Of a stretch of DNA of 64,000 nt, positions 1 through 64,000 are shown in pieces. The stretch is from Nitrosopumilaceae archaeon (GTDB lineage Archaea > Thermoproteota > Nitrososphaeria > Nitrososphaerales > Nitrosopumilaceae): NCBI GenBank assembly GCA_965203465.1, contig CBDBCR010000001.1, positions 1-64,000 on the forward strand, in the 5' to 3' direction. Below the pieces are notes generated by a model, which worked only from the letters and a program-made list of their open reading frames with translations, was not told the DNA's origin and ran no database searches. A program made the translations under genes and the position numbers. How positions within the stretch are numbered: position 1 is the first letter of the stretch; each line of letters opens with the position of its first letter.

Positions 1-233
1 GGACGCAGGTGCGCGAGTTCCTAAACTCGCTGGAGCGGGAGCGGCCCGGCATAAAGAACACGGCGGCCCGCTCGCTGGAGCGCATAGCCGGGGCCGTCGA
101 AGCCAAAAAGCCGGGCGCCTGCCCCTCGTGCGGGGCACCCAGCTCGGGGGGGGCCTGCTCGGTGTGCCTGCTGGCCGGGCGGCTGCGCGACGATGGTTCA
201 AATATGAGGGTGCCCCCGCCGGGGCGGCAGTAG
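1..233 (+). CDS. C-terminal part of TtuA/Ncs6-like (TIGR00269-type) tRNA thiolation protein (partial)
   Basis: REFLNSLERERPGIK followed by C-terminal CPSCG...CSVC zinc motif typical of this family; 5' end outside window. Confidence 0.65.
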   Translation, partial: TQVREFLNSLERERPGIKNTAARSLERIAGAVEAKKPGACPSCGAPSSGGACSVCLLAGRLRDDGSNMRVPPPGRQ

Positions 234-541
234 GTAGGGTCGGGGTGCCAGCCGTGCCCCTTTCCGAAACCGGCTACACGCGGAGACCAGCAACCGCTGG
301 GCAAATCTCCAGGAGTGTGGTACCCGCAGGGCGAGCGGGCGTGAACCCACGCCGGGGCGGGTGGTTGCAGGAGGGCGGCCGTCCGAAGGGACGCAACCGC
401 GCTCCGTGCCGCCGAAAGTGATGAGGTCCGGGAGGGAGCAGTCATAAGGCGGAGCATCCACGCTTCCCCGTCAACGTGGCGGACCTTGCCCGCCCTGAAA
501 CGGGGCCGCGGTCCTGGATCGGAACCGGCGGGGCTACTGCC
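226..541 (+). ncRNA. ffs: Archaeal SRP (7S) RNA
   Basis: Helix-8 signature GGTCC-GGGA-GGGAGCAG at ~425-441; terminal helix GGCAGTAG (226-233) pairs with CTACTGCC (534-541); 316 nt; TATA-like TTCAAATA ~25 nt upstream. Confidence 0.85.
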
Positions 542-871
542 TCAATAACGAACCTCGAATTCCGGCCGCCCCTCCGGAAGATCGGCCCCACCGGCGCTCG
601 CATCGAGCAGCTGGCAGTACCTGCAGTCGACCGGCTCCAGCTCGGAAAGCTCGAGTGAGTCCACGCGCGAGCCGGCCGGCCCGCGCCGCGCCCACGCGAG
701 CAGCGCCTCGACCTTGCCGCCGTCGCCCTCCACGACCGCCTCGACCCTGCCGTCGTCCAGGTTCCTGACCCAGCCCGAGACGCCCAGCCTCAGAGCCTGG
801 ACCTTCATCGACTGCCTGTAAAAGACACCCTGCACGCGGCCCGACACCAGGATTTTGGCGCGGCGCGTCAA
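542..871 (-). CDS. acyP: Acylphosphatase
   Basis: VSGRVQGVFYR and GWVRNLDDGRVE motifs; TTG start overlaps rpl2 stop. Confidence 0.9.
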   Translation of the reverse strand: MTRRAKILVSGRVQGVFYRQSMKVQALRLGVSGWVRNLDDGRVEAVVEGDGGKVEALLAWARRGPAGSRVDSLELSELEPVDCRYCQLLDASAGGADLPEGRPEFEVRY

Positions 872-1599
872 CGGCGATCCTTGATGCGCGCCCTGCCGGT
901 CTTGCGCGCGGCGATGCTTCCCACCTTGGCGCCGGGCGGCGCGTCGCGCGCGACCGTCGAGCTCTGCCCGACGTGCTGGTGCCTGCCGCCGCCGTGCGGG
1001 TGCACGTAGGCCGCCTGCGCCACGCCGCGCACTATGGGGTACTTGCGCCCGCGCGCGCGGAACTTGCGCCACTTGCCGCCGGCCGACATGAGCGGCCTCT
1101 CCGATGCGCCGCCGCCGGCCAGCGATCCTATCATGGCGCGGTTCTTGGGGTTGAGGGTGGCGAACCTGCCGGAGGGCAGTTTGACGGTCACGCCGTCCTC
1201 GCCGTGCGAGAACACCGTGGCGCTGGTGCCGGCCGACTTTACCAGCGAGCCGCCGTCGCAAAAGTGCCGCTCGACGTTGCAGACCGCCGTGCCGTCCGGT
1301 ATGTTCTGCACGCTGATCACGTTGCCCGGCCTTATGCCCGACTTTAGGCCGAACTGCATGTCCGAGCCCACGCGGGTGCCGAGCACCGCGGGCACGAACC
1401 ATACCGAGCCGTCCTCGAAGCGCAGTTTCGCAAGCGGCGCGTCCCGGCCCCGCTCGTGCACCAAGTCTATGACCCTGCCGGTGTGCTGCTCGGAGAGCGG
1501 GAACGGCGGGTACTTTGTGTCGGCTATCTTGCCCGTCGAGGAGGCCCGGAACTGGCGGCCCCCGCGCCCGCGCCTCCTGACCAGCGGCCTCTTGCCCAT
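868..1599 (-). CDS. rpl2: 50S ribosomal protein uL2
   Basis: MGKR...RGRGG, HERGRDAPLA, VRGVAQAAYVHPHGGG, PPGAKVGSIAARKTGR. Confidence 0.97.
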   Translation of the reverse strand: MGKRPLVRRRGRGGRQFRASSTGKIADTKYPPFPLSEQHTGRVIDLVHERGRDAPLAKLRFEDGSVWFVPAVLGTRVGSDMQFGLKSGIRPGNVISVQNIPDGTAVCNVERHFCDGGSLVKSAGTSATVFSHGEDGVTVKLPSGRFATLNPKNRAMIGSLAGGGASERPLMSAGGKWRKFRARGRKYPIVRGVAQAAYVHPHGGGRHQHVGQSSTVARDAPPGAKVGSIAARKTGRARIKDRR

Positions 1600-1691
1600 A
1601 GGCCCGGCCGGGCCGGGGGCGCGGATTTTAAGCTTGCCAATGGGCGCCGTTCCGACAAAGGTATAAACATTGGACGGGGGGTTTTTTCGCC

Positions 1692-3877
1692 GTGGAGCCG
1701 AACAACCTGACCCTAAAGGTTCTGGAGGCGTACACCAGGGACGTGGGCAGGGGCGTTGCCCGCATAGACTACGATTCGATGGACAGCCTGGGCGCCTCGA
1801 CCGGCGACGTCATCGAGATAAAGGGCAAGCGCAGGACGGTAGCAAAGTGCCTCCCCCTGTACCCGTCCGACGAGGGCAAGGGGCTGCTGAGGATAGACGG
1901 CCTGGGGCGCAACAACGCCGGCATCGCGATCGGGGACACCATCACCGTCCGCAAGATAAAGGCGGTGCCGGGCGAAAAGGTGGTCGTCTCGCCGCTCGAG
2001 GCCATACCGCCCATCGACGAGCGGTACCTGTCCCGACGCGCTCGAGAGCATCCCGCTGATAAAGGGCGACAACGTCAGCCTCCCGTACTTTGGCGGCAGG
2101 CTCACGTTCCAGGTGATAGGCGTCTCGCCGGCAGAGGCGGTGCTGGTCACGCAAAAGACCGTATTCCATCTGGCAGAAAAGGGCGAGACGCTGCGCGGCG
2201 TCCCGCAGGTCACCTACGAGGACATCGGCGGCCTCACGGACGAGATCAAAAAGGTGCGCGAGATGATAGAGCTGCCCCTGCGCCACCCCGAGATATTCGA
2301 AAAGCTGGGCATCGAGGCGCCAAAGGGCGTGCTGCTGTACGGCCCGCCAGGCACCGGCAAGACCCTGCTGGCAAAGGCCGTCGCCAACGAGAGCAACGCG
2401 CACTTTATCAGCATATCCGGGCCCGAGATCATGTCAAAGTTCTACGGCGAGAGCGAGGCGAGGCTGCGCGAGATATTCAAGGAGGCCAGGGAAAAGGCGC
2501 CGTCGATAATATTCGTAGACGAGATAGATTCGATCGCCCCAAAGAGGGAGGAGGTCACCGGCGAGGTGGAAAGGAGGGTCGTCTCGCAGATGCTCTCGCT
2601 GATGGACGGCCTCGAGGCGCGCGGGCGCGTCATCGTGATATCTGCCACCAACCGCCCCAACGCCATAGACCCGGCGCTGCGCAGGCCCGGCCGCTTCGAC
2701 CGCGAGATAGAGATACGCGTGCCGGACAAAAAGGGCCGCAAGGACATCCTTGCCATACACACGCGCAACATGCCCCTCGACGACGAGGTCAACATGGACG
2801 GGGTGGCCGCGGTCAGCCACGGCTACGTGGGCGCCGACCTGGAATACCTCTGCAAGGAGGCGGCCATGAAGTGCCTGCGCCGCCTGCTGCCCGAGCTGGA
2901 CCTCGACGAGGAAAAGCTCTCGCCCGAGACGCTCGACAAGCTGGTCGTCAATTCGGACGACTTTCAGCGCGCCATCAGGGAGGTGACCCCGTCGGGCATG
3001 CGCGAGGTCTTTATCGAGAACCCCGACGTAAAGTGGGACGAGGTCGGGGGCCTAGACGACGTGAAAAAGGAGCTCCAGGAGGCAGTCGAGTGGCCCATGA
3101 AGTACCCCGGCCTGTACGACAAGCTGGGCCACCAGATGCCGCGCGGCATACTGCTCCACGGGCCCAGCGGCACCGGCAAGACCCTGCTGGCAAAGGCCGT
3201 CGCCACGCAGAGCGAGGCCAACTTCGTCTCCGTGAGGGGGCCCGAGCTGCTCTCAAAGTGGGTCGGGGAATCCGAGCGCGGCATACGCGAGATCTTCAAG
3301 AGGGCGCGCCAGTCGGCCCCGTGCGTGGTCTTTTTCGACGAGATAGATTCGATAGCCCCCATCAGGGGCGGGGGCGGCGAGACGGCCGTCACCGAGCGCG
3401 TCGTCAGCCAGCTGCTCACCGAACTCGACGGCATGGAGAACATGCACGGAGTAGTGGTGCTCGCGGCCACCAACAGGGTCGACACCATAGATCCGGCCCT
3501 GCTGCGCCCGGGCCGCTTCGACAAGATAATCCAGATACCGCTGCCCGACAAGGAGAGCCGCAGGAAGATACTGGAGATCAACTCCGAAAAGATACCGGCC
3601 GTCACCGAAAAGGGCAAGCCCGGCTGCGTCGACTTTGAAAAGCTGGCCGAGATGACCGACCGCATGAGCGGCGCCGACGTGGCTGCCATCGCCAACACGG
3701 CCGTCTCGCTGGTCATACACGAGTTTCTGGACAGCCTGCCCGAGATCAAAGAGCTGGAAAACAGCGCCAAGGGCGCCGCGGTCAGCATGAAGCACTTTGA
3801 GGAGGCGGTAAAAAAGGTGCGCAGCCAGAAAGAGCTAAAGACCAGCAAGCTCATGGACATTATCCTACTACAGGTAG
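1692..3877 (+). CDS. cdc48: CDC48/VCP family AAA+ ATPase, with two apparent +1 indels (~2031 and ~3860)
   Basis: N-domain ([11 protein letters not shown]) in frame 1692; D1/D2 Walker A motifs ([16 protein letters not shown]) in frame 2113; C-terminal SYYR-stop (HbYX-type) in a third frame ending 3877. Confidence 0.9.
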
Positions 3878-4057
3878 CAAGGTTTAGATGGTATCGGAGC
3901 GTACACCGTGCATGTCAGACGCGCAGGACACGATGATGCTCATCATGGGCGTGCAGAACGAGATCGTCGGAATCACGCGCTTCATAAAGTACCTGTTCCT
4001 AGCGTGCCAGAACGAGACGCTACGCGACCCGCCCGACATAGAGTGGCGCAGCCACTA

Positions 4058-5168
4058 TAGTTCTGGACAAAAGTTCGCCGTCAAAACTTGGCGTATCTTT
4101 TCGGGCGCTGGTTCATGCACTTGATCGGATCTATGTTGTAGTGCACGGTCCTGTAATGCTCCGACAAGTCTTTGCAAAAGTCTTCGAACGATGCGTGGTA
4201 CTTGTACGAGACGCTCGATCTGCTCTTGACTAGCCACATGTGCTCGGCCGGATTCACGTACGGCGAACCGACGGGCGTATACCGCAAGACGATCTCCGGG
4301 TTGTCGCGCAAAAACTCCTGAACCTTGCGCGATTGGTGGTACGACGCGCGGTCTTCGTATATGAGGAGCGGCCCGAACCGCCTGTGCGCTTCCTTGAGAA
4401 AATCGATGAACGTGTCGGAGTTGGCCCTGTCGTACAGCCGGACCATGTGTCTTGTGTCTTCCAGCAACAGCCCGTGCGCCGACACTTTTTGGGGGTCGTT
4501 GGTGAAGGTTCCGCTTACCGGCGTGCCTTGCTCCGTCCAGAACAAGGCGTTGGACTTGTCGTCCCTGCGGTGGTGCGACTCATCCCCCCACCCCACGGTG
4601 CGCCCTTTGCGCCTGTGGTAGGCAATAACGCGCCTTTCGCGCTTCTGCCACTTGCTCACGGCGGCCGGGCTGGCGTGGTTTACGTGGACGTACTGTATTT
4701 TCTTGGGAGAGAGGTTGCGGCCGCGCATGAGCCTCAGGGACATGCCTGCTGCTGTAGCCCACGCCGGTCTTCCGTTTTATCGCGTCGCTGACCTCGTGCG
4801 GCCGCACCCGTTTCCGGGACGCGTCGTCTATGATCTTGTTGAGTTTGTCTTTCCTTACCTTGGGCGGCCTTCCTGCACGCGGACGGTCGCGGAGGGCGTC
4901 CAGCCCGCCGCTCTCGTACCTGTCCACCCACTGCCGCACCCAGTCGTCGGACATCATCAGGCTCTGCGCAACATCGTCGACTCGCTGTCCTTGCACCGCC
5001 ACCATGTTGACGGCCACTATGCGCAGGCTGACCCGGGCGTCCTTTTCCTTCTTGAGTGCCTTTTTCAGCACCGTTGACGTGTTAGTCATGGGTGTAGCCT
5101 GATCCCGTAGTAAATAAGTGCGTGAGAAAAAAATTGTTGACAAACCGACGAATTTTCGTCCAGAACTA
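4058..5168 (-). mobile_element. IS630-family insertion sequence (1111 bp)
   Basis: TIRs TAGTTCTGGACAAAAGTTCG / TAGTTCTGGACGAAAATTCG; TA duplication at 4056-4057 and 5169-5170; DDE transposase inside. Confidence 0.93.
4081..5089 (-). CDS. IS630 transposase, split by one extra base at ~4738
   Basis: HTH region (WVRQWVDRYESGGLDALRDRPRAGRP) plus DDE motifs GDES, EDRASYH, SPYVNPAEHMW. Confidence 0.9.
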
Positions 5169-5546
5169 TACTACGGCCCGTACTGGGACGGCTTCAACGA
5201 CGCGGTCGGCTCGCTCGTAAAACAGAACTTGGTGAGCACCGAAGAACTGAGGAACGAGCTCGGTCGCACTACGAGGTATTCCATAACCCCAAAAGGCAGA
5301 AAGCGTTTCAACGGACTGCTGGAAAAACTGGACGAGAAGGAGATCTCAGACCTGACATCCGTCATACGCGCGCACCAGCGCAAGTCCCTGACGGCCTTTC
5401 TGAAATTCATTTTCCGGAACTATCCGAGATATAAGAAACGCAGCCTGATCGTAGACAGGATACTTGCAGACTAGGATCCGACCACGGCGCCGGGCGCCGA
5501 ACATGTGGGCGGCAAGATTTAGATGGTAGGCGCCCGCACGTAGTGC

Positions 5547-5994
5547 GTGCCGGACGCGCAGGACACGATGTTGCTGATCATCGGGGTGCAGGGCGAGATC
5601 GTGGGGATCACCCGCCTCATAAAGTACCTGTTCCTCGCGTGCCAGAACGGCGCGCTGCGCGAGCCGCCCGACATAGAGTGGCGCAGCCACTACTACGGCC
5701 CGTACTGGGACGGGATCAACGGCGCGATCGGCTCGCTCGTGGAACGGAATCTGGTCAGCACTACCGAGCTGAAAAACGACATGGGGCGCACTACGAGGTT
5801 ATTCCATAACCGACAAGGGCAGGCAGCACTACGGCAGGCTGGTGGAAAAACTGGGCAAGAAAGAAGCTTCCAAGCTTACTGCCATCGTGCACGCGCACCA
5901 GCACAAGCCACTTATCGTCTTTCTGGACTTCATCTACGGGAAATATCCCGAATACAGGGAGTTCGATATAATCGCAGACAAGATACGCTCCTAG
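5547..5994 (+). CDS. Panacea/SocA/YwgA-like winged-helix protein copy 2 (apparent +1 T at ~5799)
   Basis: Close paralog of copy 1; AGGTTATTCC here vs AGGTATTCC in copy 1; shifted frame reads YSITDKG...YGKYPEY...KIRS-stop. Confidence 0.7.
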
Positions 5995-6308
5995 GATCCA
6001 GCCATGACGCCGACCACTACCAGCACGAACCCGACTACAAGAAACACCATCCCGTATGGAAACAGCTGTTCTTCGTACTTGCTCGTTTCTTCAGATATTT
6101 TTTTCAAGTAACGGCGATCATCCTGTATCGAGAACGCTAAATCGTCCGATTGGCCCGAGTCGTCAAGCACGACTGCTTGCTGCAAGGTCGAGATCAAGCG
6201 CAGTATGCTGGAGACTTTGGGTATCGGGATTAGCAACGTCAGCGCAGCTGCAAAATCCAAAAACAGCCCCGCAACCAAGATCGCCAAACCGTCCATTTGC
6301 GCTGGCAA
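5991..6308 (-). CDS. Small two-TM membrane protein, hypothetical
   Basis: Hydrophobic N- and C-terminal stretches; lower GC than backbone. Confidence 0.55.
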   Translation of the reverse strand: MPAQMDGLAILVAGLFLDFAAALTLLIPIPKVSSILRLISTLQQAVVLDDSGQSDDLAFSIQDDRRYLKKISEETSKYEEQLFPYGMVFLVVGFVLVVVGVMAGS

Positions 6309-6483
6309 GTGTATGTTTGGAGTATAAAAGAAGTATTTCCAACCGGATCGGCCGCCGGTCTAGTCAATGCACTGCCGCGATCGAATCAGGTCTGCGCGAC
6401 GATGCGCGCCCCCGGCCGCGCAGTCGGGCGGTTCCAAAGACGCCACAGTTAGTATCTTATAGCACGGCGCGGCGCGCCCGCGC

Positions 6484-7716
6484 ATGTCCGCCGTCTTGGA
6501 GCAGTCGGGCGCCTCGCCGGGCGACCGCGTCCTGGTAAAGGCCGGCAGGGAGCACGAGGGCACGCTGATGCCCGGGTACGGGGATCCGGGCACGATAGTC
6601 CTAAAGCTGGACAGCGGGTACAACGTGGGGATCGGCGCCGGCGGCGTAAGATCCGTAAGGGTGCTCGGGCGCCCGGCCGGGGCGCCCGCCGAAAGGCCGA
6701 GGCCCGAGCCGCGCGGCGGCCTGGCCCGCGTGCTGCTCATATCGACCGGCGGCACCATAGCCAGCCGGGTCGACTACCGGACCGGCGCGGTCACGCCGGC
6801 CCTCGACGCGTCGGGCATCTACGAGTACGCCCCCGAGCTGGGCCGGATAGCCGACATCCGCACGCTCGACCTGTTCTCGAAGCACTCGGAGGACATGACG
6901 CCGGGCGACTGGCTCAGGATAGCCGAGGAGGTGCGCCGCGGCGCGCAGGACCACGACGGCATCGTGATAGCGCACGGCACCGACACGATGCACTACACGT
7001 CGGCGTTCCTTTCGTTCGCGCTAGCCGGCCTGCCGGTGCCGGTGGCCCTCGTCGGCGCGCAGAGGTCGCCGGACCGCGCCTCGTCGGACGCGGCCGAGAA
7101 CCTGCTGGGCGCGGCCAGGCTGGCGGCCGGCTGCGGCGCCAACGGCGTATACGTGGTCATGCACGCCGGCCAGGACGACGGGGCGGTGGCCTGCCACGCG
7201 GGCACGCGCGTGCGCAAAAGCCACACCAGCGCTAGGGGCGCCTTCGAGACCGTCGGCGGCCCGCCCGCGTTCACCATAAGGGGCGGGGAGATATCCCGCA
7301 GCATCGGCGACTACTTTAGGCCCGGCCCGTTCGAGCCGCGCATATCCGTATCGGAAAAGGTGGCGCTCGTAAAGTGCCACCCCGGCTACAGCGCCGAGGC
7401 GTTCGCCAGGGCGGCAGAGGGCGCAGAGGCCGTCATCATAGAGGGCACCGGCCTGGGCCACGCCGGAAAGAACCTGCTGCCGGCCGTGCGCGAGGCGAGC
7501 AGGTCCGGCGCGTTCGTCGGCATGGCCTCGCAGTGCATCGCCGGGCGCACCAACATGAACGTGTACGCGAGCGGCAGGGAGCTGCAGAAAGCCGGCGCGG
7601 TGCCCCTGGCCGACATGCTGCCAGAGACCGCGCTCGTAAAGGCCATGTGGGCCGCCGGCGCCGGCGACGTGCACGGACTGATGCTCGAAAGGATCGCCTC
7701 GGAGTTTTCGGACTAG
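6484..7716 (+). CDS. gatD: Glu-tRNA(Gln) amidotransferase subunit D
   Basis: LKLDSGYNVG, STGGTIASRVDYRTGAV, HGTDT, GAQRSPDRASSD. Confidence 0.95.
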   Translation: MSAVLEQSGASPGDRVLVKAGREHEGTLMPGYGDPGTIVLKLDSGYNVGIGAGGVRSVRVLGRPAGAPAERPRPEPRGGLARVLLISTGGTIASRVDYRTGAVTPALDASGIYEYAPELGRIADIRTLDLFSKHSEDMTPGDWLRIAEEVRRGAQDHDGIVIAHGTDTMHYTSAFLSFALAGLPVPVALVGAQRSPDRASSDAAENLLGAARLAAGCGANGVYVVMHAGQDDGAVACHAGTRVRKSHTSARGAFETVGGPPAFTIRGGEISRSIGDYFRPGPFEPRISVSEKVALVKCHPGYSAEAFARAAEGAEAVIIEGTGLGHAGKNLLPAVREASRSGAFVGMASQCIAGRTNMNVYASGRELQKAGAVPLADMLPETALVKAMWAAGAGDVHGLMLERIASEFSD

Positions 7717-7717
7717 C

Positions 7718-9553
7718 ATGGCCACCGTCGGGCTAGAGATACACCAGCAGCTCGACACGGGGCGCAAGCTTTTCTGCCCGTGCGGCTACGACGACGCTCC
7801 CCGGTACACCGAGTCGTTCCGGCGCCGCCTGCGCGCGTCCAGCGGCGAGACGGGCGCGACGGACCGCGCCGCGCTCTTCGAAGAGTCAAAGCGCGCCGAG
7901 TTCGAGTACCGGGCCTGCCCGTCGAGCAGCTGCGCGGTCGAGCGCGACGAGGAGCCGCCGCGCGCGCCCGACCCGGCCGCCGTGGAGTCGGCGCTGCTCA
8001 TAGCCGGCGCGCTGCGCTCGGACGTATTCGCGCAGCTGCACCCCATGAGAAAGACCGTCGTGGACGGCTCCAACACGTCCGGCTTCCAGAGGACCATGCT
8101 GGTGTCGGAGGGCGGCGCCGTCGAGGCGGGCGGCAGGATACCCATACAGTCGGTCTGCCTCGAGGAGGACGCGGCGCGCAGGATAGAAAAGAACGCCTAC
8201 GGCCTCGAGAGGCTCGGCGTGCCGCTAGTCGAGATAGCCACCGGGCCCTTCGAGGCCGAGCCGGGCCGCACGCGCCAGGTGGCCCTGGCCCTCGGCCGCC
8301 TGCTGCGCGCCACCGGCAGGGTGCGCAGGGGCATAGGCACCATCAGGCAGGACGTCAACGTCTCGGTGGGCGGGGCCGTAGTCGAGGTAAAGGGCGTGCA
8401 GCAGCTAGACCAGCTCGAAAAGGTGGTGGAATTCGAGGCGGCAAGGCAGCGGGGCCTGCTGGAGATATCGGACATGGTGAAAAAGTCGGGCTGGGCGCGC
8501 GGGCCGTGGGAGGACGTCTCGGGCGCGCTAAAGGGGTCCGAATCCGAGGTCGTCTCGGCGGCCCTCGGCGGGGGCCGGGCGGTGCTCGGCTCGCGCTTCG
8601 CCGGCATGGCCGGCGTCTTTGGGCACTGCCCGTCGCCGGGCGTGCGCCTGGGCAGGGACGTCGCCGAGGTGGCCAGGGCGATGGGCCTGGGCGGCCTCTT
8701 CCATTCGGACGAGCTGCCGGGCCACGGCATCGCGCAAAAGCAGGTGGACGCGGTCTGGGACGCGCTGGGCCTGAAAGAGGGCGACGCGTTCGTGCTGCTC
8801 GCCGCCGCCGAGCCCGAGGCGCGCGCGGCCGCCGAGGCCGTCGCGGCCAGGATAGAGCAGGTGAGGGACGAGGGCGTGCCGGCCGACACGCGCCTGGCCA
8901 CGCCGGCGGGGCAGACCGCGTTCATGCGCCCCCGGCCCGGCGCGGCCCGCATGTACCCAGAGACGGACGTGCCGGTCGTGGTGCCGACGGCCGAACAGAT
9001 GCGCGCGGCAGACAAGGGGCGCGGCGTATCGTGGGAGGGAGAGATCGCCGCGCTGCGAAAGGCGGGCCTCAACGCGCAGCTCGCAGAGCAGGTCTTCGAC
9101 TCCGGGCGCGCGCGCACGTTCGGCAGGATATGCGGCGTAGAGGGCGTGGAGCCAAACTACGCCGCGTCGGTCATCTGCTCGACGATAACCGAACTTGCGC
9201 GCAGGGGCCTCGACGCCGGAAAGCTTGGCGACGGGGACCTGGAAAAGGTCTTCGAACACCTGGGCGCCGGGAAGATAGCCAAGGAATCAGTAGAGCAGAT
9301 ACTCGAAAAGATAATGGGCGGCGCCGATCCGGGCTCGGCCCTGGAGTCGGCCTCGTCCGGCGCGCTCTCGGGCCAAGAGCTCCGGGACAGCATAGCCGAG
9401 ATACTGCGGGAGAACGCAGAGCTCGCGTCGCTGGGCGAGCGCGCCGCAGGCCCGCTGATGGGCAAGGTGATGGCCCGGATCAGGGGGAGGGCGCCGGGCG
9501 ACCAGATAAGCGGCATAGTAAGAGAAATGTTGAAGAAAAAGGATGCAGTGTAG
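7718..9553 (+). CDS. gatE: Glu-tRNA(Gln) amidotransferase subunit E
   Basis: GLEIHQQL, MRKTVVDGSNTSGFQRT, RPGAARMYPETD. Confidence 0.95.
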   Translation: MATVGLEIHQQLDTGRKLFCPCGYDDAPRYTESFRRRLRASSGETGATDRAALFEESKRAEFEYRACPSSSCAVERDEEPPRAPDPAAVESALLIAGALRSDVFAQLHPMRKTVVDGSNTSGFQRTMLVSEGGAVEAGGRIPIQSVCLEEDAARRIEKNAYGLERLGVPLVEIATGPFEAEPGRTRQVALALGRLLRATGRVRRGIGTIRQDVNVSVGGAVVEVKGVQQLDQLEKVVEFEAARQRGLLEISDMVKKSGWARGPWEDVSGALKGSESEVVSAALGGGRAVLGSRFAGMAGVFGHCPSPGVRLGRDVAEVARAMGLGGLFHSDELPGHGIAQKQVDAVWDALGLKEGDAFVLLAAAEPEARAAAEAVAARIEQVRDEGVPADTRLATPAGQTAFMRPRPGAARMYPETDVPVVVPTAEQMRAADKGRGVSWEGEIAALRKAGLNAQLAEQVFDSGRARTFGRICGVEGVEPNYAASVICSTITELARRGLDAGKLGDGDLEKVFEHLGAGKIAKESVEQILEKIMGGADPGSALESASSGALSGQELRDSIAEILRENAELASLGERAAGPLMGKVMARIRGRAPGDQISGIVREMLKKKDAV

Positions 9554-9805
9554 TTAGTCTACCCTGCGCCGTCCCGTGCCCCTGCCGACCGAGACGTAGC
9601 GTCCCTTGGCCGACGAGGTTCCCGAGCCGGATCCCATGTCGCCGAACCGGATCTTGCGCGTGCCGCGCCCGGTCGTGATATAGGTGTCTTTTGCACTCTC
9701 CTTCTGCTTTTTCTGGTACTCTTTGTACGACTCGCCGGAGATCGGAGTCTTTCGGAGCTCCTTCACCGGGCGCCGCGAAGTGCCTCTGCCGCCTACAAAA
9801 CCCAT
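9554..9805 (-). CDS. Small basic hypothetical protein
   Basis: 83-aa ORF filling the gap after gatE; TTTAAA box ~25-30 nt upstream of ATG. Confidence 0.55.
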   Translation of the reverse strand: MGFVGGRGTSRRPVKELRKTPISGESYKEYQKKQKESAKDTYITTGRGTRKIRFGDMGSGSGTSSAKGRYVSVGRGTGRRRVD

Positions 9806-9911
9806 GTGGCGGTAAGGCGGACAGGTTGTTTTTAAAGTTGTCCATGGGCCCAGAATCCCGGATTCTGCGCGGTTCCGGCGGCCGGCGGGGGCCCCCGGAA
9901 CCGCCGTTTCA

Positions 9912-9996
9912 TGCGGGAGATGGGATTCGAACCCACGAACTCCTAAGAGATAAGGACCTGAACCTTACGCCTTTGGCCAGGCTGGGCGACTCCCGC
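9912..9996 (-). tRNA. tRNA-Leu (CAG)
   Basis: GCGGGAG acceptor stem, anticodon arm TAAGG-TTCAGGT-CCTTA, long variable arm, GTTCGAATC T-loop. Confidence 0.95.
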
Positions 9997-10063
9997 GCAC
10001 GGCCCGGGCGGGGGCCCGAATAAGTGCCTTACGTACAAATTCGGGGCCGGCCCGGGGCCGGCG

Positions 10064-10225
10064 TTGAGGTACAGCCAGGTGTACTGCCGCGACTGCAAGA
10101 GGGTGCTTGGCAGGTACAACCGCAAGTTCTACACGGACGACAAGATAGGCGAGCTGCTGCGCACCGGCCACTCGGTCCACGTAAAGGAGGGCCACGAGGT
10201 CGAGATCCGCATCGTCGATACCTAG
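10064..10225 (+). CDS. 53-aa putative zinc-binding protein (absent from ORF track)
   Basis: TTG start: [53 protein letters not shown]; fills gap between tRNA-Leu and dnaJ. Confidence 0.65.
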
Positions 10226-11289
10226 AGCGTGCGGCCCAGGTCCTCGAGCAGGCGCTTCTGTCCGCGGTCCAGCTTGCGCGGCACCTCGACGACCATCCGC
10301 ACGAACAGGTCGCCGCGGTGCCCGTACCCCTGCACCGGCAGCCCCCTGCCGCGCAGCTTTTTGATGTCGTTGGGCTGCGTGCCCGCCTCCACCCGGACCC
10401 TTTCGGATCCCTCCAGCGTCGGCACCACCGCCTCGGAGCCGAGCGCGGCCTCGGCCAGGTTTATGCGGTGGTCGTAGAACAGGTCCGCGCCGTCGTACTT
10501 GAACGTCCCGTGCGGCGCGACCGAGACGTCCACTATCAGGTCGCCCGGCTCGCCGTCGCGCACGTGCTGCCCCTGCCCGCCGATCCTGTAGCGGCCGGTC
10601 TGCGTGCCGGGCGGAAGCTCGAACGACAGCTCGCGCTGGCCCTTGGCGGTGCCGCCCCCCCGGCACTTGCCGCACGGATCCTCGACGGTCTGCCCCTCGC
10701 CGCCGCAGCGGCGGCACGGCGAGGCCGTTATGAACGAGGCCGGCCCCATCCTGCGCCGCTGCTGCACCTGCCCGCGCCCGCCGCAGTCGGGGCAGCGCCG
10801 GCGGGACGTCCCCGGCCTGCACCCGCTGCCCGAGCACTCGGGGCAGGGCACGTCGGTCCTGATCCGCTCGCTCACGCGCTTGCCGCGCAGCACGTCCTCG
10901 AGGGTGATCTGCGCGCGGTACAGCAGGTCCTGGCCCTTGCGGCCGCGCCTGCCCCCGTACCCGAAAAAGCTCTCGAATATCGAGTCGAAGCCGCCCTCGC
11001 CGAACATGTCCGAAAAGTTGCCCCCGCGGAAGATGTCCTCCTGCGAGTAGCGCCCGCCTATGCCCTGGTGGCCGTACTGGTCGTACAGGCCGCGCTTTTC
11101 GGGATCGGACAGGACCGCGTACGCCTCGGATATCTCCTTAAAGTGCTCGGCCGCCTCGGCCGACTTGTTGCGGTCGGGGTGGAACTTTAGGGCCAGCTTG
11201 CGGTACTGCGACTTTACCTCCTGGGCCGGGGCGCCCTTTTGCACGCCGAGCACCTCGTAATAGTCGCGCTTTGAGCTCACGGCCGGCAC
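10222..11289 (-). CDS. dnaJ: Chaperone DnaJ
   Basis: J domain with HPD; CxxCxGxG repeats; start may be GTG at 11280. Confidence 0.95.
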
Positions 11290-11302
11290 GCCCGCCCCAT
11301 GC

Positions 11303-13210
11303 CTAATTTGTCTTGCCGCCGGGCTGCTCTTCCCGCTCCGGCTCCGCCGGGCCCGCTTCCTGGCCCGGCTGCCCCGGCTCTGGGCCCGGCTGCCCCGGCT
11401 CTGGGCCCGGCTGCCCCTCGGTCCCGGCGCCCGCGTCCTGGCCGGGCGGCGGCGCGTTCTTGTAGATCTCGACTGTCACCTCGTTGACCAGTTTCTGGAG
11501 CGCCTCGAGCTTTGCGCGCAGCTCGGGGGCCCCCTTGTCCATGGACTCGCGCACCTCGCGCATGGCGTCGGTTATCTTTATGCCCTGCTCCTGCGAGACC
11601 TTGTCCTTTAGCGTGTCGGCCAGGAGCTTTTCGGTGGTGTAGATGTAGCTCTCCGCCTCGTTCTTGGTCTCGACCGCCTCCTTTTTCTTCCTGTCCTCCT
11701 CGGAGAACTTTTCGGCGTCCTGCTTTAGCTTTTCGATCTCGTCGGGCGAGAGCTTGGAGGTGGACTCGATCGTTATCTTTGCGTCCTTTTTGGTGGCCGT
11801 GTCCGTCGCGGTCACGTTGATGATGCCGTTGGCGTCTATGTCGAACTTTACCTCGATCTGCGGCACGCCGCGCGGCGCCGGCGGCAGCTCGTTGAGGTTG
11901 AAGCTGCCCAGCGAGACGTTGTCGGCGGCCATCGGCCGCTCGCCCTGCACCACGTGTATGGTCACCGACGTCTGGTTGTCGGCCGCGGTGGTGAATACCT
12001 TGCCCTTGGAGGTCGGTATCGTGGTGTTGCGCTCTATGAGGGTCTCGCGCACGCCGCCGAGCACCTCGATGCCCAGCGTCAAAGGCGTGACGTCCAGCAA
12101 TACGATGTCGCTCTCGACGTCGCCGGCGATGATGCCCGCCTGTATGGCGGCCCCCATGGCGACGGCCTCCATCGGGTCCACGCCCGACTCGGCCTCGCGG
12201 CCCATCATCCCGCCGACGAACTTGCGCACCAGCGGTATGCGCGTGGGCCCGCCTACTAGCACCACGCGGTCTATTCCCTGGGCCGACAGCTTTGCGTCGG
12301 ACAGCGACTTTTCGACCGACGGGCGGCATTTTTCGACCACCGGCCCTATCAATTCTTCCAGCTTTGCGCGCGTCAGGCGCAGCTCGAGGTTCTTGGCGCC
12401 CGACGACGGATCGTGCGCGATGAACGGCAGGTTGATGTCCGTCTCCATGACGCTGGACAGCTCTATCTTTGCCTTTTCGGCGGCCTCGCGGATGCGCGTC
12501 ATGGCCGTCGAATCGGGTGAAAGATCCACGCCCTCTTTCTTTCTGAACTCGTCGAGCACGTATTCCACGAGCGCCTGGTCCATGTCGGTGCCGCCAAGCT
12601 TGGTGTCCCCCGAGGTGCTCATCACCTCGAACACCCCGCCGCCCATCTCCATGATGGTCACGTCGAGGGTGCCCCCGCCAAAGTCGAACACCATTATCTT
12701 CATGTCCTGCTTGGACTTGTCCAGGCCGAAGGCCAGCGAGGCGGCGGTCGGCTCGTTGATTATGCGGACCACGTCGAGGCCGGCTATGGTCCCGGCGTCC
12801 TTTGTGGCCTGGCGCTGGTTGTCGTCGAAATAGGCCGGCACGGTGATGACGGCCTTTTCGACCCTGTCGCCGGTGAACGACTCTGCGTCCTTTTTGATCT
12901 TTTGGAGGATGAACGCCGATATCTGCTGGGGCTTGTACTGCTTGCCTTGCACGGAAAACTCGTGGTCGGTGCCCATCTTGCGCTTGGCCGCCGCTATCGT
13001 GTTGTCCGGGTTGGTCACCGCCTGGCGCCGGGCCGGCTCGCCGACCAGCAGGTCGCCGTCCTTTGAGAACGCCACTATGGATGGGAACGCCTTGCCGCCC
13101 ACCGAGGCGCCCTCGGCCGCCGCTATGATCGTGGGCTTGCCGCCCATCATCACGGCCGCCGCCGAGTTGCTAGTGCCCAGGTCAATGCCGATAACTTTAG
13201 CCATAGTCAT
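11303..13210 (-). CDS. dnaK: Chaperone DnaK
   Basis: [30 protein letters not shown]. Confidence 0.98.
11362..11417. repeat. 21-bp tandem repeat (~2.6 copies) in the DnaK tail (GQPGPEP)
   Basis: Unit GGGCCCGGCTGCCCCGGCTCT read directly. Confidence 0.8.
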
Positions 13211-13719
13211 CCATCCTTGGTGGAGACGATGGCCAGCGTCGGCCTTATAATTCTATTACGGGAGCGGTACCCGCGGCGCACCTCCTCGACCACCGTGCCC
13301 TCGGGCACGTCGGGCCTCGGCGCCGACGAGACGGCCTCGTGCAGGTTCGGATCGAACGGCCCCCCGAGCGCCTCGATGGGCCGCACCCCGCGCCCCTCAA
13401 GCAGCGCGTCCAGGTTCTTCATCACCGAGTCCAGCCCGGCGGTGTCGACCCCCTCGGCGGAGTAGGCCTCGCGCGCACGCGCAAAGTCGTCGCGCACCCG
13501 CAACATGTCCGAGACGGCCGAATTGACGCCGTCCTCTACGCGCGCGCTTATCTGCGATTCGGTGCGCCGCTGCAGGTTGGCATAGTCTGCCAGAGCCCGC
13601 TTGAGCTTTTCCTCGCAGCCGTCCGGCCCTTCGGCCGGCCCGTCCAGCGGCTCGTCGCCGGCCCGCTCTTCGGCGGGCTCGGCCCGCTCTTGTGCCAGCT
13701 CCGTCGGCTCGTCGTCCAA
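13207..13719 (-). CDS. grpE: Nucleotide exchange factor GrpE
   Basis: [20 protein letters not shown]; TTG start inferred from AATAAAT box ~25 nt upstream. Confidence 0.92.
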
Positions 13720-13957
13720 CGCGCGCGGGCCCGGGCGTTCCAGATTTATTCCTATCAGCGCCCCGTCCGTCAAGGCCGCGCCCGGACAGCTTTGGCGTGC
13801 GGCGCCGGGCCTGTGCGCCGGGGGGCGGCGTGCCCGGTCGCTCGGGGGACGCGGCCGGCGGCGATTCAGTCCGGGCGGCGTTGATCTAGTCGCCGTCGTG
13901 CATGTCGGCGATCGGCCGCGTGATCAAGTTATTATGGCCCGTCGTGGTGTACATGGC

Positions 13958-14308
13958 GTGGCCGCCGTTGAAAAGCTGGAAATGGTCCGGGGCGCGGATC
14001 TGTCCGCGTACGAGGTTTCGTATTCGGAGGCAGGCCTGCGGGTTAGGCGCCGCCCCGGGCAGGAACGGGACGGCCTGCCGGAGCAGCTTGACAGCTACGT
14101 GGTGGACGTGTCGAGAGACGGGGACGGGCGCTACGTATGCACGGTTCCCGCGCTACCGGGAGCGATCAGCGACGGCGAGACAAAAGGCGCCGCGCTGGAC
14201 AACGTAGCCGAAGCCATAGAGGCCATGCACGAGGCCGCGGGAATAAAGAAAGAGTTTGTCGTGTTTAGCGTAAACGAGTACATGCACGACAATGGCCAAA
14301 TTTCCTAG
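13958..14308 (+). CDS. hicB: HicB-family antitoxin (start uncertain)
   Basis: YVCTVPALPGAISDGETKGAALDNVAEAI. Confidence 0.8.
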   Translation: MAAVEKLEMVRGADLSAYEVSYSEAGLRVRRRPGQERDGLPEQLDSYVVDVSRDGDGRYVCTVPALPGAISDGETKGAALDNVAEAIEAMHEAAGIKKEFVVFSVNEYMHDNGQIS

Positions 14309-14531
14309 ACCGTCGTCTGAAGAACTGATTCGGTTCTTGAATACTAGAGGGTACGTTCAAGCTCACGTGCGGGGCGATCACGTGATTCTGAAAAAAGACG
14401 CGCGCAGGATGCTCTCGGTCACGAAAAGAAAGGAAATGGGGCGGGGGGGTTTGCTGGCGATACTGCGACAGGCAGATCCCCAAGCTTATTCTTTGAATGG
14501 AAAAGCGCCAAAAACCCGCGGCGGGCGCTGA
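14292..14531 (+). CDS. hicA: HicA-family toxin
   Basis: ELIRFLNTRGY...RGDHVILK...GLLAILRQA; overlaps hicB. Confidence 0.8.
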   Translation: MAKFPRPSSEELIRFLNTRGYVQAHVRGDHVILKKDARRMLSVTKRKEMGRGGLLAILRQADPQAYSLNGKAPKTRGGR

Positions 14532-14643
14532 ATCCGTAGGCAAGGCTCCGTTTGCGCCGCTCGCGTGCGGATCGGCCGCCCCGCCGCCAACCTCGGAGCG
14601 TCGAGTCCGAACTCACTCGCGGCCTAGAACGTGCCCTTTTGTC

Positions 14644-14801
14644 GGACGCGCGCAATTTGCGTCTGCTGGCCGTCTGCTAGCCATTGGCCACCGCAACCTT
14701 CATCCCGCCGTGCACAATCCCGTGCGCGGCGGAGGGGCGATTCGGCCTCTCCGCGGCTGGCCCGGGCGGGCGTTCCCGGCAGACGCAAATTGCGCGCGTC
14801 C
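14644..14801. repeat. 158-bp element bounded by a perfect 23-bp inverted repeat (MITE-like or structured RNA)
   Basis: GGACGCGCGCAATTTGCGTCTGC at 14644-14666 and its reverse complement at 14779-14801; no TSD seen. Confidence 0.8.
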
Positions 14802-15087
14802 TACCTGTGTCTGCACCAGGCCAAGTATGCACTCACCCCCTCCGTCCGGCGCGGCCAGGTGGCGGCAGCTGCCCAGCCTCCGTCCCGGGCGGCCTCGACA
14901 GCCAAGAGGCGGGCGAATCGAATACCGACCAGTCGCGCGGCGCCGGCGGCGACGCTGTTCGCGCCGGATCCGGGCCGCCGGACGCGCATCGGCAGCCCGT
15001 GCCGGGCTCAGTCAGGTATATAGGCAAGACGGGCGCGGGCGGCAAAGGGGATGAGGTCGACTGAGTGAACAGGCCGTTGCAGACAGA

Positions 15088-15453
15088 ATGTCCGCATTGG
15101 AGAAAACTGTGGAACGCCAAGGGGACGCCATAGAGGAATTGAAGCTCCGGCTCCACTCCGGATCCTCTGAGCGTCTGGACGGCGTCGTAGAATACGTAGA
15201 AAACGCGTTCAGGGAACTGGATCACGTGGTTCAAGTTCGCTATCTGATCCTGCGTGACGGAACGTGGCACCTAGTCGTGGTCCACGACATGGAGGACGAC
15301 GGTCTGGCGCTGGACACGATCTGCGAAAAGTCCATCCAAGTCGAGGACGCGTTCCACGTAGACGTTGAACCCATGGTGTTGCACGAGGACGAGGTCCTCG
15401 ACGAGCACCTTGCCGGCACTAGGCTTGTTTTTTCAAGGACAGATCAAAAATGA
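15088..15453 (+). CDS. Acidic protein, possibly degenerate MNT-fold antitoxin
   Basis: ATGA-coupled to HEPN gene; size and pattern resemble MNT but GS/DxD motif absent. Confidence 0.5.
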   Translation: MSALEKTVERQGDAIEELKLRLHSGSSERLDGVVEYVENAFRELDHVVQVRYLILRDGTWHLVVVHDMEDDGLALDTICEKSIQVEDAFHVDVEPMVLHEDEVLDEHLAGTRLVFSRTDQK

Positions 15454-15792
15454 GCTGGCATGCAAGGCAAAGCGCCCACAACCAAGGCGCGCAACGGTAC
15501 CTGTCAGAGTCCTCGCAGTATATGGACTGGGAAATCACGGCCCTGTTCTACTCTGTCGTCCACGTCATAGACGAATACTTGGCATCGATTGGCAAAAAGC
15601 CGCACAGCCACGACGAGCGCAGAACCTTGGTTAGGGAGAATCTCCGGCACATCTATCGAGACTATCGTTCGCTATACATCCTTTGCAGAAAAGTTCGATA
15701 CACCATCGTGTTTGGCTCTAAAAAAGAAGCACAAACAGAAGGCCGTGCGCTTGCACAACTCCATATGCGCCAACATCCGTCCCCCGACATAG
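15450..15792 (+). CDS. HEPN-domain protein (probable +1 indel near 15720)
   Basis: DWEITALFYSVVH, PHSHDER, LCRKVRY; shifted frame gives KHKQKAVRLHNSI...PT-stop. Confidence 0.65.
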
Positions 15793-15877
15793 ATTACGCC
15801 GGAAAAGCCGGCGCCGCGCGGCCTCTTCGGGCGCCGCCTGGCCCGAATCCGGCGCCGCGCGCGCCGGATAGGCCCGC

Positions 15878-16984
15878 CTACGCCTCCGTCTCGCAGGCGG
15901 GGTTGGCCTTTATTATCACGAGGTTGGGCCCCCTCTCGCCCCTGACGCGCTCGTAGTCGCGGCGCGAGCAGGGCACCGCGAATACGACCCCCTCGGTGTG
16001 GAACTCGTCAAGGTCCTCGAGCATGTCCGCCTCGCCCATGCGGTCGCGCAGCTGGTCGAGCAGGAAGCGCAGCGCCGAGCGCCGGTCGCTCCGCATCTCG
16101 CGCTCGTCGTGCGTCCAGGCCACCGCCACGCGCACGCGGCGCGTCTTGAACTCGGGCTTGCGCGACAGGGACCGCACGGCGGCGGCGAGGCGCCGGACGT
16201 ACGCGTCGATGGCGCGCAGGCTACCGTTGGCCACGTACGTGATGACGCCGGGCGGCGGCGAGGCCGCGCGCAGCACCCGTAGGTCGTACACGCCCCCCAC
16301 CATGTCGTCCAAAAACAGGTCGCCGAAGCGCTCGAGGTCGCCGGGGGCGGCCTCGTACCGCACGTTGTAGGCGGTCTCGAGCGCCCCGGAGATCTTTGCG
16401 AATCTCTCCACTACGTCGAGCGCGTGCAGCGCCTCGGCCGACGGGAACGTGGCGAACCCCGGCCGGCCGCCGTCCTCGAGCAGCCCGGCCAGCGCCTCGT
16501 CGGGCAGGCCCTTTTCCGAGCCTACCGCCGGGGGGCCCGGCCCGAAGACGGGGCAGTAGTAGTAGCTCACCGACTTGCCTACCGGCAGCCCGGTGAGCCG
16601 CTCCATCACCGACATGTTCTCGCCGCTGTCCCCGATGCCGGCAGGCAGCATGTACACCAGCGAGCCGCCCCTCTTGACGGGCGAGGCGGCCGCCTTGAAG
16701 AGCGGGTAGGAATCCACGCCGGCCCCCGAGCTGTGCGGGCGCACGACGGGGGCGAAAAAGACGTAGCGCGCCCCCGACACGGCCAGATCCGCCGGCATCA
16801 TGGGCATGAGCGGCTCCTCCTCCTTGAGCGAGGCGATGTCGGGGTACCGGGCGGCCGCCTCTGCCCCCAGCTCCATGGCCACATGCGCGGCCTCGTCTAT
16901 CACCGAGACATCGGCCCCGCCGGCGGCCATCCGGCAGGCCAGCGAGTACCCCTCGGTGCTCATGCCGTATACCGCGACCTTCAC
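15878..16984 (-). CDS. Nucleotide-sugar dehydrogenase-like Rossmann-fold protein
   Basis: N-terminal KVAVYGMSTEGYSLA...GADVSVIDE. Confidence 0.6.
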   Translation of the reverse strand: MKVAVYGMSTEGYSLACRMAAGGADVSVIDEAAHVAMELGAEAAARYPDIASLKEEEPLMPMMPADLAVSGARYVFFAPVVRPHSSGAGVDSYPLFKAAASPVKRGGSLVYMLPAGIGDSGENMSVMERLTGLPVGKSVSYYYCPVFGPGPPAVGSEKGLPDEALAGLLEDGGRPGFATFPSAEALHALDVVERFAKISGALETAYNVRYEAAPGDLERFGDLFLDDMVGGVYDLRVLRAASPPPGVITYVANGSLRAIDAYVRRLAAAVRSLSRKPEFKTRRVRVAVAWTHDEREMRSDRRSALRFLLDQLRDRMGEADMLEDLDEFHTEGVVFAVPCSRRDYERVRGERGPNLVIIKANPACETEA

Positions 16985-17058
16985 CTGCCCCGCTCGGCGC
17001 CGGCTCGAAAAAAACCTAACTAAAGGATCATTAAGGCGCGGCTCCCCGCCGGGTGCGC

Positions 17059-17130
17059 AGCCCGGTGGTGTAGCGGCAAGCATTGGGGCCTTTGGAGCCC
17101 TCGACTCCAGTTCGAGTCTGGACCGGGCTA
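17059..17130 (+). tRNA. tRNA-Gln (TTG)
   Basis: AGCCCGG/CCGGGCT acceptor stem, anticodon loop CTTTGGA, GTTCGAGT T-loop. Confidence 0.95.
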
Positions 17131-17892
17131 TCACAGGTCCAGGCGCGTGATCAGCTTTGTGGCCAGCGCGAACAGCCCAGAGGCCATGGCCAGCAGGGCC
17201 AGCATCTCGTATATGGCCAGCGCGTCGACGGTCCCGAACAGCCCCGCCCTGATCACGTCCACCAGGTACGTCAGGGGGTTGAGGTAGAACGCGGTGGCCA
17301 GCGGCTCGGGGGCCCCCTGCGCGGGGTAGAACGCGGTGCTGACGAACGCGAAGAACAGAAACACCGTGTTGATTATCACGTTGAACCCCTCGCTGGAGCG
17401 CAGGCGCGTCGATATGATGGAGGCTATCGAGCCGAACAGCACCGAGCCGACCACGGCGGCGAATATTATGAGCGGCGCGGTCATCGGCTGCAGCTCCACC
17501 GAGCCGGCGAAGATCGGCGAGCCCACCAGGACTATGAGGAACGCGCTGGCCAGGCCCACTATGGCGATGGTGCATATGTTGCTCAGTATGTAGTGCGTGC
17601 GGGTGAACGGCCCGCACAGTATCTGCTCGAACATGCCGTGCCTGCGGTCGTTCCATATGATTATTCCCGAGACCAGGGTGCTGTTCATTATGTTGAAGCC
17701 TATCATGCCCGTCGCAAGAAAGGTGGGGTAGTCGAGGCGCGCGCCGCCAAGCTCTATCTCGGGTATCAGCGCCGAATACGCAAAGCCGGCCACAAAGATG
17801 TACACCAGCGGGAATATTATCTGCCAGATGAGGAACCCGGGGTTTAGCGATATGGTCAGGTTGCGGCTGACGAGCCTAGCTACGGGGTGCAT
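17131..17892 (-). CDS. ABC-2 type transporter permease
   Basis: About six TM segments, STAFYP, NPLTYLVDVIR. Confidence 0.9.
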   Translation of the reverse strand: MHPVARLVSRNLTISLNPGFLIWQIIFPLVYIFVAGFAYSALIPEIELGGARLDYPTFLATGMIGFNIMNSTLVSGIIIWNDRRHGMFEQILCGPFTRTHYILSNICTIAIVGLASAFLIVLVGSPIFAGSVELQPMTAPLIIFAAVVGSVLFGSIASIISTRLRSSEGFNVIINTVFLFFAFVSTAFYPAQGAPEPLATAFYLNPLTYLVDVIRAGLFGTVDALAIYEMLALLAMASGLFALATKLITRLDL

Positions 17893-18802
17893 CGTCCACC
17901 ATCCTGATGAATGCGTCCTCGAGGCTGGCCGGCGCCACGGCGATGTCCTCTATCTGGATCCCCTCGGCGGCCAGCGCCCGCAGCGCGCCGGACAGCATCC
18001 CCTCCGGCGAGTCCGACTTTATGGTCACGGTGCCCTCCCCCGCGTCGGTCAGGCAGCCGGGCATGCTCGCGCGCTCGAGCGAGCCGGGCGGGCCCGCCAC
18101 GCGTATGGTTATCGTCTTGAGGCCGCCGTACCTGCCGCGCAGCGACTCGGGGGTGTCCGTCGTCACGAGCCTGCCGCCGTTGACCACCGCTATCGTGTCG
18201 CACAGGTATTCGACCTCGCTGAGCACGTGCGTGGTGTACAGTATCGTCAGCCCGTCCGAGACGCGCCTGCGCAGGTAGTCCATGAGCCCCCTCCTCGCCT
18301 GCGGGTCCATGCCGACGGTCGGCTCGTCCAGGAACAAGAGATCCATGTCGTGCATGAACTCGCGGGCCACCTGCACCCTGCGGCGCTGCCCGATGGACAG
18401 GTCCTCGTTGCGCACCCTGCGCGCCCCCTCTAGGCCGAACTCGGAGATGAGATCCGAGGCCCGCCTGCGGCGCTCGGCGGCGGGCACGCCCCACATCATG
18501 CCGTACTTGTCCAGCGACTTTTCCACCGAGAGGGTCGGCTCGTAGCTGGGCTGCTGCAGGACCACCCCTATGCGGGAGCGCACGCGCAGCGGCTCGCGCA
18601 GCGCGTCGATGCCGAGCACCTCGAGCGAGCCCGACGAGGGCCGCAGCAGGGTGGTGAACATCTTGATGCAGGTGGACTTGCCGGCCCCGTTGGGGCCCAG
18701 AAACCCGAAGACCTGCCCGCACTCCACGTCCAGGTCCAGGCGGTCGACCGCCGCCTTTGGCCCGTACGACTTTGAGAGCGAACCGGCCCTGATGCACCGC
18801 AT
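17876..18802 (-). CDS. ABC transporter ATP-binding protein (DrrA-like)
   Basis: GPNGAGKS, LSIGQRRR, LFLDEPT, TTH. Confidence 0.93.
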   Translation of the reverse strand: MRCIRAGSLSKSYGPKAAVDRLDLDVECGQVFGFLGPNGAGKSTCIKMFTTLLRPSSGSLEVLGIDALREPLRVRSRIGVVLQQPSYEPTLSVEKSLDKYGMMWGVPAAERRRRASDLISEFGLEGARRVRNEDLSIGQRRRVQVAREFMHDMDLLFLDEPTVGMDPQARRGLMDYLRRRVSDGLTILYTTHVLSEVEYLCDTIAVVNGGRLVTTDTPESLRGRYGGLKTITIRVAGPPGSLERASMPGCLTDAGEGTVTIKSDSPEGMLSGALRALAAEGIQIEDIAVAPASLEDAFIRMVDDAPRS

Positions 18803-19001
18803 GCGCGCCGGCCCCCCGCCGCCCCCCTTAAAGCCTCGCCGGGCGCAGCATGCGCTCGCCCCCTCCGTCCGGCGCCCGGGGCTGACTGGCGCCTGCCCGT
18901 CCCGCGCGGTCTGGCAACGGCCGCCGGAGCCGGCCGCCGCCACGCCCGGATCTAAAGGCGCCGATCAAATTCTGTTGACGCTGCCTCGTGTCGACAACCG
19001 G

Positions 19002-19056
19002 CGTACGGGCAGGCCGCGGGCCGGAGTCTGTCGTACGGGCAGGCCGCGGGCCGGAG
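19002..19056. repeat. 25-bp direct duplication followed by a G10 run
   Basis: CGTACGGGCAGGCCGCGGGCCGGAG at 19002-19026 and 19032-19056. Confidence 0.85.
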
Positions 19057-19075
19057 GGGGGGGGGCGGCGGACAC

Positions 19076-19643
19076 TCACGTGTTTTCCGGATCTAGCAGA
19101 TTAAACGACATGCCTGCGAACTCAGGATCGCCATCCAAGTGTTTGAAAGAGCAGTCTGTCGTGTAGAAATCGGAACGCCCGCACGTCGCGCAAGATAAGC
19201 GTGCGCAACATCCGCAGGTCCGAGGCCTGAGTATTGGTAGCCTCTGGCTATAGATCTCATATGTACGGGTTGTCTGCGGATCTTGGACAGGATTTGTTTG
19301 TGATAGTCGTTCAAAAACAAATCCGGTTCGTATAATTCGAGTTGTCTGCGTTTTTCCAGTCTGAACAGGTGTTTTGTGAATGCTGCGCCGAGGTAGTCGT
19401 TTCTCAATGTAGCACTCGATTGAGCCTGTTTGCCTTCGAAGCTCCCATCCAGGGATTTGACAATTTTCCTTCGAAACACATGTGTGGCTTCTACAAGCAC
19501 CAAGATATGACTACAACTCTATTATTGTCTGAAGCCAGTCTGTCAAAAAGGCTGTCGGATAGCGCGGAAAACTTGTCGTTTTGCAGCATGTGGGCTACCC
19601 AAATGCCCGTGTCGTAATATTCGCGTCGGGCGTCAGATGGCAT
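19076..19643 (-). pseudogene. PIN/VapC toxin with two single-base deletions
   Basis: Three frames join as YYDTGIWVA...VLVEA...GPADVAHAYLA...DFYTTDCSF, the PIN acidic motifs. Confidence 0.75.
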
Positions 19644-20103
19644 TTCTAACAGATCGTACAATAGTCAAAGAATCCTCGCCCTTGTCCGCATAATCTGCCA
19701 GCAGCCCCTTTATGGTTTCCGGCACCTCTATGCCCTCGTCGATGTCCATCAGCTTCATCAGGCCGGGCAGTTTGTAGTTTGAATCGGAGCGCAGTGGCCC
19801 GTTCCGCCCGCCCGTGCGATCTTGCTTTCTGCCAAGATCCAGCAGCGCCGATTTCGTTTCGGCGCTCAGGCTCGAATCTCGTATTGCGCGGCGGAGGCCG
19901 GCCTCGTCCGCAGCTCCGCGGAGACTGTAGAGCACGCGCTCGGCTGACTGAAGCGCTGAATCGCCCAGAGTTGCGCCGGATGCTTTTTCAAGCCGGTCGC
20001 GCAGTAGCGCGTCCAGCTCGTCAAACGCACTGACGATAGTTCGGGTCTGCTCGCTTGACAGGCCTTCGAACACGGCCAGATCGCGGTTGGTTGCGGGCAT
20101 CAT
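19633..20103 (-). CDS. Putative VapB-like antitoxin
   Basis: Overlaps PIN start; C-terminal EDSLTIVRSVR resembles archaeal VapB tails. Confidence 0.55.
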   Translation of the reverse strand: MMPATNRDLAVFEGLSSEQTRTIVSAFDELDALLRDRLEKASGATLGDSALQSAERVLYSLRGAADEAGLRRAIRDSSLSAETKSALLDLGRKQDRTGGRNGPLRSDSNYKLPGLMKLMDIDEGIEVPETIKGLLADYADKGEDSLTIVRSVRNAI

Positions 20104-20441
20104 GCCATGGTTAAACGCCTGGCGCTAATAACCCTTCTGTGACCCCGAGTCAGTTGCCTAACCCCCGGCGGCGCGGGTCGCCTCGCGCCACATTGCGTCT
20201 TCCGTGCCTGCTTTTCGGGCGGAAAGCGCGGCCCAGCGTCGGTAATGGCCCTGCGTCCGTGGTTAGGCGACTGACGAGTGGCCCCCGGGGTATGCGCCCG
20301 CCCCCTCCAGACCGGTTGCGCCCGGCGGCCGGATCTCGCGCGCGGGCCCGTGCCTAGCGAAACGGAATTCGCGGCGGGAGCTGAGCGCATGCCCGGGCGC
20401 AAAGACGGAAATTTATTAAGAGACCGCGGGGGGGCCGCCCC

Positions 20442-21857
20442 GTGCCCTCTTTCGAAGAGATGATAGGGATACTGCTGGCCCAAAAGCCGGGGGTCACGCG
20501 CGGGCAGATAGACGAAAAGATACGCGAAAAGAAGGAAAAGATCGGCGCGGGCTACCTCAACGACGAGGGCGCGGTATTCCTGGTGGCGGCCGACATGGGC
20601 GTCACGCTCCAGGAGGTCCAGACCCTCGAGACGTCCGCCGTCAAGGATCTGCAGGCGGGCGCAAAGGACGTCTCGATAAACGCGAGGGTCATGTGCGTCT
20701 CGCCGGTCAGGAACCTGACCAAAAAGGACGGCTCGCCGCTGATGCTGCGCACCATGGCCGTCTACGACGGCACGGCTCCTGCCGTGACCGTCAAGCTGTG
20801 GGACGAAAAGGCGCAGATGCCCGGCCTCGACGGCCTAAAGCCGGGCGATCCGGTCCGGATAACCAGGGCGTACGTGCGCGCCGACAGGAACGGCGAGACG
20901 ACGGTCAACGTCGGCTCGGGCGGCGCCGTCGAGCGCGACCCCGAGGAGAGCCCGATAAAGGGCATAGACTCCGTGACAAAGGACGTGAGCTTGGCAGAAG
21001 ACGGCGAATCGAACATCGCCGTCTCGGGGGCCCTGGACGGGCCCATCTCGCCGTTCAGGTTCACCAACCAGCGCGGCGAGCAGTCCGAGGCGCTGCGCGT
21101 CTTCCTCAAGGGATCGGACGGCAAGCCGTACAGGACCGTGATCTGGGGCAGGGACGACAGGGGCGTGCCCAAGATGGTAAAGGAGGGGGCCAGCGTAAAG
21201 ATGTACGGCGTGCGCGCGAGGCAGGGCCAGCGCGGCGTCGAGATCTCGGGCAACGACTCCACCGTGCTGCAAATAGACGGCACCGACGACATCTCGGCGG
21301 TGCCGGTGCGCATAATCTCGGCCGCCAGGTCCTCGGCGGGCGAGCGCCTGATACTGGGCGCCACAAAGGAGGGCAGGGTGGTCTCCATAACCGACACCGG
21401 CGGGGTCGCGGACAGCTGCGTGGAGGGCGACGCGGTGGAGCTGATGCCGTCCTCGGCGCACGCCGGCGCCATACGCCTGGAATCGGACGCGCTGGCAAGG
21501 AAGATAGACGACGAGACGCTGCCGGGCAGGGACGAGGTGCGCACCAAGATAGGCGAGATAGAAGAGGGCGGCAACCTGTGCGTGGAGGTGGCCGTGGTGC
21601 GCAAGAACGGCGAGCGCACGGTCCAGACGCGCAACGGCGAGACGCGCATATCGGACATGGTGGTCGGCGACGACACCGGCAACAGGACGGTGGCCGGCTG
21701 GCGCGACCAGGCCGACCTGGTGGAATCGTGCGAGATAGGCGCCGTCTACTACATCACCGGCCTGATAGCAAAGCCGGGCATGGAGGGCAGGCTGGACCTT
21801 ACCATGACTCAGTTTTCGGCGGTGACCCCGAGGGCCTCGACGCGCAAGCTCGACTAG
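20442..21857 (+). CDS. rpa: Replication protein A / multi-OB-fold ssDNA-binding protein
   Basis: GAGYLNDEGAVFLVA N-terminus; repeated OB folds (VKLWD, VGDDTG). Confidence 0.85.
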   Translation: MPSFEEMIGILLAQKPGVTRGQIDEKIREKKEKIGAGYLNDEGAVFLVAADMGVTLQEVQTLETSAVKDLQAGAKDVSINARVMCVSPVRNLTKKDGSPLMLRTMAVYDGTAPAVTVKLWDEKAQMPGLDGLKPGDPVRITRAYVRADRNGETTVNVGSGGAVERDPEESPIKGIDSVTKDVSLAEDGESNIAVSGALDGPISPFRFTNQRGEQSEALRVFLKGSDGKPYRTVIWGRDDRGVPKMVKEGASVKMYGVRARQGQRGVEISGNDSTVLQIDGTDDISAVPVRIISAARSSAGERLILGATKEGRVVSITDTGGVADSCVEGDAVELMPSSAHAGAIRLESDALARKIDDETLPGRDEVRTKIGEIEEGGNLCVEVAVVRKNGERTVQTRNGETRISDMVVGDDTGNRTVAGWRDQADLVESCEIGAVYYITGLIAKPGMEGRLDLTMTQFSAVTPRASTRKLD

Positions 21858-24550
21858 TCCCAGAACCCGCGCGTCATCACGTACTGCCTCTCGGCCTCGT
21901 AGATCTGCCGGTACATGCCGTCCTCGTCCATCAGGTCGCGCAGTATGCGCGCGGCCGTGTCCGCGCCGACCCCGTACCCCGAGAGCACCACCAGCGCGGG
22001 CGGCCCGAACTCGCCCAGGAGCGAGGCGGTCTTCCACGCCCTCTTGAACCGGTGCCGCTCTTCTGCCGTGAGGCGCGCGCCCGAGGCGTTGCGCCTGACC
22101 AGCTCGGGCAGGTCCGTGTCCGCGTAGTACGTCGCCCCGACCTGCCTGCCCCTGCAGCGCGGGCACGCGGGCACGCGCTCCAGTTTTCCAGATTCGACGG
22201 AGCGCTCCCACCTGCCGCACCTCATGCAGACGAGCCTGTGCTTTGTCTTTAGCAGCCTGTCGCGCACCATGTCCATTATGCCCTTGTCCACGCTCGACGG
22301 GTTGGACGAGTAGTACCTGTTGGCGTGGTCCAGTATCGGCTCGGCCAGCGGCGAAAAGCCGGCGAGCCGGCGCCAGCTGAAAGATATGCGGCCCGCGCGC
22401 AGATCCGCCAGCACCCCTTCGGTCCCGGCGATGTCGTACTTTTCGTGCAGCAGGCCGCGCAGCGCCTCGCGGGCCAGCGGCGTGCCCGCGTGCCTCTCGT
22501 AGAGGAACCGGGCCGAGCGCCTCTCGTATACCGCGCCGCGCTCGACCATGCCGAACTTTTTGGCCGCGCACCAGGCGGCCCAATTCACGCTGTGCGTGCC
22601 CGAAAGGGACACCGAGAGCACGTCTTCCAGGTCGTACTCGTCGGTCAGCGCGCCGAGCAGGAGCTTTTCGGTTATGCGCCCGCGCGGGCTCAAGGCTATC
22701 CGGTACGCGTCGGACCTGCCGTCGACGGGCGAGCCCAGCGAGGCCGAGAGCAGCGAGGTGAGCACGGCAGAGAGCGTGGAGTTTATGCGGGTGCCGAAGC
22801 ACGCGTGCACCACGACGGTGCCGTCGGCGCCGGCAGATTCGGCCACCACGTGCTCGTGGTCCGCCGCATCCGGGCCGCCGGCTTCCGATCGCAGCCTGCC
22901 CACCCCGGCCGCCGTGGCGAGCTCGACGGGTATGGTCTCGCCCTCCCAGTAGGGCACCCGCACCTGGCCGCCCCGGACCGGCTCGACGTTGACCGTCAGG
23001 GCCGGCTCGTCGGTGCTGACTATGCGCCACTGGGAGCCGCGCAGCACGAACGCGCTGCCCGGCTCGCCGTGGTCCCCGACGAACCTCTGGTCCAGGGTCC
23101 CGATGAAGCGCTTGGCGGCCACGTCGAGCACGCGGAACCGCAGTATGTCCGGTATGGTGGACAGGTTCTCAAAGTGGTACCTGATGGACCGGGGGCCGCG
23201 CCGGTATGACATGTCTTTGCGGTCCAGCGATATGAGGCGGCTCGAATCGAGCAGCTCGAGCACCGACATGAGCGCGTCCCCGTCTAGCGACCTGTACGGG
23301 TGCGCGCCGGAAAACAGGCGCAGCGCCGCCCCGACGGGCACGCGGCCCACCTGCATGGCCAGGCCGACTGCGTGGTGGGCCAGCACCCCGAGCGGGGCCT
23401 CGTGCGGGCGCTGCTCCTCCATGCCGCCCTCCTGCACGCGCCGCAGTATCGCGCGCGCCTCCAGCTCGTCGTCGGCGCTGTTGGCCACGATGATGCCGCG
23501 CGCCGGGGACCCGCCGGCGTGCCTGCTCCTGCCTATCCTCTGGACGAGCTTGGAGGCCTGCCGGGGCGAGCCGTAGTGTATCACGAGGTCGACTGCGCCG
23601 ATGTCGAGGCCCAGCTCCAGCGAGGAGGTGCAGACGACTATTTGGGGCGAGCCGGAGCGCAGCGATTCTTCGGCCTCTTGGCGCACCTCGCGCGAGAGCG
23701 AGCCGTGGTGCAGGTCCACGCGCAGCGACGAGCGCTCGCGAAGCGCCGAGGCGAGGAACTCGGCCTCGCCGCGCGTGTTGGAAAACAGCAGCACCGGCGA
23801 GCCCGGCGCCCTCCCCCGCACGTGCGCGGCTATGGCATCGGCCGCGTCGGTGATGGTCCCCTTTACGCGCTCTATCCGCACGTCGTAGCCGCGCGCGGCC
23901 GGGTCGCGCGCCACCTCGCATCCGCGGGACGCGCCGGCCACGAACGCGGCGGCCGCCTCCGGATCGGCGAGGGTGGCCGAGAGGCCCACGCGCGCCACCC
24001 TTCTGCGCGAGTTGAGCTGGAGCCTCTCGAGGCTCAGCGAGAGCTGCGAGCCGCGCTCGCTGGGCAGCAGCTCGTGGACCTCGTCTATTACGGCCCACTC
24101 CAGCTCCGAAAGGGCCTCGAGGTAGGCCGGCTGGCTGAGTAGCACCACGAGCGTCTCGGGCGTCGTTATCAGCACGTCGGGGGGATCGCGCGATATCTTG
24201 CGGCGCTCGGACTGCGTGGTGTCGCCGTGGCGCACGGCGAGCGTGAGCGATTCGGATTCTGCGTACTTTGTTATGCGGCGGAACACGTCGCGGTTGAGCG
24301 CGCGCAGCGGCGTGACGTACAGCACCTTGGTGCGCCCCTTTTCCCGCGAGCCGCGCGCCATCCGGAATATCGGGATCACCGAGGATTCGGTCTTGCCCGA
24401 GCCGGTCGGCGCCACGAGCAGGCAGTTGCGGCGCGCCGATATCAGCGGCAGCGCCAGGGACTGTATCGGGGTGAGCTTTTCTAGGCCCGCGTCGCGGAAA
24501 GCCGACTCTATGCTTTCGCCCCGCCGCGCGCCGGGCGCCTCAGCTGCCAC
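21854..24550 (-). CDS. lhr: Lhr-family DEAD/H helicase
   Basis: APTGSGKT, PLRALNRD, DEVH, SSLELGLDIG, QRIGRS; C-terminal Zn finger. Confidence 0.9.
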   Translation of the reverse strand: MAAEAPGARRGESIESAFRDAGLEKLTPIQSLALPLISARRNCLLVAPTGSGKTESSVIPIFRMARGSREKGRTKVLYVTPLRALNRDVFRRITKYAESESLTLAVRHGDTTQSERRKISRDPPDVLITTPETLVVLLSQPAYLEALSELEWAVIDEVHELLPSERGSQLSLSLERLQLNSRRRVARVGLSATLADPEAAAAFVAGASRGCEVARDPAARGYDVRIERVKGTITDAADAIAAHVRGRAPGSPVLLFSNTRGEAEFLASALRERSSLRVDLHHGSLSREVRQEAEESLRSGSPQIVVCTSSLELGLDIGAVDLVIHYGSPRQASKLVQRIGRSRHAGGSPARGIIVANSADDELEARAILRRVQEGGMEEQRPHEAPLGVLAHHAVGLAMQVGRVPVGAALRLFSGAHPYRSLDGDALMSVLELLDSSRLISLDRKDMSYRRGPRSIRYHFENLSTIPDILRFRVLDVAAKRFIGTLDQRFVGDHGEPGSAFVLRGSQWRIVSTDEPALTVNVEPVRGGQVRVPYWEGETIPVELATAAGVGRLRSEAGGPDAADHEHVVAESAGADGTVVVHACFGTRINSTLSAVLTSLLSASLGSPVDGRSDAYRIALSPRGRITEKLLLGALTDEYDLEDVLSVSLSGTHSVNWAAWCAAKKFGMVERGAVYERRSARFLYERHAGTPLAREALRGLLHEKYDIAGTEGVLADLRAGRISFSWRRLAGFSPLAEPILDHANRYYSSNPSSVDKGIMDMVRDRLLKTKHRLVCMRCGRWERSVESGKLERVPACPRCRGRQVGATYYADTDLPELVRRNASGARLTAEERHRFKRAWKTASLLGEFGPPALVVLSGYGVGADTAARILRDLMDEDGMYRQIYEAERQYVMTRGFWD

Positions 24551-25178
24551 TTGGCTGCAAGAGGCCGCCGAGCAAATAATTGTTGTCGGCGCGCAGGCCG
24601 CCTCTGCGTATCTCAAAGCCGCCGCCCCAGCCGGCGAACGCAGTCGAGCAGCTGCACCTGCGCGCGTCCGGGCCGCCGCGCCCGGCCGGCTCCCGCCAGA
24701 GCCGGACGCGCACGTGCGAAAACAGGTCGAGCACGTCCTCGTACTCGGGGCCGGAGCAGAACACGGCGGCGGCCTTTCCGCCGCGCGCCGCCAGGGCCAG
24801 GCGCCGCACGTGCCCGTAAAAGAGCCGCTCGCGCTCGCGGCGCGCCGAGGCGCGCGGGTACTCGAACGATATCAGGTCCGCCGCGTCGTCCGATACCAGG
24901 AGCGAGGCGCCGGCGCCGTCCGCTGCCAGCTGCTCCGATACGTTGGTGGCGCGGTGGACCGTCACGAGGTCGGCGTCGGCGCCCATCTGTTCCAGGCGCT
25001 CGGGGCGCAGCGAGCCCGAGATGTCCTGGAAAAAGACGCGCCCGCCGCGCGAGCTGGCGCGGGCGGCAAGCTGCATGGCAAGCTGCGTCTTGCCCGAGCC
25101 GCTCGGGCCCGAGACGCCCAGCAACAGGCCGGGGCGCGCAAGGTCCGCGAGCGGAGATGGCCGCGCGCCGGGGGTCAC
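24540..25178 (-). CDS. RadA/RadB-like RecA-fold ATPase paralog
   Basis: GPSGSGKTQLAMQ, D..GSLRPERL; lacks RadA N-terminal domain. Confidence 0.75.
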   Translation of the reverse strand: MTPGARPSPLADLARPGLLLGVSGPSGSGKTQLAMQLAARASSRGGRVFFQDISGSLRPERLEQMGADADLVTVHRATNVSEQLAADGAGASLLVSDDAADLISFEYPRASARRERERLFYGHVRRLALAARGGKAAAVFCSGPEYEDVLDLFSHVRVRLWREPAGRGGPDARRCSCSTAFAGWGGGFEIRRGGLRADNNYLLGGLLQPSGS

Positions 25179-27463
25179 CGCTGCGCCTCCGTGCTAGGCG
25201 CTTGCCCCGCGGCGTTCGAATCGTGGCTTTGTGTTTCCAGATCCGGGTATTTCTCGAACACCTCGTCGATGAACTCCTGTGGGAATCCCTCTAGGCTTTT
25301 TCGGACATCCTCGAAAGGCTCGACATAATCCCGCAAAAACTCGTACAGAGCATCGTCTATTATAGGCGGCTCGTCCGACGGTGTGTGGATCGCTACGCTG
25401 AAGTTGCGACGTTCGCCTTCGCCGTGCGCCGCGTCAGCCACGGGTTGTTCGTCGAGCAACGTCACAATCCCATACTCATCAGTTTCCAACCACCTATACG
25501 CCTGAGTTAGACCGACTTTGGCAAACAGTATTGCTCCCTCACCGTTTACGGGCTCGTTGATTCTGAACCTTATCTCATCCTGTTGCCACACTTCGTAATC
25601 CACGTCTACCAGTTTTGCTGTACGATGTTGTGAGTATTCGTAAGGCGTACCACTATGGCCAACGCTAGTGTGTACTGTACCAAATTCCTTGCTGATCACC
25701 TCAATACCCTCGCCAAACGCAAAGCTCACGTCTACTTCGAACGAGTCGGGCAACAGATACGCGCGCGGCACCGTAGAGTACGTGTAGTTGAGGTAGATGG
25801 AATATTCTTGGCCCACCTTCATCTGTGATGGATAGTCAAAGATCACCGTCGGCCACCCGTATTCGACCGGCGCTGAGTGGTCAGGAGGCGCAAAGTCGCT
25901 CGAATTGATGATGGTGCGGCCGTCCGGCGGCAGGACAATCGTCCAGCCTCGGTCTGCCAGTTTTTGGGCGGTCGGCTCGGTCACGCACGCGGGATCCGCC
26001 CCGGGCGATTCGACCAGCACCAAAGAGTGGTTGCACCGTATGGCTTCCAGCGGTATGCCGTCTAGGCGCTGACTCTGCGGTTGCTGTACGGTTGTCGGTT
26101 GCAGTTGAGACTCGGCCTCTTGATCAGACGTTTGCGGATCGCCGATGACTACCGCTTGCGCCTCTTCTTCCGTGTAGTTCTGGTATTCTACGAAAAACTC
26201 GCGTATGTCATCTTCCGCGTATCCCCACCGCTGAAGTATCTCTACGGCATAAAACTCATCGTACATGGCCATTGTGCTCTTTATGTCCAAGCTGGCCGCC
26301 TGATCCTGCGCATAGTCCAGATGGTCTACAAGGAACTCCCGTATGGAATCCGGCTCATAGTGGCGCCGTATGAGGTCGCCGACGATGCGGTCCTCTGACC
26401 ACTCGTCGTACCGATCATGCTTGTATATGGATGCCAGCAAGCTTTCCATGTCTGTCTGTTCGACCAGTTCGGGATCATACTTCATGTATTCCAGCAAAAA
26501 GTAACGAACTTTGCCTTCCAAGTATCCCAAGTCTAACATGTCACGAGCCACATCGATCTCTGTGGATTCGGTTCCGACGTAGTATTGTGCGGTCTCTGTA
26601 AACCAGTCCCGTTCCATCTCTTCTTCGGTGCGGAGGTCCTCAAACGGCGGCTCTGGTGGGGCGTATGGATATCGTACTTCTCCCTCCCAAATGTGTGCAG
26701 AGGCGGCAGCCTCAGCCGCCCAGAGGTCATCAAGGTACGTCTGTCCAGTATTTACGTATTCGTAATACGGCATTGATTTCTCGTAAGAAGCTGCCACCGG
26801 CTCTACCAAAATGTCGCCGTCGAATCCCCTCATGCTGACATGGGCCACCCCTTCCCGGAGTATCTCAAGCTTGGCCTTAAGGATGTACGCCACTTCGGGA
26901 GCTGCCACGACCGTAGTTGTTTCAAAGTCGTACGGTGCGAACGTGTCTTCGTCCCCCGTCTCGATGTTGGCGACGATGTCAAATACCCGATACCGGTCTG
27001 GTTCGGCAGATGTGATGTCGATCTTGACTAGCGGATATCCGTCTTGGCCAAAAAACTCCGGAGGTCTCTCGCCATAGTCTGTCATGACGGTCAGATCGAC
27101 GATCTCCCCGACGACAGGGTACTTGGACAGCTCCAACGTTGTGTTGGGGTGTGCCAAATAACGTTCCGGTGCAGACGCAATCAAAGGGCGGCCGCTATTG
27201 TTTGCCTCCGTGCCGTTTGCGTGCGATTGCAAAACGAGTTCCAATCCACGACTCTCCAGTACTGTAGATGCGGATGTGGACACGCAGGCGGGCCCGCCGC
27301 CGGGCGACACCAGCAGCGCAAAGTCGCCGCTGCACGACACCTCGCGGGGTTCGGCGCCCTGCCACAGCTGTTCTAGCGGATCCGATGCGCTCAAGGCATA
27401 GGCCGTAGGCAGTATCGCAATGCATAGTCCGAGTGCCAACAATCCGGTTTTGGCAATAGTCAT
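25175..27463 (-). CDS. Secreted acidic repeat protein (762 aa), lower GC
   Basis: Signal-peptide-like N-terminus; two C-x12-C (PACV...RG) modules; three helical repeats. Confidence 0.8.
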   Translation of the reverse strand: MTIAKTGLLALGLCIAILPTAYALSASDPLEQLWQGAEPREVSCSGDFALLVSPGGGPACVSTSASTVLESRGLELVLQSHANGTEANNSGRPLIASAPERYLAHPNTTLELSKYPVVGEIVDLTVMTDYGERPPEFFGQDGYPLVKIDITSAEPDRYRVFDIVANIETGDEDTFAPYDFETTTVVAAPEVAYILKAKLEILREGVAHVSMRGFDGDILVEPVAASYEKSMPYYEYVNTGQTYLDDLWAAEAAASAHIWEGEVRYPYAPPEPPFEDLRTEEEMERDWFTETAQYYVGTESTEIDVARDMLDLGYLEGKVRYFLLEYMKYDPELVEQTDMESLLASIYKHDRYDEWSEDRIVGDLIRRHYEPDSIREFLVDHLDYAQDQAASLDIKSTMAMYDEFYAVEILQRWGYAEDDIREFFVEYQNYTEEEAQAVVIGDPQTSDQEAESQLQPTTVQQPQSQRLDGIPLEAIRCNHSLVLVESPGADPACVTEPTAQKLADRGWTIVLPPDGRTIINSSDFAPPDHSAPVEYGWPTVIFDYPSQMKVGQEYSIYLNYTYSTVPRAYLLPDSFEVDVSFAFGEGIEVISKEFGTVHTSVGHSGTPYEYSQHRTAKLVDVDYEVWQQDEIRFRINEPVNGEGAILFAKVGLTQAYRWLETDEYGIVTLLDEQPVADAAHGEGERRNFSVAIHTPSDEPPIIDDALYEFLRDYVEPFEDVRKSLEGFPQEFIDEVFEKYPDLETQSHDSNAAGQAPSTEAQR

Positions 27464-27802
27464 TGTGCCCTCATGGGCATACTTACTAAAAAGAAAATCG
27501 TATCATGTGGGGTAACCGTATGCGCCAGGATGTGGTGATTCAGACCGTCGGCGCGATGGGGCCCCCTGCCGGATCTGGCAACGCCGACAGGTGCCCGCCT
27601 CTGCCTGCGCCAAGGAAAAACCAAGCCGCCGCGGACGCAACGCCCGCGGCCAAAGCACGGCCGCCTCCGGATCTTCGGCGCGCTCGCGCGCTCTCCCGCA
27701 CGCGGAATCGCGGCGGCGCCCCGTCGCGGCGGCAAGCCGGGCGCGCGAGCGATAAGGAAGGCTTTTATTCTAGCCCCCGCCTACGCGGCGCAAGTGAACT
27801 GA

Positions 27803-28045
27803 ATGTCCCAGTCGAACGCGAAAAGGCCCCTGACCACGCTGCAGCACAGCACCAGAAAGATGGTGATGGTGCGGCTAAAGAACGAGGTCGAATACAAGGG
27901 CAGGATGGACAACGTCGACTCCTACATGAACCTCATAATGACCGACGCCGAAGAGCAGCAGGAAGGCAAGACCGTGGCAAACTACGGGCGCGTCATAGTG
28001 CGCGGCAACAACGTCCTTTTCATAAAGCTGGAAAACGAGCTCTGA
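27803..28045 (+). CDS. Lsm/Sm-like protein
   Basis: D.YMNLI and IVRGNNV Sm motifs. Confidence 0.93.
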
Positions 28046-28046
28046 C

Positions 28047-29207
28047 ATGTCCGGCAGGTTCCTGTTCACCTCAGAATCGGTCACCGAGGGCCACCCCGAC
28101 AAGCTCTGCGACCAGATATCCGACGCCGTCCTGGACGAGCTGCTCAAACAAGACCCGGAGTCGCACGCGGCCGTAGAGGCCATGGCCACTACCGGCTTCG
28201 TGGCCGTCGCCGGCGAGCTTGCGACAAAGGCCGACTTTGCCGGGCCCGACCAGGAAAAGACGGTGCGCGGCGTCATACGCTCCACGGGCTACGACGATCC
28301 GGCCCTCCTTTTCGACGCCGAATCCTGCAGAATAGACCTTCACCTCCACTCGCAGAGCCCCGACATCAGCATGGGCGTGACCGGCGGCAGCGAGCAGGGC
28401 GCCGGCGACCAGGGCCTCATGTTCGGGTACGCGACCGACGAGACGCCCGAGCTCATGCCGCTGCCCATACTGCTCGCCCACCGCATGACCGAAAGGATGG
28501 CCCAGGCGCGCAAGTCCGGCCGCCTGCCCTGGATGAGGCCCGACGGCAAGTCGCAGGTCTCGGTAATGTACGGCCCGCAGGGCCCCGAGAGCGTGCAGAC
28601 GCTGGTGCTCTCCACGCAGCACGCGCCGGACGCCGGCGCCGAGCAGATACGCGAGGCCCTCGTAAGGGAGGTCGCCGAACCCGCGTGCGGAAAGTGGTGG
28701 CACGACGGGATAAAGGTCCACGTCAACCCGACGGGGCGCTTCGAGATAGGCGGGCCCCATGGCGACGCCGGCCTCACGGGCAGAAAGATAATAGTCGACA
28801 CGTACGGGGGCGCCGGCAGGCACGGGGGCGGGGCGTTCTCGGGCAAGGACCCCTCAAAGGTGGACAGGTCCGCCTGCTACATGTGCAGGCACGTGGCAAA
28901 GAACGTCGTGGCCGCCGGCCTGGCCGCGCGGTGCGAGGTGCAGGTGGCATACGCCATCGGGGTCGCCGAGCCGGTCTCGCTGGCCGTCCAGACGTTCGGC
29001 ACCGGCAAGGTCCCCGAGCAGGACATAGAGTCGGCGGTCAGGAAAAACTTCGACATGAGGCCGTCGGGCATAATAGAGCACCTGCGCCTAAAGAGGCCCA
29101 TCTACAGAAAGACCGCATCGTACGGGCATTTCGGCAGGGACGATCCCGACTTTACCTGGGAAGAGACCGACCACGCCGGACAGCTCGCGCGCGACGCGGG
29201 CCTGTGA
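28047..29207 (+). CDS. metK: S-adenosylmethionine synthetase (bacterial type)
   Basis: [28 protein letters not shown]. Confidence 0.97.
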
Positions 29208-29976
29208 CCGGCGAGAGGTCGGCGCCGTAGGCCCGGCGCAGCCTGCCGTAGTCGCCCTCGAAACCGCCCAGCAGTATGCACAGGTCGTCCACCGAGTACG
29301 GAAAATCGCCGGAGACGGCCGCGCGCAGCGCCTCGGCCAGGGGCACGCGCTCTATGCGCGCGTCCGGGTACCGGCGCGCGAACTGCCGGACGTATTCTGC
29401 GAACCGCACCCTGCGCGGCCCCACCAAGTCCAGCACGCGGCCTGCAAAGCGCCCCCCGCGCAGCGCCTTTTCGATCACCGAGACTGCGTCGTCCGCCAAG
29501 ACCGGCTGCATGCAGCCGCCGTCGCCCGGGACCAGTATCCTGCCGCGCCGCGCCTGCGCCCGCAGGCAGCGGCTCAGGTAGTCCTGCCCGCCCACGATGT
29601 ACGAGGGGCGCAGAACGGTGTACGGTATCCCGGACGAGCGCACCAGCTTTTCGGCCTCCAGTTTCGAGGCAAAGTACGCCGACGTGCTGCGCGCGGACAC
29701 GCCCAGCCCGCTCAGGTACACCAAGGTTTTCGCGCCCACCTCGGAGGCCGCGCGCGCCACCGCCTCGGTCACCTCTGCGTTTCCGTACCCCCGGCCGCCC
29801 GGCGAGCCGCTGCCGGCCAGGTGCGCCACCGCGTCGCACCCGCGCAGGGCGCGCGCGAGGCCGGCGCCGTACCCCGGGCGCGACACCGGGACGACGCGGC
29901 AGCTGCCGCGCAGCCTGTACATCAGGCGGCGCGCCACGAACCCCGACGCGCCGGTGACGGCGACTGCAAAGCCCAC
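29152..29976 (-). CDS. NAD-dependent epimerase/dehydratase (SDR)
   Basis: [17 protein letters not shown]. Confidence 0.85.
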
Positions 29977-30027
29977 CTCCCGGCGGCGGCGGCGATCTGA
30001 TATATACAATCGCCGCAAAAGCGGGGC

Positions 30028-31056
30028 GTGCGCAACGGATACACCACCGGCTCGTGCGCGGCCGCCGCCGCAAAGGCGGCCCTGCTGGCCATGGGCGGCG
30101 CGGCGCCCGAAACCGTCTCGATAACGCTGCCCAGGGGCGACGCGCTCGAGATCCCCGTAAAAGAGTGCCGGGCCTCGGGCTCCCGGGCCAAGTGCGTCGT
30201 GGTAAAGGACGGCGGCGACGATCCGGACGTGACGCACGGCGCCGACATCGTCGTGGAGGTGGAGCTGATGCCGCCCGGCCCCGTCCTAATAGAGGGCGGC
30301 GAGGGCGTGGGCACCGTGACAAAGCCGGGCCTCGGCCTGGAGATAGGCGGCCCGGCCATAAACCCCGTCCCCAAAAAGATGATACTGGAAAATGCGGCGC
30401 CGCTGCTCGGCGGGCGCGGGGCGCGCGTGACCGTCTCGGTGCCCAAGGGGAAAGAACTGGCGCCAAAGACGGACAACCCCAGGCTGGGCATACTGGGCGG
30501 CATATCGATACTGGGGACCAGCGGCATAGTGGTGCCGTTCTCGACGGCCTCGTTCGCGGCGGCCATACGGCAGAGCGTCAGCGTGGCCTCGTCGGCCGGC
30601 GCCTCCGACATCGTCCTGACGACCGGCGGGCGGAGCGAGGAGTTCGCCTCCAAGATGTTCGATCTTCCCGACCACTGCTACATCCAGATGGGCGACTTTG
30701 CGGGGTACGCCGTCGGGCAGTGCGCCAAAAAGGGCCTGCGGCGCGTGCACGTGGCAGGCTTTGTCGGCAAGATGGCAAAGATGGCCGCCGGCGTAAAGCA
30801 GACGCACGTAAAGGGCTCCAAGGTGGACATGGGCATGCTAGCCGAGATCGCGCGCGGCTGCGGCGCGGCCTCGGCGGCCGACCGCATAGAAAAGGCCAAC
30901 ACGGCCCGGCACGCCCTCGAGATAGCCCAGGAAGAGGGCGCGGACGGGTTCTGCCAAGAGCTGTGCGGGCGCGCAAAGTCGGCCATGTCGGCCGACGGCG
31001 TGGAGCTGGACGTGATACTGTTCGGCTTTGACGGCACTATGCTGGCCAGGGCCTAA
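30028..31056 (+). CDS. cbiD: Cobalt-precorrin-5B methyltransferase
   Basis: GYTTGSCAAAA, KDGGDDPDVTHG, GILGGISILGT. Confidence 0.95.
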   Translation: MRNGYTTGSCAAAAAKAALLAMGGAAPETVSITLPRGDALEIPVKECRASGSRAKCVVVKDGGDDPDVTHGADIVVEVELMPPGPVLIEGGEGVGTVTKPGLGLEIGGPAINPVPKKMILENAAPLLGGRGARVTVSVPKGKELAPKTDNPRLGILGGISILGTSGIVVPFSTASFAAAIRQSVSVASSAGASDIVLTTGGRSEEFASKMFDLPDHCYIQMGDFAGYAVGQCAKKGLRRVHVAGFVGKMAKMAAGVKQTHVKGSKVDMGMLAEIARGCGAASAADRIEKANTARHALEIAQEEGADGFCQELCGRAKSAMSADGVELDVILFGFDGTMLARA

Positions 31057-31088
31057 AGACATTTTATCCCGGAGGGGGGCGCGGGGCC

Positions 31089-32132
31089 GTGGACGCGGCG
31101 GTGCTTGCCATAACGAGGGGCGGCCTCGCCGTGGGCAGGAGGATAAAAAAACTGCGCCCGAACTGGTCGCTGCACGCCCCGCGCAAGCTCGACGACGGCG
31201 GCGAGGCCGAGTGGTTCGACGAGCCCGCGTCCCTCAAGGTCGGCGAGCTGTTCTGCTCGCGCCCGGCGCTGGTCTGCGTCTTTTCGCTGGGCGCCGTCAT
31301 ACGGCTGGTGGCCCCCCACCTGGCCGACAAAAAGACCGACCCGGCCGTCCTCGTCATAGACGACGCGGCCGGCTTTGTCATCAGCGCCCTCTCGGGGCAC
31401 CTGGGCGGGGCCAACGCGCTGGCCTCCGAGCTGGCCTCGGGGCTGGGCGCGCAGGCCGTCGTCACCACGGCGGCCGACGTCAACAAGACAATAGCGGTGG
31501 ACCTGGTGGGCAGGGAGCTGGGCTGGACGATAGAGCCGGATTCGCAGGTCACGGCGGTGAGCGCCTGCATGGTCAACGGCGAGCCGGTCGGCGTGTTCCA
31601 GGATTCGGGCCCCGCGTCGTGGCGGCCCTCGCCGATGCCGGCCAACGTGTCCACGTACGGCACGCACGAAGAGCTCGAGGCCTCCGGCTCCAAGGCGCGC
31701 ATGGTGATATCGGACAGGGTGCGCCAAAGCGCGGCCCCCTGCGTCACGTACAGGCCGCCGTCGCTCGTGGCAGGCGTGGGCGTGCACGCGGGGACCTCGT
31801 CGGACAAGATAATATCGGGCATCCGCGAGAGCTGCGCCGAGGCCGGGCTGAGCCCGCTCTCGGTCGGTCTGCTGGCCTCGGTCAGAAAGCCGCAGGAGGT
31901 AGCCGGGCTGGCCGAGGCTGCCGGAAGGATGGGCGCCCGGATAAAGTACATCGAGCGCTCGGAGCTTGCCGGCGTGAGCGTGCCCAACCCGTCCGGCGTG
32001 GTCGAGAGGCTCGAGGGCACGCCGAGCGTCTCGGAGGCGGCCGCCATCTCGGCCTCGGGCGGCCGGCTGGCCGTGCAGAAGCGAAAGTTCCCGCCCGACC
32101 TGACGGTGGCCATAGCGAGGGTGCCGGTATGA
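31089..32132 (+). CDS. cbiG: Cobalt-precorrin-5A hydrolase
   Basis: DKKTDPAV, LSGHLGGAN, SVSEAAA. Confidence 0.92.
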   Translation: MDAAVLAITRGGLAVGRRIKKLRPNWSLHAPRKLDDGGEAEWFDEPASLKVGELFCSRPALVCVFSLGAVIRLVAPHLADKKTDPAVLVIDDAAGFVISALSGHLGGANALASELASGLGAQAVVTTAADVNKTIAVDLVGRELGWTIEPDSQVTAVSACMVNGEPVGVFQDSGPASWRPSPMPANVSTYGTHEELEASGSKARMVISDRVRQSAAPCVTYRPPSLVAGVGVHAGTSSDKIISGIRESCAEAGLSPLSVGLLASVRKPQEVAGLAEAAGRMGARIKYIERSELAGVSVPNPSGVVERLEGTPSVSEAAAISASGGRLAVQKRKFPPDLTVAIARVPV

Positions 32133-32881
32133 GGCGCGGCATGCTGATAATCGACAGGGGCAGCAGGCAGCGCGAGGCCGGCGAGGAGCTCGAAAAGATA
32201 TGCGGCGCTATCGAAAAAGGGGGGCGCTACGAGTACGTCGGCTACTGCTTTCTGGAGGTCGAGCCGCCGTTCATCGAAGACGGCCTGCCCAGGGCGCTCG
32301 CGCAGGACTTGGACAGCCTCACCGTCGTCCCATACTTTCTGTACCCGGGCAGGAAGGTAAAGATCGCCGTGGCCGAGGCCATGACCTACCAGGAAAAGAC
32401 CGAGACGAAACTGTGCGTGACGCGGGCCATGAGCATGCACCCGGCCATGGTGGAGCTTGCCGACATGCGGGTGCGCGAGGCGCTGCAAGAGGGCGGCGAT
32501 CTACCCAGGGGGAGGGTCGACGTGCTCGTCATAGGCCACGGCAGCAAGGATCCCAACGCGCAGATGGCCCTCAAATACGTGGCCGTCGGCCTCGAAAAGA
32601 TGGGGTACAGGAACGTATCGCACTGCTTTTTAGAGATAGAGCAGCCCGACATCGCCGCCGGCGTGTCCGCCTGCGCGGCCAGGGACCCCGAGGCGCTGGC
32701 GATAGTGTTTTACTTTCTGCACGAGGGCGCGCACGTAAAGACCGACATCAGCGCCGACCTGGATCCGGTCTTGAAAGAGTCCGGCCTGAAGCGCGTCTGC
32801 GTAACGAAGCACCTGGGCGCCGACGAGCGCATGGTAAAGCTGATACTGGAAAGAGCTAGGGAGGTCGAGGATGCAGACTGA
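32129..32881 (+). CDS. cbiX: Sirohydrochlorin cobaltochelatase (two CbiX domains)
   Basis: DRGS..CFLE..P and GHGS..CFLE..P, FLHEGAHV. Confidence 0.9.
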   Translation: MRRGMLIIDRGSRQREAGEELEKICGAIEKGGRYEYVGYCFLEVEPPFIEDGLPRALAQDLDSLTVVPYFLYPGRKVKIAVAEAMTYQEKTETKLCVTRAMSMHPAMVELADMRVREALQEGGDLPRGRVDVLVIGHGSKDPNAQMALKYVAVGLEKMGYRNVSHCFLEIEQPDIAAGVSACAARDPEALAIVFYFLHEGAHVKTDISADLDPVLKESGLKRVCVTKHLGADERMVKLILERAREVEDAD

Positions 32882-33488
32882 AAAGGGGCAGTCCATAGAG
32901 GACGCGAGCATGCGGATGATAGAAGACGAGGTGGGCCCGCACTCCTACGGCGAGCTACAGTGGCCTATAGTGAGGCGCATAATACACACCACGGCCGACT
33001 TTGACTTTGCCGGGGCCAACGCGGTGCTGTTCTCGGACGGGGCCGTCGAGGCGGGCGCCCGGGCCCTGCGCTCCGGGGCCACCGTGGTGGCCGACGTGAA
33101 CGGGGTGTACGGCGGCATGAACAAGCAGAACCCCGCGCGGTGCGGCAACGAGATAGTGTGCAGGATATCCGATCCGGACGTGGCGGCGCGCGCGGCAGAG
33201 CTCGGCCTGACCAGATCGGAGGCCGCCATGCGCATGTCCGCAAAGGACATCGACGGGGGCGTGGTCGCGGTGGGCAACGCGCCGACCGCGCTACTCGAAG
33301 TAATCCGCATGCACAAAGAGGGCCTGGCCACGCCGGCCCTGGTGGTGGGGATACCGGTCGGGTTCATATCGGCCCCCGAATCGAAGGAAGAGCTGGCCTC
33401 GACGGACATGCGCTACATCACCAACAGGGGCCGCAAGGGCGGCAGCGCGGTGGCCGCCGCGGTGATCAACGCCCTGTACAAGACTTGA
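32871..33488 (+). CDS. cbiC: Precorrin-8X methylmutase
   Basis: RIIHTTAD, GNAPTAL, GIPVGF, GRKGGS. Confidence 0.95.
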   Translation: MQTEKGQSIEDASMRMIEDEVGPHSYGELQWPIVRRIIHTTADFDFAGANAVLFSDGAVEAGARALRSGATVVADVNGVYGGMNKQNPARCGNEIVCRISDPDVAARAAELGLTRSEAAMRMSAKDIDGGVVAVGNAPTALLEVIRMHKEGLATPALVVGIPVGFISAPESKEELASTDMRYITNRGRKGGSAVAAAVINALYKT

Positions 33489-34806
33489 CGCACCGGCGCA
33501 CGAACTCTGCCGCAAAGCCGCCGCCGCCAAAGTACAGGTGGCCGTACGAGGCAAGCAGCCCGTCCTGCACGATGCCGTCGCGGCCCCCCGCTATGCCCTC
33601 CCCCGCGGAGAGCTCGTAGGCGAACTTGGCGTCGCGCGGCGCGTCGGTGCGCGAATAGTGGAACTCGTGGCCGCGGAACGGAGAGCGGGCCGGCGAGACG
33701 GCGCAGTCGCGCACCACGCGGCCCTCCGTGTAGTTGAGCGTGAGCTTGCCGGTCATGCGGGAATCGGCCTCGATCACGCCGGCCATGGCGCGGCTTTTTC
33801 CGTCGCGTATCGACCTTGCCAGGTACATGAGGCCGCCGCACTCTGCGTACGCCGGCGCGCCCCCCTCTATCTTTTCCTTTACGGACGAGAGCATGGGGCG
33901 GTTCTCCGAGAGGCGCTGCGCCATCACCTCCGGGAATCCGCCGCCTATGTACAGCCCGTCGCAGTCCGGCACCTTTTGGTCCGAGAGCGGGCTGAAAAAG
34001 ACCGTGCGCGCCCCGCAGCGGCGCAACTCTTCGAGGTTGGCGGGGTAGTAAAAGTTGAACGAGTCGTCTAGGGCCACGGCCACCGTGCACTCTGGGGGAG
34101 CGGGCCCGGGCCGGGCGCGCTGCCGGATGGGCTCTGCGCGCGCAAGCTCCAGCACCCTGTCCAGATTTATGAATTCAGAGGCCGCGCGCGCTCTCTCCAC
34201 CGTGAGCCGGGATGTGGAGGCCTCGCGGGCCGGCACCAGCCCGAGGTGCCGCGACGGCAAAGAAGAGCCGGGATCGTGCGGTATCGCGCCGAGCACCTCG
34301 ATGCCCGACTCCGCCATGGCCTCGCGGCACATCCTCTCGTGCCTTTCGCTCTTTACCCTGTTGAGCACCACGCCGCGCACGCGCGCGTCCTCGCGGAACC
34401 GCGAAAACCCCAAAGCCGTGGCCGCCAGCGACCTGGCCGTCCCCGACGCGTCGAGCACCAGCACCACGTTGCAGCCGAGCAGCGAGGCCACCTGGTACGT
34501 GCTGGCAAGGTCGCCGCGCCCCGAGGCCCCGTCGTAATATCCCATGACGCCCTCTATGACGGCCACGTCTGCCTCGCGCGAGGCGAACGCGCGCAGCAGC
34601 TCCTCTTCGCCCATCAGCCACGCGTCGAGGTTGAGCGCCTCGCGGCCCGAGGCCGCGGCCAGGTGGCCCGGGTCTATGTAGTCGGGGCCCACCTTGAAGG
34701 GCTGCACCGAATAGCCGCGCCGCGCCAGGCCGCTGCACACGGCGCAGGCCACCGACGTCTTGCCCGAGCCGCTCGAGGCCCCCGCCACCACTATGCGCGC
34801 GTCCAA
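33466..34806 (-). CDS. cbiA: Cobyrinate a,c-diamide synthase
   Basis: SGSGKT, FKVGPDYIDP, EGVMG, AECGGLMYL. Confidence 0.95.
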   Translation of the reverse strand: MDARIVVAGASSGSGKTSVACAVCSGLARRGYSVQPFKVGPDYIDPGHLAAASGREALNLDAWLMGEEELLRAFASREADVAVIEGVMGYYDGASGRGDLASTYQVASLLGCNVVLVLDASGTARSLAATALGFSRFREDARVRGVVLNRVKSERHERMCREAMAESGIEVLGAIPHDPGSSLPSRHLGLVPAREASTSRLTVERARAASEFINLDRVLELARAEPIRQRARPGPAPPECTVAVALDDSFNFYYPANLEELRRCGARTVFFSPLSDQKVPDCDGLYIGGGFPEVMAQRLSENRPMLSSVKEKIEGGAPAYAECGGLMYLARSIRDGKSRAMAGVIEADSRMTGKLTLNYTEGRVVRDCAVSPARSPFRGHEFHYSRTDAPRDAKFAYELSAGEGIAGGRDGIVQDGLLASYGHLYFGGGGFAAEFVRRCVKSCTGR

Positions 34807-34867
34807 AGCCGGGGCGGGCCCGGCCCGCGCGTCTATAAACCGTTCAGGGTTTCCGAGAGCCGGGCCC

Positions 34868-35188
34868 TCAGAGCTCGCTTTCGACCCTGTCGATCATCTC
34901 CTGCATCTTTGCCTCGCTGGGCCGGTTCAGTATCATCCCGTGCTCCTCCATCAGCGCGAACCAGGAATCCTGCCTGTCCGGCGGCATGCGGACCCGGACC
35001 GTCTCGAAGGCGAGCCCGAACAGCAGGTCCGCCTCGGCCGGCGACTTTGCCTTCCTCTGGCAGAGCACGCGCAGCTCGCACAGATCGCAGTGGCCGCGTA
35101 TGCCCTCCCACTCCAGGTACGCCTCCATCGTGAACGCGCCGTCCGGCCCGCAGATCCCCCTGGCCCGCAGCAGCTCTTTGGAGTTCAC
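34868..35188 (-). CDS. Hypothetical protein with CDLC motif
   Basis: 106-aa ORF; CTTATA box upstream of GTG. Confidence 0.6.
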   Translation of the reverse strand: MNSKELLRARGICGPDGAFTMEAYLEWEGIRGHCDLCELRVLCQRKAKSPAEADLLFGLAFETVRVRMPPDRQDSWFALMEEHGMILNRPSEAKMQEMIDRVESEL

Positions 35189-35282
35189 GCCCGCCTCCCG
35201 CGCCGCAAGGATATAAGCCGCGCGCAGCCGCGGCCGCCGGGGCCCGCCAACTCTTTTTACACGGCCGCGCGCGCAGCCCCGC

Positions 35283-35807
35283 GTGGGCCTGCTGATAGTG
35301 TACACCGGGGGCGGCAAGGGCAAGACGACTGCCGCGCTGGGAATGGCGCTGCGCGCAGCCGGCCACGGCAAGCGCGTCTGCATGGTGCAGTTCATCAAGG
35401 GATCGTGGCGCTACGGCGAGATGGACTCGGCGCCCATGCTGGCCCCCCACTTCGAGCTGGTGCCGGCCGGCAGGGGGTTCGTCGGGATAATAGACGATAC
35501 GAGCCCCAAAGAGGTCCACCGAGAGGCCGCGCGCGCGGCGCTCTCCGAGGCGGCCGCCCGCATAGCCTCGGGCGCCTACGGCATCGTCATGCTCGACGAG
35601 GTAAACTACGCCGTGGACCTGGGCCTGGTGGACGAAGAAAAAGTGCTCGAGGCGGTGCGTGCGAGGCCCGAGGGGACCGACGTGGTGCTGACGGGCAACC
35701 GCGCGAGGCCCGCGATAATAGAGGAGGCCGACCTGGTCACCGAGATGAGGGAGGTAAAGCACCCGTACCGCTCCGGCATAAAGGCCAAGCGCGGCGTCGA
35801 CTTTTGA
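35283..35807 (+). CDS. cobO: Cob(I)yrinic acid a,c-diamide adenosyltransferase
   Basis: YTGGGKGKTTAA, QFIKG, LDE, LTG, KHP. Confidence 0.95.
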   Translation: MGLLIVYTGGGKGKTTAALGMALRAAGHGKRVCMVQFIKGSWRYGEMDSAPMLAPHFELVPAGRGFVGIIDDTSPKEVHREAARAALSEAAARIASGAYGIVMLDEVNYAVDLGLVDEEKVLEAVRARPEGTDVVLTGNRARPAIIEEADLVTEMREVKHPYRSGIKAKRGVDF

Positions 35808-35841
35808 AACACTTTTACCCGCCGGCCCCGGCGCGCCGCCC

Positions 35842-36630
35842 GTGCCCGAAGAGATGCCCGAGCAGGGCGAGATAGTCATGGCCACGGTCTCGCGCATAAT
35901 GGACCACGGCGCGTACGTGACCCTAGACGAGTACGACGGCATGCAGGGGTTTCTGCACATAGGCGAGATAGCCCCCGGGTGGATAAGGTCGGTGAGCAAG
36001 TTCGTGCGCGAGGGCGAAAAAAAGGTGCTGCTGGTCAAAAAAGTCAACCGCAACAGGAGGGACGTGGACCTGTCGCTCAAGCAGGTCTCGGCCGACCAGC
36101 GCAAGAAAAAGCTGCTCGACGCAAAGCGCGAGGAGCGCGGCAAGACCCTCATGGCCAGCGTGGCCGAAAAGGCGGGCCTCGACGGCGCGGGGGCCGAAAA
36201 GGCCGAGGAGATCCTGTACTCAAAGTACGAATCCCTGCACGACGCGTTCATGGACATGGCCGCCAAGGGCCCCGAAGCTGCGGGCCTGAAACTGCCCGAG
36301 GCCGTCTCGGCGGCCATAACGGAGGTCTGCTCCAAGATACGGCTGCCCTCCGTCGAGATCAGGGGGATAATGGAGATAACCAACCCGCGCCCCGACGGCG
36401 TCGAGATAATCAAAAAGGCGCTCGGCTCGGCGTCCGGCGAGGGGGACGTGGGGGTGGAGGTGACCTACCTTGGCGCCCCAAAGTACAGGCTCGGCATCAC
36501 CGCGCCGGACTTCAAGTCGGCCGAGCGCGCCATAAAGCCGGTCATATCGGGCATACAGCAAAAGGTGGAGAAAAAGGGCGGCACGTTCAGGTTCGACCGC
36601 GAGGAATCCAAAAAGACGAGGGCCGCCTGA
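35842..36630 (+). CDS. eif2a: Translation initiation factor aIF2 alpha
   Basis: S1 domain, DLSLKQV, YLGAPKYR. Confidence 0.95.
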   Translation: MPEEMPEQGEIVMATVSRIMDHGAYVTLDEYDGMQGFLHIGEIAPGWIRSVSKFVREGEKKVLLVKKVNRNRRDVDLSLKQVSADQRKKKLLDAKREERGKTLMASVAEKAGLDGAGAEKAEEILYSKYESLHDAFMDMAAKGPEAAGLKLPEAVSAAITEVCSKIRLPSVEIRGIMEITNPRPDGVEIIKKALGSASGEGDVGVEVTYLGAPKYRLGITAPDFKSAERAIKPVISGIQQKVEKKGGTFRFDREESKKTRAA

Positions 36631-36631
36631 G

Positions 36632-36787
36632 ATGAAGTTCGTGCTCAGGAGGTGCGGCGCGTGCGGCAGGTACACCCTGGCGGCGGGGTGCCCCGCCTGC
36701 GGGGCCGAGACTGCCTCTGCGCACCCCGCGAAGTTCTCGCCAGACGACAAGTACGCAAGGTACAGGCTAGCCGGGAGGTACCGGTGA
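36632..36787 (+). CDS. nop10: H/ACA RNP protein Nop10 (absent from ORF track)
   Basis: RCGACGRYTL...CPACG...AHPAKFSPDDKYARYR directly after aIF2 alpha. Confidence 0.93.
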   Translation: MKFVLRRCGACGRYTLAAGCPACGAETASAHPAKFSPDDKYARYRLAGRYR

Positions 36788-38875
36788 GTACGCGTCGTTG
36801 ACCTCGTATATCATGACGGCCAGCACGGTCTCTGCGCCCTCTGCAAAGCTGGGCGAGGCGTACGCCAGCCTGAACGGCCCGTCCCCGCCGGGCGGGTACT
36901 TTACAGACGGGGCGTAGAGGGGCAGCGAGCCGTCGAAGAACTCGTCGGAGGCAAGGTCGTCGGCGTAGAAAGAGTGCTCCTCGTACGGGAACATCTTGCC
37001 CATGGCCGTCTCCCAGAACGCGTCGTTGGGCGAGAGGCCGTCCGAGTGCAGGAACCTCTCCAGCGGCTCGCCGGCCACCGGTATTATGGACGGAAGCTTG
37101 CTCTCCTCGCCGCCGCCGGCAAGCGCGAAGACCTTTTCGCCGTTGAGCGTGTAGCGCTCGGCGGCCACGAAGACCAGCACGTAGTCGGCCCCCTTGGACT
37201 GGAAATACCGCCACGCCTCGTCGGGCTCGGAGAGCAGGGCGGCTGCCATTTGCTTTATGCGCGTCCAGCTGAGCGTGGCGTTGTCGGCCAGCGTCGGGCG
37301 CTCCGATACGGCCGTTATCCAGTACCCGTAGTCCCACCAGGCGGCCACCACCGAGCCGGGCGGCGTCTCGTGCTTTATCCACGCGAGCGCGGCGGGCCAG
37401 TCCTGGAAGGTCCCCTGGAACCACGTGCCGCCGTTGAGTATGTTGGGCGGCACCGAGGCGGCATCGGCCCGGGTCTGGTCTTCGGGCAGGGCGAGCGGGG
37501 CGGCCAGCAGAGCTACCAGGCCGGCGGCGACCGCGCACTTTAGGGCGAGCCGCGCGGGCCGGCGCCCCGTTCTGAGCGCGCCGGCCAGGCGCGCAGCGGA
37601 CTTGTCCAGCCCCCCCGAAGAGAGGATCTCCGAGACCGCGACGCCTGCCAGCATCGCCAGCCCGAGCGAGGCGAGCAGTTCCAGGCGCACCAGCGAGGCG
37701 CCCACGTACACGCCGGCCAGGGCAAAGACCAGCGCGAAGGCGGCCGCGTGCCGCCCGGGCCGGGCGGGCCCGAGGCGCGAAAACAGGTACCAGGCGCCGG
37801 GCAGGGCCAGCACCATCGCGGTCGAGTGGTAAAAGAACGAGACGCCGGCGGTCGGGACCGCGTGCTCCGAGACCGAGTCGCCGGTGGCCGACTGCTCCAG
37901 GAACGGGGCCACCGCGTACAGGTACCTCCCTACCCAGCTCGCCGAGGCGTCCGACGAGGCCGGCCCGGCTGCCATGGCCAGCGCGCCCGCCGCCACCACG
38001 GCGGCCAGGACCAGCGCGCCGTTGCGGGCCGACTTTTCCGGCGCGCTCCTTTGGCGGGCCAGCGCGGCGGCCAGCGCGGCCGCGGCCGACGAGGCCAGGG
38101 CTATGCCCCCAAAGCCGGCGGCCAGGTCGGGGCCGGGGCGCTCGAAGAGCAGCGAGACGGCCAGCACCGCCGCGGCGAACGGCACGACCACCCGCGCCAG
38201 GCGGCCCGCCCGGACGCCGGCGAACGGCAGCACGGGGAAGAACAGAGCCGCCACCAGCAGAAAGAACGTGGCCCCGCCCCACGCCGAGATGCCCAGCACC
38301 AGGACCGCTCCGCCCGCGGCCGAGCACGCAAGCGCCCGCCTGTCGCCCTTTGCGCCTACCGCGTACAGCAGCAGGCACATGGCGATGAGGCCGTAAAAGA
38401 CGCCGAGCGGCTCGGACTTGAACCAGCCCAGCGAGCCGCGCAGCACCACCGGCAGCGAGACAGAGTACAGCAGCGCGGCGGCCAGCCCGGCGGCGGTGCC
38501 GCCCACGAGCCGGACCAGCGCGAATACGACCAGCACCGTCAGCGAGCCGACCACCACCGGGAACATTACCGCAAAGTCGTACAGGTCCGAGCCGGCGCCG
38601 AACGCGGCGTACGCGCCGGCCGCCGTAGCGTGCAGCATCACCTGGGACGTGGCCGATATGTCGCGGCCGTGCCCGTACCAGCTCAGCTCGTCGTGCCACT
38701 CCATGTACTCGGCGAGGCCGTTTTCGACCATGAACTCGGTGGCGCGGTAGTTGAAGAACGGATCGAACTCGTGCAGATCGTAGCCGTGCTGCGCGACCGG
38801 CAGCGACCTCATCGCCAGCGACGCAGAGACCGCGAGGGCCAGCACCCCGACCACCAATAGCGCGCGCCCGTTCAA
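36767..38875 (-). CDS. aglB: Oligosaccharyltransferase AglB (STT3)
   Basis: EFDPFFNYR, SVSEH, WWDYG, TLADNAT. Confidence 0.93.
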   Translation of the reverse strand: MNGRALLVVGVLALAVSASLAMRSLPVAQHGYDLHEFDPFFNYRATEFMVENGLAEYMEWHDELSWYGHGRDISATSQVMLHATAAGAYAAFGAGSDLYDFAVMFPVVVGSLTVLVVFALVRLVGGTAAGLAAALLYSVSLPVVLRGSLGWFKSEPLGVFYGLIAMCLLLYAVGAKGDRRALACSAAGGAVLVLGISAWGGATFFLLVAALFFPVLPFAGVRAGRLARVVVPFAAAVLAVSLLFERPGPDLAAGFGGIALASSAAAALAAALARQRSAPEKSARNGALVLAAVVAAGALAMAAGPASSDASASWVGRYLYAVAPFLEQSATGDSVSEHAVPTAGVSFFYHSTAMVLALPGAWYLFSRLGPARPGRHAAAFALVFALAGVYVGASLVRLELLASLGLAMLAGVAVSEILSSGGLDKSAARLAGALRTGRRPARLALKCAVAAGLVALLAAPLALPEDQTRADAASVPPNILNGGTWFQGTFQDWPAALAWIKHETPPGSVVAAWWDYGYWITAVSERPTLADNATLSWTRIKQMAAALLSEPDEAWRYFQSKGADYVLVFVAAERYTLNGEKVFALAGGGEESKLPSIIPVAGEPLERFLHSDGLSPNDAFWETAMGKMFPYEEHSFYADDLASDEFFDGSLPLYAPSVKYPPGGDGPFRLAYASPSFAEGAETVLAVMIYEVNDAYSPVPPG

Positions 38876-38902
38876 CCGCCCCGCTCCGCGGGCGCGTCTT
38901 TT

Positions 38903-39358
38903 TTACTCTTTATCAGGCTCGTAGGTGCCCTCCAGCCGGGCCTCGGCGAGCACGTGCCCCCGGGCGGCCCCGTCCAGCTCTTGCCGCGAGGCGCCGGGCG
39001 GCAGGTGCAGCAGCGCGTCGAGGGCGTACGCGCGCAGCACGTACCTGTGCCGCTTGTCGGGTGGGGCGGGCCCGCCGTAGCCGCTGTGGCCAAAGTCGGT
39101 CACCCCCTCCACCGAGCCGGGCGGCAGGGTGGAGCCGGGAAGCTCTTCGAGTGGGGCCACGTTCCAGACGGTCCAGTGGACCCAGATCTTGCCCGCCGGC
39201 TCTAGCGCGTCGGGATCGTCCAGTATTACGGCCAGGGAGCGGCAGCCTTCCGGCACGCCCGAGAAGCGCAGGGCCGGCCTGACGTTGCCGTTCTTGTAGC
39301 CGTGCCTGAGGGGGATCGGCTCGCCGTGGGCGAACGATGGGCTCGATACTTCGAACAC
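38903..39358 (-). CDS. YbhB/YbcL (PEBP) family protein
   Basis: DPDA, WVHW, GYGGPAPP, HRY. Confidence 0.9.
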   Translation of the reverse strand: MFEVSSPSFAHGEPIPLRHGYKNGNVRPALRFSGVPEGCRSLAVILDDPDALEPAGKIWVHWTVWNVAPLEELPGSTLPPGSVEGVTDFGHSGYGGPAPPDKRHRYVLRAYALDALLHLPPGASRQELDGAARGHVLAEARLEGTYEPDKE

Positions 39359-39449
39359 GGCCGCGTTCGGGGGCCCGCAAAAATATGTCTTGCGCCGGGA
39401 TCCGGGCGCGCCTAGTGGCAAGCGGCGGCGCGGTGCCGGGCCGGGGCGC

Positions 39450-40714
39450 TCACGCGGTCGGATCCGACACCCGCCCCATGAACAGCACCATGCCGCTCTG
39501 CTCGTCGTATATGGCGAACAGGAACGGGCGGTTCGCGTTAAAGTGGAGTGGGGGTGGGGGTTCTGATTCTGTTATGGTCATAGCCGCAGCATCTTCCGAT
39601 GTCTCGGTCCCGTTTTCGTTTACCGTCAAGTACGCGCTGTGCCCCGCTCCATCCAGGTAGCAACCGCCTTCGTTGAATCCGTTCAGATGTGGAAAAATGG
39701 AACTGTCGTCGCTTTTGTGCTCGACGATGTAGGACCACACGCCCGGATGCGTCGAGACCCGGAACTTCGCGTCCTCGGTACGGGCTCCGGCGTCGAGATG
39801 CACGCCGTGGTACGTCGCGATCTGAAACTTTGGCAGCGACACCGAGATGTTCCTAGATTCCAGCATGCCGAGCCACTCCCCCATCCGTGCGCCAGATCTT
39901 TCCGCCAGCCTTTCTAGGCCGCCCGCCTCGTACGGCAGTACCACCAGCATGGAGAGCCGGTCCCCTTCGTACGGCAACCGGAGGACTTGGGCGTCCTCCG
40001 CGTTTGCGTAGTCAAAGCCGCCCTTTGCGTGCATAAAGTATGCATAGACGCCGTCCCCTTCGCCCCTCCAAAACTGCCCCTTTCTAGTGTCTTCTTTCGG
40101 GAACTGGATCGTCCAGGCTCCCTAAGTTGACCACGTTTGCGACAATCGCCAACAGTTTGCCGCATTGGACTACGGCGATGGACGTAGGCGCGATCTTGCC
40201 GCCGGCCTTTTCGGACGCCCGGTAGTCTATTTCCCTCCACACGGGTTTTGGCTCCCCGAAGTAAAATTCGTCCGCCTCGATCGGGTACGTCTCGGCCTCG
40301 ACCAAGTATGCCTGGCGCACAACGTCCAAGTACGATTCGAACCAGTCCGACATCCACAGTGCGTTGGCCATCTCCAAGACCGCGCGCGGGTCTTCGGCGT
40401 TGAGCGCGGCCATCATGCGCGCGGAGGCGGCGCGGCGCTCTTCATCGTCGGGCTCGAACCCGAACAGATCGATCATCCGGGAGGACGTAGAACCGCCCGC
40501 CCCCTCGTAGACTATGGAAAACACGGTGTGGGTGCCGACCGGCGAGAAAAAGACGTTGCCCTCGGTTTCCGACAGATTTCTGTAAAAATCAAAGGCGAAT
40601 TCGTTGACCGACTCTGCCGTCCGGGGGGGGCACCTCGGCCGTCCCTGAAGTCTCAAGCGCCAAGACAAAGGCAACCGCCGGCGCGGCAGACAAGGCCGCG
40701 CGCGTCCGCTTCAT
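39450..40714 (-). pseudogene. Serpin family protein with two frameshifts
   Basis: NEFAFDFY, NVFFSP, LPYEG..SMLVVLP, VNENGTE, NRPFLFAI..LFMGRV; shifts at C8 run (40623-40630) and ~40122. Confidence 0.85.
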
Positions 40715-40763
40715 GGCGCCGGCCCGCGCGTCTCGGCTAAAAGAGTGCCGGGCGCGCAAACGG

Positions 40764-41132
40764 CTAGGAGAGCACCATCCTGTCCTGCCACAGCGTCAGG
40801 ACGCTGCCGCCGGCGCGCCGCACGCGCCCGCGCAGCCTCTTGTCCAGGGTGGCCACCGTGCCCCCGCGGCGCTCCACGTACCCCACGATGGCGTCGTCCG
40901 CCGGAACCGCGCTGATCTCCTCCAAGAGGCGCATGGAGCCGGCGCGCTCCAGGGCCGCCCCGGCGGCCGCCCGCTTGGGGCCGCGCTCCAGCATGGCCTC
41001 CAGCTCCGATACGACCGAGCGCGGCGCCACGAACGATATGCTGCCTATCTCGGCGCAGACAGAATCGATGTTGTGTATCCTGCCCGAGGCGAGCCTCACC
41101 AGAAAGTCCGTATCGCAGATGACCTCAGCCAA
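40764..41132 (-). CDS. PIN-domain protein (Fcf1/Utp24-like)
   Basis: ICDTDFL, ADDAI, VATLD; directly downstream of aIF2 gamma. Confidence 0.8.
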   Translation of the reverse strand: MAEVICDTDFLVRLASGRIHNIDSVCAEIGSISFVAPRSVVSELEAMLERGPKRAAAGAALERAGSMRLLEEISAVPADDAIVGYVERRGGTVATLDKRLRGRVRRAGGSVLTLWQDRMVLS

Positions 41133-42381
41133 CCGTGCCAGCACCTATCAGCCGCCAGCGGTCCGATATCCTCCGGCTGATGGCCACGTTGCCGCCCGAG
41201 AACAGGCAGACGGGCCTGCGGAACTCCACGTCCACCCTGTCCCCCTTTACCGACGAGACCTTGGAGAGCAGCGGCGCGGTCCCTATGTTGAGGCGCAGGT
41301 TCTCGCCCTTTTGCACCGGCGAGACCTTGGCCTCGCCCTCCAGGCCCACCGCCAGATCGAATAGCTTTACGGTCAGCGCGGCCCGCGTGGAGTTGTCCGG
41401 CAGCGTGCCGGGCCTGCCGACCACCGAGCCGATGAACGAGTCGCTCCGGGTGAGCGAGGGGTCCAGCGATGTGCCTATGGCCACCAGGCCGCCGGGCCTT
41501 ATCGAGCCGACGGTGCCCGCGCCGGTGCCCAGCGAGACGGCCTTAGTCCGCACCGGCTCGTAGCCGCTCTTTGCCTGTATGCCCGGCTTTATCTCGATCT
41601 CCTCGCCCTCTTCGAGGCGGCCCTGCACCAGGCTGCCGCCCAGCACGCCCCCCTTTACCTTTGGTATGGCGGTGCCGGGCCTGTTTACGTCGAACGAGCG
41701 CAGCACGTGCATTATCGGATCCTTTTTCTCGTCGCGCTCGGGCGTGCGTATGCCCGTCTCCACCGACTCTATGAGGGCGTCCACGTTGAGCCCGGCCTGC
41801 GCCGAGACCGGCACCACCGGGGCCTCCTGGGCGGCGGTCCCCTTTACGAAGCCGCCGATCTCCGCGCGGTTCGAGACGGCCTCCTCGTAGGTCACCAGGT
41901 CCACCTTGTTCTGCACCACGACCATCTGGTCTATGCCCAGCGTCTGCAGCGCCAGCAGGTGCTCCTTTGTCTGGGGGCGCGGCACCTTTTCGTTGGAGGC
42001 CACCAGCAGCAGCGCGCCGTCCATCAGGGCCGAGCCGGAGAGCATGTTGGCCATGAGGCTCTCGTGGCCGGGGCTGTCCACAAAGCTGACCACGCGCGAA
42101 AACTCGCTCTGCCCGCCGCACGAGGGGCACTTTGGGGAGGTGGAATAGCCCTCGGGCGCAGAGCAGCTGGGGCACTTGTAGAACGCCGCGTCCGAGTACC
42201 CCACCCGTATGGTGATGCCGCGCTTTAGCTCCTGGCTGTGGACGCTGGTCCAGCTGCCCGTCATGGCCTGTATGAGCGTGGTCTTGCCGTGGTCTACGTG
42301 GCCGGCCGTGCCGATGTTGACGCAGGGCTGGTAGCCGTACTTTTTGACGTACCATTCGGGGAGGGTGTCCTTCCAGTGCAC
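41125..42381 (-). CDS. eif2g: Translation initiation factor aIF2 gamma
   Basis: GHVDHGKTT, RGITI, DSPGH, NKVD. Confidence 0.97.
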   Translation of the reverse strand: MHWKDTLPEWYVKKYGYQPCVNIGTAGHVDHGKTTLIQAMTGSWTSVHSQELKRGITIRVGYSDAAFYKCPSCSAPEGYSTSPKCPSCGGQSEFSRVVSFVDSPGHESLMANMLSGSALMDGALLLVASNEKVPRPQTKEHLLALQTLGIDQMVVVQNKVDLVTYEEAVSNRAEIGGFVKGTAAQEAPVVPVSAQAGLNVDALIESVETGIRTPERDEKKDPIMHVLRSFDVNRPGTAIPKVKGGVLGGSLVQGRLEEGEEIEIKPGIQAKSGYEPVRTKAVSLGTGAGTVGSIRPGGLVAIGTSLDPSLTRSDSFIGSVVGRPGTLPDNSTRAALTVKLFDLAVGLEGEAKVSPVQKGENLRLNIGTAPLLSKVSSVKGDRVDVEFRRPVCLFSGGNVAISRRISDRWRLIGAGTVG

Positions 42382-42413
42382 GCCGGCCGGCCGGCGCGGT
42401 GCCTTAAGAGTAT

Positions 42414-42791
42414 TCACTCGGCCGGCTTTTCCTCGGCGGGCTTTTCGGGCAGCCGGCCGTCGAGCAGGCAGTTGATCTGGTAGATCTCTTCGGATATCGA
42501 GCCGCCGCGGACCAGCTTGCGCACGCGCTGGCCCGTCTCGGCCTTCCTGAGGCCCACCCCGCGCGAGAGCAGCACGCGCTTGCGCGCGGCGCCGTGGACG
42601 TCGCCGCGGATGGGCACGCCGGACTTGTCGCTGCCGCCCGTTATGGTCAGCTTGCCCTGCAGGCCGGCCAGCGCCGCGTCGGCCGTGCCGCCCACCTCGA
42701 GCCCTATCAGCGAAGAGGCCTCGGGGTCCTTTACCTCGCGCGAGACCGAGCGGCCCCCGGCGTCCGATATATTCAGCTTGAAGCTCACCAA
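42414..42791 (-). CDS. rps6e: 30S ribosomal protein eS6
   Basis: ITGGSDKSGVP, RKLVRG, QIN. Confidence 0.95.
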   Translation of the reverse strand: MVSFKLNISDAGGRSVSREVKDPEASSLIGLEVGGTADAALAGLQGKLTITGGSDKSGVPIRGDVHGAARKRVLLSRGVGLRKAETGQRVRKLVRGGSISEEIYQINCLLDGRLPEKPAEEKPAE

Positions 42792-42863
42792 GCGCGCGGG
42801 CGCCGGGCCGGTCTAATTTTAAGGGATCGGCACGTTTGTAAAGCCCCCGCCGGGCCGCCTCCC

Positions 42864-42977
42864 GTGGAGGGGTGCCCGCGGTGCGGCGAAAAGATGCTGC
42901 AGATTCAGGCGTGCCACATGATGTGCCCGCGGTGCGGGGCCCACTTGGACTGCTCGGACAAGGGCACCTTTTGGTAG
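42864..42977 (+). CDS. 37-aa CPxCG zinc-finger microprotein
   Basis: MEGCPRCGEKMLQIQACHMMCPRCGAHLDCSDKGTFW; TTTGTAAA box upstream. Confidence 0.7.
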   Translation: MEGCPRCGEKMLQIQACHMMCPRCGAHLDCSDKGTFW

Positions 42978-43151
42978 TCAGAGGCCGGGGCGGTCGGGTA
43001 TGTAGTCGGCTGCCATGTTGACCGCCTGGTCTTTCATGATCTCGAGGTATTTTTCGTAGTCGGCCTCGAACCCGCAGTGCGGGCAGGCCACGCGCGTGAC
43101 CTCGTCGTCCAAGACGGCGGGCTTTTCGCACTCGGGGCACCTTGCGTCCAC
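42978..43151 (-). CDS. 57-aa zinc-ribbon protein (absent from ORF track)
   Basis: MDARCPECEKPA...ACPHCGFEADYEKYLEIMK...; TTAAATA box upstream. Confidence 0.75.
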   Translation of the reverse strand: MDARCPECEKPAVLDDEVTRVACPHCGFEADYEKYLEIMKDQAVNMAADYIPDRPGL

Positions 43152-43197
43152 GCCCCTCTTTGCGGGCCCGCGTATTTAATGCAATGGAACCGGCGGG

Positions 43198-44133
43198 CTA
43201 GCCCAGCTCGCGCAGCGCCCTGTCTATCGAGCCGCGATCCTTGGCGTCCGGCGAGAGCCTGACATACTCGCGCAGGTCCGAGCGCGCCCCGTCCCTGTCG
43301 CCCGTCTCGAGCCGCGCGACGGCCCTGTTCTTGTACGTCGAGCCGCTGCGCGCCGGGTTCACCGATATGGCGTCGGTGTAGCAGGACACAGCCTCCGCGT
43401 ACTTTTTCTCCTTTAGCATCCTGTTGCCCAGCCCGCGGTGCGCCGAGTACGCGCGCGGGTTGAGCCGCACGCACTCGCGGTACAGCCCTTCGCACTCTGC
43501 CGAGCCCCCCTCGTTGAGCATGCCGGCCAGCAGCGAGAGCGCGCACGGGTTGGACGGATCTTTTGAGACGGCCTCGCGCAGTACCGAGACGGCCCCGTCG
43601 GCGTTGCCCGAAAGCGAGTGCTTTTCGTACTCGAAGCAGAGCCGGTTGGAAAAGTCGTGCGGGCCGGGCGGCGGTATGACGTCGGGCGGCGCGATCATCA
43701 CCATCATGCGCCCCTCTTCTGCCCACATGCCGTCGAACTGCCTTTCCGGTATGGCCCCCACGTGGAACGAGCCGTCTTTTTCCATCTTTGGTATGTAGTG
43801 TATGACGGTGCCCTCTTTCGGATCGTAGCCGGATATCACCGAGGCGTGCTGAGAGGCGCCGCGCACGCCGGGCAGCACCACGATGGGCGGCACGCCCGAG
43901 TCGAGGCACTTTTTGAGGCCGGCGAGGTCTGACCTCTCAAAGCGCGCCGACAGGCCGGCCCCCTCCGCGCGCTCGACCCCCTCTATCATGACCGCGATGC
44001 CCGGCGGGTACTTGGACGCGGCCCCGGCGTCTAGCGGCAGCTTTGCCCCCCAGTAGCTGCACACCACGTTTACCGCCAGCGGCATGCACGCGTTCTCTTC
44101 CTCCACCAGAGGCAGCTGCAGGTCGTGGTCCAC
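43198..44133 (-). CDS. Peptidase C39-like domain plus TPR protein
   Basis: ENACMP...QHASVISGYD and C-terminal TPRs. Confidence 0.75.
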   Translation of the reverse strand: MDHDLQLPLVEEENACMPLAVNVVCSYWGAKLPLDAGAASKYPPGIAVMIEGVERAEGAGLSARFERSDLAGLKKCLDSGVPPIVVLPGVRGASQHASVISGYDPKEGTVIHYIPKMEKDGSFHVGAIPERQFDGMWAEEGRMMVMIAPPDVIPPPGPHDFSNRLCFEYEKHSLSGNADGAVSVLREAVSKDPSNPCALSLLAGMLNEGGSAECEGLYRECVRLNPRAYSAHRGLGNRMLKEKKYAEAVSCYTDAISVNPARSGSTYKNRAVARLETGDRDGARSDLREYVRLSPDAKDRGSIDRALRELG

Positions 44134-44233
44134 GGGCGGGGGCGCGGGCGCCGGTAAAAAAAGTCTTCAGGCGTGCGGGCGCCGTCTCCGGACAAGAGGC
44201 GCCTAGCCGGACCGGACGGGGCGCGAGCCGCCG

Positions 44234-44782
44234 CTACCCCTGATCCCGCTTGCCCGGCAGCTTTGCGAACGCGCGCAGCAGGGAGCGGCCGTCCGCCGTC
44301 ATCTCGGGGTGGAACTGCGTGCCGTACGCCAGGCCGTTGCGGTGCGCGACGATCTCGTGCATGCAAGAGTCGGAGCTGGCGACCGCCTCGAGGTGCGGGC
44401 CCGGCCGCGCTATCTCGTAGCTGTGCGATTCGAACACGTCCATCTCGGCGGGGAACAGCGGGCCGGCCGAGAGCGCGCGCACCCTCTCGGGGCCGGAGCG
44501 CCGGGCGCAGCGGCGCAGCGTGCCGCCCAGGGCCAGCGCCATGATCTCGGCCCCGTAGCATATGCCCAGCAGCGGCTTTGACTCTTTTACGCAGTGGCGC
44601 ACGACGGCCGAGTTGGCAGCGTTCATGGCCGCGTCGTTGGCGCGCCTCCCCGACAGCACGAACCGGTCGTACCTGTCCAGGGGGCCGAGCCGGTCGAAGC
44701 GGGCCGTCTCCAGCTCTGTCCCGCGCAGCGCCCCGGCTATCCGCGGGCAGTACAGGGAGCCGTTGTCGACGACAAGCAGCAA
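44234..44782 (-). CDS. Class I glutamine amidotransferase
   Basis: VDNGS, LGICYG, QFHPE. Confidence 0.9.
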   Translation of the reverse strand: MLLVVDNGSLYCPRIAGALRGTELETARFDRLGPLDRYDRFVLSGRRANDAAMNAANSAVVRHCVKESKPLLGICYGAEIMALALGGTLRRCARRSGPERVRALSAGPLFPAEMDVFESHSYEIARPGPHLEAVASSDSCMHEIVAHRNGLAYGTQFHPEMTADGRSLLRAFAKLPGKRDQG

Positions 44783-47626
44783 TCAGCTGCCTACCTCGAC
44801 TGCCACGTAGTGGATCTCGGGTATGGAATCGCGCACCACGATGGTGCCCACGCGCACCTCGTCGCCCTCCTCCCACATGAACACCCTGTCGCTGCGCGGC
44901 GCCACGTAGTCGTCTATGAAGCCGCCCACCAGATCCTCGGTCTGCTCCACCTCGGCGGCCGTGTAGAATATGATGCTGCCCTCCTCGAACGAGAGCGGCA
45001 CCTGTATCGAGGCCGGCTCGACCACCTCCAGGCCGGCCGCCTCGAAGGCGGCGCGCACCAGCGCCACGCGGGCCTCGCGGTCGAGCTCTTCGAGCTGCGA
45101 GCCGTCCGACGGGGCTATCCCGGACAGCTTCTGCAGGTACGCCCGGAACGCGTCCTGCTGCGTGTCGCCCAGCCCCACGTAGTATTCGCCGGTGAACGAG
45201 GCGCCCACGGCCGCTATGGTGCCGAGCTGCGCCACCACGCCGCCGGCGCCGGCCGTATATACCGGGATAAAGTACGTGTCGTGCTCGCCGACCCTGTACA
45301 GTATGTTGTCGCCCACGCGCGGGTTGCGCAGCAGCGTCTTTAGCTGGGCAAAGTCGGGATCCCTGTCGAGCGCCTCGCTGACGGCGGTCGGCCCTATCAG
45401 TTTGGTCTCGGAATCGAGGGGCACCTCGTAGAACTGCATGCGGCCCAGGTTGGGCGGGTCGTTCTGCACTATCATGTAGCCGGCCAGGTTGCGGCCCTGC
45501 GAGCCTTTCAGCTCCAGCGAGAGCAGCCCGATGAACTCGGTCTCGTCGAAGCCGGGCGGCTTTGCCTCGATGTAGTACGTCTCCAGCCCGCGGGGTATCT
45601 CGTAGAACTCGTTGGCCTGTATGAACGTCTCTACGTCGGTCACGTGGTAGGTGTTGTAGCGGTCCGTCTTCCAGTTGAACATCTCGGAGGGGTACCTCAT
45701 CTGCCCCTTTAGCCACTCGGGTATCTCCTGGAACTGGGCGCTGTACTGCGCCTCGAACATCTCGGTGAAAAAGTCGTCGCCCGTCTTTAGCAGCGCGATG
45801 TCGCCGTCGTAGACGTCGACGAGCGCGTAGCCGACCAGCCGCAGGTATGGGCTTCCCGCCGACCAGGGCACGTTGTTGGCCTGGAAGCCCACTATGAGGG
45901 GGACCAGCCAGTACGAATCCTCGCCGTCGGTGACCGGCAGGGCGTCGAGATCCTCGCCGAACATCTGGTACAGAAAGTACGGGTACAGCGTCGACATGCG
46001 GTCGTTGATGTCCTTGTACCGCATTATGTGCATCGATTCGCCGGGGAACGAGAGCAGGAAGTTGGGCTCGAAGACCCAGCTGAGCGGCGGCGGCACGTCC
46101 AGGCCGCCGGCGCCCGCGTAAAAGACCTGCTCCAGCTCCGCCGACTCGGTCCGGTTCAGGGGGTATGCGGACCACGTCTCGCTGAGCAGCCCGCCCTCGC
46201 CGTAGTATATGGAGCGCTGGCTGAAGAACTCGCTGCTGTCGACTATCTGCCCGCCGGTGGCCTCGAGCGTCAGGAACCCGTTGGGCACGTGCGTGTACAC
46301 CAGGTGCTCGTTGTACCACCTGTCCTCGAGGGTGACCGCGTCGGGTATGATCGGCTTCATGGACGCGGTCCAGTAGAGCGTGTCGTTGAAGCGCAGGATG
46401 TCGTTGTCCTCGAAATCGACGTACGGTATCAGGCCTATCTCCGGCTTTAGTTTCGCAAAGGCGGCCTCCCAGTCCCAGACCCGTATGGAATCGAGCACGT
46501 CGGTGTTGTCGTCCACGTACGCCTCTATGCTGTTGGGCGATATCGATTCGAGGCCCACGTCGTGCGTGGTCTCGTCTATGCGGTCCAGCTCCGCCAGGTA
46601 CCTGTTCACGCCTATCTCCTGGGCCTTGTACGGGCCGAGGTACTCTATCTTGCGCGCGTCGGCGATGCTGTTGTTGACCGCCAGCAGCGAGCCCATCACT
46701 ATGGCTATGACTATGACCACGCCTATCCTGACCAGCAGGTCGCGCTGGAACATGTGCGTGAGCACGCGCGCGCGCACCCTGTCTATCACCGAAAAGGCCA
46801 CCATGGCGAAGCCGATGAGCAGCGTGCCGGCGATGACGTAGCGCGTGTTGTAGTCTATAAAGTCGGTGAAGAACATGTTGAAGCCGGTCCAGATCAGGCC
46901 GGCGCCGATGACCGCCTCGACCGTCGAGACGTAGCTGAGGTAGCGCGGCTTGCCGTCCGACGAATCGCGTATGTACGAGGTTATCACGCGTATGACGGAG
47001 CCGACCCCCACGTACAGGACCAGGCGCATGCCGACGGCCGTCAGCAGGGGGGGCGCGAGCATCAGCAGCGCCGGGGCCATGGGCAGCACGTTGTCGGCGG
47101 CGAACGCGGGGTCGGTCGGCGGCGTCACGAAGGGCAGCGCGAAGAGGGCCGGCAGGCTGGCGGTCCCCATGTCGGCCCCGTCGGCCATGGACATGATCGC
47201 GAACCCGAACATGATGTTGGTGAAGAACGCGCCGAGCAGCAGCACCTTGGTTATCTGCCAGACCGCGTACGAGACCGGGGGGAGGCGGTAGTCCGAGAAC
47301 GCCACGACCGCCTTGGAGGCCGAGTCGCTGCGCTCGCGCGAGGACAGGCCGAGGCCGACCGAGACGCTGTACCAGAACATCGAGGAGCGCGCCACCGGGT
47401 TGACGCGGACCAGCGCGACGGCCGAGAGGGCCAGCGCCGAGACCAGCGAGTAGTAGAGCGGCTTTGAGAACTTTTCGCCGAACTCGGCGAAGTTCATGTA
47501 GATGCTGACCGCCTGGTTGCCCGCTATGAGGAATATCACCACGGCTATGACGGCCGTGATCCCCAGCCTGACGTACTTTCCGGTGTCTGCCGGTGGCCGC
47601 TCGCTGCTGGCCGCTGCGCTATACAA
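44783..47626 (-). CDS. UPF0182 family membrane protein
   Basis: Multi-TM N-terminus, IRVWD, HLVYTH, IYYGE. Confidence 0.85.
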   Translation of the reverse strand: MYSAAASSERPPADTGKYVRLGITAVIAVVIFLIAGNQAVSIYMNFAEFGEKFSKPLYYSLVSALALSAVALVRVNPVARSSMFWYSVSVGLGLSSRERSDSASKAVVAFSDYRLPPVSYAVWQITKVLLLGAFFTNIMFGFAIMSMADGADMGTASLPALFALPFVTPPTDPAFAADNVLPMAPALLMLAPPLLTAVGMRLVLYVGVGSVIRVITSYIRDSSDGKPRYLSYVSTVEAVIGAGLIWTGFNMFFTDFIDYNTRYVIAGTLLIGFAMVAFSVIDRVRARVLTHMFQRDLLVRIGVVIVIAIVMGSLLAVNNSIADARKIEYLGPYKAQEIGVNRYLAELDRIDETTHDVGLESISPNSIEAYVDDNTDVLDSIRVWDWEAAFAKLKPEIGLIPYVDFEDNDILRFNDTLYWTASMKPIIPDAVTLEDRWYNEHLVYTHVPNGFLTLEATGGQIVDSSEFFSQRSIYYGEGGLLSETWSAYPLNRTESAELEQVFYAGAGGLDVPPPLSWVFEPNFLLSFPGESMHIMRYKDINDRMSTLYPYFLYQMFGEDLDALPVTDGEDSYWLVPLIVGFQANNVPWSAGSPYLRLVGYALVDVYDGDIALLKTGDDFFTEMFEAQYSAQFQEIPEWLKGQMRYPSEMFNWKTDRYNTYHVTDVETFIQANEFYEIPRGLETYYIEAKPPGFDETEFIGLLSLELKGSQGRNLAGYMIVQNDPPNLGRMQFYEVPLDSETKLIGPTAVSEALDRDPDFAQLKTLLRNPRVGDNILYRVGEHDTYFIPVYTAGAGGVVAQLGTIAAVGASFTGEYYVGLGDTQQDAFRAYLQKLSGIAPSDGSQLEELDREARVALVRAAFEAAGLEVVEPASIQVPLSFEEGSIIFYTAAEVEQTEDLVGGFIDDYVAPRSDRVFMWEEGDEVRVGTIVVRDSIPEIHYVAVEVGS

Positions 47627-47653
47627 AACCGCCCTGCGGCCGGGCGTGGCAAA

Positions 47654-48763
47654 TTAATGCCTAACGGTCTCAGGCACGCGGGCGAACCCCTTGCAGATCA
47701 TGTAGGCCGCCGCGTAGCGGGGGACCGTCGCCTCGCCGGAGTACGGCCCGAAACTGCGCCCGCGGAGGCGGAACTGGAGGGGGCAGTCGGAGACAACGTC
47801 GGCCGGCTCGTCGTCTATGAGGCACGCCTCCGAGTAGGGGTCGAAGGCGCCGGGGTCGGCGCAGCGCACCTTGGCCATGCCGCTCTTGCTGTTGAGCGTG
47901 CCGGGCAGCCTGAATATGCGGTGCACGTCCATGGTGACGCGGTGGTCTATGACGGCCCCTATCAGGGGCGAGAGCTCCTCGAGCCTTTTCTGCATGGCGC
48001 CCCTGCCGGCAAGCTCGGCCTCCTTGAGGGCCTTGTTCCTCCTAGAGCGCGGGAACAGCCGCGCGGCCGCCCTGCCGCGCCAGCCCGGCTCGCCGTGGCG
48101 CGCCGGATCCGCGAGGCCCGAGCGCGCAAAGCCCACCGATTCGGGCGTGGCGCCGCGGAACGACAGGTAGTCGCACAGCTCGGCGCGCGCGCGCGAATCC
48201 AGCCGCGCGTAGGCCGGCTCGTCGACGTGCACGTGGAACCCCTCGTTGCCCGAAAAGTACACCGCCGCCCCCCCTATCCCCAGGTCCTCGCGCATTATCT
48301 CCAAAAGTTTGGAGACCTCTTTTTTGGCGGCCCCGATGCAGCGCCGGCACGGGAACGAGGCGCTCTCGGTGGCCCCGCCGCACTCGCACGGCCCCCGGCC
48401 CCGCCGCGCCGCGCCGCACGAGGCGCACCGCGAGCAGGCGTGGCCGGGCCTGCACTCGAGATCCAGGTCCTTTGCGTCCACGTCGAATATGAGCTCGGCG
48501 CCCCGCCAGTCCTTCTGGCCCATCTGCGCCTCCGGAAAGGCGTACGCCGCGTTGGAGCAGTACGCGTCGGCCGGCGACTGCTCGAGCATCATGGCGGACA
48601 GCTCGCCGGGCGTCTTTACGGACAGGTGCCGCACCATGCCGGAGCCGAATGGCACGTAGCCGAACTCGCGCTCGGCGATGCGGCCGGGCGGCTCGACCGA
48701 CTCTATGTTGTCGAAATAGTACTTGCGGAACGCCGACTGGAGGAACTCCAGCTCGGGGCTCAC
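47654..48763 (-). CDS. priS: DNA primase small subunit
   Basis: EREFG, ELIFDVD, FSGNEGFH, RIFRLPGTLN. Confidence 0.95.
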   Translation of the reverse strand: MSPELEFLQSAFRKYYFDNIESVEPPGRIAEREFGYVPFGSGMVRHLSVKTPGELSAMMLEQSPADAYCSNAAYAFPEAQMGQKDWRGAELIFDVDAKDLDLECRPGHACSRCASCGAARRGRGPCECGGATESASFPCRRCIGAAKKEVSKLLEIMREDLGIGGAAVYFSGNEGFHVHVDEPAYARLDSRARAELCDYLSFRGATPESVGFARSGLADPARHGEPGWRGRAAARLFPRSRRNKALKEAELAGRGAMQKRLEELSPLIGAVIDHRVTMDVHRIFRLPGTLNSKSGMAKVRCADPGAFDPYSEACLIDDEPADVVSDCPLQFRLRGRSFGPYSGEATVPRYAAAYMICKGFARVPETVRH

Positions 48764-49758
48764 GCGCGGCGCACCCCGAACTGCCCCGGGTGGAAGATGC
48801 CGTCGCACTCGGCGGTCGCGAAGCACAGGTCGTCGCGCTTTATCTTTTCGCACGAGGGGCACGAGTACGGCCCGCCGTCCCGGCCCCGTATTATCTGGCC
48901 GAGCTGGTAGCGCGTGACCCGCTCGTTGTAGTCGGGCGCGTTCTTGAAGAGCGGCGCTATCTGGTCTGCGCCCTGCCCGCGCGATATCAGGTAGGTGGCC
49001 AGCATGAACCGGCCCGAGTGGGGCAGGTTCTGCCCCTTTTCGAGCACCTCTATGGCGTGCTTTACGCACGGGGGGTACTCGCCGGACTGCGCGGTGGGCA
49101 CGTGGAAGCGGGCGGCCAGCTCTTCGAGCCGGGCGACTGCCCCCGAAAAGCCGGCGGCCTGCGGCGGTGCCGGCGCCGAGGTTATGCGCTCGGAGATGTA
49201 CTCTGATATGCCGGCGCGCAGCAGCCGGACCGTCTCGTGGGCGGTCAGCAGGACTTTGCCGGAATCGACCCGCCGGTTGACCAGCTTCCACTCGCGCTCG
49301 TGGAAACTGGAGGCGCGCGCAAGATAGTCGGGGGCCGCGATGGCGACGCCGTCTTCGGTCTTTGATACGGATATCGAAAAGAGCTCTTCTATTATGCCCA
49401 GCGCCAGCCTTTCGCGCTCTCCGTCCTGCATGGAGCCGAGGTCGCGCTCCAAGTGCCTCTCGGCCCTGCGCGCCTCGGCCAGCGAGAACCTGCGCACCAG
49501 CGTCATGGCGTGCGTCATGCGCAGCAGCACCACGGCCAGCAGAAACGAAAAGACCGAGGCGTCCAGCGAGCTGTCGGGCGGCGAGTACACGCGCCCGTCG
49601 GCTGCCACCTCTATTCTTTTGACCGCCTCTTCCATGAACCCGGCGAGGTCGGGGTCGGTCCCCAGGTCCTCGAGGGTGAACCCCTGGTCTGCCAGGTATT
49701 TGCCCGCGTCGGGCAGGAACGGGTACTTTGCGAGCTCGTCGCGGCCGAGGCGGATCAC
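48760..49758 (-). CDS. priL: DNA primase large subunit
   Basis: AKYPFL, YPPCV, H..RF, Y.CPSC..C..C Fe-S motif. Confidence 0.93.
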   Translation of the reverse strand: MIRLGRDELAKYPFLPDAGKYLADQGFTLEDLGTDPDLAGFMEEAVKRIEVAADGRVYSPPDSSLDASVFSFLLAVVLLRMTHAMTLVRRFSLAEARRAERHLERDLGSMQDGERERLALGIIEELFSISVSKTEDGVAIAAPDYLARASSFHEREWKLVNRRVDSGKVLLTAHETVRLLRAGISEYISERITSAPAPPQAAGFSGAVARLEELAARFHVPTAQSGEYPPCVKHAIEVLEKGQNLPHSGRFMLATYLISRGQGADQIAPLFKNAPDYNERVTRYQLGQIIRGRDGGPYSCPSCEKIKRDDLCFATAECDGIFHPGQFGVRRA

Positions 49759-49834
49759 GGGGGGGCGGTATGCCCGGGCCTTTAAATCTGTGCGGGCCGC
49801 GGGCGCGGAAACCGGCCGGGATCGCGCTCCCGGA

Positions 49835-50251
49835 TCAGGCCCATTCAATCGGCAAGAAAGAGAGCATTCTGTTGGTTGAGATTACGGGAATTCCCTCCAC
49901 CGCCTTCATCTGGCGAAAGCGTTGGTTGTCGGTGACGATGTAGTCCGCGCGGCCGTCGCGCGCGGCGCTGAGCACGATGGCGTGGTCTTGATCGCCCACT
50001 ACGGTGAATAGAGATGTCGGGCGAACGAGCTCGATCGAACCTGTCGCCGACTCGAATCTTTCAAGCGCGCCGCGGCTCGCTTCGGATCCCAACCCGCTCA
50101 GAGTTTTGTTTACCGCGGTTATGATGCCCGGGGAGCCGAGCAGGACGTATTGCTTGCCAGATACGGCCCCGTCTACGAGCCGTCTGGCTTTTCCGTTGCG
50201 GATAGCTGCGCTGACGGGCACGCCGGTGTCCAAGACTGCGCGGTGCTTCGT
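49835..50251 (-). CDS. PIN toxin copy C, degenerate active site, no canonical start
   Basis: VLDTG, ADYIVTDN; paralog of copy B. Confidence 0.65.
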   Translation of the reverse strand, partial: TKHRAVLDTGVPVSAAIRNGKARRLVDGAVSGKQYVLLGSPGIITAVNKTLSGLGSEASRGALERFESATGSIELVRPTSLFTVVGDQDHAIVLSAARDGRADYIVTDNQRFRQMKAVEGIPVISTNRMLSFLPIEWA

Positions 50252-50281
50252 CTCTGCTGTTTCCAGTTTCTGTACTTGCAG

Positions 50282-50590
50282 CTAAGGCTGCGCCTTTGAC
50301 GCGTTCAGCGACGCCTGCATTCTCTTCTCCCTTTCTTCCCTCCTGTGTTTGTGAACCAGTTCTACGACTTCCTCTTCGGACATTGTTATGTTGTGTTTGT
50401 CCATTTCCTCGCAAAGCTCGGCCCACGCGGCCTCTGCGCTGTTGGCCGGGACCACCATCATCATGATCTTGCCGTTTTCGCGCCAGGCGACGGCCTTTAT
50501 GGGGGCCGCCAAGCCGATCTCCTTGAGCAGGGCCTCGGGGACGGTCACTCGATCCTTTTCGTCCATGTCGGTCACTATCGGCTTAACCAT
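50282..50590 (-). CDS. AbrB/MazE-like antitoxin copy C
   Basis: MDEKDRVTVPEAL; ITMSEEEVVELV tail. Confidence 0.8.
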   Translation of the reverse strand: MVKPIVTDMDEKDRVTVPEALLKEIGLAAPIKAVAWRENGKIMMMVVPANSAEAAWAELCEEMDKHNITMSEEEVVELVHKHRREEREKRMQASLNASKAQP

Positions 50591-50704
50591 TCGCCGTTCT
50601 GCGCATCGCGGGACTTAATATTTTGAGCGGATCCTACCCGCACGAGGGCCCCGACGGGGCGCCGGTATCGGCCGGAATCGCGCATACGGATCTGCATATG
50701 CCGA

Positions 50705-51115
50705 TCAGGACTGCAAGAGATCGAGCATCCGGGCGATCGTGATTATGGGGATCCCCCGGAACTCTCCCATCCCGAGAAGGTGCCTATCGCCGGTGACTAT
50801 GTAGTCGGCATGACCGTCGTGCGCTGCGTTGATCACGATGTCATCGTCCGGATCGGCTCGTACCTCCCTGAATTCCGACTCTGTGGCCACGATCTCGGCC
50901 GAAGTCGTCACTAACTGGAATATTCCAAGCGCGTCTGGGTGCATTTCGAATTTAGGCCTGCTCAGGACGTTTTCTGTTTCACTGATGATCTCTGGAGAGA
51001 TGATCAGATCGTATTGTTTGTCATCCATGGCCTTGTTTACGAGTTGTCTAGCTCTTCCGTTTTTGGTAGCGGCACTGACTAACACGTTGGTGTCCAAGAC
51101 TGCACGATACTTCAA
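50705..51115 (-). CDS. PIN toxin copy B (TIGR00305-like), intact
   Basis: VLDTNVLVSA, IISE, DPDDD, ADYIVTGDRHLL. Confidence 0.9.
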   Translation of the reverse strand: MKYRAVLDTNVLVSAATKNGRARQLVNKAMDDKQYDLIISPEIISETENVLSRPKFEMHPDALGIFQLVTTSAEIVATESEFREVRADPDDDIVINAAHDGHADYIVTGDRHLLGMGEFRGIPIITIARMLDLLQS

Positions 51116-51159
51116 GGTCTCTGCTGTTTCCAGTTTCTGTACTTAAAGACAGCTAAAAC

Positions 51160-51447
51160 CTACGCTTTTGAAGCGTTCAATGCCGCCTGTCTCTTCTCTC
51201 TTCTGTACGCGCGAACCTCTTCTACGATCTCCTCTTCGGACATCGTTATGTTCTTTTTGTCCATTTCCTCGCAAAGCTCGTGCCACGCGGCCTCTGCGCT
51301 GTTGGCCGGAACCACCATCATCCGAATCTGATCGTGTTCGCGCCAAGCAACAGCCTTTAGGGGGGCCCCCAAGCCGATCTCTTTGAGCAGGGCCTCGGGG
51401 ATGGTCACTTGGCCCTTGTCCACGGCGGTCACTATTGGCTTTGCCAT
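51160..51447 (-). CDS. AbrB/MazE-like antitoxin copy B
   Basis: VDKGQVTIPEAL; ITMSEEEIVEEVRAYR. Confidence 0.85.
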   Translation of the reverse strand: MAKPIVTAVDKGQVTIPEALLKEIGLGAPLKAVAWREHDQIRMMVVPANSAEAAWHELCEEMDKKNITMSEEEIVEEVRAYRREKRQAALNASKA

Positions 51448-51633
51448 TCGCCGCTCTGCGCATCGCGGGCTTAATATTTTGAGCGGATCCCTTTGCACGA
51501 GTTTAGCCTCGACTGGGTGCCAAGCGCGAAAAGGCGCCGGCGGCAGGCCCCGGCCGGGCGCCCGCATAAGCCTGATGTGGCACCGGGTCATTATGTTCCG
51601 ATAGTTTGCCGGAGTCGCGCATCCGGGTCTGCA

Positions 51634-52134
51634 TCATGCCAGCCAAGACTGCAAGAGATCGAGCATCCGGGCGATGGCGATTATGGGGCTCCCCCGGAAC
51701 TCTCCCATACCGAGAAGGTGCTTGTCGCCTGTGACGATGTAGTCGGCATGGCCGTCGTGCGCTGCGTTGATCACGATGTCGTCGTCCGGATCGTCGGGCA
51801 CCGCTCTGAATTCTGACTTTGTGGCCACGATCTCAATGGATGTTTTTATTGACTTGAATCTTTCAAGCGCGCCTTGGAGCGTTTTGAATTTTGGCCTGCT
51901 CAGGACATTTTCTGTTTCGTTGATGATGCTTGGTGAGCTGATCAGAATAGAGTCTATGCGTAAACGCGCCGGGTGGGGTTTTCTAGGCACGGATCTGTGA
52001 GATTTGGGAGATTACGCATAACCTCTAATGTGTTGTTTACGGTATACGGCATCGTGTACGAGCTGCCTCGCTCTTCCCTTATTCTTGGCGGCACTGACGA
52101 ACACGTTGGTGTCCAAGACTGCGCGGTACTTCGT
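51634..52134 (-). pseudogene. PIN toxin copy A interrupted by MITE
   Basis: VLDTNVFVSA...KQH|ILISSP...DPDDD...TGD restored when 81 bp are removed. Confidence 0.85.
51949..52026. mobile_element. 78-bp MITE
   Basis: TIRs AGAGTCTATGCGTAA / AGAGGTTATGCGTAA (13/15); AAT duplication at 51946-51948 and 52027-52029. Confidence 0.85.
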
Positions 52135-52175
52135 CTCTGCTGTTTCCAGTTTCTGTACTGAAAGACAGCTAAAAC

Positions 52176-52466
52176 CTACGCTTTTGAGGCGTCCAATGCC
52201 GCCTGCCTCCTCTCTCTCCTGTACGCGTGGACCTCTTCCACGATCTCCTCTTCGGACATCGTTATGTTCTTTTCGTCCATTTTCTTGAAAAATTCGTCCC
52301 ACGCGGCCTTTGCGCCATTCGCCGAAACAGTCTCCATCATAATCTTGTCGTTTTCGCGCCACGCTACGACCTTGACGGGCGCCTCCAGACCGAGCTCCTT
52401 GAGCAGGGCCCCGGGCACGGTAAACCGCCCCTTTTCGTCCGTGGCGGTCACTATCGTCGTGCACAT
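52176..52466 (-). CDS. AbrB/MazE-like antitoxin copy A
   Basis: TDEKGRFTVPGAL; same tail as B and C. Confidence 0.8.
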   Translation of the reverse strand: MCTTIVTATDEKGRFTVPGALLKELGLEAPVKVVAWRENDKIMMETVSANGAKAAWDEFFKKMDEKNITMSEEEIVEEVHAYRRERRQAALDASKA

Positions 52467-52602
52467 CCGCCGCCCTGCGCGACGGGGGGCTTAATATTCT
52501 GCGCTGGATCCCGCTCCACGAGACACGGCCGGGCGCGGCCCGGCCGCGCGGGCGCGCCTCCCCGAAACCGCGTTTAAATTGGACGCCCCGGGGGGCGCGG
52601 CC

Positions 52603-53442
52603 GTGAAGATAGGCTGCCACGTGTCCATAGCCGGCTCGATAGACCGCGCCGTCGACAACGCGCAGGAGCGCGGCTGCACCGCCTTTCAGATATTCACGAG
52701 CAACCCGCGCGGCTGGCACGCGCGGCCCATACCCGAGGCCGACGCGGCACAGTTCCGCAGGAAGGTGGAGGAGACGGGGATCGGCGCCGGGGCCACGGTG
52801 GCCCACATGCCGTACCTGCCCAACCTGGCCTCGCCCGACGACGAAAGGTTCGCAAAGTCCTCGCAGGCGCTGGCGAGGGAGGTGCGCCGGTGCGGCCAGC
52901 TGGGCATACCCTACCTGGTCACTCACCTGGGCAGCCACATGGGCTCGGGCGAGGAGGCCGGCATGGACAGGCTCGTAGAGGGCCTGACCGGCGGCGCCGA
53001 GATAGACAACGGCGTGACGATACTGCTGGAGAACACCGCGGGCCAGAAAAACTCGGTCGGCTCGGACTTTGGGCAGTGGGGGCAGCTGCTGCGCCGCCTG
53101 AGGCCCGCGCGCAGGTTCGGCGCCTGCCTGGACACGTGCCACGCGTTCGCCGCCGGCTACGACATGCGGAGCGCGGAGGCGGCAAAAGCCGCGCTGGCCG
53201 AGTTCGGCCAAAAGGTCGGCATGGGCCGCCTCAAGGTGCTGCACCTCAACGATTCAAAGGGCGGGCTCGGAAGCCGGCTGGACCGCCACGAGCACATAGG
53301 CATGGGCGGCATCGGCAAGGAGGGCATGCGGGCGGCCGTGCGCGCCGCCGCAAAGGCAAAGATACCGGTAATACTCGAGACGCCCATAGACGACGTGCGG
53401 TCCGAGACCGACGACATCGAGGCGGCGAGGGGGCTGGCGTGA
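52603..53442 (+). CDS. nfo: Endonuclease IV
   Basis: GCHVSIAG, HMPYL.NL, LENTAG, DTCH, HLNDS, DRHEHIG, ETP. Confidence 0.95.
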   Translation: MKIGCHVSIAGSIDRAVDNAQERGCTAFQIFTSNPRGWHARPIPEADAAQFRRKVEETGIGAGATVAHMPYLPNLASPDDERFAKSSQALAREVRRCGQLGIPYLVTHLGSHMGSGEEAGMDRLVEGLTGGAEIDNGVTILLENTAGQKNSVGSDFGQWGQLLRRLRPARRFGACLDTCHAFAAGYDMRSAEAAKAALAEFGQKVGMGRLKVLHLNDSKGGLGSRLDRHEHIGMGGIGKEGMRAAVRAAAKAKIPVILETPIDDVRSETDDIEAARGLA

Positions 53443-54869
53443 CCTACGAAGAGGTGGCCAAACTGGCCCTGGAGCGCGGGTTTTACTTTCCCAGCTGCGA
53501 GGTGTACGGGGACGCGCAGGCCGGCTTTTGGGAGTACGGCCCGACGGGGACCGCCTTCAAGGCCAGGTTTTTGGATCTGTGGAGGAGGCAGCTGGTGCGG
53601 CGCGACTCCATGATGGAGATAGACGGCTCGCAGATAATGTCCGGGTCGGTGTTCGAATCCTCGGGCCACCTTTCGAGCTTTGCCGACCCCGTGACAAAGT
53701 GCTCGGAGTGCGGCTCTACGTTCCGCGCCGACAAGCTTTTAGAAGAGGCGTGCGGCGCAAAGATCCCCGAGGCCGCCGAGCCGTCCGAGTTCGACGCGGC
53801 CATAAAATCAAACTCGGTATCGTGCAGGTGCGGCGGCGCCCTGGGCCCGGCCAAAAAGTTCAACATGATGTTCCGCGTCGGCATCGGGCCCGACTCGGAG
53901 CCGGCGTACCTGCGCCCCGAGACCTGCCAGTCCATATTCGTGGACGCCCCCCGCCTCTTCAAGACCATGAGGGTGCGGCTGCCGCAGGGCGTGGCCCAGG
54001 TGGGCAAGAGCTTCCGCAACGAGATAGCCCCCAGGCAGGGCCTGCTGAGGCTGCGCGAGTTCTACCAGGCCGAGATAGAGGTTTTCTGCAACCCCGGCAG
54101 GCTCGACGAGGCGCCGCGCTTCGCCGAGGTGGCAGATACGGCCGTGACCATAGACGGCGAGGACACCACCTGCTCGGGGGCGCTCGAGTCGGGCCTGCTC
54201 CCCAACAGGCTGGTCGCCTACTACGTGGGGCTGCTGGCCGAATTCTACGGCAAGACCGGCATCGACATGTCCAGGGCGCGCTTTAGGAAGCTGGGCGAGA
54301 AGGAAAAGGCGTTCTACGCGCAGACCGCGCTGGACCTCGAGGTGGAGACCTCGACGGGCTGGCTGGAGCTGGTCGCGTGCAACTACCGCTCCGGCCACGA
54401 CCTGTCCGGGCACGCGAGGGGCAGCGGCGAGCGCTTTGAGATCATGGACGGGGAGGAGAAGGTGCTGCCCCACGTCTTCGAGATATCGATGGGCATCGAC
54501 CGCAGCCTGTACGCGATACTGGAGCATTCCATGCGGCGCGACGGCGAGCGTGCGGTTCTGTCGGTGCCGCCGCGCCTGGCGCCGGTCCAGGTGGGCGTGC
54601 TCTCGCTGGTCAAAAAGGACGGCCTAAAGGAGAGGGCCGACGAGCTGTACGAGTCCCTAAAGTACGACTTTGCCGCGTTCGCCGACCACTCGGGGGCCGT
54701 CGGGCGCCGCTACAGGAGGCTCGACGAGATAGGCTGCCCGTTCGCGCTGACCGTCGACCACCGGACACTCGAGGACGGCACGGTCACCCTGAGGGAGCGC
54801 GACACCATGGAGCAGTCGCGCGTGCCCGCCTCAGGGGTTGCCGGCATCCTCCGGGAGCGGCTGGCCTGA
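53439..54869 (+). CDS. glyS: Glycyl-tRNA synthetase (dimeric type)
   Basis: YLRPETCQ, FRNEIAPR, REFYQAE, GRRYRRLDEIG. Confidence 0.95.
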   Translation: MTYEEVAKLALERGFYFPSCEVYGDAQAGFWEYGPTGTAFKARFLDLWRRQLVRRDSMMEIDGSQIMSGSVFESSGHLSSFADPVTKCSECGSTFRADKLLEEACGAKIPEAAEPSEFDAAIKSNSVSCRCGGALGPAKKFNMMFRVGIGPDSEPAYLRPETCQSIFVDAPRLFKTMRVRLPQGVAQVGKSFRNEIAPRQGLLRLREFYQAEIEVFCNPGRLDEAPRFAEVADTAVTIDGEDTTCSGALESGLLPNRLVAYYVGLLAEFYGKTGIDMSRARFRKLGEKEKAFYAQTALDLEVETSTGWLELVACNYRSGHDLSGHARGSGERFEIMDGEEKVLPHVFEISMGIDRSLYAILEHSMRRDGERAVLSVPPRLAPVQVGVLSLVKKDGLKERADELYESLKYDFAAFADHSGAVGRRYRRLDEIGCPFALTVDHRTLEDGTVTLRERDTMEQSRVPASGVAGILRERLA

Positions 54870-56750
54870 GCCGTCGCCCAGCTCCACCACGTGCGAGCCG
54901 CCGGCCGGCAGGGCCCGCACGAACTCGTCGAGGGGGACCGCGCGCGCCTGCTCCTCGTGGGAGCGCAGGAATTCGGCGCGGATCTTTTTGGCCGCCTCGG
55001 CCATGTCGCCGCTAGACGGCTCTATCACCGCGTAGCAGAGGCTGTGCTTCTTGACCGGCGCGGGCGGCCCGCAGACCAGCGCCAGCGAGCCGGAGCGCTC
55101 CAGCACCCCGACGGCCAGGCGCAGCGGCGAGGCGCGCACGTAGTTGCGCTGCCCCTCTATGACGAACGAGCCCTTGGGGAGGAACTGCCCGCTGGGGGCG
55201 GCCCTCTTTACCTGCCCCGGGGCTATCCAGTAGGCCCCGCTGCCGTGCGCCGCGTCGCGCCACGCCCTGCTGAAGCAGACGGTCGCGTCGGCCGCCTCCT
55301 CGATGCTCATGGTTCCGGCCCCGCCCGAATCCTTCAGCACGAAGAACGGCGAGCCGAACGTGTCTGCGTGGAAGACCCTGTCTTGGGGCTTCATCTGCTT
55401 GCGTATGAGGGCCGAGTTGGACGAGGAATCGCGCCCGCCCACCGCGACGAACCCGTCGCTGGTAAAGAACCACCTGTACCTCTGAAACCAGGCGCGCTTT
55501 GCTATCCGGCGCGAGCCCAGCTGCTCGCGCTCGGCGCCGGCCCTGCTTTCCAGCTCGGCCAGCCTGCCTTGGGAGCGCAGGCGCTGCGCCTCTATGGCCT
55601 TTACTGCAGAGGCCTGCCTTTTGGATTCGTCGAACAGGGCCGAGGCGGCCGCGTGGAGCGACGCGTCCGGGTTTATCTTGGCCTTTACGCCCGAGACGGA
55701 CAGGTGGGGGACCCCGCGCACGCGTATCAGCTCGGCGCCCAGCTCCTTGAGGCGCGCCCCGGCGCGCGGGTCCGAAAGCGACTGCGCGCCTGCCGATGCC
55801 AGCTCCGAGAGGGCGCGCGCGAGCTCGGAGATCTGCCCGGAGCGGCGCACGACGGTCTCGGCGGCCTTTTCCTGCTCTTCGAGGCGCGAGCGGTACTCGC
55901 GGATCTTCTTTTCGGTGGCCTCGGACTGCGCGTCCCTGCCCGCCGCCGTTATCTTGGAGCAGAGCGCCTCGTCTACGGCCTCCATGAACGAGGGCGCGGG
56001 CCGGGCGCCGGGCAGCATCACGGGGTGCGCGCCGGTCTCCGAGACGCACGGCTCGTGCCTGCCCTCGGCAATGTCGGAGGCCAGCGAGCGGGCCGCCTCG
56101 AATATGCGGCGCGCCTGTTCGGCGGAGAGCCCGTCCGCGGGGGCGCGCGGGTTCTCGCCGGCCCTGCGGAAGACCTCCTCGGCGTACCTCTTGGGCAGGC
56201 CCAGCGTCCTGCCCGCCCAGCGCACCGACTCGGTCGCCGAGACGGTCTTTGCGAACTCTTCGGGGCTCGCCTCCAGCACGTCGATCCCGTTGGGCGGCGG
56301 CGGCGCGTACTCTAGGCCGACTGCCAGCTTGCGGTGGCGCACCTCGATGGAGTGGAGCAGCGCCAGTATCTTCATTTTATCGTCGCACAGCACCAGGTTG
56401 CCGCCGCCGAACAGCTCGGCTACCAGCACGTATTCCTTGTCAAAGCTGGAAAAGTGCAGGTAGGCTATGCGCTCGGCGCCCTCTTGGCGCGCGGCCGTCA
56501 GCCTCGCGCGGCCGAGCGCGTCGCGCAGGCGCCTCTGCAGCCTGTTGGGTTCGGACTGGTCCAGGCGCCTCGAGGTGAGCCAGAGGCCCGAGGTCGAGAC
56601 CATCAGGTAGGCGTCGGGCTTTTCGGTGTGGTGGAGCTTGAAGAGCAGCGAGGAGCGGTCGATGCCGTAGATGTTGCTCACGTAGTGGCCGGCGGTCTCG
56701 GAGCCTATCTTGGAGACGAGGTAGCGCAGCTCTATCCCGGCGATGTCCAT
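54831..56750 (-). CDS. rqcH: NFACT/Rqc2 (aRqcH) ribosome quality-control protein
   Basis: ELFGGGNL, WFQRYRWF, GGRD..SN, FHAD, PSGQFLPKGSF. Confidence 0.9.
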   Translation of the reverse strand: MDIAGIELRYLVSKIGSETAGHYVSNIYGIDRSSLLFKLHHTEKPDAYLMVSTSGLWLTSRRLDQSEPNRLQRRLRDALGRARLTAARQEGAERIAYLHFSSFDKEYVLVAELFGGGNLVLCDDKMKILALLHSIEVRHRKLAVGLEYAPPPPNGIDVLEASPEEFAKTVSATESVRWAGRTLGLPKRYAEEVFRRAGENPRAPADGLSAEQARRIFEAARSLASDIAEGRHEPCVSETGAHPVMLPGARPAPSFMEAVDEALCSKITAAGRDAQSEATEKKIREYRSRLEEQEKAAETVVRRSGQISELARALSELASAGAQSLSDPRAGARLKELGAELIRVRGVPHLSVSGVKAKINPDASLHAAASALFDESKRQASAVKAIEAQRLRSQGRLAELESRAGAEREQLGSRRIAKRAWFQRYRWFFTSDGFVAVGGRDSSSNSALIRKQMKPQDRVFHADTFGSPFFVLKDSGGAGTMSIEEAADATVCFSRAWRDAAHGSGAYWIAPGQVKRAAPSGQFLPKGSFVIEGQRNYVRASPLRLAVGVLERSGSLALVCGPPAPVKKHSLCYAVIEPSSGDMAEAAKKIRAEFLRSHEEQARAVPLDEFVRALPAGGSHVVELGDGSGQPLPEDAGNP

Positions 56751-56789
56751 GCCCCGCGCCGCGGGGGGGCGGTTAATACCCCTAACGGT

Positions 56790-57461
56790 TCAGTGCCGCT
56801 TGGGCAGGAACGGCACTATGGCCCGCACGAACTCCATGAGGTTCTTGGTCTGCAGGTACACCTTGCCGGGGCCGGTGATCTCCAGCGTGAGGGCCTCGCC
56901 GCCGAACAGCGTGGTCTTGAAGCCGCCGTGCTTTGCCACGCGGTACGAGGCGGTGGAGCTGAGCGCGACGAGCTGGTAGTTGTCCAAGACCATCTTTTGG
57001 CCCGCCCGCAGCTCCTTTTGGAGGATGCCGCCCCAGGCGTTGACGAACATGGTCCCCGAGCCGACCGTCTTTAGCATGAAGAGGTTGTTGCCGAATATCC
57101 CCTTGGTAAAGCCCTGCCACTTGGTGTCCAGGGTCAGGCCGGTCGTGGAGCAGACGAACGCGCCCGACTGGACTATGAACTCTTCGGAGACCTCGAGCGC
57201 CTCGATGTCGCCTAGCATGTTGCCGGTCAGGCCCAGCAGGCACCCGTCCTCGCGGGCGGTGAACTCGTTGACGAAGAACGACTCGCCGCCCAGGGCCGCC
57301 GCCTTCAGGGACTTTAGGAAGCCGCCCTTTCGCATGCGCGTCTCGGTGCCAATGTCGCCCTGCATGAAGACCATGGCCGCGGCCTCGGCGGTCACGCCCT
57401 CGCCCCTGTCCAGCTCGAATTCCACGAGGCCCGTCGGGTTCTTTACTATCCGGTGCTTCAC
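56790..57461 (-). CDS. TIGR00266/AIM24 family protein
   Basis: AEAAAMV, GGESFFVNEF, GGEAL, GPGKVYLQT. Confidence 0.9.
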   Translation of the reverse strand: MKHRIVKNPTGLVEFELDRGEGVTAEAAAMVFMQGDIGTETRMRKGGFLKSLKAAALGGESFFVNEFTAREDGCLLGLTGNMLGDIEALEVSEEFIVQSGAFVCSTTGLTLDTKWQGFTKGIFGNNLFMLKTVGSGTMFVNAWGGILQKELRAGQKMVLDNYQLVALSSTASYRVAKHGGFKTTLFGGEALTLEITGPGKVYLQTKNLMEFVRAIVPFLPKRH

Positions 57462-57537
57462 GGCGCGGGGGCGGGGGGCGGCGTAATAAGTTGCGCGGTG
57501 CGGCAGGATCAAATATGCCGGGCGCGGGGGGCGGGGC

Positions 57538-57969
57538 GTGAACACGGTGAAGGAGCTGCGCGACGAGCTGGCGAGGGCAAAGGGCGAGCTGGCCAAGGAG
57601 GCGCGCCGCCGTGCCGAGGCCGAAGAGCACATTGCCGAGATGGCCTGCCGCGCGGAAAATCAGGACGAAATAAACAACATACGGAAGGAAATGATATCCA
57701 GCATGGAAAAAAAGTTGTCCATACAAGAAAAACTCATAGACCTGCAGAAAGATCAGATAGGCGAGCATGCAAAGGCGGCGTCCATACGAAATGCCCTCAT
57801 AGCAAACCTGGATCGCGAAGCGGAAGAGAAGAATGCCAGAATGGCCGATCTCGAACGCCGCCTCGCAAAATACGAGGCCGATCCGCCAAGCGAACAGGGC
57901 GAGGGCGCAGAAAAAGCCAGGGCGGCTGAGCTTGCGCGAAACCGTAAAAGCGTCGAACGGTCAAGCTAG
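57538..57969 (+). CDS. Coiled-coil hypothetical protein
   Basis: 143-aa E/K/R-rich heptad-like ORF. Confidence 0.6.
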   Translation: MNTVKELRDELARAKGELAKEARRRAEAEEHIAEMACRAENQDEINNIRKEMISSMEKKLSIQEKLIDLQKDQIGEHAKAASIRNALIANLDREAEEKNARMADLERRLAKYEADPPSEQGEGAEKARAAELARNRKSVERSS

Positions 57970-60900
57970 GCTCGCGGTTTCAGCCCTTTGGCCGGCTCTA
58001 ACCCGTCCATGACAAACATGGCGCCTACCAGCACGAGCTGCGAGTCTGCCTTTACGGGCGCCGCCTTGTCCACGGCTCGATCCGCCAAGTATATCCTGTC
58101 TGCAAGCTGCCGGATCTCCCTGCACATGCGCGCCGGATCCTCCTCGTATTCGCGCAAGATGTCCTTGACGGTGACCGTCCACGGCCCCATCTCGTGTGAC
58201 GAGAGTATCTGGTACGCCTCGTCTGCGTCCTCCTGCGGCAGCCTACCACCGGCTACGGCCTCTACCAGCACGTTCAAGTCGAGGTCGCTTTGGGATTTCT
58301 TTTTAAGATCGAGCACCTTTTTCTTGCCCGCCTCGTTCATGTCACGTATGGCCCCGTGCGCCTCTGCGTCTATTCGCAACAGCTCCTCGAACGATTCGCG
58401 GTGCTCCTCGCCGTCCATGGGCAGATACAGATCCGTCCCCTTGGCGCACGAGATCAGCCCGATTGCCTCCGAGTCGTTCTCGGGCACCTCGGCCCGACCC
58501 TTGGCATAGTCGTACACGACAAAGTGCACCCTGCGGGTCTGACCGTCCTCCTGTAGGTATGCGAGCACCGCCTTTCGACCCTCGCCTTTTTTGCCGCTGC
58601 GCCTGCCCATGGGCACGTCGCCCATGGCCTCGAAGCCTATCTCCTTTACGTGCCGCATGATCTCGTTGATCGGCGTAGACTGCGGCATCAGGTCAGATTC
58701 CGATTCCAAGCGCGCTATCGTCGCGTCCGAATCGCCCTTTTGGCCTGCAAGGGTTCTGATGGTGGGGGCCAAGTTTCCGTTGAAATCTTTTGGGCAGGGC
58801 ATCTTGTCCAAGATCTCGATGTCGGTGCCGACCACGTTGGCTGCCGTGTCCACTTTGGCCAGCAGCTTGCCCACCAGCTTCAACAGGGCATCCAGCTGCT
58901 TGTCCGGATAGCATGCCCGCGAGCGTATCGTCTTGTGGGCGCTGGTAAGCCTGTCTATCCTGCCGGTGCGCTGCACTATCCTCATGGGGTTCCACGGAAG
59001 GTCGTAGTTTACCACATAGTTGCAGTCCTGCAAGTTCTGCCCCTCGGAGAGCACCTCGGTAGATACGAGTATGTCCGCTTCCTTGTCATGCAGATCTTCG
59101 TCCTCAGGCAGGTTGGCCATGGGCGAAAACTGTATGATGTACTTTTGTCTGACTTGCTGTTTGGTGTTGCCGTGTATGAGCAGCACCTCCTTGTCCGGAA
59201 ACGCCTCGCGCATCTTTTCGCGTAAGTGCTTGGCGGTGACCGTGTATTCGGTAAAGACTAGCACCTTGCAACCCTCTTTTTGCAGGGCCCCGTCTGAAAC
59301 GATGGCATCGCGCACGGCCTCGAATTTTTTGTCGATGGTGACCTTTTCAAGCTCTTGGAGCAGGTTGCGCAGTATCTGCAGATCCGACCGCATGTCGGAG
59401 AGCATCGAGCGCTTGTCGTAGCCGGATCCGAGTTTTTCGGTGGCCATCTCTCTGACCATCTGCGCTAGATCTTCTTCCGAATCTTGGCCGTCGATCTCGT
59501 CGTTGCTACACCTTGCAATGGCCTTGTTAAAGTCCCGCACGCGCAGTATTCTGTTCTGTTCGAGCATCTGCTCCACATGCTCGTACATGCGTATCTTGTT
59601 GCCTATGCTTATTCGCACCGCCTCGGTGCTAGACTCGAACCTCTTTAGCAACAGCAGCACTTGTAGGTGGGCCAGCGTCCTGTGCGCCTCGCGCTCCTCC
59701 TTGGGCAGATCCGTGTTGTATCTCTCCAGACCGTACGGGGCCATGGTGAGCGACTTTATGTCTTCGAATAGCCTGCCGAAGATGTCACCGAAGAGCTCCG
59801 CAAGATCGTACCTTATCGGCCTGTACTCGTGCGTCGGAAAGCTTATCAGCTTGCCGGCTATCTTGTCGTCCTTGTACACATCGCGTATGAACGACCGGGT
59901 CCGCCTGATCATAACAGAGTCGAGCAGCTGCTGTATCTTTTCTAGGCCCTGGCTTAGATCTTTGTTGGTCGCATCGCGCATGTGCTTGTACAGATCCACG
60001 ATGCCCACAGTCTCCCAAAAATAGTCGTCTTTGCCCTTTGTGATTATGGACAGCTGATAGTACAGATCCATGAGCGAGTTGTTGATGGGGGTGGCCGTGA
60101 GCAGCAATACCTGCTTGGGCTTGCCGATTGACAGCATCTTCATCAGGTTGAGACGCCTCTGCGCGTTCTTTGAGCGGAAGTTCTGCGACTCGTCTATTAT
60201 CACAAAGTCGATGTTGCGATATTTCCGCAGCTCGTCCAAAAAGCCCTCCCGGCCCATGGACTCCATGCTAGCTGTCTGCCTCACCGTAATGCCCATCTCT
60301 TGGAGCTTTGCGCCCCACATGCTGTCTAGCACCTGCGCGGGGGCCACCAGCATGGCCTTTCTGCCCTCGTAGAATATCTTTTGTCGTATTATCTCAATGC
60401 CCATGTTGGTCTTGCCCAAGCCCGTCGAGTCGGCGATTATGGCCCCGCCATAGCTGCCTATCAGGTGCAGCGCCGTGTCGACCGCGTCCTGTTGAAAGGC
60501 GGTCAGCGACGCGCCCCGCCGGTACGGCCGATCTGACCTCCTTAGGAACTGCTTGAACTTTTCAAACAGCATCTTCATGTAGACATCGTGCGGCTCTGCC
60601 GGCGCACCGAATTTCGACTGCTTTAGCACGCGCATCAGGTCCTCTTTCGCGTCAGACGCGTCGGCCCACATGCGGTCGAACCACTTGCGGGTCTGGGTGG
60701 TCACGCTAGGCTGGTACAGGCCGGCGTTGAGCTCGTAGTTGCCCGCAAGCCCGGCGCCGGTCAGGTTGCTGGAGCCGATAAAGACCGAATTGTCCCCCAG
60801 TATGTAGCATTTGGAGTGGTTGAACCTGCTCTGGCCGAGCCGCACCTCTATGTTGGGCCTTTCCAACAGCCGTATGAGGCTCGCCGCGTCCCCGTACGAG

Positions 60901-61208
60901 CTCGGCTCCAGATCCTGCACATCCAGCTGGGCCTTTACCGAGCGCGGCTCGTCGAACCTGCTTGCCAGTTCTTCGAACGTCTCTTCTGAAGGTAGCATGG
61001 CGCCCTTGCCCATGAGCAGGCGCATTTTGAACGAGCCGTCCTCGGCCGCCTTTTCGATGTTTTCGCGCAAGAGGCCGTACCCGGCCACGTCGAAATACCC
61101 TGTGGACACATCAAACTGTTTCGCGTGCGGGATCTCCGAATTGAGCACATCCCGCATGGTGACATCCGACGAGTTGTCGATGATGTCGCGCTTGATGCGT
61201 TCGGTCAT
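57966..61208 (-). CDS. PLD-nuclease / SNF2-family helicase fusion
   Basis: HSKCY...GSSNLT...NYELN PLD motif; ADSTGLGKT, DESQ, TATPINN, SEGQNLQ, LPWNP..QRTGRIDR. Confidence 0.9.
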   Translation of the reverse strand: MTERIKRDIIDNSSDVTMRDVLNSEIPHAKQFDVSTGYFDVAGYGLLRENIEKAAEDGSFKMRLLMGKGAMLPSEETFEELASRFDEPRSVKAQLDVQDLEPSSYGDAASLIRLLERPNIEVRLGQSRFNHSKCYILGDNSVFIGSSNLTGAGLAGNYELNAGLYQPSVTTQTRKWFDRMWADASDAKEDLMRVLKQSKFGAPAEPHDVYMKMLFEKFKQFLRRSDRPYRRGASLTAFQQDAVDTALHLIGSYGGAIIADSTGLGKTNMGIEIIRQKIFYEGRKAMLVAPAQVLDSMWGAKLQEMGITVRQTASMESMGREGFLDELRKYRNIDFVIIDESQNFRSKNAQRRLNLMKMLSIGKPKQVLLLTATPINNSLMDLYYQLSIITKGKDDYFWETVGIVDLYKHMRDATNKDLSQGLEKIQQLLDSVMIRRTRSFIRDVYKDDKIAGKLISFPTHEYRPIRYDLAELFGDIFGRLFEDIKSLTMAPYGLERYNTDLPKEEREAHRTLAHLQVLLLLKRFESSTEAVRISIGNKIRMYEHVEQMLEQNRILRVRDFNKAIARCSNDEIDGQDSEEDLAQMVREMATEKLGSGYDKRSMLSDMRSDLQILRNLLQELEKVTIDKKFEAVRDAIVSDGALQKEGCKVLVFTEYTVTAKHLREKMREAFPDKEVLLIHGNTKQQVRQKYIIQFSPMANLPEDEDLHDKEADILVSTEVLSEGQNLQDCNYVVNYDLPWNPMRIVQRTGRIDRLTSAHKTIRSRACYPDKQLDALLKLVGKLLAKVDTAANVVGTDIEILDKMPCPKDFNGNLAPTIRTLAGQKGDSDATIARLESESDLMPQSTPINEIMRHVKEIGFEAMGDVPMGRRSGKKGEGRKAVLAYLQEDGQTRRVHFVVYDYAKGRAEVPENDSEAIGLISCAKGTDLYLPMDGEEHRESFEELLRIDAEAHGAIRDMNEAGKKKVLDLKKKSQSDLDLNVLVEAVAGGRLPQEDADEAYQILSSHEMGPWTVTVKDILREYEEDPARMCREIRQLADRIYLADRAVDKAAPVKADSQLVLVGAMFVMDGLEPAKGLKPRA

Positions 61209-64000
61209 TTGCCGATCTCCTCGAAGAACGGCATCGCCGCTTTGCGCACCTCGCCGTAGAACCGTTTGAGCGTCCTGTTGTCTGACCAGTCGGCAGTCTC
61301 TGCGTCGCGTAGCGAGGGATCCTCGTCAAACTTGAACGAGTCCAGCACGGTCTGGTATTCGTCTTTGGAGAGGCCGTAGGCGTGCGCTACGAGCGCGTCC
61401 AGCCGAGCGGTGGCGTCTATGCGGGTTGCGGGAGACAGCGGTTCTGGTTTGAGGCCGAACGAGTCGCCAAACGATTCAAAAGACCTCCCCCCCCCCCCCC
61501 CCGGCTGGCAACGCCAGAGTCAAAACGGCCGCCATGGTTGTTATTTCTTGGTCATGTTTTGAGGGGTTTGGGGCGAACAGGTGCTTGAATATAGTAGATG
61601 CGTCCATTTGGATTTTTGCCCGTGCAATAAAATCAAACGTCATGGAGTTGAGCACTCCTGTCAAGTACGCAAGTTTGTGGTGGTATAGGTCGCCAAACGC
61701 TACTTGGTGGTTCCGAGTCAATATGATGCTACGTAATGCGGTTGTGTGAAATGTGTGCGGCGGTATAATCGATGAGAGCATAGTTCTCATGTCAGTGGAA
61801 CGGGCTATGTTACGAAATACTATCATAAACGATTCATGGAAATCACTACAATGCCCTATATATAGTTTTTTCTTTTCTAGCCTATTCAAGCCGGCAGATT
61901 TGTTTGCGGTAAAATCAGGAGTTCTAAAAGCGGAATTGAACTGGTGCATGTCCTTCCCTTTCATTACGGGCCAATCTTTACCATCTTCCTTGAACAGATC
62001 AGAATCATTGGAGGCGTCGAAACAACGGGAAATTGATATTTGCCATCCATCACTTGAAACTGATCCAAATGTTGGACATTCTGACAGTTTTGTAAGTAGT
62101 GCGTATGCTTTTGTAGAAACTTCCGGTATGGCCAAATCTATGGGTGAAATTTTGTTTATAGAATTTTTAGAGCAGATCGTAAATTTGTTGTTTTCGGTAG
62201 ATTTGTCTTTTAGAGAAGATAGGTCGTGTAGATAGAACGCCGCGGGAAATTGATCTGATCCAGATCGATTTCGTACAGTAAGTAATGCAAATCTGTAGCT
62301 TGAGTGAATGTCAAATATTTTTTTCTTGTTTTCAAACACATACACCTGCATAACATCCATATCAAGTAGTCGCCTGCGCATATCTACAGATCCCGCGTTT
62401 GAAAGAATTTGGGATGGCAATAACACAGAGATTATTCCGTCGTCTGAAACTAGATTTAGCATGCGCTCCAACACTAGTTGCCATAAATCTTTGTCACCGG
62501 GGCCCTGTAGTTCGTAAGTCTTGTAAAAGTAGGCTTTGTCTTTAAACGACTCGATATACGCTTCATGCGATCTGTGTAGGTTAGAATCTTGGAGTAGCTC
62601 TTTGACTCTCTTTTGTTTTTTGGTATTAGGTGTCAAATAATTAAAATTGTGATCATGTGGCGTAAAAAATTCGTCAATTGACGGCTTTGATTTTTCCCAC
62701 GGAGGGTTACCCACCACAAGATCAAATCCATGCCGTGAATCAGTGAAAGCATCCATCATCTCCAGCTCCCAATGGAAAAATGAATGTTGTTCTGCCAGTT
62801 TTACTATCCGCTGTTTGGCTACGACGATCGCCTCATCTGTTGAAGGTCTGGTCAGTCTAGAGATGAACTCTATTTTTCCCTTTTTCGGAAAAACGGATGG
62901 ATCTATACGCGAAGCGGTCAGCGCATCCAATGCCTCTTGATGTATTCTAACTTGTTCCTTGTATTCTGTGTATTCCGTGCGGCTCGCACGGGCCTGTTTT
63001 ATTGTAACATCAGGACTGTAGCTTACTCGAGCTAGAGTGCTACCGTGTTCTGTAGGATCTGGCAACCACTCGTCAAGCGAGTGGGTTTGTGGATCTCTCA
63101 TACAAACCATCCATTCGCCAATAGTTGAATCTCCCTGTTTGATATGGTGATCTAGATAGGTCAACGGCACCCCAATTGCGAACGAGTCTAGCCAGAGAGA
63201 CAACCGCGCTAGGTCTACTGCGAGGGGGTTTAGATCCACGCCGAATATACACCGCTTCATGACTCTACGTTTGAGTAACACATCAGCGGTCAACAGGTTT
63301 TCGTCGATCGTGATATTCTTGTCTGCTTGCGCACGTACGACAGCCTGTCTGTCTGCTTCGATCTCTGCCACAAGTGGATGATCGGGGTGCGAGTTGAGCA
63401 TCTCGGTGGCCCATTGCGTTATCTGGTTCAGCGCTTCGACCAAAAAGTGGCCCGAGCCCATCGCCGGATCGAGCACCTGTAGATCGAGTAGCCGGTCTAT
63501 GCAGGCAAAGTAGTTTTTGTTGGACGGATCAGCTTTGTGTTTTTCAATGTCGCCGGCGACCAAGCGTCGGCGCTTTGCGAGTAGCGGTTCCAAGCCCCGC
63601 CTGACCAAGAAAGAGACTATTTCTGTCGGCGTATAAAAGCTGGCCGACATCTTACGCGAGGCGATTCCTCTGCCGGATACCAGATACAAGTCGTTTTTCT
63701 TGTACGAGTAGGTCGATTCTTCCTTTGATTCTACTTCTCGCACGCCATTCTCGTCCTCTAACAACATAATGTCCCTATCAGCTTGTCTTATGTCGAATTC
63801 CAATAGCGCCTCGTATATGTTGCCCAAGTGCCGGACGCCCAAGTCCCCATAGTCTACCGGCAACCCGTCTGTCTCCGACAGCGACCGCAGCGCCCGCGCC
63901 ATGAACCGGTTGCGTACGCGGCCCGCATCGAGCCGCTTCTGAAACAGGTCGCCGGCGTACTGCGGCAGGTTGTGCTCCGGGCTGCCGTCCCTAATGCCGT
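61205..64000 (-). CDS. Type IIG/Eco57I-like N6-adenine methyltransferase (5' partial; frameshifted at G16)
   Basis: SFYTP, LDPAMGSGHFL, GVDLN, GNPPW; C-terminal LDALVAHAYGL frame ends at TGA overlapping helicase ATG. Confidence 0.9.
61487..61502 (-). repeat. Poly-G16 tract within the methyltransferase gene
   Basis: 16 consecutive C on the + strand; longest homopolymer noticed in the window. Confidence 0.95.

Follow-up and report, generated by a model that had tools for sequence, protein, structure and literature searches.

The analysed window, meaning the whole 64,000-nt stretch of Nitrosopumilaceae DNA, ends inside a large DNA methylase gene on the minus strand. The in-window part of this gene runs to a premature TGA at 61476–61478 (feature 61476–64000, methylase domain and target-recognition region), and the gene extends past the window end to its first ATG at contig position 65219. 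Near its 3' end lies a tract of 16 guanines on the coding strand (16 C on the plus strand, 61487–61502), which encodes a run of linker glycines and constitutes the proposed slippage site. The frame upstream of the tract reads ...AAVLTLALPAGGGGGEVF and stops three codons past it. A second frame, starting right after the tract (61486 down to 61205, minus strand), is open for 93 codons (RSFESFGDSFG...RLDALVAHAYGLSKDEYQTVLDSF...FFEEIGK) and corresponds to the C-terminal helical bundle conserved in homologues of the methylase. Its TGA (61207–61205) overlaps, as ATGA, the start codon (61208–61206) of a 1,080-codon ORF (57966–61208, minus strand) for a PLD(HKD)+SNF2 helicase, the likely partner of the methylase and possibly co-switched with it. 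Downstream of the helicase is a 328-codon ORF (56782–57768, minus strand) without a family match in Pfam, PADLOC or NCBIfam. The scanned neighbours comprised NFACT, a GHKL ATPase, methyltransferases and one ORF without a family match, and no tRNA was located within 18 kb around the methylase–helicase module.

Because the downstream frame begins directly after the tract, any length that is a multiple of three (G15, G18) fuses the two frames; at G16 or G13 the tail is out of frame. The preliminary description had reported the tract near the 3' end, the joining of frames at G15 or G18 and the overlap of the continued frame's TGA with the helicase ATG, all of which we could reproduce, except that the continuation measures 93 codons instead of about 95. 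There are 1,247 open codons before the break (1,244 native and three out-of-frame at either 16 or 13 G), and an in-frame gene of ~1,340 codons would yield a product of ~1,337 residues, compared with 1,299–1,383 residues in intact homologues. Apart from the tract itself, no further stop or frameshift was seen across the 1,247 + 93 codons, and the gain or loss of units at the tract would switch between full-length and truncated products, both frames being otherwise intact.

The methylase matched the Pfam families Eco57I (5.9e-20) and MmeI_Mtase (3.4e-08), both over their cut-offs, and the PADLOC profile REase_MTase_IIG (4.2e-83, profile positions 386–1167 of 1250). The motifs DPAMGSGHF and NPPW, invariant or nearly so across 16 sequences, identify a gamma-class N6-adenine methylase, and both the PADLOC alignment and fold matches with low TM-scores place a target-recognition domain in the same polypeptide. 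In NCBIfam, the methylase, its tail, the helicase and the 328-codon ORF all scored below curated cut-offs, and a PDB sequence search gave no match at E up to 0.001. A candidate nuclease motif of the form D-X9-E-L-K (DVAPSYTAVAELK) is present, but across the 16 homologues its E position is occupied by E, T, G or A and its K position by K, R, S, Q, E, N or D. Neither Pfam nor NCBIfam detected a nuclease domain in the methylase, and the idea of an MmeI-like D-X9-E-X-K nuclease as a family feature was dropped, as the alignment shows the motif not to be conserved. The label "type IIG" is uncertain for the same reason: of the type IIG-like architecture first proposed, the methylase and recognition domains stand, and it is doubtful that the polypeptide also contains a nuclease. 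That activity may reside in the PLD domain of the helicase instead. The methylase gene also holds a stretch of atypically low GC content (0.35–0.47, versus 0.65 for the genome). We considered the tract as the mark of a swapped recognition domain and found this not supported, since identity to the paralogue is 0.63–0.80 in that region, no lower than elsewhere, and only GC content differs.

The 93-residue tail is conserved in both family alignments and occurs in frame at the end of intact homologues with 29–80% identity (tblastn), and 48–80% to most of them. It was modelled as five helices with mean pLDDT per 10-residue block mostly between 84 and 94, within a structural model that is mediocre overall (mean pLDDT 67.5, built on a 16-sequence alignment). 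The tract aligns with a low-confidence loop (model residues 809–822) of the modelled homologue, and this loop separates the recognition domain from the confidently modelled helical bundle; judging from the model, a glycine run of variable length should be tolerated there. Fold matches of the model included CamA (7lni, E 8e-12), M.BseCI (7qw8), PglX (8q56, E 8e-10) and M.TaqI (2ibs, E 1e-8), at 10–20% sequence identity and with query-normalised TM-scores of 0.22–0.35.

The helicase carries the Pfam domains PLDc_2, SNF2-rel_dom and Helicase_C, and matched the PADLOC profiles HKD+Snf2 (1.1e-45), DrmD (7.6e-36) and, weakly, DrmC. A helicase gene lies directly 3' of the methylase in homologous loci (31 tblastn matches, 30 of them besides the locus itself, with some duplicates). 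Since the ATGA overlap is found in both the G16 gene and its G9 paralogue, and almost all homologous loci have the helicase next after the methylase, translational coupling of the helicase to the methylase is plausible from the gene arrangement.

The paralogue, located 300 kb away (tract at contig position 361748) and 68% identical, carries G9 at the corresponding codon, its frame likewise being off by one base, and a third paralogue in the genome is intact and contains no repeat. When the junction was inspected in 25 distinct homologous genes, repeats were found in five (G16, G9, C15, C10 and (CT)11). All five repeat-bearing genes are frameshifted at the repeat, and all 20 repeat-less genes read through. 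The C15, C10 and (CT)11 homologues belong to two other Nitrosopumilaceae genera, with repeats ~20 codons upstream of the G16 site, and a same-genus homologue carries an in-frame G12 at a third site. The comparison of orthologues, which had been suggested as a check, supports the proposal well, in that repeats recur at the same domain junction in other genera and each of these genes is frameshifted there. No close orthologue (>70% identity) with a length change at the exact G16 site was found.

We then compared the assembly with Logan contigs. Those assembled independently from sequencing runs X6 and X7, both derived from a single sample and perhaps the data behind the assembly, contain 13 Gs versus the assembly's 16, and are identical to the locus except for the three letters missing from the tract. 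Contigs of runs X8 and X1 span the place without the three-letter deletion, their tract length itself not being listed. As all sequencing runs were compared as contigs, the gap between 16 and 13 may reflect a difference in consensus or base calling at a long homopolymer, not population heterogeneity. Both called lengths correspond to the OFF state, as does the G9 of the paralogue, and no ON allele of the G16 methylase gene was present among the assembly and the Logan contigs. Extra summed depth at the tract from other short contigs (184.9 versus 5.97 in X6; 178.2 versus 96.9 in X7) was rejected as a sign of further alleles; in X6 it lay far above the organism's own depth and was therefore treated as unrelated poly-C/G matches. 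Searches of JGI metagenome contigs with the exact flanks of the tract, and with a degenerate pattern spanning both paralogues, returned no matches.

Across the 2.26 Mb genome (65% GC), we counted 52 G/C runs of at least nine bases. Run counts for lengths of 5 to 9 fell from 3890 to 934, 172, 20 and 3, and those for lengths of 11 to 15 were 8, 10, 10, 7 and 6, giving a bimodal distribution with a second mode at 11–15. Under an i.i.d. model, 1.4 runs of at least 13 would be expected versus 27 observed, and 0.05 runs of at least 16 versus 4 observed, in agreement with the initial remark that a run of 15–16 Gs in a coding sequence is unusual. Long runs lie in or at six DNA-methylase genes, one of which is split in two by a G12, and one long run lies 75 nt before dndB. 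Another 17 runs lie at the 5' ends of 16 long ORFs (1,336–9,057 codons) with signal-peptide-like starts, and many runs separate a TATA-like box from the start codon of such giant secreted-protein genes. Genes of these kinds are what bacterial phasomes typically contain. The runs are near-uniform in strand orientation relative to the presumed origin. Runs of at least 12 G were found in all five genomes of the genus (this one and 4/4 others); among the remaining genera of the family, 3 of 20 had them, and 16 further families of the order had none. At the site where G12 splits the N6_N4 methylase, a same-genus orthologue (67% identity) carries no run, and therefore conservation of individual runs does not extend across species. 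The genome, which is 96.9% complete, yielded no MutS or MutL domain, and a NucS-like domain is present. Close relatives of the source archaeon occur in sponge metagenomes.

It is textbook knowledge that host-adapted bacteria use repeats to phase-vary their restriction-modification and surface genes. We consider it probable (roughly 70%) that the G16 tract is a real hypermutable homopolymer acting as a slipped-strand ON/OFF switch, i.e. a contingency locus, of a defence-type DNA adenine methylase. When the tract length is a multiple of three, the ribosome would read a linker of five to six glycines into the 93-residue bundle; the enzyme would be full-length, and its translation would end at the TGA overlapping the first codon of the PLD+SNF2 helicase gene. 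With other lengths, including the 16 of the assembly and the 13 of the contigs, translation would stop three codons after the tract, 268 nt before the helicase start; the OFF protein would lack the C-terminal bundle and probably be inactive, and termination–reinitiation coupling to the helicase would be lost. Such a switch would entail rapid, reversible length change in the population, loss of methylase activity upon truncation, co-regulation of the helicase with the methylase, and an effect on methylation or restriction. Whereas switches of this kind typically lie near the 5' end, this one is 93 codons away from the 3' end, and so the truncated protein might keep activity. The contingency locus suggested in the preliminary description gains support from the paralogue's tract, the repeats in homologues and the genome-wide runs, and length variation within a population would be one possible reading of the 16 versus 13 Gs in contigs.

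Other readings of the tract have to be weighed against such a switch. The lengths of 16 and 13, and the G9 of the paralogue, are all out of frame, as would be expected of a decaying pseudogene, a module that was frameshifted at an incidental homopolymer and is now eroding, with the tract having no switching role; the intact repeat-less third paralogue could supply the function, and the low-GC stretch suggests a foreign origin. We regard such decay as unlikely, given that the 1,247 + 93 codons are otherwise undamaged, that the tail retains 48–80% identity to most intact homologues, and that an incidental G16 is expected only 0.05 times per genome. Moreover, five members of the family were broken independently at repeats in the same linker zone, involving three repeat types, unlike random decay. 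The out-of-frame lengths could also be artefacts of assembly or base calling, the true tract being in frame (15 or 18) and stable and the gene constitutively ON. Two consensus procedures on possibly the same data disagree, so that the length is clearly hard to call, and all five repeat-bearing homologues come from assemblies where similar errors are possible. This explanation seems to us slightly less probable than decay: both called lengths are out of frame, a frameshift also affects the (CT)11 homologue even though dinucleotide repeats are not a typical homopolymer error, and the in-frame G12 of the same-genus homologue indicates that such tracts can be called in frame. Even with a wrongly called length, a run of 13–18 Gs would remain a hotspot for slippage.

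Transcription is prone to slip on long homopolymers, and RNA polymerase slippage or ribosomal frameshifting on the tract could, independently of the DNA length, yield full-length and truncated protein in fixed proportions, which would also accommodate the conservation of the tail despite all observed alleles being out of frame. We judge recoding of this kind the least probable of the alternatives, because repeat length and type vary widely among homologues (9, 10, 15 and 16 nt, and a CT dinucleotide), most homologues need no recoding at all, and runs of the same type are also found in promoters, where there is nothing to recode.

Returning to slipped-strand switching, we lean, with somewhat less assurance than for the single locus, towards the tract being one switch of an archaeal "phasome". 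The ~50 poly-G runs of such a phasome would be hypermutable, and their random length changes would turn six DNA methylases, a Dnd-type system and ~16 giant secreted surface proteins on and off. Runs in coding sequences would act by frameshift, and promoter runs by an archaeon-specific mechanism, the spacing between TATA box and start codon in short-leader or leaderless mRNAs, with runs oriented with the replication fork. Bet-hedging of this form, usually ascribed to bacterial pathogens, would have arisen separately in a symbiotic archaeon, and more than once in the methylase family.

Campylobacter is not known to have MutS and MutL, a feature that the archaeal genome, in which we found neither, appears to share. 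The archaeal genome and the multi-locus poly-G phasome of Campylobacter (PhasomeIt, PMC6321876) also have in common dozens of G/C homopolymers concentrated in restriction-modification and surface-structure genes. The genome studied here differs in being archaeal, in its longer runs (mode 11–15), in the many runs placed between TATA-like boxes and start codons of giant secreted-protein genes, and in the near-uniform strand orientation of the runs relative to the presumed origin. At the level of a single gene, Cj0031 of Campylobacter jejuni NCTC11168 is a phase-variable Type IIG restriction-modification enzyme (PMC4889913). Cj0031 resembles the archaeal gene in that a poly-G tract interrupts the coding region of a large adenine methylase which carries its own target-recognition region on the same chain, in the frame dependence of its ON and OFF states (proposed ones in the archaeon), and in residing in a genome with many poly-G contingency loci (candidate loci in the archaeon). 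Unlike bacterial Cj0031, the archaeal gene has its tract in a linker 93 codons from the 3' end and translationally overlaps a PLD+SNF2 helicase gene, and a nuclease domain in its methylase is not supported. Switching, methylation motif and phenotype are reported for Cj0031, whereas switching of the archaeal gene is proposed from its sequence.

The Type III mod phasevarions of Haemophilus, Neisseria and Helicobacter (PMC5909438, PMC3230613) likewise combine two genes, one for methylation and specificity that carries the repeat and another for a helicase-nuclease, and have many paralogous methylases with repeats in one genome; the archaeal module differs from them in its Eco57I/MmeI-type gamma-class domain and in having a PLD+SNF2 protein, not Res. 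Class 1 DISARM consists of the methylase DrmMI, the SNF2 helicase DrmD and the PLD nuclease DrmC. Our methylase matched DrmMI models (8.3e-51) and the helicase matched DrmD (7.6e-36; NCBIfam 4.5e-43) and, weakly, DrmC, but unlike in DISARM, PLD and SNF2 are fused in one protein. Assignment to DISARM was rejected, as the NCBIfam DrmD score was 147.7 bits against a cut-off of 610 and neither DrmA nor DrmB (DUF1998) was present among the scanned neighbours. When the modelled methylase, with its recognition domain and tail, was compared with solved structures, BREX PglX/BrxX, M.TaqI, CamA and M.BseCI came out as the closest in fold. BREX was also rejected: NCBIfam BREX_1_MTaseX reached 36.2 bits against 500, PADLOC PglX matched at ~1e-7 over ~30–100 residues only, and the neighbouring ORFs scanned gave no BREX-specific match in a search that did not include BrxA/B/C/L.

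Within the literature searched, we found no described archaeal repeat-switched methylase, consistent with the earlier statement, whose author knew of no described archaeal case. One preprint mentions that contingency loci "have been described in archaea", a 2025 review notes that many-locus genomes appear restricted to pathogens and treats archaeal distribution as an open question (PMC11868660), and a survey of archaeal restriction-modification cites phase-variable surveys for bacteria only (PMC10609329). If the runs do switch, an ammonia-oxidising archaeon would be using the same bet-hedging logic against viruses, and perhaps against its host; methylation-based population heterogeneity would exist in archaea; and programmed hypermutation would be sustained by an archaeal replication machinery that lacks MutS/MutL. 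With two paralogous candidate switch modules next to a constitutive one in the same genome, the locus is a practical place to test these possibilities.

Direct reading of the sequence placed a run of 16 guanines on the minus (coding) strand of the window, near the 3' end of an adenine methylase gene (61487–61502; 16 C on the plus strand). The frame upstream of the run reads ...AAVLTLALPAGGGGGEVF and stops at 61476–61478; the frame beginning immediately past it is open for 93 codons and closes with a TGA that shares an ATGA overlap with the ATG of the next ORF (57966–61208). A run length of 15 or 18 would fuse the two frames. The preliminary description, which had noted the premature stop, the joining of frames at G15 or G18 and the overlap of the TGA with the helicase start, was thus accurate on the architecture of the locus. 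The methylase gene extends past the window edge, with its first ATG at 65219 in the whole contig and 1,247 codons ahead of the break, and the predicted in-frame product of ~1,337 residues compares with 1,299–1,383 in intact homologues.

We consider it likely, at a probability of roughly 70%, that the G16 run acts as a slipped-strand ON/OFF switch of the methylase. Lengths that are multiples of three would yield the full enzyme, with translation ending on the helicase start, and other lengths would cut the methylase before its C-terminal helical bundle and leave the helicase uncoupled. The bacterial comparator is the phase-variable Type IIG enzyme Cj0031 of Campylobacter jejuni NCTC11168 (PMC4889913); the placement of the archaeal candidate, in a 3'-proximal linker and at an overlap with a helicase-nuclease gene, is unusual.

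The methylase carries an Eco57I/MmeI-type N6-adenine methylase domain scoring over Pfam cut-offs, keeps the DPAMGSGHF and NPPW motifs across the family alignment, and matches the PADLOC 'type IIG' profile (4.2e-83, positions 386–1167 of 1250), the ~80 profile positions beyond the match being the counterpart of the out-of-frame tail. Its N-terminal region contains a D-X9-E-L-K string, but the E and K positions vary among family members and no nuclease domain was detected in the protein, which leaves doubtful the integral nuclease by which type IIG is defined; the earlier label 'type IIG-like' is supported by the methylase domain and the profile match. A PDB sequence search returned zero matches. 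We modelled the C-terminal 918 residues of the nearest named homologue that is intact (60% identity; its MAG bears the title uncultured Cenarchaeum sp.), obtaining a fold of mediocre overall confidence (mean pLDDT 67.5) with confident recognition region and tail, whose top fold matches were CamA, M.BseCI, M.TaqI and BREX PglX. The glycine run aligns with an insertion at residues 809–822 of this homologue. Over the final 420 residues pLDDT falls <50 in just two segments, and the insertion overlaps one of them (812–822); five confident helices follow. Within the methylase gene, GC falls to 0.35–0.47 at 61650–62700 compared with 0.65 for the genome, and the paralogue stays at 0.43–0.68, which suggests a more recent foreign origin of the window's copy.

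The ORF at 57966–61208 encodes a fused PLD(HKD) and SNF2 helicase. A helicase directly follows the methylase in homologous loci (31 tblastn matches, 30 without the window's own locus, some loci being duplicates), and the pair is therefore a conserved two-gene module. Assignment to DISARM or BREX was rejected, model matches lying far under curated cut-offs. The divergent upstream neighbour, just outside the window (contig C1:65392–67239), is a 615-codon GHKL/HATPase_c_3 ATPase gene and may be a defence-island neighbour of the module. Small shares of the region were found in five sponge-metagenome runs; in the one compared, X1, contigs were ~95% identical to the flanks. Flank contigs there had a word depth of ~84–102 and module contigs ~14–17, and part of the recognition region had no contig in X1; these depths, a weak measure, hint that the module is accessory in the sponge-metagenome relative.

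A methylase homologue was present in 18 of 151 sampled genomes. Named relatives of the gene are MAGs of Nitrosopumilus, Nitrosopumilaceae and Cenarchaeum. Comparison of the junction between recognition region and tail in 25 distinct genes (16 + 12, with three duplicates removed) revealed a repeat in five, the frame being broken at the repeat in all five; the other 20 had no junction repeat and read through openly. Two of the five, G16 and G9, belong to this genome; C15 and (CT)11 come from two genomes of a single other genus, and C10 from a third genus. These three repeats lie ~20 codons upstream of the G16/G9 site, past a conserved 'IKxLPxP' motif. In this genome the module occurs in three copies: a 68%-identical paralogue at C1:358–362 kb carries G9 at the very codon that holds G16 here, its frame off by one base and its conserved tail ending in an ATGA overlap with its own helicase, and the copy on contig C3 is repeat-free and intact. 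A third repeat site, an in-frame G12, lies ~236 codons from the start of a same-genus homologue. That repeats of three types occur at two neighbouring loop positions suggests that this part of the gene has acquired putative switches several times independently. Separately, two homologous methylase genes on MAG chromosomes (loci L034 and L041) have matches spanning 3.75 kb and 2.83 kb rather than 2.5 kb, which suggests insertions within the gene, and the L041 frame closes early. Another genome (G052, contig C6, L010:221–290) has G23 followed 11 nt later by C36, ~40 nt upstream of its homologous methylase gene; the two runs may form a hairpin or may be an oddity of the assembly.

A broken frame might also mark a decaying pseudogene, but apart from the run neither frame is damaged, and other family members have repeats at the same junction; we regard this explanation as unlikely. 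Evidence on run length comes from Logan contigs only, with runs X6 and X7, which are one sample, supplying 99% of the sampled words. Their contigs (16.2 kb and 7.1 kb) differ from the locus solely in lacking three letters at the run's first base, so that its length is 13 versus 16 in the assembly, both out of frame. Run length is thus not uniquely determined by these data, and true heterogeneity and homopolymer calling both fit 16 versus 13. Extra summed depth at the run was not taken as a sign of length alleles, as it came from short unrelated matches. That the run is simply miscalled and truly in frame is less probable still, given that neither 16 nor 13 is in frame and that the (CT)11 homologue is frameshifted as well; RNA-level or translational recoding at the break we consider the least probable of these alternatives.

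Our preferred reading of the run as a switch, put forward in the preliminary description as a contingency locus, is well supported by the comparison of homologues, frameshifted at five of five junction repeats, and by an excess of long runs genome-wide; switching itself is unproven at read level. The genome (2.26 Mb, four contigs, 65% GC, 96.9% complete) contains 52 G/C runs of at least 9 bases (9–18), with a second length mode at 11–15: counts are 3890, 934, 172, 20, 3 and 4 for lengths 5–10, 8, 10, 10, 7, 6 and 2 for lengths 11–16, and 2 for length 18. Runs of at least 13 number 27, versus 1.4 expected under an i.i.d. model. Six methylase genes have runs in or at them, two type IIG-like and four of the N6_N4 kind, and G12 breaks one of the N6_N4 genes into two frames; another run is 75 nt ahead of dndB and another inside a ParB_N-domain gene. 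A further 17 mark the 5' ends of 16 ORFs, either ≤90 nt upstream or within the opening codons. By crude ORF calls these ORFs span 1,336–9,057 codons, and they have signal-peptide-like starts; among six sampled, four had Ig-like, FG-GAP, LVIVD/EPTP or CopC domains and two had no match. Many of these runs share a promoter geometry of TATA-like box, 0–10 nt, G12–16, 4–17 nt and start codon (C1:505630, C2:92781, C3:442058, C3:519272, C3:609216, C4:5436), in which the spacing between TATA box and start codon would vary with run length, possibly an archaeal analogue of bacterial promoter-spacer switches. The methylase run looks like part of a whole archaeal phasome. A second run in the window, G10 at 19056–19065, lies in an intergenic direct-repeat region. 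A repeated ~45-nt element carries a G12–13 run (C1:313659, C1:689416, C1:812511, C3:87230, C3:385563), interrupted in the fifth copy (GGGGGAGAGGGG), and was absent from the four other genomes of the genus searched.

Full-text literature searches returned no description of a repeat-switched methylase or poly-G contingency locus in archaea. A 2010 survey covers short homopolymers across 18 archaeal genomes (PMC2831843), a 2025 review places the archaeal distribution of phase variation in future work (PMC11868660), and one preprint, citing other work, states that archaea have known contingency loci. The run would be a known bacterial mechanism appearing in a new domain of life.

Run orientation is nearly uniform within contigs, with G on the plus strand in 19/20 (C1), 4/4 (C2) and 3/4 (C4) and on the minus strand in 23/24 (C3). 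To the right of the sole orc1/cdc6 gene (C1:114018–114281), where gene-strand bias flips, 18/18 runs on C1 have G on the plus strand, and to its left the window's run has G on the minus strand; G thus lies on the strand running 5' to 3' with the presumed fork. Replication, G-structure or gene co-orientation are possible causes of this uniformity. No MutS_V or MutL domains were found in the 96.9% complete genome, and a NucS_C domain is present. Runs of at least 12 G occur in all five genomes of this genus (this one and 4/4 others), in 3/20 other genera of the family, in one of which they reach 26, and in 0/16 other families of the order. A single-contig genome of another genus of the family (G016, 1.64 Mb) contains G/C runs of 12–26 bases (loci L073–L081) in surroundings of 0.38–0.66 GC, one of them inside an apparent methylase motif.
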